DNA from: Polymyxa betae A26-41
Lineage: Eukaryota > Protista > Endomyxa: Phytomyxea
Assembly (NCBI GenBank): GCA_003693705.1
Contig: RBZT01000415.1
Span: forward strand, 124,001 to 188,000
Reading direction: 5' to 3'
DNA: 64,000 nt
The position numbers were made by a program, and so were the translations under genes. The notes below the pieces were generated by a model. It ran no database searches. It was not told where the DNA came from and worked only from the letters and a program-made list of their open reading frames with translations. Shown here piece by piece: positions 1 through 64,000 of this stretch; the stretch's first letter is position 1, and each line of letters starts with the position of its first letter.

Positions 1-591
1 AACAATTCATGTGATAATTGATGGCCAATACGTCATTACTTTCTAATGACTTTGTGTACAGCATTACTTGTGGCTCCACTGGGTCTCGATGCCGTCGTTG
101 CCTGCACCCTATATGGTCTATCGAAAATATCGGAAAAGTGCTCAATTCAACTTATCCCCACTTATAAGCTCCTGCTTCGTCATCGGTCGCTAACTGAATC
201 CTGTAGCGGAAGAGTAATTTGCGATCTGTCGCCATTTGAATCATAAGTCAATATTTTTGCTCTTAGGACTTGCTTAAATTTTACAATCAGTCATTTGTCC
301 CGTTAATGAAAAAGGTTTTGTTTGCGGTTGTTGAAACATCTGTCGATCATGAATTGGTACGAAAGAAAACTTGCTCGTCAATTTTTAATCGCTGATTGCT
401 TCGTAGTCAGTTGTTTCGAGTGATTCCTCAATGCCAGTTTCCTGTACATATACGTCCTGAAGGCCTCTATCTATCTAATTATTCAATCTATTCTGTTATC
501 CTTGTAAACTAATTGATTGTATACACTGTAATAAAACAATCTAATGCACTTTAAACAAGAGAAGGCATAAACCAATAAACGCATTGGCAGA

Positions 592-3500
592 TTAATGAGA
601 GTCCGCGAACACTTCTTCTTTCTTGGCCTTCCGAGAATCGCGCTTTCGAAGAGAAGCTTGCAAGATTTTTTTACGAAGACGGATGTGTTTCGGGGTGATT
701 TCGACCATCTCATCTTCGTTAATATATGTCAGAGCGGCCTCAATTGGCATGATTCGCTTCGGGGACAGCCGAACTGTTGGATAACATATGTCAGATTGTT
801 ACTGCAACGATGGTGGAAATGTTTGAGAAGAAATCCTAAACATGGTCGGAAATCGGTAACCCTATTAAGAGAGTTGAAACTAGCACAAAAGTTAAAGAGA
901 CCTCTTTCATCAGCACCCGCCGATCTAATATTGGTGAGCTGTTTGGCCCTGACTGGGTTTACGTCCAGATCTGTATCACGGTTGTGCTCCCCAATGATCA
1001 TGCCCTCATAGCACGACTCTCCTGGTCTATAAGAATTATCATTCTGTTCTCGAACTGCACCGTTGTTTACCCGATAAACAAAGTCCCGCGAGCTTCTAAC
1101 GAAGACAAAGCATACGCTGTAGATTCTCCTTGAGCTGAACCAAATTCAGCACCCAATCAAGAGATGTGAATCTGAAAGAGATACCTTGTGAAACAAGAAC
1201 ACCCTTTCTGTCCTGGTCCGCGCCACTTGCCTTACGTTGATACGAATGGAACGCCGAGCACATGATACCTACGAAATGTTCAACCGCACATACGGCACTG
1301 CATTTAGAGTCAAACCATTTCCGCGAGTATCGGTTTGGAATTCATTCCGGTATCCGATAAACAGGCGCGATGGAATGTGGAATACAAGGCGGTTGCGGGC
1401 GTCACTGTCGCTGTTAAATTCAAGAAGAGTACCACCGCGTCGTTGGAGTTTGTCAATGACGACGCTGGCAAATTCTTTCTCAACGTCGACCGTTACCTAG
1501 AAATGCATTCAATTGTCAACCAACTATGAAGATTGCAAAACATAGAAAATTTGCAAAGGTTCATATTGGACGAAAAAAACGATTGCGATGCCAAGACACC
1601 TCTTCCCAAGGCTCCAGAACATGCCCAGTTTCGGGATCACGGCGGAATAGAACCCGAGGCGGCGATACACACAATTCGAAACCTTCACGACGCATCTGCT
1701 CGATTAAGATCCCCATCTGAAGTTCACCACGGCCCTAAAGAGTCTAATCAGCGATTAAAGAGGAAACATCCTACCCAGTATAACCTGAACTTCAACGCTT
1801 TCGTTCGTGTGGGTCCCGGGTTTCAGCGAAACAGCAACATTGTTTTCGCACTCCTTCATCTAACCCAGAATGTTACAATTGGAACAGACAGCGCTGACTC
1901 AAACATACAAGACGATTCTTTAGAACAGTGGATGTCAGTTGAGAGCCATCTTGTCCTGCTAATGGACCTATACAGATTTTTGTTGGAGGCGACATTCCAA
2001 TTCCATAAAACCAATTATACAACGAGCAATGCGGAGAGAAAGGAAGTCACAATTTCAACGCTCCAAATGGATCAGGCGTAAAAATGGTCGAACATAATTA
2101 CCGTCGTTAACAGAGAAAGTCATGGAAATTGTGGGCGGGTCCAACGGCAGCGACTGCAGGGGCTCGGCGACTTCTGGATAGCTAACGGTATCTGTGACTC
2201 CGGCCCGGATCCCTGCCAGCGACACAATATCACCAGCGCCTGCGATATCCAAATCTGATGCAAAATTACAAAGCAGAAGCAACAAACATCTTGTTCGTAC
2301 TGAACTTCGACAGGCCCTCTCGTGACATCAGCTTCGTTATCTTCCCTTCGCCGGTTACGTTGGCATTGCGATCTAGACAGCGAATCGTTTCACCAACTTT
2401 GGCAATGCCGCCATAGATCTAACAACGTTATCAACTTGGCATCAATAATTCAAAAAAGCAACCTTTCCGGTCACAATCCGCCCAAGGTAATCGTCGTGCT
2501 CGATTGAGGTCACCAACATCCGAAACGGCTCATTACGGTCGACTTTCGGCGGCGCGATGTGCGATATTATGGCGTCATACAGCGGTTTCATCGACTTGTT
2601 ACTGTCATTCTCCTGCAAGTTACGTTTTAGCAAAGCGCAAGAAAATCGTGATGAAGTAAACAAAGGAGAACACAGAACATCCTAAAGAAGCCGCCCAAAC
2701 CTGTGATAAATCTGCGACAGCCCAGCCCTGTTTCGCTGAGCAATATAATACTGGAAATTCCAGCTGTTCATCATTTGCATCGAGATTAACGAACTGACGC
2801 AGAAAGCATCAGCGAAACGAAATGAGCAGAACAAAGCGTACCAGATCAAAGATTTCGTTCTCAACCGGCCCTGGGATTCGTCGCGCTGACCGATCAACCT
2901 TGTTGATAACGACAATCGGTGAGAGGTTAGCTTGAAGCGCCTTATTTAGCACGAACTTAGTCTGAGGCATGGGTCCCTCGGAAGCGTCAACCTGGTAAAA
3001 TAATATGTCAGAGCCGACTAAATTCAAAGATTCAAAATACGTACGACGAGGACTATGCCTTCTACCATTGAAAGGACACGTTCGACTTCGCCACCAAAAT
3101 CGGAATGCCCGGGTGTATCGACAATGTTGAGAACGTGGTTGTTATATTGAATTCGAGTACATTTCGACATTATAGTGATACCTGAGGTTTAGTAAACAAT
3201 GCGATGATGCAACCTCAATTGGAAACCCGAGAATTCGAACAAGGATCTTCATGAAGAGCGTAAGTGCAAGCGTGTAATAAAAGCGGATAGAAACTTATAT
3301 GGTCAACAAATAAGGGAATTTAAAACTGAAAGTCACCTCTTTCTTTCTCAAGCGAGATGCTGTCCATGATACGGTCACCAGAAACCTGACAGCCGCCCTG
3401 AGAAAGCAACCTGTCACCGCATATATCAGCAGAAATTTGCTGAAACAGTAAGACGAATGTACTCGTTGACAAGAGTCGTCTTTCCGTGATCTGAAGTCAA

Positions 3501-3670
3501 TATAAGCGACAAGCAGTCACTAATTACAGGCGCTTACCAACGTGAGCGACGATGGCGACATTACGGATCCGGTCAATGGGAGGCAAACGCAGGACATCGG
3601 AAGAAAATCGTCGGCACAGCAGAGCCGGGTTTAGAACCCGAGTCCTGATAAAGTCAAATCTGGCAAACAT
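592..3670 (-). CDS. typA: TypA/BipA translational GTPase, probably organelle-targeted; multi-exon
   Basis: Spliced exons give [10 protein letters not shown]|[18 protein letters not shown]|[84 protein letters not shown]. The Arg/Ser-rich N-terminus [24 protein letters not shown] resembles a mitochondrial presequence. Confidence 0.95.
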
Positions 3671-3686
3671 GACGATGCGGATGGAG

Positions 3687-4132
3687 ATGGCATCTGACGA
3701 CGGACTCCGTTTCCTTGGAAAAGGCGAGCAGCCAATCTGTAACATTACACCCTATACGGCCTCGAGCGAATCATTCAGTCTGTAACATTACACCCTATAA
3801 GGCCTGGAGCGAATCATTCTCTTTTATTGACGACTACTGTACATGGCATAGCTCCCCTCTTTCGTCAGTTTTACTTGCTGTAATCCTCATTGCATATTGT
3901 TTGCTAAACAATTCGTAGGTCGTTGCTGACCCGGCACAAATAAGCTTGACAGTCGAAGCAGGCTCGAGCCTGGTGAGCTAACTCTGCCCAAGCTAGCGAA
4001 TCCGAAAATCGGTCCTGTTCGCAAATGTTTTAGAGCATCCGATTTCAGGATATGCTGCAAACGAATCTGATCGATACACAGTTCGGCAAAGACCCAGAAA
4101 TTTGGCTGCCAACGCTAAGCATAATGGCATGA
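3687..4132 (+). CDS. Candidate small spliced orphan gene divergent from typA
   Basis: Open frame if GT-AG introns 3739-3778, 3868(or 3880)-3918 and 3973-4033 are removed: MASDDGLRFLGKGEQPIFCNITPYKAWSESFSFIDDYCTWHSSPLSS..VVADPAQISLTVEAGSSLSIRFQDMLQTNLIDTQFGKDPEIWLPTLSIMA*. No family recognised. Confidence 0.3.
3736..3819. repeat. Two-copy tandem duplication with 43-bp period
   Basis: tctgtaacattacaccctatacggcctcgagcgaatcattc followed by tctgtaacattacaccctataaggcctggagcgaatcattc (2 mismatches). Confidence 0.95.
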
Positions 4133-4281
4133 ATGTATGGATAACTCATCTACTCAACAACTGTTTATAATAACAGACTCCACCATTCGACAAACTGACA
4201 TTATAAAATCAATCTGAACTTATAGATTGTGCCCACAAGGCTACACGCTGATAAAAGGTGTGAATGTAAATAAATAAAAAT

Positions 4282-5645
4282 TTATTGTTGTGTAGAATCG
4301 CAGGACTGTCTTTGATTTTCGCGTTCCTTTAACAGTGCCACATACTCTTCGTAATCACGACGGTCTTGTTCATAGTCGAAATTATCGAATGGCTCCAGAT
4401 CACTACCAGACTCCTGATCACTGCGTTCATCTTCAGCCGCCAGTTCTCCTTCGGGAACCGTCGCCGACCGTCGTCCATCAAGAACAACATCTTTGGCATT
4501 AATCTTATCTTGAACTTCCTGGAAGCGCTCCTGTTTAATCTTCTCAAGCTGCTCATTTCGTTCCCGAATCCGCGCCTCCATAAATGGCAGATAATCGCTC
4601 ATATACTCGGCTGTGCATTCATCGATCTTGTCGAAAAATTCGTCCATCCCCTGGCCGGTGATAGCAGAGACGCCGACTGTTCTGATGTTCTTATAGAACT
4701 CATCCATAACGAAGGCCAGCGATCTCGTCAGCGTTGACATGAACGTTTTCTCAGCCTGCAGTGCCTCCTCGAATGCTTCAACATCCTCCATCCAGCGCTC
4801 GGCAAACCGATGGGAAACAACATCAGTCTTATTGAAGACGATGAGGAACGGTAATCTGGTCTTATACATAATACTACAGGCATATGTCATGTTCGACATA
4901 AACGTGACAGGATTCTGCGAACGGGGCGTGTCGACGACATAAACGATAACTGTCGGACCTGTGGCCGCCAACGATTCGGTAATAATTTGGCCTTAAGCAA
5001 GGAGTCAGGGTCTGAGACAATCAGAAGGGCGATGCTAACCTGAGGCGGACCAGGTGAAGACTTCGATTTGGCCAGGTGTATCGATCATGCAGTAGTCGAG
5101 AGGCGATTCGGATTTGCCAACGTAATCGATGACTTGGTCGAATCTGGTCGCGAACAAATTTAATGATGTCACAATTGCGCCATTTGGACCCTGACAATCA
5201 CAGCAACTTTAGCTTTGTTAATTGATGCTATTGCAACCATGTTAGAATAAGAACGTGGAAAGCTAAAATCATTCGCGAAAATTTTAATACAAAACATTGA
5301 GCTGGACTAGACAGCGAGAGCAGAATATCCATAGCATTCCAAAGAAAAAAAAAGGAAAATGTTAATAGAAAACGCAGTAAACAGTGGCATTGCACAAACC
5401 AGTTTATAGGTCTCCATAACGGATTTATAATCGATCGTATCGCGGATGTCGATATTAGTACGGTAAGGGACATTAGCAACAGCTGGATCCAGATTCATAA
5501 CGTACGCCAGACGACGATGTTGGCTGAGATGCGCCACGACCCGCTGCATGAAGGTTGTCTTACCACTGCCAGCCATTCCGATCACGATGCAGGTAGTTGG
5601 CTTCTTTCCATCGGTCTGTTCGGATGCCGCTCCCGCCATCGACAT
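4282..5645 (-). CDS. GPN1: GPN-loop GTPase 1 (Npa3/XAB1); multi-exon
   Basis: [71 protein letters not shown], acidic tail. Confidence 0.97.
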
Positions 5646-5795
5646 GACTGCCCGAATTCGAAATTGATCGAACAGGTCAGACTCGCAATCCGCAACGCAA
5701 TGTGGAATTTTTCGCTCCAAGTCTCCATTATCTACATTTTGCCAAGTATGGATTTTAAAGAGGCACTAAATAAAGATTAATAATGTCCAACAAAT

Positions 5796-8295
5796 TTATT
5801 GGTGACTAGTCCAGTGGGGGTAGGATCGGTTGGAGCTGTCGTTATACTGGTGTTGGTTTGAGAAATTCTGGTAACTATGAGCTTGCGAGTACTGCTGCTG
5901 GCCACCGTACCCAAACGATGCCTGCTGCGAAGGTGAGCCATCATTGCGGCGGTCAAATGCGTTATGTTGGATCGAAGCTCCTTCCGGGGCGGTCTCAATC
6001 ACATTTGACTCGTTGTTTTGTGTCTGGTGCGGTTGCTGCTGCTGCAGCATGTAGCGATGCTGGTCAGGCCAGGCCTGTTGTTCAAATGGGTACAGAACCG
6101 AGGGATCTGGGCTAACGTGTTCAGTTTCAGATTGCTTCGAAGACGGACCAGGTTCGCCTTGATGCTGGCCAATATGCATTCCCGTCGAGTCTACGTATTC
6201 AGTCTGGCCAACATATGCCGACCGGGGAATACCGGATTGGTACGGCTGCTGGTAGTTGGATCCGCTTTGATATTGGGAGTAATGCTGACGGAATCCAGGG
6301 GGACCATATCCCTGTTGATTCTGACCATAGAACTGCGGTAGGTAAGGCGCTGGATACCCATATGGCTGTCCATATCCGACCGGAATGTGACCACCTGCAT
6401 ACGACGGATGGTGATAGGCTCCCGTTAAACCTCCACGAGCCCGATCCGACTGACGCTGTTTGGTACCGCGAGGGCCACCAGCGTTCGAGCGTTCCACGCC
6501 TGCTTGTTTCGGGCCTTGAGATTCGCGCTCAGGCATGCCTTGTGCGAATGCGTTCGGTTGTTCATTTGGGGCCATCGGCTGAGCAGGAAAGTCTTCAGGC
6601 TGATGACGCTGGTTACTGGCAGCATTGCGGTGGTCCCTGCGCATCTTGTTGTTACGAGCATTGTTGTACGACTGTTGCCTGGGGCGTTGGACGCGTTGCT
6701 GTTGACCGTAGGGCTCGTAATAGGCAGGCATTGACGTGGTATCAGCGTCATAGGGCATGTAGGAAGGCATATTGTTCAGGAACGGAGGGTACTGAGCATA
6801 CATTGGCATGGCTTCGTAGTCATGACGGCCGCGGATATCAGGGACATCATCGGAAATTTCGTGTTCTTGATGCAATGCCTGCTGATGGAAATCAGCCTGG
6901 GCAGAATGAATCCGAACAAATTCAGCGTTTGGCGAAATCATCTCGGACTCGTCGTCGAGGGAGATGGTGCCAAACTTGATCATAGTCGCATTCAACCCGG
7001 CAACCTGCTGCGTTACAAACTGGGGTAATATGACCGGGTCCGATGTGGCTAGAAGGTCCTCGGTTGAGGGTTCGATCGGAGTGACTTCAACAGGGGGCAC
7101 GATAGCAGCCGTTTTCGAAGTTGGAATTTGGGATTCGGGTTCAGCCTCTGCAGCCAATGTTTCAAGTTCAGGTTGTGTCTCGGGGACCTCAGGTACAGCA
7201 TCAACGGCTACCGGAGCAGCATCCGCAGCTAGAGCCGGCTCGGGAGCACCCCATTGACCGACGACTTCTTCTTGTTGACCCCAACCAGATGTCGCCGGTT
7301 TCGCTTCGGGGTCGGCGGCGGCAGGTTTCGGTGATTCCGACGCCGATGTTGTTGGTGAAGACGACTGAGGCTTTGACAAGCTTCGTTTCGTGAGAGCAGC
7401 CCATGACATCGTGCTCGTCGATGGCTTCGGTTTGTCCTCAGCCTGCGGCGTTGCTAATGGCACGCCTTCGGCCTGACTAGGGGAGCTCGACGTCGGTGAC
7501 TTTGACGGAGCAGGTTCAGTCAAGACAACTGTTTCAGCATTCGCTTCGGGTTGCGTGGTTGGCTCAGCCCAACCGCCGGAATCGGCAGGAGTCGAACTGG
7601 CCCAAGCACCTGAATCGGAAGGTGTCGTTGAGCTTTTCCAAGCGCCAGATTCGGCAGGCATTGTGGACTGTGCTTCGCCCCAGTTGCCGGACGACGACGC
7701 CCATTCTGTCTGCGGCTTGGAGGCAGTGCCTTCAGCTTTGTAAGAATTTCGTTTCGGGCGATGGTCATAATTAGGTTGATCGTTACGATCCCGGCGTTCA
7801 GAACGCTCGCGACGTTCTGGCTTCTCTGTACGGTCGCGAGGTTCGTTGCGTTCAGAGCGAACGCGAGGCCCGGACCAACGCCGATCAGAAGGCTGCTCTC
7901 CAGGAGTCGCTGCCTTCTCCTTCTGTTTGCGCTTTGACTTTTTGCTCTGAACGTTCCAATCGGCAGCATTTTGATCTTCGCTGGGACGCAAATCTGACAG
8001 AAATCGTCAATTTGATGAGGGAAGAACGAACATATTGTATACCTTCAAACGCGTTTATCAACGCATCATTAATAACGTTAGAATTGTAATTGCATTTCTG
8101 CAGAAACGATACAATCTCGCTGTCGTTCCAGTCGGGCTTAACCTCGCACACCAGCTCAAAGTGTTTCTTCTCGGAGGCTGTCAAGTTAAGCTGGCGCTGG
8201 ATCTCGGTAGATCGTGCCTGGGCGGCAGCTGCCGCTGACACCGAGTCCGAGGCGACTTGCGCTCCGCCACGGCGGCTCTCGCGGGCGACCGTCAT
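5796..8295 (-). CDS. Def1/UBAP2(L)/Lingerer-like low-complexity protein with N-terminal CUE/UBA-like domain; 2 exons
   Basis: N-terminal EVKPDWNDSEIVSFLQKC...DWNVQSKKSKRK (UBA/CUE followed by W-x-V..KK), Arg-rich segment, central IKFG motif, Q/Y/G/P-rich prion-like C-terminus; intron about 7995-8042. Confidence 0.7.
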
Positions 8296-8751
8296 CGCGA
8301 TGGAAGTCGTTGATGGAAGGAAAAATATGGGATAGAGGCCGCGCTTGTCTGGCTTTGCTGCGACACTGTCGCGGGCCAAAGGGTTCTTAGAAAACTGCGG
8401 CCAGAGACCCCAACTCACTCTAGAAAGTGTTCACAACCGAAGTTGATTGAATAGGGATTGGTTTTGGCGAACTGGCGACAATATTGTGGTTGGGCCAGGG
8501 CGAAATGAAGAGTGGTTGTCCGAAAGTCTCCGAGGTCGAGATTCTGGTGCTGATCCTTGTGGATTAATCAGCCATAATTTGTCTGCCTTCACCGAGACCT
8601 TGAGGTCTATCCCGAAACCTATCATATGGTGGCCGGTTCGAACCACTTTTATTGTTCAATAGTTTTCGTTTTTTTTTCCTTATTGTCTGCTGAACTGATA
8701 TGGTTTGTTTGTAATATAATCAGTTAACTGAATCTTGTTGCCTTCAATATG

Positions 8752-9123
8752 TTAGAAGTTGCCTCCGGCAAAGTATGTAGCAAAAAGTTCTTCGACTGTA
8801 TCAGTCTCTAGAGCTTTCAAATGAACAGTACTGAGTTGCCGATTCAGCGTCCGTTTTCCAACGTTAATCTTGGCAGATTCGGCTCGCAGTGCCTGGAACG
8901 ACTCGTTAGCTGCCGCTACGAATGCTGCCAAATCAACACGACAACGCTTCTCCATCATCCACGTATGAAGAAAGGCACAAATCTCGGTGGTATAACGATG
9001 ATGAAGGCCGGTTGTTGCCATAAACCGCTGCAGTTCTTGTAAAGAAACAGTACCATCGCCATCGTTGTCTATGGCTGCAAACGCGTGCGACAGCAGCTGT
9101 CGTGATTGTCGCCCACAGCTCAT
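8752..9123 (-). CDS. Small EF-hand protein (5' end uncertain)
   Basis: FAAIDNDGDGTVSLQEL is a canonical EF-hand loop; a degenerate second hand (RVDLAAFV) follows. Confidence 0.65.
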   Translation of the reverse strand: MSCGRQSRQLLSHAFAAIDNDGDGTVSLQELQRFMATTGLHHRYTTEICAFLHTWMMEKRCRVDLAAFVAAANESFQALRAESAKINVGKRTLNRQLSTVHLKALETDTVEELFATYFAGGNF

Positions 9124-10055
9124 TTAAGGTCGTGTTTGCTGAGTCAATGTATCGTTCTCGTGCCTATTCATCGTCGTAATAGAGGCTATTCAGTGCCGTC
9201 GGAGTGAGCACTGCTTATTTAGAGCATTGAACTTTAGGCGTCGGTCCTCCATACGAGTGAAGCTTCTACCTTGTTCTTTGCTGTACCGGGATCAGGTTCC
9301 GCCAAATCTGGATGAAATGTACAGAATATCTCAGGAACCACAACTATCAGCTTGCATAGATTCTAGATGAGGCGCACAGATTATCTCAGATACCTGAGAC
9401 GTTTAAAGCACGTGGGATCGTAGTGGGATTAAACGGTTAAAAAAAGCAGGCATAAGTTTCGCGAGTTATATTTGAAACTGTTTTTTATGAATACAAACCA
9501 TCTTCAAAACCTGAAGTCCCGAATCTTGCCAGCCTGCAATAAAGTAGTTTCCATTTGACTGGCTCTACTCGAGAAGTCACTATAATCGCTACAACCATTA
9601 ATTTACTACGTTTTTGATTGTTCGAACTTTGAAGCCATCATTTCATCAGACTACAATGAGTCCACGCTAGAAGAGAAAAATTCTATTCCCGAATTTGTTC
9701 TCCGAAAATTTTCTAATCCTGGGAACTCTTTCAGTTTATGTTCACAGGAAGAAAACCTTGGATTCTTAGAACTTTAGGATCCTACTCTGGAGGATGGGAA
9801 GACTGATTAGGGGTTCGATTGTCCTCACGTCCACAAATACTAAAACAGCCCCCCTTATTTGACGTATGGGTGCCCATACATAGAAAATCGCTGAGCCGCA
9901 AATACATTTAGGAGGCAGAATGTGCAGTCAACTCAAAGGCATTCCAACATCTAAAAACGAGAGAAAATAAACAGAAATCTTGAATACCGCCACGGAATGC
10001 GAGGTCCGTAGATCTGGAAATTTCTGCTGACCTACAAAGAAAATCTCGGTTCTCA

Positions 10056-12920
10056 ATGGCGTCAACATCAGCCATGGACGATCTCGACGAGCTTCCATTC
10101 GTCATCGACACAACTGGGACACCGGTTGACGTCACTTCAGCTGTCGATCGTCGCAAATCGACCATTTTTGTCCGCAATTTGCCGTTCGACTTCACCGACG
10201 ATCAACTCCAGCGAAAATTCGAATCAGTCGGCCCCGTAAAACGTTCTTTTATCATCACTGGGAAAAAAGCAAGCCAGGGCTCCAGAGGGTCAGTATGGGC
10301 ATATTCCTCATCAACTGAAGTCACTGATTGACCATAAGATTCGGCTTTGTTATTTACGCCGATGAGAACGACGCCCAGGATGCCATCAAACAGCTCCATA
10401 ATACCGAACTCGATGGCCGTAAGATCAAGGTCGAACTGGCTCGGACGCCGAGCGACGCCACATCAGCCGCTGGTACGCCCGCTCCCCGACGCCAACAACC
10501 GGTCCGCCGTCGGCAGTTCTCCAAGAAGAAACCGGCACCCGGGAATGAGAGCGTCGTCATCTTAGAAGGCATTGACCCGAAAGCGTCGCCCAAATTTCTG
10601 TAGGCTCTGCAATTTTTTTTTGTTAACGACCCTATTGCTAATGAAGCCCACAGAGAAAAGAAAGTAAGAAGATTCGGACCTGTATCGATCTTCGATTTCC
10701 CTGCGGCAGAATCCACGTCGACATGCAAAGTGGCGAGGATCACTTTCGCTTCAGCTGAAACGGCACGCAAAGCCGTTCGCAATCTGGATAAGAAGGCGCT
10801 GGTCGTCGAGGGGTCGGAGCCGATTCGAGCAGGCTGGGCCGATGGCAAATGTGCCCGCGTCATCTTGCGAAATATTCCCTTTAACTGCAAAGAGCCTCGA
10901 CTGAAAATCATCCTGAAGCAGATCGGCAAGGTATTCTTTGTTCTGTTTTCTTCTCCTGCCTGAAGAATTCGTTGTTCGTTTCTGCTTTCATTTTCTCTTT
11001 GCTGCCTTCGTTTGTTATCCTGTTCGAGTGTTTCGTTGCTAATCCGATAGATTGTCTTTCATCATTCTCATGCTTCCCGGAGCTGAATTTCTGAAATATC
11101 AACTTCAGGTGAAAGAAGTCCACCTGCCAAAAGATCCCGAGAAGGGTGATGACTGCAACAAAGGCTTCTGCTTTGTCCAATTCGAGCAGTTTGCTGACGC
11201 CGCCAAAGCCGTTGCTCAGGGCTCCGTCAAGCTTGGTAGTATTGCCTGTGATGGCGTAATCACAATGTTTAAACAATTTTTAGGTGGACGAACCGTGGCT
11301 GTAGATTGGGCTTTATCTAAATCCCATTATCTCTCGCATCAGAATGATGCGGAAAGCGATGCGCCATCGGATGGCGAGAATGACGCAGCATCCGGCTCGG
11401 AGTCAGAGCTTGATGTTGATGTCGCCGACGCCATCGAGCAGGCTGAAGTCAGTGATCAAGAAGGCTCAGAATGCAGTGATGAGGACGCCGTTGAAGTTGA
11501 AGAAAACGAGAATGATTCCGAAGATGATTACAGCCAAGACGATAGCAACGATGACGAAGAAGGCGAAGATGACAACGATGATGTTAAGCCCAAGCAGGAA
11601 CGAGCTCGATCATCTCGCGATGTTCAAGAACAGCGCTCAGTTTTCGTCAGAAACGTTCCTTTTGAAGCCAGCGAAGATGCTATCAAACAGCTGTTTTCGC
11701 GATTCGGGAAAGTCAAATCCGTCATGATTGTCATGGATCGTGTAAGATTCGTGTGCTCGCTTATTCAGATCGCTAACCGTATGTTAGGATATGCAACGTC
11801 CTAAAGGCAGCGCCTTCGTTCAGTTCGAAGATGCAACAGCTGCTTGGGAATCAGTGAAATTCGCGGCTTCTGGCTGGTCCGAACTTAATAATCGGACAGA
11901 CAAGACTCGTCTTTTCAAAACTGTGTCTGATCATGGTAATATTGTCTGGCTTCGATTTGGCTCTAGAATTTCTTGACACCGAATGTTTTTTTTTTCAAGA
12001 TTTTCTCGGAACTGAAACTTAAATAGGTCTGCAATTGGGCGGACGTACGCTTGATGTGACGTTAGCTGTTGATCGATCACATGCGGCCAAATTACAAGAT
12101 GAAAATGGCAGAACGAAAAAGGAAGACAAGAAGCAAGCCCATCTTGTCAAAGAAGGCTATATCAATGCCGAATCTTCAGCTGCCAAAGGTATGTCTGAGT
12201 CTCATGCAAGATGCCAATGGCCTCAAAGATTCACGATGGGTTCTCAGGTCTGAACAAGATCGAACTGGCGATGCGGTCGAAATTGTACAAAGAGACGACG
12301 AAGAAGCTGGACAACCCGAACTATATCATGTCGAAATGTCGTCTATCTGTGCATAATCTCCCAGACGATATCGATGAGAAACGTCTCAGGTTGATAACGT
12401 TGACGTTTTCGCCAGATTTCATTCTCATTCTGATTCATTAGGTCGTGCTTCACTCAAGCTGTGAAAGAGGCGATACCTGTTGCGAAACCCATCGTGAAAC
12501 ACTGCATAATTGTTCGGGACAAGAACACTCTTGGAAAGGATGGAAAGCCCAGGTTCTCTCAATCGGTTGAGTTATCGTTGTGGGCTAACAGTTTTCAGGT
12601 CGTTGCATTACGGATTTATCGAATTTACTGAGCATGAACATGCTTTGGCTGCATTACGGGCTCTGAACAACAAGCCGAACGGTCTGGGCCCAAAAACGCA
12701 TCGTCCCGTGATCATGTTTGCTGTTGAAGACATGCGAAAGTTGGCGTTGCGGAAGGCACGTCTAGCGAAATCACAGCAGAAAATGAGTCTGGGGCGACTA
12801 CAGAAACGCCTGAATGTGTCTGTGCCGAATCCCGCAAAGGGCGGCAAGAAAAGGAATCGTGATAGCAACCAGCCGCAGTCTGCAACTCAAAGGCCTAATA
12901 AGAAACGATCTAAAAAGTAA
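10056..12920 (+). CDS. NOP4: Nucleolar four-RRM protein Nop4/RBM28; multi-exon
   Basis: RRMs: TIFVRNLPF..RGFGFVIY; RVILRNIPF..KGFCFVQF..VAVDWALSK; acidic linker; SVFVRNVPF..KGSAFVQF; RLSVHNLP..YGFIEFTEHEHALAALRALNN..FAVED. Confidence 0.93.
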
Positions 12921-13244
12921 TCTGCATGGATTTGGTTTAAACACTGGGGTTTTGCAAACGTACTTCGTTTTTGAGATCAAAAATCGCACCAGCTTGCTCA
13001 ATTGAATACATTACAGAAAACCATCACTTTGAATGTCATTTCTACGCACACATAAAATAGCTGGCAGAGAAAGCTGCCTAATTAGCACAACGTTCTTCCA
13101 TCTTGATCTCTGTACTCCATAAAAAGAGCGCATGACATCATTAGGGTTTGGTCACTGTGTGCATTGTCGTCAACTTGATTGTCATCGTTAAATCTGTTAT
13201 TAACGGTTGCTGTTGGCACTGTTCTAGTATGTATATCTCCCGAG

Positions 13245-13473
13245 GCGTGTTCAGATGACATTGGTATCTGGAGTATTCAGATGACGAGTAGTCAGATGAC
13301 ATTGGTATCTGGAGGGCGACATTGGCATCTGGAGTATTCAGATGACATTGGCATCTNNNNNNNNNNNNNNNNNNNNNNNNNNNNNNNNNNNNNNNNNNNN
13401 NNNNNNNNNNNNNNNNNNNNNNNNNNNNNNNNNNNNNNNNNNNNNCTGGCGTATTCAGATGACATTGGTATCT
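13245..13473. repeat. About 26-bp minisatellite (gagtattcagatgacattggtatctg) spanning an assembly gap
   Basis: At least 6 full or partial units flank the N run at 13356-13445 on both sides; no unique spacers. Confidence 0.9.
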
Positions 13474-13670
13474 AATATGGGCTGATTGATACTGGAACTT
13501 GTATATGGGCTGATGGTGGCCCCAAGCGCTATATGAGAATTAGTTTCCCATACAAACGGGATGTGTGGTCAGGATGGATTGCGGATATAAAGGCCCTCGG
13601 TTTTCAAGTGTTTAAATTGAATTCTTTTCTGTTTCGAAGCTGATTGCCAGCGATTCCATGCTTGGTGTTA

Positions 13671-15266
13671 ATGGGTAATCTGCAGTCGAAACGAACCGAA
13701 AGCCCAGGAGAGCTCCCACCGCTTGACAGCGTAGAGAACATCAGGAAGCGGCTATGGTTGCTGGCCTCTGCCAATGATCCCGTTTATCGTGCAGCTTTCG
13801 GTGAATACGTCACTCATGATGATATTCACGATTTACTCAAGTCCAATATGATCTTACCTAAGATGTCATTACCCCATCTGCATGTAATTCATGGATTACT
13901 TTTTGTTCTCCAACTGTTAAGTCGAAATACCCTTTTTTTAATATAGGTTTGTTTGAAACCGTTCTTAAGCAGACCAGCTTACCATTTCTTATTACCTTGA
14001 ATGTTGCTATTCTGAGATGATTGTTAGATATTTCGTGGCGATGTTTACGAGAGTCGGTATATGGTCGTCAGAAGACTGATTTCAGGTCGATACACCTCTG
14101 TCTGGCTAGCAGTTGATCTCAGCACCTATACAACCCGAAATAATCCATCTTGTGAATCCGTAGCCATCAAAATCAGCCGACACGAGCTACACTATTCCAA
14201 AGGTATTCGGCTTGAGATTGAGCTGAGAAGCAGAATATTACGAGCACTGGAGTCGGCCCATATACCTCGAACGCATTCCGGTGTGGTTCGGGTAATGAGC
14301 CATTTCTACCTTACTGGTGTCGGAAGCAAACATATCTGCTTGGTTATGGAACGAATGCGCTGTGATGCTCGTGCTTTATTGAATTTATGTGCATCTCACC
14401 GCCTACCTGTAGAAACAGTTCGTCTAATTGCTCGTGATGCTTTACGTGCATTGGATTTCCTGCATTTTCATTGTGAGCTTGTACATACCGATATCAAGCC
14501 TGCAAACATTCTCGTTGCTGTTGACGAAACTCTGTTATCCTCTGGAAAATATGTTGATCCACCAGATGATGACACATGTGAACTTGAAGAGCTGCGACGT
14601 CCTCCGCCTGTTGTTAAAATCGGGGATCTCGGTAATTCCAGCGAAGTGACTGCTCCCAGAGTCGTGACAGCGATTGGAACCCTTAATTATCGAGCTCCAG
14701 AAGTCCTACTTGGAATGCATTGTTCGTACAAATTCACTGTTTCAATTAGTGCCTCATTTCATTTTCCTTTTTCAAAGTTTACGGATTGTTTCATTTTAAC
14801 TCTAAACCTCTGCTTTCAGATAATACCAATTATGATGTTTGGTCCCTAGCCTGTACCATATTTGAACTGCTCACTGGAGCCAAGCTCTTCGATCCTAAAC
14901 CGGACCCTGACCGCAGCCTGAACGAGTTCGTTGACATCCCTAAATTTTCGCCAATTCATTGACAATCATAGATCCGAAGCTCTTTTAGCAGAAATCTACA
15001 AGATTATTGGAAAGCCCCCTCAAAATCTCAGGCATCTTCCACAAGCGAATCTTTACTTCTATCAGGATGGAACATTCCGTCGCGATTTGGATATGGAAAC
15101 GGATACGTGGTCTATTCAGAGGCTTCTTCGCGAAGCTCATGGATTCGGTCAGGAAGAAGCGGCAGGGATTGAGGACTTCCTTCGACCTATGCTGCTTATT
15201 GACCCATCTCAACGCATTCAATGCAGAGATGCTCTTAGACATCGGTGGCTGAAGCCTGTCATGTAA
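13671..15266 (+). CDS. Divergent SRPK-like (CMGC) Ser/Thr kinase; multi-exon
   Basis: RYMVVRRLISGRYTSVWLA, VAIK, KHICLVME, LVHTDIKPANIL, VKIGDLGN, YRAPEV, DVWSLACTIFELLTG..LFDP, FLRPMLLIDPSQR..LRHRWL; starts MGNLQS. Confidence 0.88.
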
Positions 15267-15631
15267 GTCTTCTGCTCTTTATCCATTTCGGGTGATTACT
15301 GTCGTGATTGCTGTTCCAAAACTTTGTTTAGCTATCCTTGCTATAATCGCAATGATAACCTTTCGTTGTCATAGACGTGACGAACAGCCTGTTGTAACAA
15401 CCACCGCCGGAAGATTGGATGAGGCGTTGCAGGACTTCGGGAAGGGTACTACTGAGTCCTCATAATGTTAGTATTTTATTGTTTAGAAGTATGCCCAGCA
15501 TAAAGAGTTTTTTTACGCTAACGTTGTTTGTTGCTTAAATAAATCGTGTACTATGTCTGACAGTCTGTGACATTCTGCAAGTTACGCAAATTCAAAAATT
15601 TATTTTTCTAATTTGATGAACTATATTACCT

Positions 15632-17074
15632 ATGTCTGATGACGATCTCCCTCCAGGCATCATTTTGCAGTCCTCAATCTCTCAGCAAACAGCGCCTTGT
15701 TACATACAATACGAGGGACCGTCTGTGGCCACGAACCATACCGCTATGGAAGAAACTCGTCGGAAGTTGGTTGATAAGTTTTTCGACGAAGTCGGTGCGA
15801 TATTCTCAGAACGCGAGACAGTGCAAACGACTTCTGTCATGACACAAACAGATTTATTTGGAATATCAAATTCCAGTGCCACTTTAACAGCATTAATATC
15901 AGGTCTTGAATCTCGTCTTTGTCAAATTGAGCCGCCATCGTTATCGAAAAGATCGCTGTGTCGTCTGTATGATAAACCACTTGTCAATTGCGATATCAAA
16001 ATTCATTATTTGTAGAGAACTTGACATGCTTAAAAGAACGCTCCCAGAATCGCCTGAAGTCCAAAATTATCTCTGTGAAAGACTTCGATCTTTGGCTGTC
16101 AAGGTGAACGAGGCCTTGGATGTTCAGGAAGAGCAGGGCCAGACGATTCGTCAATGGTCGCCTTCAACCAGATCATATATATATTCGCCGTCAATGACAA
16201 CATCTTGGGTGGACGTCACGTCGCTGGTCATTCGAGGATCGGATCTCGACAGGTTCGTGGCAAAGGCTGAAAAGTTCGCCGGCGTTCTTCGCCCGCCTTT
16301 TATAGAATCCAATACTGCTTATTTGAATTTTAATTCGGTGACCGCAACTCTAAAGGCGCTGTCTGAGCTTGGAATTGCATTGCTTCGGAAGAACGATCCC
16401 GAATGCTGGATTCAGATTCCTTGCTATACGATGCTTTTCATTCGTTATTTGAACTGTAAAGACAACACTTCAGGTACTCTTAAGGGGTTCGATATAATTC
16501 TACTGATGTGTGACTTCAGGTTCATATGTTCCATTGACATTTCAGGCCGGTGTGAAAAGGAGATTAACAAATGCGATTGAAGACGATCGACTCAAAAAGT
16601 TTCAAGCTTTGAACACTCAATGGCGTCAAGCTCAAAACCAGTTAAGATAAATGCCATTCTACTTATTCTCCTGCTCTCTGTCAAATGAAGCGAGTTCAAG
16701 GTACAACTCAACTCTGAAGCTTTAGACAGGAAACAGTAAACGAGCACATCGAACACATCCAAGATCTAGTGGATGTACCAAAGACAATGATATCACTGAA
16801 TCTTTAGCCCTTGAAGCTGACCACCCAACGGATGCAGCCTGATGGGAATCGGCGCGATCACCTCAAACGAGCCTGATTTCCGCCTTTTCCGATGGTAATC
16901 GAATGGCGCTGTTCCAATATATTGTTGAATCGAGGTCTCAAAGCTGCAAGCGATCATCAGCCTAACAACATGCAACTAATGGGCCATGTAGCTACCTCTC
17001 CAGACCATTCAAATCACCAAGATAAGGTATCGTTAGAGCCAGAAGAGGAGCAGCCTCCTCATCGACTGGGCTAA
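15632..17074 (+). CDS. Hypothetical multi-exon protein, possible degenerate RRM
   Basis: ORFs 15632-16015 and 15906-16580 plus downstream exons joined by GT-AG introns; TAYLNFNSVTATLKALSEL resembles RNP1 plus helix. 3' end uncertain. Confidence 0.45.
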
Positions 17075-17106
17075 CAGTCCCCGAGAGTTCACTCAGTGAC
17101 CCATAG

Positions 17107-17419
17107 CTACGTTTGCGAGCGGATTCTGTTGTCATTGTCAATATGGGACGTCCATTTTAATTCCTGGAAGGAACCTTGACGAGTGTCCAACGGCGTCTGC
17201 ACCTGCTGCTTAGCCTGACCTCGCTTTTTACATTGAGGGCCTTGACATTCGGCCTGATCAACACAATGCGGGCAGACGAAGAACACCTCGCCTTTCTCGA
17301 TCAGGTCCTTCCATTGGCGAAATTCTTCGATCGTCTGGGGCACACCTGGGCCCCTTAATTTCGCTATGCAAGCCCGGCGTGAACAGAATACCTATTTTCT
17401 GTTTATTGCTGGTTGGCAT
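17107..17419 (-). CDS. Small Cys-rich hypothetical protein
   Basis: MPTSNKQKIG joins in frame through a GT-AG intron to VPQTIEEFRQWKDLIEKGEVFFVCPHCVDQAECQGPQC; may extend further 5'. Confidence 0.3.
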
Positions 17420-17794
17420 ACGGAAGCAGTGCTCACTTTTCGGCAGTTTTCTAAAGAGCATGCAACCTGTTCAGCAACTTTATATCTGCCAGATCTTCTG
17501 GCTGCATGATCACAGAAATGACATGCACTATTCTGTCTTTTTCCAATGCCACTCTCAGCCATTAAATACTATTTTTCACGGTAGGAAAAATAATTATGAG
17601 TGGGCGCACGCTGAAGGTCGGAAAATTGTTTGGTCGAGATATTCCCAACCTGGCACGAGTCTAAGACGCCAATGTGACACGCGTCGTTGCTTTTCAAATC
17701 TTCTGTTTATCTATGCTGATTTAAATTTTAAACATATCCCGCCACAGCTGAATGCAAATGTTCATGATAATGACAAAGAGTTTAATCTGTTGAA

Positions 17795-19990
17795 TTAATT
17801 AATGACTTTATACTGATATGCTGGATTGCGATGGAATCCCATCTGGAAAGCCAGATCATCTGCTTCTTTCGGGCCGCGTGTTCCAAATTCATAAGGTATC
17901 GGAGCAATATGCTGCTGTTCTAATTGATGTAGAACGGGTGTAAATATCGACCAAGCAGCAAGTAATTCGTCGTCGCGAACGAATAAGCTGTGATCTCCAC
18001 GAATAACATCCAGTATCAGTCGCTCGTAAGCATCAGGAAGGCCTTGCAGAACTCTTTCCTTGAGACCAGTAAATTTCGAAGATTACGAATATGAACAAAA
18101 CTTACAAATCGCTTTTTGTATGTCAAATCGAGCTCGGTCGGATGCAGTTTGGACTCTTCTTGCAGTCCCGGTTCTTTGGTCATTAACTTCAGGTAAATGG
18201 CTTCATTCGGTTGAACTCGAAGGACGAGCTCGTTGGGTGCTGCTCCAGCAGAGTTATACAAATCTCCAGGGGGACGTCGGAACTGGATTCTGATTTCTGC
18301 TTTACCGCTGTCGAGTCCCTTTCCGCATCTAACCACAAATTCAGTGATACAGGGATTTTCGCATTTCGCTTCGCTACTTGAGAATGAACGGAGTCCCATC
18401 CCAGCGGCTGTTATTGACATAGAGCACTGCCATTGCGAACGTAGGGGTTATAGAATCCTTAGGAACGCCATCATCTTCCTGATACCTATAAAAGATCAGG
18501 TGGTAAAACATTAGAAACTGAGCATTTGATTTACCCTTTGACACCAGAGGAGTTAGCAGTGAATTGTCCTACGACCAGATTTTCTAGTTCGACCGGTGGA
18601 ATGCAACGTAGCACCTTGACCTGAGCCCTCCAAATCACGCATCGATATCGCTTGCAAAAAGAAAGACATACTTTTTCATCACAGATATCAGTGGAATGCA
18701 AACTGACCGGCTGCTCCATGGCAACCAGCGATAGTATTTGAATCAGGTGGTTCTGCATTAAATTTAGAAAACAATGCTCTTCAGTTTAAAAGTAACATTA
18801 CTTGCATGACATCACAAATTATACCATATTTATCGAAATACCCTCCACGACCGACAGTGCCTAGCCAAATATTCATTGAAACCAAAAATCCTCGTATCTT
18901 GAAGACAAATTTGGAGAAACATTCCCTATTGCCAAATGTAAAACAAAGTACCTATATTCTCTTTGAACGTGATGGTCACTAGTTCAATATGGCGACTGTT
19001 CCAGACCGGTTCAAAAATAGAGTTGGCGAAGCGTATCGCCGATAGATTTTGAACCATTTCTTTGCCAAGATAATGATCGATACGATAGATATGGTCTTCA
19101 CTGAAGTATTGCACCAACTCGGAATTCATTTTGGCCGCGGATGCATAATCAGATCCAAAACTATTGCAGTCAGGGTCAATGAAACACGGCTGCTACTTAG
19201 TTTACGGTTTTTCAACTACGAGGCGATTCCAACCACTCGATGACATCTACAAAGCAATTAACGCTAATGCCATGAGCTAAAAGCAAAACATACAGCAAAC
19301 TTCTTTAATCTCATCGCAGAAGGAATAAAGACATTTGGAGGTATTGCCAGATAAAACAGTCTAAAACAGGTGAGTGAAATATTGAGGATCAGCAAGCGCT
19401 CAACCGATTGGCCGGAGTAGAGTGCCCTTCAAGCTTTGCACAAAGGTCGTCGAGTTGTTTGAATGCGTCATCAGAATCATACCTGTATTGAGCTGTAGGA
19501 AATCAAGCTCTAAACTGACCCATTCTCACTTACAGGCCGCTCATGTAGAAGCATTTCTGTAGAAACGGTATCTGTTCCTCTTTGTCTCTTTTTGACGACA
19601 TCATCCGCTGGCGAAAATCTTCGTCAGAGATATGCGTCCTAGCGAAGCCGATTATATTGAAGTTCTCCGGCAGCAGCTATAAATGCTGTCAAAAATGCAG
19701 AAATATTCTGCAAAGGCGAACCTTAGCAAAGTATAACGCCTGCAAAGCAGGAAAAGTTTTCTTTTTTGCCAAATCGCCACTGGCTCCGATTACTACAACG
19801 GTCAATGCGCTCTCTGTTGGTGGACCATCTATATCTTCACGAGCAAGGTTAACAAATGACCAGCAGGAACGATACTCCCCAAACCATGATAGGATTCTTT
19901 TACATTATGACAGGGTCTCGATTGCAGCAATCGCTTCAGCTGATCGTTCTCTTTTTGCAGACGCTGGATCTCTATCTGGTAATCGGTCAT
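17795..19990 (-). CDS. G6PD: Glucose-6-phosphate 1-dehydrogenase; multi-exon
   Basis: [97 protein letters not shown]. Confidence 0.98.
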
Positions 19991-20185
19991 GGTCTAGATT
20001 GAATGAATTTGAAGGATATGAGAGGTCGAATGACTATGAGAGAACCCACTATCCGTTCATCTGTCAATGCCGTTATCGCCTGTCGCATTTAACCCGAACT
20101 TTCTCGAACATGATACAGTAGGTACCCTCTACTGAGCAGACATTGACAGACATCAAAGACTTGCATTTTCCAGAAAAATTTCTGT

Positions 20186-23100
20186 CTATCTTGTATTACT
20201 GCATGCATTAATCCATTCAAAAATTCGGCAATTGGCAACTTCCATAGAGTTGTATGCTGGTAAGAGCAGGGTAAATTGATTGCGATTTCCAACCGGAAGA
20301 TGCGAATCAGGCTCGGATACATTTGCATTTTTGATCGTGAACATGAGTGAGGAATGCTCGGACAGAGCGTCGAACTCGAGATAGCTTATTAAATTGAAAA
20401 ACCTAAACAAACCATTGAGAGATTAAAAAGAATATTGAAAAAAGGATCATCGAACATTTGCAGATGATTTGTATCAAACTGCTGAAGACACTTCCAGAAA
20501 TAAAGGCATGATGGCGAAGAAGACTCGAAGTCCATATACTTCGTTCGTTCGCGAAGCATGCTTAGATTCACATGGGGAGACCCGCAGAACTAACATTTAT
20601 GATTAAGTTCAAGAATGTAAATTGATTGCAAAGCAAGTACCGTAGAGCGGAACTGCTTCCAAGTTAGCAGATCAAAAGTAATCGGTGGGATTACTGAAAT
20701 TAATCCTGTGCGGATAGCTTGAGCCTGAATGTCCCATTTGTTTCCATCGTGATCTGCAAATAATTGAGATAACCATCTTATGACGCTCCTCTAAACGTAC
20801 CTGGAATTTCGACAGGTTGGACGATTGCTTTCCAAACCAGCCTGTGCAAATCCATCGTGATTTTGCATCCATACAGAGATCCAAAACCCAAGAAACAGCC
20901 AACAAACTTATACAGAGCCAAATGATAACTCATTGTGAGCGACGGATTTGGAGCATAGCAATTCGATGCGACGTCTAACGCTATCGGTCAAACCTTGTCC
21001 AGCATGCGAACACTCATTACCTTGTACGAATAATGGACATGACAGAATTTCATTCGATATTTCAATAAACTTCGCCTTAATCGACGACAGTTTCGCTTGG
21101 CTATTAAGATATTCCCTCCAAATTGGGGAGTTCTTTGGAATTACGAAATTCTGATAAACAGGCATTACGATTATAGTTTTCCAAAGAAGAGCCTACCTCA
21201 AAGTCCACGTCGCTCAGCAAGCTGTACAACTGAAAGAATGCACTGTCTTTGAAAGTATCGTCGAACAAACCTGAAATCGAGCTATTGGTAGTTACAACAA
21301 TTTCTCGGTCAATTTCCAGGAGCGGCTGCTTCAATGAATTGATTGAGTCGGCAGCAGCTCGAATGACCTAATGATAACTGATCAATTAAACGAGGCCAAA
21401 GGTGCAGAATAAAAACGATGATTACACGAGTCTTAGAATCGTCAAAGAGATAATCTGAACACGCGATGATCTGTTCGACAAGTCGAGATTTATAGAATCC
21501 GTTGGCAAACTCCATATCTGCAGCCATTGTTAAAGCAGTGAAATCCGACGTTCGAGTCTATACTAGGGATCATTGAATTGACGAGTTGATTAAATTCTTG
21601 TAACAATCTGATTTGAACACGAATATGTTCAATCGGATGTGCACAAAGCGAGTCGTATTGAAGCTTATCTAACGACGAGATTTCAAAGTCGGACGGGTCC
21701 AGGATTAGAGGATCGATGTCTGAATTTCAGTGAAATCAAGTAGCAGAACTAAATGTAGATAATCCGAATACATTTTTTCTCGATAAGCAAAACTAAATCG
21801 GAAATTGCCTGCTTAGATAACGCCTGTGGCTGATCGTATTCCTGAAATTCAGCCAAATAGGATGAACATATCAAGGTCTTTTTGTTGAAGCATCTATAGC
21901 CCTGTAGAAAATGGGTGTGCCACCAGAGTTTAACTGCTGGGGCCTCAAAGGCTTGAACGACCCATTCTGCAATGACAACAAATTATATACATGAGTGGTA
22001 ATAGGCAAATTTCGAACCTGCATCGCCTGTATTATTCTGTAAGCTCAGGACACTGTCTGGCCCAGCGGTAGTTAAACTCATAGCATAGCTGATCTGGAGA
22101 GATGAAATAAGCTCAGCTGAGGCCACTCGAACCTGAGCCTGGAGGCTGTTAAAAACGACAGCGTTTTCTTTAGGATCCGGCTCTGAAATAACGATATCGC
22201 AATACTGCAATCCGATATCGACATTGTTATCGGCCAAGAAAGTCAGTACTCGAATCAACGTCGGAGTGATTGACTGAATTGGTAGCCTTGACAGTACGTT
22301 CACGGTCGCATTAACAACCTTTCATTTTTCTCATTAGGAAAGCCGCATGGGAAATATTTACAAACAAACCTGTGTCGGGAAAACTTTCGTGATCGCTTCT
22401 GTAGATTGAATTTTAAGACCACATGAAACCAATGTTTGGAGAAGCCATGCGAAAATATCAGAAGATGTCTCGTCTGTTTCATCTTCATTGCAGAGCTGAT
22501 ATCCAAGATACGTTAAATATTCTACCTGCATCACTGTTAATGAAAGAAGGCAGCAAACTGCATTTTCTTACCAGAAGGCGTAAAACCGTTCTCTTTTGTG
22601 ACCCTTCACAAAGCACATCTTTAGGGATTTCCTTGAGTAGGATGCGTGCCAGATACGACCTTCCCTGAGGCGAGAACGATGACGCTCTAATTAATCTGAA
22701 AAAACTGCTGCCATCTTCGAAATAATCCCTTAATATTAAAGAATCGCATTCGATGTGCTGACAGAGAACCAAAAGGCAAATTTGGGAGTAATAGTTTACG
22801 AGCGAGTATAATCCTATAGCTTGCTCAGAAGCAATAGGATGGTCCTCTAGGGAGGCTTGCGGGTTGAGCTTTTGATCTGGTGTAGCTGCGCATGCAAATT
22901 GATCGCCGAGGCGTAAAAACACGCCACGCTTCACCTCGCAGTGAAATTCTGAGAGGATAGAAATGGCCTTTTGAGCATCGTTGGCAGATTGCTTCAACGC
23001 TTCTGAAACAACGTCTTCCGAATAACCAATTTGCGAAAGACGGATAACCTCGTTATTGAACGTAAACTGCTCATCTTCAGCATGGAGACGGTCTTGATTG

Positions 23101-26100
23101 TGAACGATCCACTCACAAGCCTTGAATCGATTGATTCCATATATGGATACGGCTTTGAGGCACCAGTGCACAGGGAAGCCCATCATAACCAAAGGTGATG
23201 CTAGATCCGCTACCGAGCGTTTATCGTGTAGACAGCGTTCAGAAATGGCGCCGTGATTTCGAATTCCATAGTCATCCAAGCAAGAATAGTGAATTGAGAT
23301 AGCAGAAATTTGGACATAAGGGCGGCTCTCATGACGCCTCACCTCATCCAATATGTAGAATTCGTTATTGATTACCAAAGATGAGAGATCATTTGGCTCA
23401 GAATCGATAGTAAAGACAGGTTCTCCATCAAAACAAACTATTATATTTTGTTCTTTTTCAAGGTTGACCTGAATTGCAAGGCGATACCACTGGTTTGTCT
23501 GTATAACAGCCCTGCTATTAACGTGTCCTACGGCAAGATGGCCTGAAGGAAGGATTACGATACAGAGATCACCGGGTGCGTCCGTTGAAAATAACCGAAT
23601 GGGAACATTGAGCTCCAGAATGCAAACGTCCATAAATATGGTGTAATTGGGAAGAGGAATCATTGGACCGTCCAAAGTTCCCTTCTCGACTCTTCGGGGC
23701 ACTTGCAGAAACTCCCCATAACGTAGCTCAAGGAATTCTCTATCCTAAGTGGAAAAAAATGAGGTCGATTATTAGAAGGCTTCAAGCAGCTGATACCTGA
23801 AACCTGGAGAATCTGGATGCTCTACCTAAACCACTGACAACAACTTCTGAAATACTCCGGTCGACTACAGCATAGATCCTGACGCAATCTCTGGAGGCGG
23901 CAACCTCTCTGTATTCGGATTCAACAAACGTAAGGCCGGTTATATACAGATTTTCAAGCTGGCTGGCGGCCAATGCATAGTCCCAGCATGCGATATCCCG
24001 AATGGAATATCCGTCCTTGAGTACGCAAACCTGGGAAAGTTCCAAGTCTTTAATATTGGAATCCAAGCCAACCTATATGAAATCTTAACCTAAAGGATAA
24101 ACAATAACCTGGACAATATTACATGGAAAAATTTCTTTGCATTAACAAAAACCGATAGCTGATCATCTTCAAAAACGATACAGATTAAGTGCCATTCAGA
24201 AGTGTCCAAGCCAATTTCGTGGCAGACAACTCGGGATCTGGCAGGCAAATCTGTTTTCATTTTGATAAGAAATGCGTTTCTGTTCGTTGTGTGTTCCAAG
24301 ACAGTCATAACCCACTCAGAAGGGCCCTGACCATAAATACGTACTACTTCAGTGGAAATCGGCAACAATAAACTTGGGTAAATGCGGAAAGCAACCGTGA
24401 ATTTTGTCTGTTTGGTACAGATTGATGACCATGAAATAGGAAAATGCAATCCAAGCGAAGAGCAGGAACTGGAGCTTTCCAAAATGGTACTGCTTCCTAT
24501 GATCTCGTTGCCACCATCAACGATTGCATCTGAAGCGGTATTCACGAGAAACAAAGTCCTTGGGAAAGGCGGAAGTTGATTAGATCCTGTTGTATCACAA
24601 CCAAACGCCATTGGACAAGTCGGGCAGATTCGCTTTCTTGTAGACGAAAAGATAAAATTGCATTTCTGGCCACAAACAACGCTGTGAAAAATGACACCAC
24701 CGGATGTCTCAACCTTTTTCGGCACGGTTGATAAGATATTATCTTGATGACCCAGGTGAGGACCGGCACTTCCCCATGTCCACAGTTCTCCTGCTGCGGT
24801 GATTGCTGCAGAGTGATCTTGGCCGCCATCTATAGAAACAATTCGTTCGCGTTCAAAATCATGAACAATGCGGCTGGGTAGGAATTCGTGCTGGGAGCTC
24901 TTTCCATTGCCCAGTGAGCCTAAATTAAGTTAAAATTCAAAATAAAAAAAACACTTAGAAATAATCTCTTTCACCGTATGTACCTGAATTGTTGCCTCCC
25001 CAGCAATAAACTTGGCCACGTTTCGACAGAGCAAGCGAATGATCCCAACCGCATGCGATTTGAACGACAGTCTCATTGCAAAGCGATTGGACGAGTTTAG
25101 GAAACAACAGCGCATCATTAGTACCATGGCCACAGACTATTCTGTAAATAAGTAACAGACGTGTACGAAATATTTACGAATATACCTGGCCGGCGCCCCT
25201 CATAGCCCGCTCCCCAACTGTAAACACGCCCTTCGTTAGTGAGCGCTAAGGTATGGTCCCAGCCACCAACGATCTGAACGAAGCGGGAAGCCTCTTTGGG
25301 GACGGCTACCAGAGTCGGAAATTTCTGCAGAACAGTTTTCTTTCCAATGCCTAGTTGGCCAGCCTAAATAATATTTTTAATATCTTCAGTCCATCAGTTT
25401 TCCAGGCTCACATGATTTTTTCCCCAGGCAAAAGTTTCACCCGATGACGATATCGCAAAGGAATGATATCCTCCAGCACCGATGACTTCTATTTTAACGG
25501 ATCCTAATCCATTCGCCTCGACCACAATAGGTGAATGACGGTCTGAAATGGTCCCATCGGCGAGTTGTCCATTCGAACCTTAACAAAAGTGCATCAGCCA
25601 CAACAGCAGAAGAGGAGACGCAGACAACCTTGACCCCAAGACCAGATCCTGCCATTATCTTGTAGAGCCAACGAAAAAGCATTGCCAGCCGCAACTTGTA
25701 CGAAATGTTTCGCTTCAAATGCAGCAATCTGTTTGGGGTTAAGCTGAGGAGTAGAATCGCCATGTCCTCTAAACATAGTGAGGTAACAGTCAAATAGGCT
25801 AGACTGACTTACAATCTTCCATGGTCGCCATTGCCAAAACTGAAAACCTCCCCTTGGTGCGTAAGCACCAAGCAATGAGCTCCGAAAGAACTCACTTGTC
25901 GCACAGTTCGGTGTGACAAAAAGGCGACTTTTCTGGGTAGAGGGACAGACAACGTCGATCCTTGTCCTCTGAATTGGAATGAACAATTCACAATTGAAAT
26001 CTTTCACAATGCTCACTTACAGTCTGCCTCCATCCCCTTTCCCGAAGGAGAATAAACGATGTTCTTCAATCGCAGCATTTGGATTACGAGAAATGGAAAA

Positions 26101-29100
26101 TAACGAGTCTATGTTTGTTGGTAAGGAAGCCTTATCTACCTGGAAATTACCGGGAGATATTATCTTGCCATCATTATCCTGAAGCCAACCAAAAAGCTCA
26201 ATACCTCCCAGAACCAAGTGCCACGAGCTACTGGAGTTTGGAGCAGTCATCGTCAGGCGAATTCGTCGATAAAAATGTGATGAGTCTATTGAGAATGTCG
26301 TTTGACATCCGGCTTTGCTCAAGGAGGAATCAGCGAAATGATGCCTCAAACAGATCCAGCTTGAATTGGAGTCAACGTGGCCGGCTGCTGCTGGCTGACC
26401 TTCGATTTTCCAGCTTCGCAGAGCACAGCGATCTGATTTTTTCCAATGTCGCAACGCGTAAGCGCTCAGCTTGACAGAGCGAGGACCGAAATCAATTACG
26501 ACATGTTCGTCTGTAGAGGCTATGGAGCTGAACGATGTTGCTTCAGGAGCCATCGGCAGAAGCATATTCAGAATAGAATGAATGGGATGAGATTGAGGAA
26601 GCTGTGAAGAAGCAGTGATGCAAACTTCTGAGAGCTCATGAGGGTTGGTGTAATGAGATAAACCGAAATTCGTGCCGAGATAATACAGAATGCCTAAATT
26701 ATTTGCACTAAACGGTGAAAATTCGCTTTCATTTGAAGATGGATTTTCGAAAAGCGGAACCGGTACCGGGCGCACAAGCCGCTTTCCACCAGCTCGCTTG
26801 CGCTGAAACTTAGTTAGTGCTTGAAAATTAGGTAATCGGGATCTGTTCTTCTTAGATTCAGGTTGCATGATGACTGATAGGCCTAATTGAGCATCGCTAT
26901 TTCTATTAAACGAGCACTTGTATGAAACAGAAGAATGTCTTTCAATGTGCAAGATATCATTCTTCTTCAATTCGTATTTGACAGAGCTGACGATAAAATC
27001 GCTGATAGCACGGAACGCACCACTGTCCCAGGCGGTACTTGCCCAGGTATCCTCCTTGAACAAATTCATTAACATTCGAAGTGCATCAACTTTTAGGCGT
27101 AGTAAATGAATTGGATCTCTTGATGCTTCACTGATACCACAGCACATATCCTTGTCACAAATGAACGAGATTAATGCTTGAAGTACAGAATGGCGGATAT
27201 TCAAAAGCGCATCGGCGGCCACTTTGCACCAATCTAAATAGCGAATGCACGATTCCGCCTCGCTTTTAGATATTGTAATAATTTTGCCTTCAGTTAAGCA
27301 TACAGATATATGGTCAGGATGGGAGACGTTAGCGATGACACCTGTGAAAACGTTCAACAAGATGGAGTACTTATGAAAGCAAATGACCTGGAGCAAGTAC
27401 CAAGCCGTGAATATGAACAAAACACGCTCGGTTTTCTTGGATATGATTTGTGGACCTTCCGAGAAGCGCTAATAGAGACGAAACAAGCTGCACACGAACA
27501 TAATGACGATCCAATGCCGAGTCCGAGACAGCGTTCGACGAAAAGTTACTGATAACCTTTTGAGTGATGGATTCACGCCAGATAGGGAGCGTCAGCAGCT
27601 TTTGCAGGACATCAATAATTTCCTCACTTAGCATTATAGAGTTCACATCATCCAAATGCTCATTAGGATTATAAATCTGCAGTAAAGCGAAAAGCTGGTC
27701 GATCATAATCTTTGCTTCTTTCGAATCTGCATTTACTATATCTGCATGTTGAGATAAGAATGTCCTGAAAATTCTCAAGCAAATTCGCCTGATCGAATAA
27801 GAGCTTTCAGAAATAAGCTCCGATAAGAGAGCTAGCCAAGGATACTGGAACTGCTGCAAAGCTTTTGCAGCATTTCGTGGAGTGATACATTGCAGAAGAG
27901 ATAGAAGAAGTTGCTGTAAACAGTTTCCCGATGATGAATGGCTATGGGATAGCGGGGACTGCTGTAGCAACCTATAGAAAATATCAACAGTTAGCAAATA
28001 GCGAGTTTCTGCACTACCATCGTGATTGAGACAGCTCTGGCTCGAAACAGCAATCAAGCACTGTCAATCTAGTATCAAGCCCAGTGAAACACGCTGCAAG
28101 TCGAACGGGGCAGTTTAAATTGCGAAAAGCAACACCTTGAGAAATGCCATTTCGAAAAAAGGTTATGGTTCGGTTATCGAAATCAAGCACGATCTCGATT
28201 ATATCGCCAGAAGCATACGTCTCTCCGTACCGCTGAGAAGCGGATGCATGATATTTGAATCCGGTTGCAGCAACGTAACCCCATCCACCTTGCGACCCGC
28301 CAATACAGTTGCTGACCAGACTGTCCACTTTAAATGAAAGAGGGACAAGACCGACTACGATTTTCCAGGTATTGAGGGTGTCTCCGCTACGGTCGACAAG
28401 GACCCTTAACTTGTGTACTCCTGATGCATAGGTCTGTGCAGATCGGACAGCCTGCCAGGTATGGGTTCCTGATTTGTTTGTGATCGTGACTGGACGACTG
28501 GCGACATCTCCAGAGAACAGAATATCGCTGCTGGTATTTGTCTCCCAAAAGTCCCATGGGTTGATAGAGTGACTTGGAACGTGTTGAGCAAACGAAATGC
28601 GGTTGGCTTGAAAATCATGAGGACTCGGAACAATGACATTTTTTTGTAGGAAAGGGTACTTTAAAACTCCATACAATTCAATGCCACCTAATGCAAGATG
28701 CCTGAAATCGAGATTAAGTTCCAGTTACGAGATCAATGATATTGGATACCAGCTGTTATTGGAATTTGGCCCTGTCATGTAAATTCTGAACATAGTATAG
28801 AATTCATTTGCTGACAATGCCCAAGAGTGAGATTGCCCTTTCTGATTTAGCGCAGGATCGTTGCAATGATTCCGTATAACATGCCAAGACTGACCGTCTA
28901 TCGAGCCTTGGAGCTGCCAATTCCTCAGAGCCTCTACTTTATATGTTGTGTAATGGCGAAGAGTATAATAATTGGGGCGAATTAGTCTTCCCAGGAAATC
29001 GATAAGAAACCAAGAATTTGCAGTCGGTCTCGAGACGCATCTGCAGGCTGTGCGTCCAACAATGGAACTTGCAGGAGCCGATGTAGTCAGAACACCAGAT

Positions 29101-32100
29101 GTTCGAACCTATAAATCCGTTAAAGCCAGTTGATAATTGCTCCAAAAGGCAACCTCTATCAGTCCAGAAAGTGCAGGGTTCCGAAAAGTGTCGTGCCCAG
29201 CATTTGTTGCCAGCCAATATATGATTCCGTTTCGATCAAAGTCGTGCTCATAGTGAAACTCATTATTTGAGCTTTGTATCAAAAGCGATGAATTGGATTT
29301 TTGTGAAGTGTGAATTGTTGCAGGACTCTTTATAATTCTCTAAGCATTAAAACTAAGCAAGAGTATCTTCTATATATTGGACGTACCTGATTGAATCCCG
29401 AGTCAGAATTCAGTTCATCGAAGTTCTTGCCTTCTTTGCGAATGCGAATCTCGCAAATAAGGGTAGAGGTCATCGCCTTGAGCATTTCATGGCAAACTTT
29501 GTCATCGGGATTTTGTGATACAATGTATGTGATCTGACTTAGAAACATTCGGAAACATGCCCAATAGAAATATGGATCCTCCGACTGATACGCTGACTCC
29601 ACAGAAAGCCACGTGGTCTCAGGCCCATTTGAGTTACCAAAGCCACAAGAATTGATCACATATCGTAACAAGTTGCAATTACTTAGAGAATAGAAATCGC
29701 CAGGTTGCAAAAAGAACGAGCACATCGCGAACGGGATGTATTTAGGAATGCAATCTTTTGATAGCAAAAATAAAAGGATTGAGAAATGCTGTTCCTTCAA
29801 TTCCTGGTTCGTTTCAAGTGCAGAATGAAAAATTTCTCGACCCTGGCTCTGTAGAGAACCCGAACAATGTAAACTCGCCTCTAATTGTTGCGATTCGAAG
29901 TTCTTGGCGGAGAAATCTGCCAATTGCTTTAAGTGGAAAGATTCATCAGCAAAATCCTTCTCACTGGTTTCAATCGGGTCGGCAGGATTCCCACAAGGAT
30001 TGTCTTGCCAACGCTGATCCTCTGAAATTTCTTGGAGGCCAAATTGAATACAATCGATTAGAGTTTTCCTAATTTGGAATTGCGATTGTCCAGAGCAGTT
30101 CTCCAGATTTAATTCTGTCTCTCTGTCGAAATTCAAAGTAATATTGGACATCGAAGCGGCAGAGTTCTCTACGACAGATTTAGGGTCAGAGATCAGATGC
30201 TTCGCTAGTTGGTAGATCCCAGTCTCTGACTTCAGCGAAAGCAGAATGGTGGAGAAATCTTGATAACAAGCCGACCGAAAACCAGCTAAGCATCGACGAT
30301 GAAGTAGGATTTTCTCCACATCATTAGCAGATATAGTTTCATCTTGACAAAAGGTTACAAGCTGATGAACAACAGCTGGCATTTCTGAACAAATGTCGGA
30401 AATATCCAAGCTCCGCTTCGATTTGACAAAGGTAGAATGTCGCCCATCGAAGACCATTGGATAGAGCTGAAAGAGAAATGAAAGTTTGTCGATATACGAA
30501 TGCAAAAAAGATCCACTTTTTGAATCGTTTTTCCACGATATATCAGATTCAACCTGTCTGTAAAAGCTTATTGCTGACTTGCCAATGCTCTGAAGGAGTG
30601 GTTGGGTACCAATATGATCTGCTTCGGAACAAGCGGACAGAAAACTACCAGTTTCTCTAGAGATTATGTATGAGCGAAAGAGCTCTGTCAGATCACAGTG
30701 ATAAACGAGAAGGGATAAACAGTAAACGAACACAATATTCTCAGAAAGTTGGAGCAAGTGCCGACATAAAGTTGCATCTTGCAATCTTGACAGTTCAAAT
30801 ACTGTTTTCTTTAAGGGTTGCCTTTTGATAAATTGAGAGATTAGCCATTCCCGGTTGTCAGCGTCTTTATCGTGATCAACAGGCTCAGTAAGACCTTTCC
30901 TCCTCGGTGTAGTTGATGGTTGACAATCGCTATGCATCCCATAATCAGAAACCAGTCCAGCAGTCAAGATATCAGTATATGGTCTAGGTGGCAAGGTTGG
31001 TAGGTCGAGGTTCAAAACAAGTGCAGTACATCGACCGTATAGCCATAAACTACATTGATAGATATCCTCTAGCCAGCCTAGCATATTTGTGCCAGCAGAG
31101 TTGTTGATGATTATCTTCGACGTTGTCTTAATCAGGAGCCATCCATAGCGTTGACAGATTGCGAAAAGAACATCTAAAATTGGAATGATTGGCTTCAGTT
31201 CAGTCAGAATAGAATTAACGAAATTGAGCCCACTGCTTTCTATCAGAGCAGATAAAGCAGCAAAGCATGGGCGAGCAACTTGACCAATAAATAAATCATT
31301 CATCGACGAAAGCAATTGGAAAAGTGGCTGCTGATTTGCAGCATCAAAGTTGTTAATCTTCATCCAGATGCATTCCAAGAGGACATTGAGGTTTTTTAAG
31401 ACAGCCTTCGAGTAAAGCCCAAGCAGTTCATATCTCGATTCCAGATTTTGCTTTTCGCTGAGGCCTTGTTCAGCTGTGAAGATGAAAAGGGATGTCTGCA
31501 GCCTTTGAAGAATTAACAGCATGCTAGAAGCCTTGGAATAAATATCATGAGACTTTAGAAAAGAGAGGCTTTGCCGTCCAGATATATTTACGAGCTGAAT
31601 CAACCCGAAACGATCGTTCTCGTCGAATGTGCCAAATTCTTTGATAAGTTTGCAGATTACGTCAGCAGAAGACGTCTTGGTGATCAAAAATTCAATCAAT
31701 TTACTTTTACCAACGTGCTTGCCATTGACATCAGAAACCAATCGTACTTCGAGAAAGCCGACATCTAGCAAGTCAACAAGACATTGAATCTGCTGGTTTA
31801 ATTTTGGACAGAGGAATTCCAGTCCAGCAGACAATGCTTCGGAAGCTTTGTCCATTATAATGAACTGTTTTTGTGACATCAGATCGTTTCCAGCACCATT
31901 GCGTTCTTTCGGAAACTCTTTCAAAAAGCGCATTAACCATTCTTTCAGTCCATTTATGCATTCATGTTTCATTCCAATTGCATCCATACTTAACTGAAGC
32001 TTGGTCACTTGAGATAGCTGGCCTGTGAGCAATTGCAGAAATGATATTGTCAGATCCATGAGCAAAGGCAATAACATCTCAGGGCAGCTTTTTGGTGTGA

Positions 32101-33239
32101 AATACCTGCCACCGGCCATCTCAAGTAACAAACACAAGTTGTGAAAAGTAGATTGCCTGGCTTCAAAGACGAATTCGGAGCTGGAATCGCTCATGCATTC
32201 GCTCTCGTGAAATGCAGGTAGCAAGAGTAAGCGTTCAAGTTCACTAACAATCAGCTGGACCGCTTCTTCGGCCTTGACATTCTCAGAGGATTCTGCATCA
32301 CTTTCTACATTAGACTCTCGCAGTTGGGATACATGCTGCAGATGAGATGCAGCGCAAGGTGACTGTTGTTGTTCTAAAAATTGTTTGTTAGCTTCATTAA
32401 TAAAATACAGTGGTCAAAATCGAGGGCGACATACCTGGCTCGTGTTTTCTACAGAGTTTATAGTTTTGTAGAAGAGTTATCTCTCGACGAATTCTGTATA
32501 CTCCATTTTTGGAATTAAGTATGTCGTCAAGAAGACAGCAAACAACAGACAATACAGCAGATAAAGAGCCTCTTGCAATGGCTAACTGAAGCCCCAGTTC
32601 CGTTACCCGTTCGAAATTTGAGTTTTGTTCTTGAGCAACACCCTGAAAATAATGCAGAAGAGGCTCCATAACCACAGATATGTCGATGTTATCTCTACGA
32701 GAAGGTAGCGATGGCAGGCTCTTCAATAATTCCTCAGACAAGTTGAGTATTTTGTCGAATAGACATTTATCCGACTTGGCAGAAAGTTGAATCAGCTTGA
32801 TTATCAGGTCTGTCATTGACCGAAGCCCAGACTCTGAAGTCTGAATTCTGGGAGATTCGACCTTAAGGACGACAGATTGCATTCCAGTCTGCGATTCCAT
32901 CCCTATTATGCTTCTGCCACGAAATGATTGATAAATTCTAGCCATAAGGTAATTACGTCGGTGGATCTCAATTGTTAGTGCATCGTTGAAGGTTTCTCCT
33001 GCAAAGGCAAGTACGTCGCGAATTGCGTTAATGACGATTTCTCTGGCCTCATCTTTGACAATTTTTCTATTAAGACATTCGCTTAAATTTAAGCAGCGAG
33101 GGTTAAGCTGTTTTGTCGTCTCCTGGAAATTCCTAGTATAATGTCGGACAAAATCGGACTGGAACAAGCCCGACGTCGCATCCAACAATATGGGCAGATC
33201 CTGAGCATCGATCAGATCGTTGCTAGCAGCATTGCCCAT
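20186..33239 (-). CDS. Giant HERC-like protein (two HECTD1-type discoidin/SUN-like domains, SPRY, RCC1 repeats, LamG-like, UBA, degenerate HECT); many exons
   Basis: Starts MGNAAS; DFDRNGIIYWLATN..YTLRH..LRNWQLQGS domain at about 28700-29260 and a second copy at about 26180-26710; SPRY at 28020-28500 (YGETYASGDIIEIVLDFDNRTITFFRNG); RCC1 repeats at 24700-26060 (FSFGNGDHGRLG, VAAGNAFSLAL); UBA-like LVMMGFP and LSQIGYS; HECT-like C-terminus FCGSPHVN..FWKCL..LP..LLLPAY. Confidence 0.85.
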
Positions 33240-33439
33240 CCAAGCAAAGCTGGAAGAAATCTAGAATGAGGGCGGGCGCCAGGTCTGTTACAGAGGAGAC
33301 ACTCACAGAAACGTTACCAACCTGAGTGATAGAAAAGACCGTTCGATGATTTGACTGGGTCGCTCATTGGAGCAATGTCGTCATGGCTGAGTTAGATCGA
33401 CTGGTCACTTTAACTGCGGTTTATCACCTTCATTGTTTA

Positions 33440-34877
33440 TTAACTGTTTTCGAAGGTGAAAGACAGACGAGGGTTCCTTGGCGTCGACAGTGATTGACGC
33501 ATCGACAGCGATCGGTCCATAATGGAGCTGCCCGGTGCAGCTAAGTGATACGTTGGGTAAGCAGTCGATTTTCGTTTCGGGGAGAGGATTTGGTTGGACA
33601 GCTCGTTTTCGAATATTTCCAGGTCGAGTTTTGATGTGAGCTGCGTAATCCGTTTTTGCTGCATCATAGATGCCAGCCTCACTGCCTTTAGATCCTCTTT
33701 CAGTCCATGTATGACTTGAAAAGGGCCTTGTCTATGAGCGGAGCTAGCAGAAATACTTCTCCAACCAAAAAATGCCTTGATAAGCGTGCTACGATTGAAT
33801 ATTTTTGTGCACGCTTTGGTTTTGAATGTCTCTATTTCTTGGTTGAGCTTTTCGTAAGACTCTTTCAGATCGGCATGACTTTGCATCAAAGAAGCAGTTA
33901 CGCCATTCAATGTATGATATATACGGTGCGAATTGTTTTCGAAAACGTCGTTGAAGTTATTGATTACAAACGATAACAATTTCTGTCAAAAGTGTAAGCA
34001 TTCAAGTTTTGATAGAAAAGTTTCAACCTGGCACGAGATTAAATCATCATTATTCCTTAGGTTTCCCAGATTGTTATGCTTGTTGCCAGATTGAATAATG
34101 ATCATCGGCAGCTGACAGATTACAGGTCCCATAACCTATAGCGACTTTCATCATTAAAAATCTTCATTCATTGGAGATGCTTTAACCTCAGCAGTTTCTC
34201 GCGCGACGCCTTGATCATCAGCTCGATGCGATAAAGTCGAAAAGCATCGAACCAGCCGGCGAAGTAAATCAAAATTTGCCCTAGGCAAGGATAAGAGAAT
34301 TGACTGAAAACAATTGTTTAGATGATTCTTTGGAAATTAATGAAACCCAAACCTGGATAATCAAAATTCGGTCGAAGTTATCTCTGGAGTCGGAACACAA
34401 ATGAGACGTGATCGACGGATCCGCCATTGAATTGAACAGTTGGCGTTGCTGTTTACGAGGCAATAGCGGCTCCGGAAGCTCAGTTAAGAATTTGGAAATG
34501 AAACAGGCGCACGTCTCGGGATAGAACAGCTTCGCTTGGATCTCTCCGTTCGGATCTGTAGCTGCTGAAATGAGTTAAATGAAATTGGCGCATTAAACTC
34601 ATACCAAGCGATTCAGCATGCTGGCAAATGTCTTCAAGCTGATCGCAATGGCGGTCAGAAAAACCAGGCTGCAGCGGGTTGGCATCAGACCCGACGAAAT
34701 CAATGGGAACACTAAGGAATCGAGGACATTGCTGTTGGTGATTCCAGAATGTTTGAAGGGGTACTCCGAAAATCTTCGATTTCCCTGCATTTCCGCAAGA
34801 CGCTTGCCCCTGTCACCTGTTGTCAAGCTTTTGTTGACCGATTGATGTATATTGCTTACGAGTACACAGTTACCCAT
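33440..34877 (-). CDS. RhoGAP-like domain plus coiled-coil protein, predicted dual acylation; multi-exon
   Basis: Splice-reconstructed MGNCVL|GQASCGNAGKSKIFGVPLQTFW..CPRFL; KFLTELPEPLLP; NFDLLRRLV; LSFVINNFNDVF are RhoGAP-fold hallmarks. Confidence 0.75.
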
Positions 34878-34971
34878 CTACTTCGAGAATTTATTACAGC
34901 TATCCGCTTACTTGTGTTTTGTGGCAAAATTCCGGTACGTTATGGATCGATCGTGCTTGCTGTGTTGTTAT

Positions 34972-35722
34972 TCAATAGTTGGGCGGCGTAGAATTCGGTC
35001 GTTTTAGCCGACGTCGAAGTGGCTCTGTGTGATATCGGTCTGGTAAGCGATTATACACAAGCATCGGTTCATCGATCCATCGTGAGCCGAAAGCGAACCG
35101 CATAAATCTGGGATTGCAATTGGCTGAATTCTGTGGCATTCTCATCAGTTGGAAAGTTTCACTGATATGCGGATACGACGGGGTAAACAGGCAATCTGGT
35201 AGAGCTACCTGACCTCCAGCGGGAACCCAGCTTGCCTTGATCTGCGGTTTGTCTTTCTGGTCTTCGTTGAATTTGCCATTTGAAAGTTCCATTTCCAGAT
35301 CGCTGATATACCGAGCGACGGTAAACCCCTGATTGATCACGTTTATAAACGGAAGTTGGCGGCCTGATTATCCTACCGACTGGACGCTGAGATAGTGCCA
35401 GGGCTCTAGAATTAAATCGTTATTGGAGCCATTGACTGGCTTTGAGGATGCCGTCTGAGCAATAGGGATGGTTGATCGCGGCTTCGTTCTCTCAACGACT
35501 TTGGAGCCTCTCCATGGAACCACGGGTCTGTTTTCAGGAGTATAATTTTTAAGAGGATGTGGTGGTAATCTGAGAATACAGATTCATGAGCATCAATTCT
35601 AAATTCAAATTTCGGCTTTACTCGGCATCATGGATGTAAGGAAAATATTTTCTGGCAACGGCTGACGATGCCCGAAACGGCTTTGGGTGGCTCGGGATGC
35701 GAAGACCAGATTTTGTCTTCAT
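34972..35722 (-). CDS. Hypothetical Pro/basic-rich protein, 3 exons
   Basis: ATG at 35722 (MKTKSGLRIPSHPKPF..YFPYIHDA) splices in frame to ELPPHPL..HYLSVQS and then to ORF 34972-35340. Confidence 0.55.
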
Positions 35723-35748
35723 TGTGACACAAAAAGAAAAAAAATCAG

Positions 35749-38700
35749 CTATCGCGTGCCATCTTCCATAGCATCAGGAGAAGCTGCAAGCATTGGCCGA
35801 AGGAGACAGTCAAACAGCTATCACGTTGTATTAGCAAACAGATTGATCTTGAATGAAGGGATGATAGATCCGCTTAAAGCGTTGTTGATAGTATCCATTG
35901 CGGATTGCTTGATGAAAATCAAAACCGATCGAATTTCAGATTCAGGTCGGATATTTGATTCGACCAATTCGCGAACTTTTGCCAACATTGTTTGGATCTA
36001 CATTGTAGTGTCATTTGATTAAACTATACACGTTAAGAGGATCTGCAAACCTTAGCCGTTAACGAAGCGATTCTATCGGTAAGCTCGACATGCCGTCGAT
36101 TCTGTGCCGATACTTCAGCGTGGAGGTTTTTGATGTCGTCTTCCATTTCGTGAATTAATCGAATTCTTTCCTCGCAATCGGCTTGCAGCTCTCGCAAACA
36201 GAGTTTCTTCTTTGTCAAGATTCCTGTAAACGGTTTCAAATATTGTGATTACTGAAGACCTCTTGCAGTACCTTCATAAGTCTTCTTTTTTTCTGCCAAC
36301 TCAGCCTTTAATGATGCATCAGCACCATTTGGATCTGCTTTCTGGAAACTTTCACGATATATGTTGTTGTGTGTCTAAGTCTCTATTAGGTATTGAAACA
36401 ACATTGACAAATAACACACTTTCAGTTCATCTCTCATTCTATACAGCTGTTTCAGTCTCTTTTCTTCTTCTTTTACGGCAGAGTTTAGCATATCGCCAGT
36501 TCTAATAAGCTCCTCCTTCTGTTGAGCTGCTTCGATGATGTACCTTGCCTGAAAAGCTCTATTTTTAATGGGAGATCTCAAACATAGAACCAAGCAAAAT
36601 AGTGTCCCTGAGATTTTGTAAATGAATAAGAGGAATAAAATATACCTGTGAATAAGGTTCCTCTCCACTACTGCCACGAAGCTTGCCGGCAATGGCATCG
36701 TATTTGTTTCGAAGGGTCTCGATTTTCTGCTCCCGTTCTCTCACTTCAAGAGCAACTTTATGGCGCCTTTCTTCTTCAAGCCGAAGCTCACTGCGAACGA
36801 CGCCTTCCTCTAAATCTAATTGCCTTTCTCTAAGCAGCAATTTGAGCCCGGAATTACGAAAATTGACCAAATTACCTTTCTTCCATTTCCAACTTCAGCT
36901 GATTCTTGCGATTTTCTAAGAAATACACCTGATCCACGTGTTTCATCAAACTGTCCCGTAACTGTTGTGCCTCGAACCGCAACATGTCGCATTGTAAAAC
37001 GAGGTCGTCTTTTTGGTTCTAATGTCACGCTATAACAAAATGCTCTCATTTTTGTGTTTTCACATTACCTGAGATAGCATTAACTGTCGTTCAGCGGCTT
37101 GATTCTCCAACAAAATCTCGTTAAGCGATTCATTGAGATTGAGAAGTTCAGTGGTCTTTTGAGCGAGTTTCTTTTGGCGATTATCCACAGCTGCTAAAAT
37201 TGCTTTCAGATGAGATAACAATGATTTTTCTTGGCTTTTTTCTTGATCCAACTCTTCCGTCAATCTAAAATAAAGATTCAGCAAAAAACGCGCTCAGCAT
37301 GCAGCATTACAATACTTGTTGATCTTTCCTGTAAGTTCAATCTTCTCGTTGAAGGTCCGTTTTCCACTGGCACGAACGACCTTTCGCTCCATTTGCTGCA
37401 ATTGAAATTCAATTCCATATATGATTTCTTGCTGCTGAATTGATTGCTGGTCTAGCTCCATAATTTGGCTTTGGACGTTACGAAGTGATACTTGGGCGCC
37501 ATTGATCAACGCAGCCGTATTCGCTTCTGTTTTGCGAATATCAAACAATTTTTGATTTGACCTAGATATGACAATTTTGAGCACAATTGACGACATACAA
37601 AAGCAGAACTAACTTGAACAGCGTTTGCATGAGGGAATGGAGCTGCTTTTCATATGTGGCATTCTGTTCGACTGATTCGTCAAACAGTTTTTGCACTTGC
37701 TGGCTTTGACCTTCAATATTTCCAGATTTATCAAGCTCGGTTTTTAAACACTCTTTCGCCACAATAACTTTCTGCTCGTGCGCATCAAGCCGGGTAAGTT
37801 TCTCAACCTGAGCTTGCTTATCGGCAGTTAACGCTTGCTGAGTTTGATGAAGAAGTGAGACAGTCTCTTGCAGCTCCCGTTTCCTGGTTTCGGCTTCGAT
37901 TTCCAACCGTTGTAAACGAGTTTGCTCCTCCTAAATCAGTTTTGATAAGCTGAGAAATTCGCCGAGGTGGTAACAAACTTGAAGTTGATCACGAGCTTTC
38001 TCCGAGTTTTTTTCGGTGATTTTGATCTCCATTTCAATGGCTTGGTTGTTGGCTCTCTCCTGCTCTAAGATAGTAGTGCCGTCTGTTATCAGCCCTCTAG
38101 TATATCTGATCTCGTTCTTTAAATCTTGCACGGTTACCGCTGCCTGGCAGATGTCTTGGTCTCGTTTGATCAGAAGGTTCTGAGCCTGTTCCCACTGAGA
38201 CACAATTTCTTGTCTTTGGAAATGCATCTCCTTGAAATCAATCGCCATTCGGTCTAGTTCGATTTGAACCGAAACGGTCTCCGTTACTTCAAGATCAAGG
38301 GTGCCTTGTAGTTCAAACGCCTCCTGTTTGACATGCAATCAGAGTGAAGAATTCGTTAACAGCAATATGACCTTTGTTAATTGCTCAATTTTCATGGATG
38401 CGTCCCTGATTCGTAAATCGTCTTGCTTTCGATAACGCGCTAATGCGGCAGAATCTTCCTCATTCTGTTTCGTTGCCAAAATCCATTGTTCCAGTTCCTC
38501 TGAACAGCGTTATGAGCGGAATTCCAAATTTCTTTAAATTCAAGCCGTATTTTATGAAAATGCATCTCTTTTGACCACAAGAGGCCAACATTCACAATTG
38601 GAGTAAAATTACCTTGATTCCAGTTCTTTTGCATCATAAAGCGTTCGATTTTATCGTTTGCCGAGAACAAATCATTTTGCATGGAGTGGATTTTCTCGTT

Positions 38701-39194
38701 CGCACTTCTTGTCTCTTTATCCATTTTGCCAATATCTGATCGAAGCCGAGATAGTTCTTGCTCAGCGATGCGTTTCATATGGTCTTCACTCTCAATCGCT
38801 TTTGCCTATTGGTTCAAGGTTGAACAACAAATTTTCACGTATATAGCTCAGGAAACGGAATGAGCAAACATTCCTCAAGTACAACGAGGAATACTTCAAA
38901 GAAGTGGGAACATACTTTAGCATCGAGCAGTTCTTGGGTTTTAGCAAGCTCATACTGAACATTCCGAAGATGCTCAGCCATAATATCGATACGTTCTTTA
39001 CAGTCAGCAATCTGTTGCGTTCGCTTCTCCAACCGCTCCTCTTTTTTCTGCAGTCGCTTGTGCAAGCTGCGGTAGGATTTCGATGCCCATGACGGAACCA
39101 AGTTGGTATCGACATTGTGGCGGTAAGTGGATTCGGCATCATAGTCGTCTGACTCCGATGGCGGTAGAACGCCAGGAATCGGATCTTCGGCCAT
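35749..39194 (-). CDS. CCDC39: Coiled-coil domain-containing protein 39 (FAP59, axonemal 96-nm ruler); multi-exon, 3' end approximate
   Basis: ERIDIMAEHLRNVQYEL, EIESEDHMKRIAE, NWNQEELEQW, TETVSVQIELDRMAIDF..RQEIVSQWE, QQEIIYGIEFQLQQMERKV.R, YSQARYIIEAAQQKEEL. Confidence 0.9.
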
Positions 39195-39680
39195 AACGGC
39201 CTGAGCACCCGGATGGAATGCCTGGATCGAAATATGGTACCATAGTTCGATAGTGCCCGATTCGGCATAGGCGGCCGGCAAGGCAGATCTCTGCAACCAG
39301 ACATGAAAGACTACTATTAATACTGACAAGCATAATAAAACGGAGTCGCAATTGTGGCTACCTATATTGGTCTTCCCATAATCGCATCATTTTCACATTT
39401 TGATACTCACAAACTTTATAACGGAGTTACAAGCTTATGATTCACTGGGTTTTGTTGTGGTTGGTAGCATCGATCTAATCTAGTCCAATCCAACGCAGGC
39501 CAGCCTGATCATGCTGTCGTTGTATGTACAGTGAAATACCATCCAGTCTTGGATTCCTTTTGCTTGGATGTGATCTGAATGTGATCTGAACGTTCATCTG
39601 GTTTTTGCTTGTTAAAACCTTGGATTTCCTCGCAACTATTTTGCGCATACTGCCTACTGGTTCTCTGAGGTTCGGCGACA

Positions 39681-41260
39681 ATGTCAAATCAGGCCGAAAT
39701 TCCCGATTCTGAGATGTCAGCTGCCGAGCTAAAGCGTTTGCAGAAGGAAGAACGTCGCCGGCAGTTTCAGGCGTCTCGCCCGGATTTGGTTGGGAAGACG
39801 AAGCCCGGCAAAGCTGAGCGTAAGTCGGCAACGAATGAAGCAAAATCCCCTGCTGTCGAATCACAAACGAAAGATTCGAAGCGAAGATCTCCAGACGCTG
39901 TGGTCAAAGCTGATGGTAGTCGTAATAAATCTGTTCTCGTGTCAAACCAAGTCGACAAAGAGAATCTGGAACGAAAACCAACAAATACCTGTCGAGGCTT
40001 ATTCGATCATCTCCCTTCTTACAAAAAGTTATCGTCTTCGGCATTGCATATTAAAATGGGTGCAGCTCATGATATTCATCCTACTTTTTTGTCGCTTGGG
40101 TTGTGTCTAGCAAAGCAAGTGCTTACTGGTAAGTCTTCTGTCAGATCGTTGGACAATCTAGTTGATCTCTATCTAGGAGCAAACTCTAGATCGCTTGCTT
40201 TATTGAACTCGATAAAGCAGTTACTGGATGGCTATGAATGCCCTGCTGAAAAGAACTTCTCTCGTGATTTTGAAGCAATCTTGGCCAGGCATATCGCCTT
40301 CATCAAGAATATCACGTTAGTGGACTGTTTGCCCTCCAGACTGCCTCTGATTTTACGCTCAGTCCTCTATCGGTTGCGATGAAAAATGTGGCAACTGCTA
40401 TCAGTTCCGCCGTTTCTAAACTTGATCCTATGATTGCGCATTCGCAGGTAAAATATACCTTTCTGCTAAGAACTGGAGTTCCTATTGTTTTGCAGGCGAA
40501 ACGCGAACTCTTTGAATTCATTGAAAAATACTCTGACGAACGTATAGTCTTCGCTATAAATGCTATTGCTAAATTATCAGAAGACAGGATTAAAGATGGC
40601 GAGGCTATCATGATCTACTCGAGGTGAATATCCGAAAACATTATCACAATTGTCCCCAACAATTTCCGTAAAGGTGCCATTTGATTGAGCAGATCATCAT
40701 CAACGCTTACAACAAAGGCGTCGTGTTTCGCGTTATAGTCGTGGATTCCAGCCCATGTCTCCATGGCCGGCGAACGCTTCGAAGATTGATTCGGGAATGT
40801 CCTGGACTGAGCTGTTCCTATGTTTTGATCCAATCCGTGACCTTTGCCATGAAAGAGGTTTCGAAAGTGTTCTTGAGTGCCACTGCTATGATGTCGAACG
40901 GCGCTGCTCAAGGTCGTGTTGGCACTGCAGTCATTGCTGTTATGGCGCAGACCTATCATATACCTTGCATAATGGTCTGTGAAAGTCGAAAGTTCTCAGA
41001 AAATGCTCAGGTATTCGGAACCTTTTAATTATGCAGCATGTTCATTTATTCTTGAAAATTAGGTCAATGCTATCACCAGAAACGAACTTTGCGATCCAGA
41101 GCCGCTTCTGCATGGGAAGCTTCGAGATATGCCTGGTTTAAGCATATTAAATTTGGCTTATGATATAACCCCTGCGCATCTGATTACCATGGTCATTTCT
41201 GAGGTTGGCTGCATTCCAGCAACAAGCGTGCCTGCTGTGACTCGTGAGTTTCATTCCTAA
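39681..41260 (+). CDS. EIF2B4: Translation initiation factor eIF2B delta subunit; multi-exon
   Basis: LQKEERRRQ, LFDHLP, IHPTFLSLG, GANSRSLA, FRVIVVDSSP, SKVFLSATAMMSNG..RVGTA, CESRKFSE, LNLAYDITP..SEVGCIPATSVP. Confidence 0.93.
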
Positions 41261-41571
41261 ATCCACATTCAGGGGAATATTTTCCAGTATTCAGTATGAA
41301 ACAATTAAAATTGATATGCCAGCCGTCGTGCCTATTACTTCTCCTTTTCTTGCCCGCTGCCGTCCTTGTAAACTTTTGTTTGTCTAATTTGCATATAAAT
41401 ACTTGTTTAGTCGTGATCTGAATTCATCAAAGCACAGAATGGCTAACTTAGACTTTGGTTTAGCATGAATTGGAGAGTGTGTACCAGCTAGATAGGCTCA
41501 TGACTTTAGCGTAGCCGTGAACGGTGAGCCGAAGTTAACCGTAGCGCTCAGTGTGCCATCAACGCTTTCAA

Positions 41572-43529
41572 ATGGCACCCGATTTCATGCCTCCAAGTCT
41601 GGGTCTATTTCTTGTTCTCCTAGTTATACCCATGGGGGTAGCGTCGTTGGATGATCTGCGAGATAGTGTTTCTGTCATCATGCCGACGACGTTGGCCGAA
41701 CAGATCGGGGGCAATGGAAGGATTCCAGCCAAATCTGCGCTTTTCGGAAAGGTTTCCAATCCTCATTAGCTTGTTGCTCACTGTTAGACCTATTTACTCT
41801 AGTTTTATTATGGAAGGATACTGGACGCACCCTTCAGTTTACTGAAGCAGAATGAAACCGACACTGCGTATCTCGCCTGCGATAGCTTCAAAATGGACGT
41901 TGAAGATTTGGAGCGACCGTAATGTATGTTATCAAAACGTAGTAGATACTCATCCTGATTCACAGATTCATTGCATTGGTACGTCGTGGCGGCGGATGCA
42001 CTTTTGTTCAGAAAGCGCGGAATGTTCAAGATGCTGGGGCTGCAGCTATGGTCATTGTTAACGATGACACAAAAGAGCCGGATTATATGGGTTAACATAT
42101 CTATCTACTATGCTGTAATTGAATAATGTCAACTTAGGAATTTCACAAACGGAATATGGACTGAGCACAACCATTGATATTCCAGTTATGATGATTCGAC
42201 AGGTAATTTATACCATTTTTTAAGTTACGATATCGGACCAAGGTTATAGGCTCCCGGCGATCAAATCATCAAAGGCCTTGTTGAATCCGGTAAGGTTCGC
42301 GGACAACTGCAGGTCCTTAAGCCAAACCCTGCAATGAATCAAGTAGGTATCATACATCGGTTTGAATTTTATTAACTCCCGTAATAGCGTTTGAACGTGG
42401 ATTTGTTTTTACGCTTGGATGGGATTCATGCTGAATTCATGAAAACGTTTTCCTTGGCGTTAGCGAGCTTAGGAGATACCGTAAACCCATCAGTTCATTT
42501 TATCATCGGTTAGCGATTAACAGTAATTTTACATCTGTATTAATGGTGCCATTAGATGAATGGAAAGACTGGCGTGATTCTGAATCCTGTACAAACAATA
42601 AAAGATATTGTGCTCAAAGCCGAGATGTAGTTGTAGAGACTTTGAGACAGCTTTGTATATTCAAGGAGAAAGGCTGGAAATCATGGGCATCATATTACAA
42701 GTAACGCTTTATCCTTCGAACAATTTCCGACATTTACCTTCTGCTTAGCGAATGGGTCGGCAAGTGTGGCTCAGTCAATGATTTTTCGGACACTTGCTTT
42801 CGGCAAATATACAATGAAGCTGACGGTATTGAAAGCTGTATTCGTCAAAGCGGGGGACTTGAAGCCGACCAACCTAATGACCTGCTCGAACCTCAAGTCA
42901 GTTTAAATTTCATCATTGATTAGTGGCGATATCTGATTTTGTCAGCTTCGTGATCCGCGCCAAATTCGGTACGCTCCGCTACTGCTCATCAACGATGCGG
43001 TTTTTGAGAGTCAGCTTACGTGTAATTCGGTCCATGATTGTGCACCTCTATCCTTTCTTTGCATGATGTTCGCCGACAGTGATCAGGTATATTTGAAGTT
43101 TCATTCGCTTCTTTTAGTGGTTCCATTATGACCATCTTTAGCCTTCGACCTGCTTTACATCATCAGCTTGTGAATCATTTGGTGAAGTCCCAGATGTTTG
43201 CGGCACTTGCCGGCCTTTTGGAGATATTGCTGCGATATCAGATCCTTTAAAATGCCAGACTTCTTCGTCATCACCTCATGTGCGATTTGCTACAATCCTG
43301 ATAATATTTGTGATGGTAACTCTATTTGTATTCCTCCTCATTGTTTCCATCAATCGACATCTACGTAATCTAATGCGTCGCGAGGTAGTAGGTCTGATTC
43401 ACATAAGTATTTTCTCTCACCAGTTGTTAGGTCGATGCTATTATGAACGAGTATACCCCACTTCATGATACAGATCCCGATCATGTGTATTCCACTGTTA
43501 AGGATCCTTACAGAATTCCTGCCGCTTAA
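41572..43529 (+). CDS. Vacuolar sorting receptor-like type I membrane protein (PA domain); multi-exon
   Basis: Signal peptide; SALFG; PA domain IALVRRGGGCTFVQKARNVQDAGA..IVND; CTNNKRYCA..DVVVETLRQLCI; transmembrane helix; tail EVDAIMNEYTPL matches the plant VSR EIRAIMAQYMPL motif. Confidence 0.85.
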
Positions 43530-43838
43530 TGATTTTTCATAAATTGCAATTTATCAATACATTTCGTCTAGAATCTGTGCTTGGACACTGGGCTGTACTT
43601 TCCGCTTGCGCACACTTTCTTCAACAAAGTGACTTTTCTATCCGCTTTTACCTTCTCTTTGATGGCAATTACCCATTGCTTTCGCTGTCACGATCGTCAC
43701 AGCGAACCAGGAGGATATAATAGCAACCTGAAATCACTTGGAAATATCCAACCTTTCAAGTTCGAGTCCACCCATATCAGGTCAACTCCATACTTTGAGC
43801 GTCCTTCTTATCGCCATAGTCATTGCCAAAATTTATAT

Positions 43839-45696
<1,858 letters not shown>

Positions 45697-45881
45697 GACC
45701 CATTGTATCTTGATCTATAGATGATTTTGTCAGTCGTGCAATAAATTTCGATATTATACTACGTATACGCTCATATGTGCTCATTTTCACATTCTGTAAC
45801 GGGAAAAGGCCGAATCTGCGGCTCTGTCGTGTCGTGAGGTTTATCTGCTTTAGAAGTTGTCGCGTAGACTTTGTTTTCTGT

Positions 45882-48450
45882 ATGAAATTCGGTAAATCTA
45901 TCAGGTCCTGGATAACACTTCGGTTCGATGCCATCAAACTGACATTTATGAAGGCTTGAAGCCAATCTACCATGGAACACCCGCTGGACCGATTACTACT
46001 TGAACTATAAATATTTCAAGCAGCTGATCAATCAGCTAGCTCAATTCAGTATATAACCATTTATTTAAAAAATTGACTGACTAATTTATACATGTCAGCG
46101 CCTGATCAGGAAGAAAAGGCGAGAGAAGCGATCGCGGGCAACTGCCAGAGCAAATTACATCGAAAAATTTCGTTGCCTTATATAGAATCCGAATCGGATG
46201 TTAATGGAATAGACGAGAGAAAGTTTAACGATGGTTTGTAAATTTTAACAACTTGATGTCTATCGCTAAATTCATTTAGACAAAAAATCGCAAAGTATTC
46301 AACGCACGGGGAGCGAGTTGAAGTTCAAACTTGAGACATCGTCTGACTTTCGATGTCGTTACTTTTTGGAAGAGTTCCGGCGAGAATTTGTCAAGATCGA
46401 TCTGTTTTGTGGCAATAGTTTGGCCAGTATAAAGAAGAGAATTGATACTGCACGAGATGATCCTGAACGAATCCGAAAATCTCTGTAATTCGTGTCTTTG
46501 TGAGTTCTGGTACACTTCCTTATTTTTGGAATCAGATTATCTACAACATTGCTCATGATCCGCTTGGAACAATTTATTATTATGAATTTTGCCGGCCTTG
46601 ATAAAATTGTCAAAAAGTGGGTTGTCGGACTATAAAATACTGGGAGTTTAACCATTTTTCAGGTTTGATAAAATTATCGGCGGTAAGGAGCCGTATCCGA
46701 ATAGCTATAAGTATTCATCTTCCATGAAACAAACTACCACATTTCTCATTTGCTGTACATCATAGGCGGATATTAGATGAAACGAGCCCTCGTGTTGCTA
46801 CACAAAAGCATCATCATTTAAACACACTTGCAGAAATTCGAGCTCTTGTAGCCGAAGAAATGGTACAGTTTGACTTCAGCACATTTCTCGGGTAGAGTTC
46901 CCATGTTTACAGATTAAATGCGGACCTTCGTCAGCGCTTGAAGAAGACGAAGCTACTCAAAAGGAACTTGACGAAACTGCCGTTGAAGATGACATTCCGA
47001 CCTTTACCCAGCTTAATATTGAGGCCCTGCCTCCCGCCAGCGTCACTCGGATGAGGATCGTTCTTGGCACGGATGCGCTTGGTTTTAATATGACTGTTCC
47101 CGTCGTTGTTGCTAAAGGAGCATTTGCGGGACCTGTGCTAGGTGATTTAACATTTTTCCGGCAATGGCCTTCGACGGAATGGTTGCCGTTGTCATCCTGT
47201 AATCTAAATGCTCATTTGGTGTAGGAGTTACATCGGCGCTGCACGGAAATGAACTGAACGGGATTCCGTTGATCTTCCGTCTTATTCGAGAACTGGAGGT
47301 TGAATACCTGAATGGGACTGTGGTCGCCATCCCAGTTCTCAATCCTCCCGGATTCTTAATGCATCAGCGTGGCTTCCATGATGGCCAAGACCTCAACAGG
47401 CTGTTTCCTGGAAATCCTAACGGAAACTGCGGCCAGGTTTGGGTTTTCAGTATTTTTATCAACAAAAGTTTGAAAAGGCATTTAATTATTAAAACGGGCC
47501 TTTAGCAAACTAATTTTGCCTTTCTGTACAGGTCTATGCGTATAATGTTCTGAACATAATTGTACGAAAATTCAACTATCATATTGATCTACATACTGCC
47601 AGTTTTGGTCGTGTCAATTCCTTGTACGTTCGTGCTGATATGAACAATCGCATTACACACCAGATGGCATTACTTCAAGAACCTCAGATTATTGTACACA
47701 ACACTGCACCAGATGTGAGTACTGATTTCCATTTGATTCGGGTTTATCAACTATAATGCAGGGTTCATTAAGATCGGCTGCTATGAATCTGAACATTCCG
47801 TCAATTACTGTGGAAATTGGAGACCCTGTAAGTGCAACATTTTTTCTCTTTCTAACTTTAGGTTGGGAAAGGTCTCTCCATTAGCTTTTTTTAATTCCAT
47901 CATTGCTGCAGTCGAGAATTCACCGCAGATTCGTTTCGTCGGCGCTGTTGGGCGTTGAAAACATCTTACATTCCCTTCATATGGTGATTAGGGAAGATCC
48001 TGAACCAAATTCCGAAGTCACTGTGCCAACAAGTAATGGTCATGATCTTTCATCCTAAGTCATCCTCACGATTGCTTACAGTTTGCGCCCGATCATTTTG
48101 GATATTCGCTAAGCACGGCGGGTTATTAACGGTGCGACCTGAGATAAACACATGGGTTGAGAAAGGCCAGGTAATGTGAAACGTTTTCGCTTCGTTTTTG
48201 CTTATCGTGCTGTGAAGTTCCTTAACGTCTCTCTTGCTAGTGCTTTCACATGAGTATTTATATAGCTTTTTAGGTGATTGCCCAAGTTCGCAATGTATTC
48301 GGCGACATCACCGCCACGTACCGGGCGCCTCTTGATGGAATCGTGGTTGGGAAATCTGTCGATCCCGTATGCTCTACTGGTGATCGCGTTATCCATTTGG
48401 GTGTTGTTGAATCGTCATTTCCGGCTGTTGTTAATGACGGCCACACTTAA
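45882..48450 (+). CDS. SPX domain fused to succinylglutamate desuccinylase/aspartoacylase (AstE/AspA, M14) family hydrolase; about 13 exons
   Basis: Introns 45905-45953, 46049-46098, 46234-46279, 46485-46535, 46617-46662, 46711-46765, 46863-46912, 47142-47224 keep one frame: MKFGKSIR..RWTDYYLNYKYFKQLI..FLEEFRREFVKIDLF..LEQFIIMNFAGLDKIVKKFDK (SPX), acidic linker, then SALHGNELNG..DLNRLFPG..IDLHTASFGR..ITVEIG. Confidence 0.9.
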
Positions 48451-48688
48451 TTTCAAGGGTTAAGGCTATTTCAACGCAAGGCCTTTTATCTTCATCGACA
48501 ATTTCTTCAGCCATTTATAAACTGATTATATTCGGTTATGCGGTTCTTCAGGTGAATTAAAATCTAATCCTGCCCAGTCGATGGAATCTATTCACGTTAC
48601 CACTCATGTAACGTTTCTGAATTGGGTCCCCACATTTCCATTTGGAGATCAACTGTAGAGGACTTCATATTGAAATACTGTCGATTCT

Positions 48689-51600
48689 ATGAGGGCTTTA
48701 CAGACCTTACCGGCTTTGCAGGGTTGGGTTCGAGACCTGCAGGACGCAGCGAACAGCGAGGAGTTTCAAAATTTGATAGGTCACATTGAGCAGTGGACCC
48801 GCCGTAGGTTTTTAATGTCAGACCATTATGGTAGCAACAATATGGGTTTGTAGGAGCACATGATGAACTGGGCAAAGACCAATTGAGAGGAACCGTTCCC
48901 ATTTTGCTCAATGAAGCCGCTGTTGAGCTCTTCAATCTTTCAGTTTATAAAGGAGAATCACTCTCGGTGTCTGCAAAAGCAAAAAGTAACTTCCTGCGAA
49001 ACGTTGTTTGTAATCAAGCCTGAACACTTGGATTTGATAGTTCGCTCAGCCGCTTGCTCACTACTAAATCTGCCATCAAACGATGATATGAGTTGTAATG
49101 ACTCTTGGCTTCGGATACACTACTTCACTGCTGCAGCATGGCATGATGCCAAAGATTTCGAGCAAGCTGAACTTTTTTTACAGATTGCAATTGAGAGTCG
49201 CCTTTTGACCTCCGATTCGCGCGAGCTGCCACCTGAGATTCGAGAGATTGCTTTTAACATTTACAGCTTGCGATCAGATAACGTTGTTAGATCTAGCGTC
49301 CTTAACTTAACCGCTCATAGCTATACTGCAGTTTTGGGCCATGGACCGACAACCAGACGCAAAATTAATGGCTTTGAAAGCTTTGAAGAACTTGGATCTC
49401 TCAGCAGCAGTATGGCTCCACGTAAAACTTTATAATAAAGGTAAGACAGACGCCAATGTTTTCGTTTGAATATTCGTTTAATGCTTTGTCTAGGAGTAAA
49501 ATTGTATCAAAGTTCCTCAATGGATAAAGCGGCCGAATGGCTTAAAATGGTAAGTAAGCGATTGTGTCCGAGCTTCATTTTGACACATAGCACAGAGCCT
49601 TGAAGCATTAGCAAACGAAACGTCCCATCCTCAAGCAGAAGAAAAGCGAAGTCGGACGCTTCGGGCTCTCTCTTTAGCTCTGAAAGCATCCAATAAATTC
49701 AACGAAGCTTTGCAGATAATTGATCGTTGTCTTGAATCTGGAAGCAACGATGTGGATAGTCTGTATCTGAAAACTGAACTGCTTATCCGATTGGAGGTGG
49801 GTCATCTGACTCCCCTTGATGTTTTAACATGTTGCTTGTTCAGAAATATGACAACGCTTCGGATTGTCTTCTTCAGACTATTCGCCATTCAGGATGCGGC
49901 CAAAAGATGTAATCGGTTTGCTTCTGGAAAATCGATCATTGAATCTTTTAGGGGAGTGGCATTATGCCAGTTATTCAAAGAGGCAGGCCAACCGATGAAA
50001 AGTATTTTAGGCTACAACGAACTTTTAGTTAAATTTCCGGAATCTTCAAGATTAAAGATTTTGAAGCTTCGGTGCTCATTTGCAACCGACGATGTCGAAG
50101 CAGGCGCGCAGATAGCTGACCAGGGTAAAAGAACGTCTTTGTGCAATTCTTGTTGGCAAACTGGTATTCATTGTCCAAGTCATATCTGATCATTTATCCG
50201 CCCGGAGAGAACTCAGCGATGAAGAGATAGAAGAATTTCGGAATGTCTTGAACAATGTCGCCCTTCATTTTTTCGAGGTGGGACACTTCGCAATTTTGCC
50301 TTACAGCTGAGTTCCTAAAGATCCGAATATTTCACTCCTGTTCCGAATGGATTGCAAGAACCGAGCGATTAGCTATGTGCAGACAGGGTGATAATAAGAG
50401 CATCTATATGTGTAGATGCGCTTTGTCGATAGCGGAAGTTGAACAAGGAAACACAAGTCAGGACCATTCCAGCTTTAGTATGAAAACCTGATTTGTTTGT
50501 AGATGAGGCTCTTCAGTGTGCGTTGAAAGCCGATAGTCTGTGTCCTCAATTGAGCCTAGCGAAATTGGTTGCAGCTCATTGTTATATAAACCTTAACGAT
50601 CCGGAATCAGGTATGCTTTCAACTAAGCGAAAGCAATCATATCTTAAACTGGAACAGCCACACAGCGCTTGAAAGATGCATTCAGTTGTCACGAGTTTGA
50701 TCGCAAATATTTGTCCATAGTTCTTAGCCAGAGCATAAAAGTATATATGGACTGAACAAAATGGTTATGATTTCACCCTTTTATTAGGCTAATTTTTCAG
50801 AATGTGCTGCATTATGTATAGAAGAGCTGCTTTCTTCAAAGACAGATCCTTCCGATCAGGTTGTAGGGTTGAGCAATCAATGGTCTTCCTGATAGATTTA
50901 GGTGACGTTTCTACAATGTGCTGTCGACTTGCAATACAAAATCGCTTGCTCAAACTCTGAAAGGTTACAAGGAATTATCAGCGTTTGTTTGATTCAAAAT
51001 CTGTTTCACAGTCCTGAATCTGGCAATTTGCAGCAAGCATTGAACCGTATATGCCAACATTTACGTTCCGCTATCCACCTTAGTCAGGAGAGGCATTTGG
51101 AAGCTTCGACGAGTCCAAGTGCCTTCGCAGATGTTAAAAGAGATGCAGATTGGTTTGGGAAAATTGCATGGAATTCTGGGTAACCCTATATTTCTTTTGG
51201 TTGCCATTTTTAAAATTAAAATTTTCTAGGATCCTTTGCTCAAAAAATAAGCTTATGCTGGAATGTTCTGAGTTCTTTCACATATCGGCAGTTTTTTGTC
51301 AGGTTTGCTCTGGGTTTACATTCCTCCATTGCAGATAACTATCAGTATAGATGATTCTAGGAGAAAATGATAGCGATACATGTAACCGGTTATTAATAAG
51401 CTTATGTATGAGCGGTTCTGCAGTGATGCAGCATTTATCGCGATTGCAGCAAAGCCCAAAATTCGGAAGCGATTCCGAGAACCTATGCAATTTTTGTCAA
51501 AATCGAATTCGCGAATTTCATGTTGCTGCGAAATCTACGCTGGGGAATGGTCTGTTGAATAACCTGTACCCAATTATTCATATTCTTGAATTACAAGTGA

Positions 51601-52297
51601 AGCTTATTCTTGGGGATCCTAACATTGATATCCACGTCCGGGTCAGATATCTTCTGAGTTTATGTCCCGGGTCTAATAATGAGCTCTTTAGAATGCTGTT
51701 AATATTCCCGGATGGAAAGCCACATTATTTGAAGAAATTGCCTCTATTTGCTTGATGCCACCTTTTCTTAGGCGTGATGGTATGCCGATTTACCACGAAT
51801 CGGACTGACTTTCAATACGATTTTTAGTTGCAGTCTCTGCTTTGCGGAGCTTGTTGTCAATGGAAATGGCACAAAATCAACATCAAGGACTAACTCTCAA
51901 CATCGAACACATTTCGAAAAATATTCGCCAATTAATAACTCTATCTGATAACATTGATAGACAGCTTCCTTTCTTTGAGCAAGCACAGAGTTTTGTCTTA
52001 CACATTGCAAGTTCAGCTACCTCATACCCAAGATTGGAAGCTCAGTGGCTTGTTTCCCGATCGTGGAATAATGGAGTCATCGCATACAGGTACTATCTAT
52101 CGCGAAACGTAACATTTTTCCTTCTCACAACTGCTTTTAGGGCAGGAAGTTGGGAAAGCGCAGAAATGTGGATGTCGAAGTCTATCCAATTGTCCAATAT
52201 GTTCGGTGATAGCTGCACCAGTAACCAAGAGGAGATGATAAGGTCGCATGCATTTGTTCTCTCAAGACTGCAACAATACTCAAAAGCTGCGAAATAA
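48689..52297 (+). CDS. ZIP4: Meiotic TPR protein ZIP4/SPO22/TEX11; multi-exon
   Basis: AAVELFNL, VRSAACSLL, AAAWHDAKDFEQAE, LYNKGV..AAEWLK, DWFGKIAWNSG, C-terminal YPRLEAQWLVSRSWNNG..AEMWMSKSI match the TEX11/ZIP4 pattern. Confidence 0.8.
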
Positions 52298-52453
52298 ATT
52301 GCCAGCCAAGTAATAACCAATATTAAGTAGATTAATTAGAAACATGGATCTTCTTTACCGGAATCCTGCTTGACACAACGATTCTTGCAAAAGCTCAACT
52401 TCTCCATAGAAATCTCCAGAAACTGTTGTAAGACCATGAAGGTCCTTTGTTGC

Positions 52454-53503
52454 TCAAACTGGGGCCGTTTTCCATTTCCGGAGCCATCTTGTCAGCCAAG
52501 CGTGTCCGGACCCAATGATTGTATTGATAGAAAGGAACTGCACTTGCTTCTTTAGCCAGGCTTTCATACAACTAGTCTAAATCAGTAATGGCCAGAGAGA
52601 TCAATGAAAAAATTGAACCTCTTCGTTGGAAATCGTAAAGGCAGCTCTCGATAATCCTCTCTCAACAAGATCAATTTTACATGCCATCGCTGTCTGCCAT
52701 AAATTAAACATCATTCGCATACATTCAGAGGTTCTTACAAGAAAGAAGAAATCCAAAAGAACATCATTTCCGTGCCGTTCGTCATCAATTTCCACATAGC
52801 CTTCGGAAGTAAACCGTTCAGAGGCGCCAAGCTTCACAGCACTTGATCTTCTTATTCCTGTTCGCTTGTGATGACATTGATTCACTGTGCTAAAGGATAC
52901 ATCGCGAGAATTTTCTATCTGCTTCAGATTAGTTTCAGCCTGTAGCAATTTGATCTTCGTGTTATTCAATTCCTGCTCAAGTCGACGTATTCGAGCGTAT
53001 GACTTTAACACGAGCAATGAGTTCGCCATGGACATGGTATCGACTCGGGATTCGAGCTGGAAACAGTGCGCCCGGATGGCTTCAATATCACGACATCTAT
53101 CGCTCTCTCTAGCCCTAATTGCTTCCGCCTGATCTGCGATCGCTCTCCTTTCTATCTTTAGCTTTTTTTGGTCAGCGTGGATCGTAGACAGCACCGCTTG
53201 AAGTGACTTCTCCATACGACTTGCGCGCCCTTCATCAACGGATGAAGATCTGGCTTGCTGCAATTCAGCGAGCTCTGCTGATAGCGTTAAGATCTCTTCA
53301 TCACTAGATGTTAGCTTTCGCCGAAGGTCGGCAACCAGCTCGCTTAAAGCACGTTCTCGTTCCAGAGCTTCACGAAGCTGTTGACGAAGGTCCTCATTGG
53401 CATTCAACAAACTGGTGCCTAGTTCGGCGGCCAAACGCAGGTCTTTGGACATTTCAGTGACAACTGCAACTTCTTCTTCCTTAGGGGCGCGTGATAAGAC
53501 CAT
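52454..53503 (-). CDS. Coiled-coil protein with N-terminal AAxxG (CC1-box/HAP1-N-like) motif; 3 exons
   Basis: KDLRLAAELGTSLLNANEDL then long heptads; C-terminal DFFFL|TAMACKI..|LYESLA..VPFYQYNHWVRTRL, stop at 52454. Confidence 0.7.
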
Positions 53504-54679
53504 AGCGACGGCAAAGATTGAGCAAAGGGACGCGCGGATGTGTGCTGATAGAGTATCTCAGGACGTTGCTGTTTATCAAACTTCGTTTTTGAGATCGATT
53601 CTGTCACCAAACGGCCAGATGCCTGCCGATGTCTGAAACTGCAAGATACTTTCCTCACATGTTATCAACGACCAGAAGCAACAGCGCACAGTCAATCTGG
53701 CCAGAGTAGGAAACTCTATCTGTTTTTTGTGATTTGATTCCCTAAATATCCTCTTTGAAGCTTCTAATAACACTTAAATATCAACATGTGTAGGTCTAGT
53801 GTTAAGCTAATGAACTTAGAGTGATTCACATCATTTGATCTCAGAGCGAATTCTGTCATGCCGAGATCAGGTTCTGATTTGAATTGCACGCCATGCATTA
53901 CAAACTACGGAGTTCTGCCGTTGACTGCCAATTGCCGAGAATAGGGTGAGAAAATCTTAATAGAGCGTTTTAGTTTTTTAGGTATTTCTACGCAGCACTC
54001 TGAAGTTTTTCCGATCCGTTTGATTTTCCTCCAACTTGGCGACCAACGGTGAAATATGCGCACATAGTTGGCATTTATTACTGCTAAGTCCGTAGTAAAT
54101 GCGCACATTATTACGTCGCGGGTCCCAGGTCCCAAAAGGGATCGCAGACGCCTGCCAACGGCACTGGGAACACAGACACACATGGAGTGCAATTCGTCAA
54201 TGCGTGAAATTAACTTGACTCCAATATTATGATTTACGAATTTCACTCGTTCCAGTGATTAATTGCTGTATCGGCTCGCATCGCAGAAATCTGGCCCATT
54301 CAGAAGCAAAATTGAACGCTGAAATAGACGAAGAACGGAAAATTCCACGTTGGCAGCCAAGTCTCCTTAGCTATCTTGAATCGCGGTTGCAATACTCCAT
54401 CATTGTCGAGTTGAAATGTATTGGATTCGAAGGATGCCTTGAACATATTCTACAGCAGCCCTGAACTTCAGATATCCCTTTCATAGACGATTACACACGT
54501 CTACAATACATAAACGGCCAAAGTTCCAAATATTTAATCACATTAGTGTATTGACATTTCGGCCTGATTAATATTAAATCTTGGACCGACTACCTATCCC
54601 ACCACGCTCCAATTCATACTACAATGAAACTGAGTACAATCCGGAACCATTCCGAATTGTGCTGAGAATGTGTGATTTG

Positions 54680-55627
54680 CTAGAATTTGAATGACTTCAT
54701 CGATGACGAACGTTGCCTTTTCCGAGTGGACGCGACATTATCGTGCATCGATTGTAATCGATCCAAAGATCCATCTAGCTTCTGAAGACAGTCTGAATAA
54801 TGTTGGACCATGCTATGGTTCCTATTTTGAACAGAGCGCTGCAATGCCGACCTGATGCGATCTCGTTCTGACTCATTTGCAGCAATAGCACCACCCAAAG
54901 TCAGCAAATTTTTCTGACAATCTTCTTCAGATAAGACCCTCGGTTTTTGTTTCGCCTTCGCAGCGCTGGGACGATTTAGCTTGTCATTCATAAAGTTAAA
55001 AACATCTGGCTTCGGATCAGCTTTGACGACAACGGGATTGTTGATGATCGATTTCTTCGGCTTTATCCCGAAATCAAGCCCAGCTCCTGGTTTCCTTATT
55101 TGGATGTCGATAGGTTCGACGCGCCCTTGCTGGGATTTACCCAAACCGGCTCCAAACATATAGCCATGCTTTTGCAGAAGTTTCAATCCGATTCCTTTGG
55201 TGTGCGCCATCCATGAGCAGAAGTTTTTCGAAACTTTCTCAGGTTGTCTAAAGGTAGATGTTTCTTGACTTATTCTGGTGTAGTTAAGTCGACTGTCGGC
55301 TGGCAGAGAATCGTTGTCGAAGTTATCGGTTTCGGAATCAGGGGCCTCTTCATTGCCAGAGCATTCGGAGACAGAAGCATTCTAAAAAGCACGAGATGAA
55401 TCGTTTTTGGGTCTAAAATTTCGTAGACTAACGTCTATGAAGCTGCTGATCAATTGCCGCTTACGAAGCTCCAAGGCCTGAGATTCAAACGACTCGACCT
55501 CGCACAAAAGTGAACATCTTAAGGCGGATATATCAGCATTGTCAGGGCCTGCAGCAAGTATTTCATCCAGTTCACGGATCTGATCGTTCAGAGCACTCAA
55601 AGCCGTCTGCAATCCAGATCCTGACAT
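54680..55627 (-). CDS. G-patch protein, ZGPAT-like; 2 exons
   Basis: WMAHTKGIGLKLLQKHGYMFGAGLGKSQQGRVEPI (G-patch), DVFNFMN, C-terminal coiled coil ending MKSFKF; N-terminal LQTALSALNDQIRELDEILAAGPDNADISALR. Confidence 0.8.
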
Positions 55628-55967
55628 CGAATGTAGCAATCAGAAGGAGCCATATCAAATCTTCAGAGGACGCACTTTTTGGCCTTGAAATTTATCATTT
55701 TGCAAAAAAATGCGTTATTAATAACAGTTTCAGTACCGGTACATAAGCTACACTTTTCCTGAAAAAGTGCTCAATCAAGCAAAGCTGCTGTTGTTACCAT
55801 GAACGAAGCTCATCTTTGAAGACGATAACATCATCACGTTGAGGAAAGGCTCTGTGATCGATCTGTCTTCTGTTAAGAAAGTTCAACCAATTCCAATCTC
55901 AGATTCTCAAGATTTGTTCAATGTATTCAGGCCTATTCTCAAGCTTAAATGAATGTCCATAATCAAG

Positions 55968-56501
55968 CTATGGCTGTTGGCCTCCTTGGCCTAGGGTCTC
56001 GTTGCCGGCGGTACTTTGGGTGCGCTGGGGGGAAGCTCGATCAATGGATGGTCTGGCCTGTTCGATTGGCCATGAAGGGACGGGAGGCAATGGCCTGCGG
56101 ATCGCTTTCTGTCGCTGGTATCTTGTCATCATAGCAGGCGCCAGCACCACAGATCTCGGCTCAGAATCGCCAACCTCTGCTGTACGTTGGCCTGGCTCGA
56201 GATTTTCCAGGTCTTGTTCCGGCCGATGAAGACCGAACCGATCCCGGCCGAATACGTCTCCATGATCAACGGACAGCTGCTCAACGATATTTCTATTAGG
56301 GCGGGTCCGTTTCCGTATCCAGTAGCAGAGCAGAGCGATGCCCACTCCGGCTATCGCCAAAAACGAAATCAATGCTTTCAGCAAACTGTAATCGTGTAAA
56401 TCCCTGGAGTATAGAATGCCCATGATCATCGCCATTGTCAATCCGACTGCTATAAGCAACAAGGAGCAATTGAATGTGAGCTCGTTCCGTTGTAGCGGCA
56501 T
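55968..56501 (-). CDS. Hypothetical two-transmembrane protein
   Basis: 177-aa ORF with two hydrophobic segments (LLLIAVGLTMAMIMGILY; ALISFLAIAGVGIALLCYW) followed by the basic IRKR and a disordered tail. Confidence 0.6.
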   Translation of the reverse strand: MPLQRNELTFNCSLLLIAVGLTMAMIMGILYSRDLHDYSLLKALISFLAIAGVGIALLCYWIRKRTRPNRNIVEQLSVDHGDVFGRDRFGLHRPEQDLENLEPGQRTAEVGDSEPRSVVLAPAMMTRYQRQKAIRRPLPPVPSWPIEQARPSIDRASPQRTQSTAGNETLGQGGQQP

Positions 56502-57033
56502 AAGAGCTCCTTACTTAATAGGACATAATCGCTATATCGAAATGAAACCTGACATGAAGACCAACAGATGCGGATGGGCCAGAAACTATAAAATCAGGCT
56601 TGTTTTGCCCATCAAAGTAAATATATGAATGCGGGATAGCCTGACCGAGAGTCAGAAAACTCATTCAGGTCCAGGTCTATTTGCAAGAGGCAATCGGGTC
56701 AGAAAACTAGGATTACACCTGATTGCCATAGAAAGCGAAATAAATGGATGTGGGAGAGCTTGCAGAGAGAAAGAGAGAGAAACCATGCAGGTTGAACTCC
56801 ATTTGCAATTTATTTTGGCTCGTCTGTACGCATCAGCGGTTAACATTAGGCGCGTCCTGTACTTACCAACGCAGGGATAAAATATTAATGGATGTCGAGT
56901 TTGATGCCCATACATTGACGATAGACAAATATGTCATATCAGAAAAGCGCTAGGTTCCAGGATGAGCATTAAACCTGAGTTTGCCGCTTTGGAACGCCGT
57001 AAAAGATAGGTTGTTAGATAAAGCCCATGAGAA

Positions 57034-58025
57034 TCATTTTCGTAGCGGGAACAGACACGCCGGCAAAGTGCCATCGGGGCCAGCAACTGGATAAGGCCGA
57101 TAGTAAACAGTGGTAACAAACTTGTTATTATATCTCTGTGTCATTCCCAAAACGCAGACCTGAGACAGATATACTGATTAGCATTGCAAACTAGAATGGG
57201 CAATGCCACAGACCTCTTTTGCTTCAGATTTGGAGATGTACATATGATTCAAGGTGACATGCTGAGGGACTGGTAGCATCACAGCATCATTCTGGCCTGC
57301 TATTTCTTCAGAATTGAGCAGAATGATGCCTAGATGAGGAGGCAAAGGCGGCGGGTCTTTCGCGTAGTCGTCGGGAGACGGTTCGACTTGAGAATAATTA
57401 TCATTGCCATCTTGATCATCGAAATAGTTAAACGTCGGATCAACTTGGCTTGCAGCACGGATCTCCATTTTGTTGTTGATTACCCCTTGGGCATCTGTCA
57501 CGGTTGGCTGGTCAGGGGCGTACCTCCTAGTAACAATCTCAAAAACAGACCAACTGAGTCAAATTAACTTAGATGAAAACCTGGTGAACAAATTCGACCT
57601 CGCAAAAATTATGCGATTGAAAGGGCAATAATATAAAGATTGAACTAGAAAACATACCACTGATCGTCAACAATAAACTTATATTCAATAACGCCCGGTG
57701 GGAGCTCCAGAATCACAGTGAAATCCTTAGTTGAGCGTTGCATCGGGATCTTCCCCGACCACTGATTGAACGAGCCAGTTATAAACACCTGCTGCCCCCC
57801 ATGCGACCAAGTAAATACGGCCGGGACCGGTTCCAAGTCTTTGAGTGGCGAGGCGATCGCGTTATCGCTCGTACCCATGACGACATCGTCATCGGTTCGC
57901 AAGCATTGCCGAACACGGTCGGTGAGTAGATCTGGGGATGCCCCCGAGGCTGCATCATGCTGTGCGATGGAGCTCGTGGCTTCATCGGACGAGCCTAGTC
58001 CAGCAGACGACTGCCCTTGACCCAT
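57034..58025 (-). CDS. PRKAB: AMPK/SNF1 beta subunit; 3 exons
   Basis: MGQGQS myristoylation start; CBM48 VFTWSHGGQQVFITGSFNQW..EYKFIVDDQW; ASC domain PPPLPPHL..LPVPQHVTLNHMY..TQRYNNKFVTTVYYRP. Confidence 0.95.
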
Positions 58026-59108
58026 ATACAAATGAGAGGCTGTTAACAGCAAGATCTGTAGACGACACTATAGATAACAGTTGTAAAGCTGTGTAAAGCT
58101 CAGAAGCAGCGTGTGAGGCCGAAACAGCGTCGCAAACCCTAATACTGTCTGAGCTTCAGTCTGCATCCAGCAGATGTCTTTCCGTTCCCAACTTTGAGCT
58201 GATAGGGGTAGTTGAGCTATAGGGTAGGAAATACACAGGTACATCGATGCCAAATGACAGTTATTTGATCGAATTTGACCCTTCTGCAGCTTCAAGCGTG
58301 TAGGACAAAATTAACGATATGGCTAAGACTGGATTTTGCTGATCATGATTGCATTGTTGCCTCCAGGTTGCGGTTAATTAGCTGCAATGTTCACGATTTC
58401 AAGGCTGCTGAAGCAATCTTGACCAAAACTCTGCTTCCAGCGACTCAGTTGAACTACGAATGGAGCCAAATTTTCGCATTCGGGTTTGTCGACAAACTGA
58501 TAAAAATGAGGTCTGCAGAAAATCACGTGATTGCTGAGATTTAATAGATCAATGGACAAAGCTATCAAGTAAAACGGTACACATGAAAGAAAGATTGGGC
58601 AGGTTGAAGTAGATCTGAGTGACTGCGTTTGTTGAACTTTCTGAACCGCCAAGATCTGGGCCAGCTCGATGTGATTGATCACCGAGGATCCATGATCCCT
58701 GTTCTTTTCTTACAGCTGACTTCGCATCAGTTGCTGAACGTGAAAACTTTAATTAATGGGTCACTAAGCCTGGTATAATGTCATTAATCGTCGCTATAAT
58801 ATTGGGTTATAAACAGACAGCTCTTCTCTATTCTCTGCATCCTCAATGACTTCCTTCATGGTTGCTTTCCTTTTTCTTTGGTCATCATTTCTGTTCATAT
58901 TGTTTTATTTCATTTCGGAGCTGATAAAGGCAATTTTGAATTCGGTTGATATTATTGAATGTGACATATCAGCATTTGTGAACTATTTTCAGCATGCTTT
59001 TCTCCGTGCAGTATGGTCTTCATAGTGATATTGTCATCCGTTAACGTCATCGAAGACGACATTCCATCTCAGTCGTTGACGGCGCTGGCCGCCGCCTAAA
59101 CCTCGGAT

Positions 59109-61424
59109 ATGGCCCAGACTAGGAAGCAGCAATCCGAGATCGATCGCGTCCTAAAGCGTGTCCAGGACGGCCTGATCGAATTCGAATCAATCTGGCAGAA
59201 GGTGTATTCAGCACCGACTGCCGCCTTAAAAGAGAAGCATGAAGCCGACCTGAAGAAGGAGATTAAGCGTCTTCAACGCTATCGAGATCAAATCAAGACA
59301 TGGCTTAGCAGTCCAGAGATCCGCGACAAAAACGAAATGCTCCAGGCTAGAAAGCAGATTGAACGGGATATGGAACGCTTTAAAGTCTGCGAGAAAGAGA
59401 CCAAAACGAAAGCATTTTCGAAAGAAGCGCTTACAAATACGCCAAAGAAGAAGCTCCTGGACAAACCCAAGCTTGAAATTAAATCCTGGATTGATAAGCG
59501 AATTGTCTTGCTGAAAAATCAGCTTGGTGAGCGTGAATCCCAACTCGACGCCGAGCAACGAAAAGGCAAAAAACGGAATAAGGGTCAGGAAGAAGCGCAT
59601 ATCGACCATCTTCAACGCCTCGTCGAACGCTATAAGTTCCATATTGAACATCTTGAAATGGCCTGGGAAATGCTTTTTGAAGATGAAATTGTTGTGGCCG
59701 ATGTTGAAGAAATCCAAGAAGACGTGGATTATTTCATCGAAAACAATCAGGTGCATATTTCGGGTCTCTTTACATGACTGATTGGAGAAGAAATTGGAAA
59801 ATTCTGTCGATTTTTTTTTGGGGGGACCCGAGATTTGAAAAGATTTTTTCTGTAATCCGTTTTGCAACGATGTTTGAAATTCAAGGCTATCGCTGACATT
59901 TTTCGAAAGGATGAGGACATGGAGGATTTCGACGATGCTTATATGTACGATTTATTGGCGTCTAAGCGCAATGCTAAGCCTCCACCTCCACCACCAGCTG
60001 TTTTGCTTGCTGAGGATGAAAATCTTTCCGATATCGAGCTATCCGATGACGATTACGATTCTCTGGCCGATGAAATCGCTGCCGACGAAAATGATCATGA
60101 TGCCGAGTCGGACTCGGATTCAGCTGTGCCTGCACCCGAACCAGTCGTCGAAGAGTCACCGCGGAGAGGATCTTCGAAGAAGTCAACCTTGCCTGCTCCA
60201 TCTCCGCCGACGCCTGCTGAAGCGCATTCCAAAGATAAGCGAAAAGAAAAGCCATTGGAACAGGAGAAGCCCGTTCCCGAGCCTCAACCGACCCCGAAAT
60301 CTACGCATGTAGCTAAGGCAGAGCGTGAAACACCGAAAAAGTCGTCAAAGCAGAGGAAAAAGATTGCTGTTGTTCCGGTCCAGGTCTCTGCGAATTATCA
60401 AGACCCATCCCCTCAAGCGACACCTGTTATATCGAAATCTATCTCAGCTGTTGCCGCGAGCTCGCCCAAACAATCCCCTAGTGCACCCACTATTGTTAAT
60501 CGTCCATCGGAAGCGGTTCAAGCACAGCCTCCAGCACCGTTCGCTAATATTGTCAAAGCCCAGCAACTCAAACAGGCGGAACAGGCTGCGTTGGCGCGAG
60601 CTCAGGCGGAGACAGCCTCGAGGCAGATTCCGCCAGAAACCGATACTCACGAACCGGCGACGAAAAAGGATGAACAAATTGAGAGCCAGCTGCAAAGCCT
60701 TCAGATTAATTCTAAAGTGCCGCCCACGACATCATTGTCGCCGCCGCCTGGTCTGCGGTCCGCTTCGCCGTTTGCAGGAGGTCCACCGCCAGGATTGGCT
60801 GGTCCCAGTAAGACGACTCTCGCTACGAAGCTTAAGCAAAAGCAGCACCAGGCCGCAGCTGCTGCTGAAGAGCCGGCTGCCGACCCTTCTTTACTTCGGC
60901 CGGCACGTCTCGCTGCTGTTCAAGCGTCGACGCAGCGTGAGGCTTCACCTAGCGTCAAGCAGCCTCACCTGTTCGATGCACCATTGTCTGAGGAGCAGCA
61001 GGCCAATTTGGAGATTTTGGAATCCAGTTTCAGGCATATGCCGACACCGGCCGATTCCGATCGACCAAAGCAATATTTACCTCGGAATCCTTATCACACT
61101 CCAGCGTCGTGGCCCTCTACGCCGTCCCCTATATTCGAAGATCCGTCGTTCTTCGTCAAGTACGACACGGACACGCTGTTCTTCATATTCTACTTCCAGC
61201 AGGGAACGTATCAACAGTATCTTGCTGCATCGCAGCTAAAGAAGCAATCCTGGAGATACCATACGAAATATTTGACCTGGTTCCAAAGACATAAGGACCC
61301 CCAGGTGACGACGGACGAATTCGAACAGGGTACGTACGTGTATTTCGACTACGACCATTCGTGGTGTCAAAGGATCAAATCCGAATTCACGTTTGAATAT
61401 CGATACTTGGAAGATGACCTTTAA
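59109..61424 (+). CDS. NOT3: CCR4-NOT complex subunit NOT3/5; 2 exons (intron about 59751-59910)
   Basis: [47 protein letters not shown]; C-terminal NOT box [44 protein letters not shown]. Confidence 0.97.
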
Positions 61425-61610
61425 TATATTCGCTGGACAGCCTCACTTTCGGTTTGCTTCGTCATTACATCTGTCTGCTAACCTCATACATTGTATTTCG
61501 TGAAAATGCTTCGAGACCCGGGATGCATATTTCTGAGAAAAAAGAATTCCGGCTTTAGATCATTGCAATATGTTAATGTATTAAGATTAGGTTGATGTCT
61601 GAAGATTGCC

Positions 61611-62998
61611 CTATAAGGCTGGTAGAGCTTTAACCAGAGCCTGGTCGTGAGCTTTCTCTTGCCTTTCACGAATCTCACGCAGGCTTGGCGCCTTTTTCGA
61701 CGACGCTTGTGATCGGACTGAGTTTGTCGTTGACGATGGCGGCGCTGAAGATTTTCTCCAAACCATTGACGATATTTTCTGGTTGCTGTCCATAGCTCTC
61801 GTTGTTTTTGGAATGATTAACGCCGTACCAGCCAGCGGCATCGTTCTTTTGCTGGACGCCATCGTTATCTCAACTTCACCAGTTTCAACCAATTTCATTC
61901 CTTCGCCAACATCTTCCAAGTCATCGATTAAATCAGAGCCTGGCGAGCGCAGCCGTTGACGTTCGGCGTCCAGATACAGCTCGTGAATATCGAGCCCGAT
62001 ATTCGGCGCTGCCAGCGGGTTCAGCGGCGGGTCGCCACGATCCAGTGCCTGATAGTCGGGGGCCAACGGGTTCGTCCTTCGCGTCCAATGCCACCGACCG
62101 GACGTGTCGGCCTGCGCTCCGTCAATATCATCAGTGGCGTTCATCCTTCGAACGCCCAGCTTCATCTGACGATGGACGCGCCACATCGGTTCGTTGCCGT
62201 CGATATCGCGTGTTAAGAGTGTGTACGTCTGCACTGGCCGTGTCCGAATCGTCTTGGGATGAGATCCGGGAATGTCGCCGATCACGACCTCTCCCTGCGC
62301 CTGTACTGACGACAATCCGCTCACGTCAGCGCTATTCATCACATAACGTGGCGACAGCGGGTCGGTATGACGTCGGGAACGAAACCGCCCGCAATCGTTG
62401 ATATCGGCGACTTTCATGATGGGCCGGACAGGTCGGGCCGCCCATCGCGCCAGGGCATGGGCCGCGACCGATCCCGAGACGTCGTCGTAGTTGATGTGAT
62501 CGCGCGTCTTCATCCGCAATACGATCGGGACGGTGGTTCGCGTCCCTTCGATATCGCTGATATCGAGCGTGTTGCGAGTGAATCGCATCGGTTCAGGCGG
62601 TTCGTGAACGAACGAAGGTAGTTGATAGATTGGATTGAGCGGATCTACACATCGAGGCCAGCGTGTGCAATGCCGCCCGGCTTGTGTTCTGACGATATCG
62701 CTGATGTCCAGACGTTGATCAAGACGGCGGAAACAGTATCGTCGCGGCCGTTCATTGATATCGTCGGTGGTGAAGCGACGATCGACCCGATTTAAGAAGG
62801 GATGCCGAGGTGCATCTAACGCCATGCTGATGGCGTCAGAGGATCTGGGTCGATGGTACCGCCTTCGAGATCAGGTACATCGGCAATATCGGGTGGCGGC
62901 CGATGCTGGTCCCGAGCGTGTGAATGCCGAATGTTGGTCGGACGATTCATTGATGTGTCATGAGCGACCACAAGAAGGTGAGCTGCGCGTAATCTCAT
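61611..62998 (-). CDS. Uncharacterised repeat protein (xxDIxG and PLxPxY repeats); 5' exon tentative
   Basis: 404-aa ORF 61611-62825 with repeated DI(E/D/P)G and (D/N)PLxPxY motifs; a plausible upstream exon (..PDIADVPDLEG) splices in frame. Confidence 0.7.
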
Positions 62999-64000
62999 CG
63001 GGCTCTGCTGATCGGCGTTGAATGATAGCTGCTGGAGCGTGTCCGGGATGAGTGTTGCATATGCCTGGCGCCAATGGTGTCTCTTAGGGCAAGGACCCGT
63101 AAGGTAAATGATCTAGGTGGGGGCAGGATGGGGCCAGTTTGGGGTCACTGTTATGTTAGGAGGTCGAGCGGGAGATGAAATCGAAGCGGGTCTGCCAGCT
63201 GGTTTGCTCGCATTGCATGCATATCGACTGCATCGATCTCCTAATTAGACGCGTTTGCCCGATTTGCGATGCCGTTCTATCGGTGTTGTCGAAATAGAAC
63301 AGACGATATCCATTCCCTGCTGCGTTTCGATGGATTGCGAATAAATTATGTTCAAGGAATGCATGCTTTAGGTTCTGTTGGTAAAATAGTCGGATCTGAG
63401 GCCTGTTTACAGCATTTCTTGCAAACTGAGGTGACTAAGACTGAACCAATGCGTTTTCAAATTATATAGAACTAAGTTAATACAGGAAAATTGCATTGTT
63501 AGAAATTGTCATATCTGACATCCAAGACTCTGGCAAGAAACTGAGAGTGTTTAGCAACCAATCCATATTGATATTCATCAAATTGAAAGCTATTGGTGAC
63601 ATAACATTTCACCTCAAATCACATCCAGGGCGTTATCGACTCTGCTCTATGTGGCAGACGCCGCCGAGACCAGTAGCTTTGCAGTTGCCCTTCACTTTGG
63701 TCATTCCCTTGATGAACAATTGAACACCATTATCACCTTTCGTTGAACGGCATCGATCAACCTGTTCTGAGCATCTTCCTCTACTAGAGCTATGTTTAGC
63801 GACACCATATACATAGATATCGCTTCATTGATCGCGAATTGGTATCGAATATGCTACATGACAAAGTGAATAATTGATAACGGTGATAATCTTTAGGGCG
63901 CGTTTGGAATTTGGATGACACGGAAAAACCGGTGTTTGCGCCAAATCCGATTGTTCAGTCGGAAATCGAAATCCAAGTCGGAGAAGGATTTTTAAAACCG

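What the first reader, a model, noticed from the sequence alone, without database searches (positions are those of the whole stretch)
45882..48450. SPX phosphate-sensor domain fused to an AstE/AspA (M14 zinc) amidohydrolase: candidate inositol-pyrophosphate-gated enzyme
Seen: eight consecutive GT-AG introns (46-83 nt) join exons that the ORF track misses or shows only as fragments into one frame. It begins MKFGKSIR-LEANLPWNTRWTDYYLNYKYFKQLI, continues FLEEFRREFVKIDLF and LEQFIIMNFAGLDKIVKKFDK, passes an acidic linker, and runs without a stop into LHGNELNG / DLNR / DLHT / TVEIG. Established: MKFG, YxxxK and KIxKKxDK form the SPX basic surface that binds inositol polyphosphates and pyrophosphates, and all of these residues are present. 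HxxE..H plus a later Glu are the Zn ligands and catalytic base of AstE/aspartoacylase M14 enzymes, and all are intact. The SPX fusions I know are with EXS, MFS, RING, VTC, ankyrin/GDPD and CitMHS domains; I do not know an SPX-M14 fusion. Inference: a hydrolase whose deacylase or carboxypeptidase activity is switched by cellular phosphate status, linking phosphate sensing to amino-acid or nitrogen metabolism.
Basis: partly seen in the sequence, partly recalled or inferred. Interest (0 to 1): 0.92.

Follow-up and report, generated by a model that had tools for sequence, protein, structure and literature searches.

The report
Phosphate-sensor-fused zinc peptide hydrolase
A root-parasitic protist carries a real, ancient and apparently unstudied gene that joins the eukaryotic phosphate-sensing SPX domain to a zinc hydrolase; its closest bacterial relatives travel with an uncharacterised peptide-making enzyme that the protist also has, which points to a small-peptide pathway controlled by phosphate status.

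Summary
All exons tile 584-aa Plasmodiophora and Spongospora orthologues in order, and Plasmodiophora shares both linker introns. All six SPX ligand residues and the M14 Zn/catalytic set are intact. The fusion is not unique. It forms one clade across early-diverging fungi, Pneumocystis, Fonticula, an amoeba, Rhizaria, labyrinthulids and a euglenid. Databases hold it only as automatic annotation, and I found no paper on it. It fails the AstE, aspartoacylase, EutE and CphZ membership tests. New here: its closest bacterial kin (~50% identity) co-occur with an unnamed circularly permuted ATP-grasp ligase (69 of 72 loci or genomes checked; background 1 of 150 Bacteroidota), often with a GshB-like ligase. 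This genome encodes two copies of that ligase. An invariant Arg-rich pocket suggests an acidic C-terminal residue. A C-terminal DGH tail tracks with SPX. Best reading: an inositol-pyrophosphate-regulated hydrolase of the ligase's peptide product. Gating, its direction and the substrate are inferred. No RNA reads were available. The scan's notes showed no earlier report of this fusion.

The parts
45882..48450 (+). Whole gene, 14 exons, 586 aa SPX-M14 fusion
45882..45904 (+). Exon 1, SPX start (MKFG); intron 1 has a weak donor and is not shared with P. brassicae
45954..46048 (+). Exon 2, SPX; Y26 (46006) and K30 (46018) of the phosphate-binding cluster
46099..46233 (+). Exon 3, variable SPX insertion (low pLDDT in the orthologue model)
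46280..46484 (+). Exon 4, SPX helices
46536..46616 (+). Exon 5, SPX; K176, K179 and the first two bases of K180
46663..46710 (+). Exon 6, end of the lysine cluster (K183)
46766..46862 (+). Exon 7, last SPX helix; both flanking introns conserved in P. brassicae
46913..47141 (+). Exon 8, acidic linker (10 D/E in the first 30 aa) and first strands of the enzyme
47225..47436 (+). Exon 9, Zn ligands H311 (47242) and E314; carboxylate clamp R353, N362, R363
47532..47714 (+). Exon 10, Zn ligand H396 (47592); invariant R402, N404, R409
47762..47827 (+). Exon 11, invariant pocket R440 (47771) and catalytic E454 (47813)
47912..48032 (+). Exon 12, last helix of the M14 domain
48082..48170 (+). Exon 13, start of the C-terminal beta (biotinyl/lipoyl-like) domain
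48274..48450 (+). Exon 14, rest of the beta domain, DGH tail (48436-48444) and stop

Best explanation
One cytosolic protein. SHOWN: an N-terminal SPX domain with a complete inositol-phosphate-binding surface is fused to an intact two-domain zinc amidohydrolase of the AstE/AspA branch of M14 (EutE/CphZ-like fold). SHOWN: this hydrolase subfamily is tied, by operons and genome co-occurrence in bacteria, to an unnamed ~480-aa circularly permuted ATP-grasp ligase, often with a GshB-like ligase; this protist has two copies of the first ligase. INFERRED: the enzyme hydrolyses the amide or isopeptide bond of the ligase's product, a small non-ribosomal peptide or oligomer that probably ends in Glu or Asp. 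Zn polarises the carbonyl, E454 activates water, R353/N362/R363 clamp the terminal carboxylate, and R440 with R402/R409 binds an acidic side chain. INFERRED: InsP8/InsP7 binding to SPX switches activity, so the ATP-consuming ligase and the hydrolase are not run as a futile cycle. The likeliest direction is activation at high phosphate by release of an autoinhibited state, possibly involving the SPX-linked DGH tail, so that the peptide builds up in phosphate starvation and is mobilised on refeeding. Odds by step: fusion real 0.97; SPX binds InsPs 0.85; binding controls activity 0.65; substrate is the ligase product 0.6.
For: Gene model and orthology. Transcript-derived fused proteins in other eukaryotes. 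SPX fold Z 16.1 to XPR1 and Z 15.4 to InsP6-bound Vtc4 SPX; enzyme Z 33-35 to 3cdx and EutE, Z 28.5 to CphZ. All six ligand residues kept strictly in 38 of 57 aligned homologues. PPIP5K and an IPK-family kinase are in the genome. Bacterial context: 47 of 80 loci have the ligase within 4 kb, 32 a GshB-like gene, 24 both; 22 of 25 further genomes carry the ligase elsewhere. Among 150 random Bacteroidota only one has the ligase, and it alone has the close M14, about 1 kb away. Ligase fold. Ligase in this genome at 57% and 52% identity, and in Plasmodiophora, Mortierella, Entomophthora and Mucorales. Pocket Arg R440 in 112/113 fusions and 79/79 bacterial kin, where EutE has Asp. DGH tail in 104/113 fusions versus 1/79 bacterial kin. 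Precedent: CphZ, an M14 of this fold, cleaves the dipeptide derived from an ATP-grasp-made polymer (PMC9974463).
Against: No biochemistry and no RNA for this organism. The model does not fix the SPX-enzyme orientation (pTM 0.61) and I had no coordinates, so the role of the tail is unexamined. In eukaryotes ligase and hydrolase are unlinked and their co-occurrence was only spot-checked. This genome has three SPX-less M14 paralogues, any of which could be the ligase's partner. Mucorales showed the ligase and a HutD-M14 fusion, and no SPX form among the top 120 hits. The GshB-like ligase was not found in this genome. The Arg pocket is shared with a more distant M14 subfamily, so it does not single out a substrate. 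The bacterial loci include many related Saprospiraceae and are not all independent.
Confidence: 0.45

Rival explanations
1. InsP-regulated general N-acyl-Glu/Asp deacylase or protein deglutamylase. It acts on N-acetyl-Asp/Glu-type metabolites or on RimK-made glutamate tails, independent of the circularly permuted ligase.
For: The Arg-rich pocket fits acidic residues. The genome has two RimK-family ligases. The more distant M14 subfamily lies beside rimK in 2 of 5 genomes tested.
Against: The close bacterial kin are linked to the circularly permuted ligase rather than to RimK. Scores are far below the AstE, ASPA and EutE cut-offs.
Confidence: 0.2
2. The module makes and breaks glutathione or a close analogue: the ligase is an alternative gamma-glutamyl ligase, the GshB-like gene adds the third residue, and the M14 enzyme recycles it under phosphate control.
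For: The nearest solved fold of the ligase is the ATP-grasp GshA-type enzyme 3k1t, then glutathione synthetases. The partner resembles GshB. Seven of 16 ligase-bearing bacteria showed neither GshA nor GCS2.
Against: This genome already has canonical eukaryotic glutamate-cysteine ligase and glutathione synthetase. Two ligase-bearing bacteria have canonical GshA and seven have GCS2. The GshB-like genes score below all cut-offs. An Arg pocket does not suit a terminal Gly or Cys (inference).
Confidence: 0.13
3. SPX binds inositol phosphates but acts as a docking, localisation or turnover module (for example pairing with other SPX proteins). The catalytic rate is not gated.
For: Low pTM and a variable-length linker; the linker's acidity is not conserved (median net charge 0). 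SPX-SPX contacts are known in VTC (PMC10167327).
Against: A tail motif appears in step with the SPX fusion, which hints at intramolecular coupling.
Confidence: 0.2
4. Two adjacent genes, or a mis-joined model.
For: No RNA reads for this organism. Retention of either linker intron would give a stop within 10-18 codons.
Against: Colinear orthologues, shared linker introns, intron-free contigs that encode the fusion, transcript-derived fusions, and no AATAAA in the linker.
Confidence: 0.02

Closest known systems
SPX-enzyme fusions: Vtc4 (SPX-TTM polyphosphate polymerase), Gde1 (SPX-ankyrin-GDPD), SPX-RING ligases; XPR1/PHO1 transporters
   Same: N-terminal SPX with the full basic surface; structural match Z 12-16; sequence match of a family member to the Gde1, Vtc3, Vtc4 and XPR1 SPX domains.
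   Different: The output is an amide hydrolase, not phosphate transport, polyphosphate, glycerophosphodiester or ubiquitin chemistry. It is absent from the SPX architectures listed in PMC8717665 and PMC13153306 (both plant- and alga-centred).
EutE/DoeB N-acetyl-DABA deacetylase (6TWM) and structural-genomics kin 3CDX, 3NA6
   Same: Closest fold (TM by target 0.82; Z 33-35), M14 domain plus beta domain, HxxE..H and Glu.
   Different: About 20% identity; 68-70 bits against a cut-off of 402.7; Arg where EutE has Asp, 14 residues before the catalytic Glu; SPX domain and DGH tail added.
CphZ cyanophycin dipeptide hydrolase (8EIN/8EIP; PMC9974463)
   Same: Same fold and R/N/R carboxylate clamp. Works-like analogy: an M14 partner of an ATP-grasp product.
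   Different: 16% identity; Ala, not Asp, two residues after the third Zn ligand; basic rather than acidic pocket; different partner ligase.
AstE succinylglutamate desuccinylase and aspartoacylase
   Same: Same Pfam family (PF24827) and catalytic set.
   Different: 17-27 bits against cut-offs of 170-305; weaker structural match (Z 16-20).
Unnamed bacterial M14 subfamily of Myxococcota, Saprospiraceae and Bacteriovoracia
   Same: About 40-57% identity to the eukaryotic enzyme domain and the same invariant residues; the eukaryotic clade nests among them.
   Different: No SPX, no DGH tail; encoded in operons with ligases; itself uncharacterised as far as I could find.

Membership tests
SPX domain | Profile match (PF03105) | tested here: met
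   Orthologues 34.5 and 40.9 bits against a cut-off of 27.8; window exon 2 alone E 0.0018; joined window protein not searched
SPX domain | N-terminal hairpin plus long three-helix bundle | tested here: met
   Model of the Spongospora orthologue: Z 16.1 to 8tyu, 15.4 to 5ijp, residues 1-232
SPX domain | Phosphate-binding cluster (Y, K, K) and lysine surface cluster (K, K, K) | tested here: met
   Window Y26, K30, K180; K176, K179, K183; same motif spacing as the InsP6-bound Gde1 SPX; cluster definitions from own knowledge
SPX domain | Binds InsP6/InsP7/InsP8 and controls the fused output | not testable with these tools
   Needs binding and activity assays
AstE/AspA branch of M14 (PF24827) | HxxE..H Zn triad, catalytic Glu, R/N/R carboxylate clamp | tested here: met
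   H311, E314, H396, E454, R353, N362, R363; roles as described for CphZ in PMC9974463
AstE/AspA branch of M14 (PF24827) | M14 alpha/beta domain plus small C-terminal beta domain | tested here: met
   (orthologue model)
EutE/DoeB | TIGR02994 equivalog cut-off | tested here: not met
   68-70 against 402.7 bits
EutE/DoeB | Asp in the pocket 14 residues before the catalytic Glu | tested here: not met
   Arg in that column; the role of that Asp is inferred, as the EutE paper is not held
AstE succinylglutamate desuccinylase | TIGR03242 / PRK05324 cut-offs | tested here: not met
   22-27 against 305.65 and 170 bits
Aspartoacylase | PRK02259 cut-off | tested here: not met
   17-19 against 180 bits
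CphZ/AotO | Over 30% identity to AbCphZ and the Asp-binding D181 | tested here: not met
   16% structural identity; Ala at the His+2 position; criteria from PMC9974463
Circularly permuted ATP-grasp ligases (partner protein) | Permuted ATP-grasp fold | tested here: met
   pLDDT 92; best matches 3k1t, glutathione synthetases, GspS, YgiC; TM 0.59 to GshA-type and 0.52 to CP_ATPgrasp clusters; no Pfam family above cut-off
Circularly permuted ATP-grasp ligases (partner protein) | ATP-dependent amide formation and its substrates | not testable with these tools
   Needs assay

The most novel reading that the evidence does not exclude
An undescribed two-enzyme pathway (unnamed ATP-grasp ligase plus M14 hydrolase), shared by myxobacteria, Saprospiraceae and many microbial eukaryotes, makes and degrades an unknown acidic peptide. 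Early eukaryotes placed its breakdown under direct inositol-pyrophosphate control through an SPX fusion with an autoinhibitory DGH tail. This would be a phosphate-gated, cyanophycin-like nitrogen or carbon store, and a direct link from the phosphate sensor to amino-acid metabolism.
Probability: 0.3. Interest if true: 0.92.

Novelty: new variant of a known kind. Interest (0 to 1): 0.76.

Why it matters
The SPX outputs I know handle phosphate itself (transport, polyphosphate, glycerophosphodiesters) or regulate proteins. A soluble SPX-gated amide hydrolase would extend inositol-pyrophosphate signalling to peptide and amino-acid metabolism. It would also give a small single-chain enzyme with a simple readout for the open question of how SPX transmits ligand binding to a fused domain. 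The family is kept across several eukaryotic supergroups, including reduced parasites (Pneumocystis, plasmodiophorids) and Glomeromycotina, which suggests a function that is hard to lose. The ligase link turns an orphan into a testable pathway and flags a conserved protein family (~50-60% identity from bacteria to protists and fungi) that has no Pfam model.

Tried and rejected
The genome-wide SPX family search missed this gene because introns split it. Five paper searches for the fusion and one for the operon returned nothing relevant. The Iyer 2009 ATP-grasp survey and the EutE structure paper are not held, so a prior mention of the operon there is not excluded. Eukaryotic gene clustering of ligase and hydrolase: none in four genomes. 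A GshB-like orthologue in this genome: only RimK-level hits. The ligase as a plain GshA replacement: weakened. Acidic linker as a conserved InsP mimic: not conserved. Atlas feature search of the fusion gave only bacterial M14 clusters at 0.83. One search's residue table was off by one and is replaced. Its intron pair at codons 509/511 is probably an artefact of my matcher and was not counted.

Full report
Source. The assembly has 1001 contigs and 27,085,814 bases. This matches the Polymyxa betae draft of 1,001 contigs and 27,085,946 bp (PMC6328671), and the nearest proteins come from Spongospora and Plasmodiophora. The organism is therefore almost certainly this plasmodiophorid.

Observation. 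From the sequence I built a 14-exon model, ATG 45882 to TAA 48450, with 13 GT-AG introns of 46-103 nt, 586 aa and no internal stop. The exons were joined only in that script, to count stops and place motifs. All searches were exon by exon, or used stored orthologues; the joined search step was left out. Pfam gives SPX on exon 2 and AstE_AspA_cat on exons 9 and 10. Every exon aligns in order to the 584-aa Spongospora (P0199) and P. brassicae (P0212) proteins and together they cover positions 1-584. P. brassicae has introns at eight of the same positions and phases, including both linker introns, and its gene lies among the same neighbours, katanin p60 and a SPO22/ZIP4-like gene. RNA for this organism could not be checked. 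Fused proteins from transcript assemblies of Aplanochytrium, Ploeotia and Paulinella and from intron-free contigs show that the architecture exists as one reading frame.

Distribution. A search with exon 9 alone returned long proteins whose N-termini are SPX. A full-length member retrieved the fusion from Zoopagomycota, Mortierellaceae, Glomeromycotina, chytrids, Saitoella, Pneumocystis, Fonticula, Balamuthia, Hondaea and the plasmodiophorids. In a tree of 166 catalytic domains all 66 SPX-bearing rows fall on one side of a branch (SH-aLRT 90, quick method, midpoint root, redundant Mortierella/Coemansia rows and half the bacterial loci left out). That group lies among bacterial proteins; a HutD-fused eukaryotic group is separate. 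One old fusion event is the simplest reading, though I did not test it formally. These proteins carry automatic names only. No paper in the library joins SPX with this enzyme family, and two SPX surveys do not list it (PMC8717665, PMC13153306). The library lacks most subscription journals.

Anatomy. The AlphaFold model of P0199 (pLDDT 87, pTM 0.61) has SPX at 1-230, a short linker, an M14 domain and a beta domain from about 500. The SPX part matches XPR1, Vtc4 and Gde1 SPX structures at Z 12-16; the enzyme matches 3CDX and EutE at Z 33-35 and CphZ at 28.5. The window protein has Y26, K30, K176, K179, K180 and K183, and 38 of 57 aligned homologues keep all six strictly, which argues for a ligand site under selection. 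The genome encodes PPIP5K and an IPK-family kinase. The Zn triad H311/E314/H396, the base E454 and the clamp R353/N362/R363 are present and nearly invariant. So are R402, N404, R409 and R440. R440 aligns with an Asp of EutE, which suggests an acidic rather than basic terminal residue; this is inference. A DGH tail ends 104 of 113 SPX fusions, 1 of 79 bacterial kin and none of 8 HutD-clade proteins. The enzyme fails the curated cut-offs of EutE, AstE and aspartoacylase by a wide margin.

Partner. Eighty loci of the closest bacterial kin come from Myxococcota, Bacteroidota, Bdellovibrionota, Planctomycetota and others. Within 4 kb, 47 have a ~480-aa gene with no Pfam match, 32 a GshB-like ATP-grasp gene and 24 both. 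Of 25 genomes without the adjacent 480-aa gene, 22 carry it elsewhere; eight such loci were not checked. As a control, one of 150 random Bacteroidota has it, and that genome alone has the close M14 (59% identity), about 1 kb away; about 40 others have only a distant (~30%) M14. The 480-aa protein folds confidently as a circularly permuted ATP-grasp ligase nearest to the GshA-type 3K1T, glutathione synthetases, GspS and YgiC. This protist has two copies, 57% and 52% identical to the bacterial protein, on contigs C940 and C150, besides canonical glutathione enzymes. The ligase also occurs in Plasmodiophora, Mortierella NVP85 (the same strain as an SPX-M14 hit), Entomophthora and Mucorales.

Mechanism. 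The simplest account is a ligase-hydrolase pair like cyanophycin synthetase and CphZ (PMC9974463): the ligase spends ATP to make an amide, and the M14 enzyme cleaves it. Eukaryotes put SPX on the hydrolase. From my own knowledge, InsP8 rises with phosphate and ATP, SPX domains often relieve inhibition on binding it, and cyanophycin accumulates in phosphate-starved cyanobacteria. By analogy I favour accumulation of the peptide in starvation and InsP8-triggered release on refeeding, with the DGH tail as a candidate inhibitory element. None of this was tested. The main weaknesses are three SPX-less M14 paralogues in the same genome that could serve the ligase, the absence of the GshB-like gene, spot-checked eukaryotic co-occurrence, and an unresolved domain orientation.

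Verdict. This is a new variant of a known kind: an SPX-enzyme class that is widespread and annotated automatically but apparently unstudied, with a newly linked orphan ligase that makes its substrate findable. Interest 0.76.

Noticed in passing
G000:C940:~8400-10100 (+) and G000:C150:555-2270 (-) (L109, L110): Two copies of an unnamed circularly permuted ATP-grasp ligase, 52-57% identical to bacterial proteins and about 65% to P. brassicae P0385. The family has no Pfam model and over 3,600 homologues were counted.
   Followed up: yes
L023-L102: Conserved bacterial operon of the ligase, a GshB-like gene and the M14. In about 10 Bacteroidota loci it is flanked by arginine decarboxylase, agmatinase and a gene I read as deoxyhypusine-synthase-like (that label not Pfam-tested), hinting that a polyamine could be part of the product.
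   Followed up: partly
P0024, P0025, P0036, P0039, P0044, P0517: A second eukaryotic architecture, HutD cupin plus the same M14 subfamily, in chytrids, Absidia and Acanthamoeba; a separate clade without the DGH tail.
   Followed up: partly
G000:C351:63350-64590 (L012:3846-5093): SPX-less M14 paralogue with a hydrophobic, signal-peptide-like N-terminus; it seems to lack the first Zn-binding His (read from ORFs, splice model not built).
   Followed up: no
G000:C720:298200-299550 (-) and C239:20000-20960 (-): Two more SPX-less M14 paralogues; the C720 copy keeps the HGNE motif.
   Followed up: no
G000:C839:154000-154437 and 253919-254350: Two RimK-family glutamate ligases about 100 kb apart on one contig.
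   Followed up: partly
window 43900-45696 (+) and 48500-52300 (+): Katanin p60 ends 185 nt upstream and a SPO22/ZIP4-like gene follows. P. brassicae has the same genes around its orthologue in a rearranged order; an eIF2B-subunit-like gene lies at about 40000-41250.
   Followed up: partly
L023-L102 M14 genes: 32 of 79 bacterial kin have His in place of the clamp Arg of the DLNR motif, unusual for M14 enzymes.
   Followed up: no
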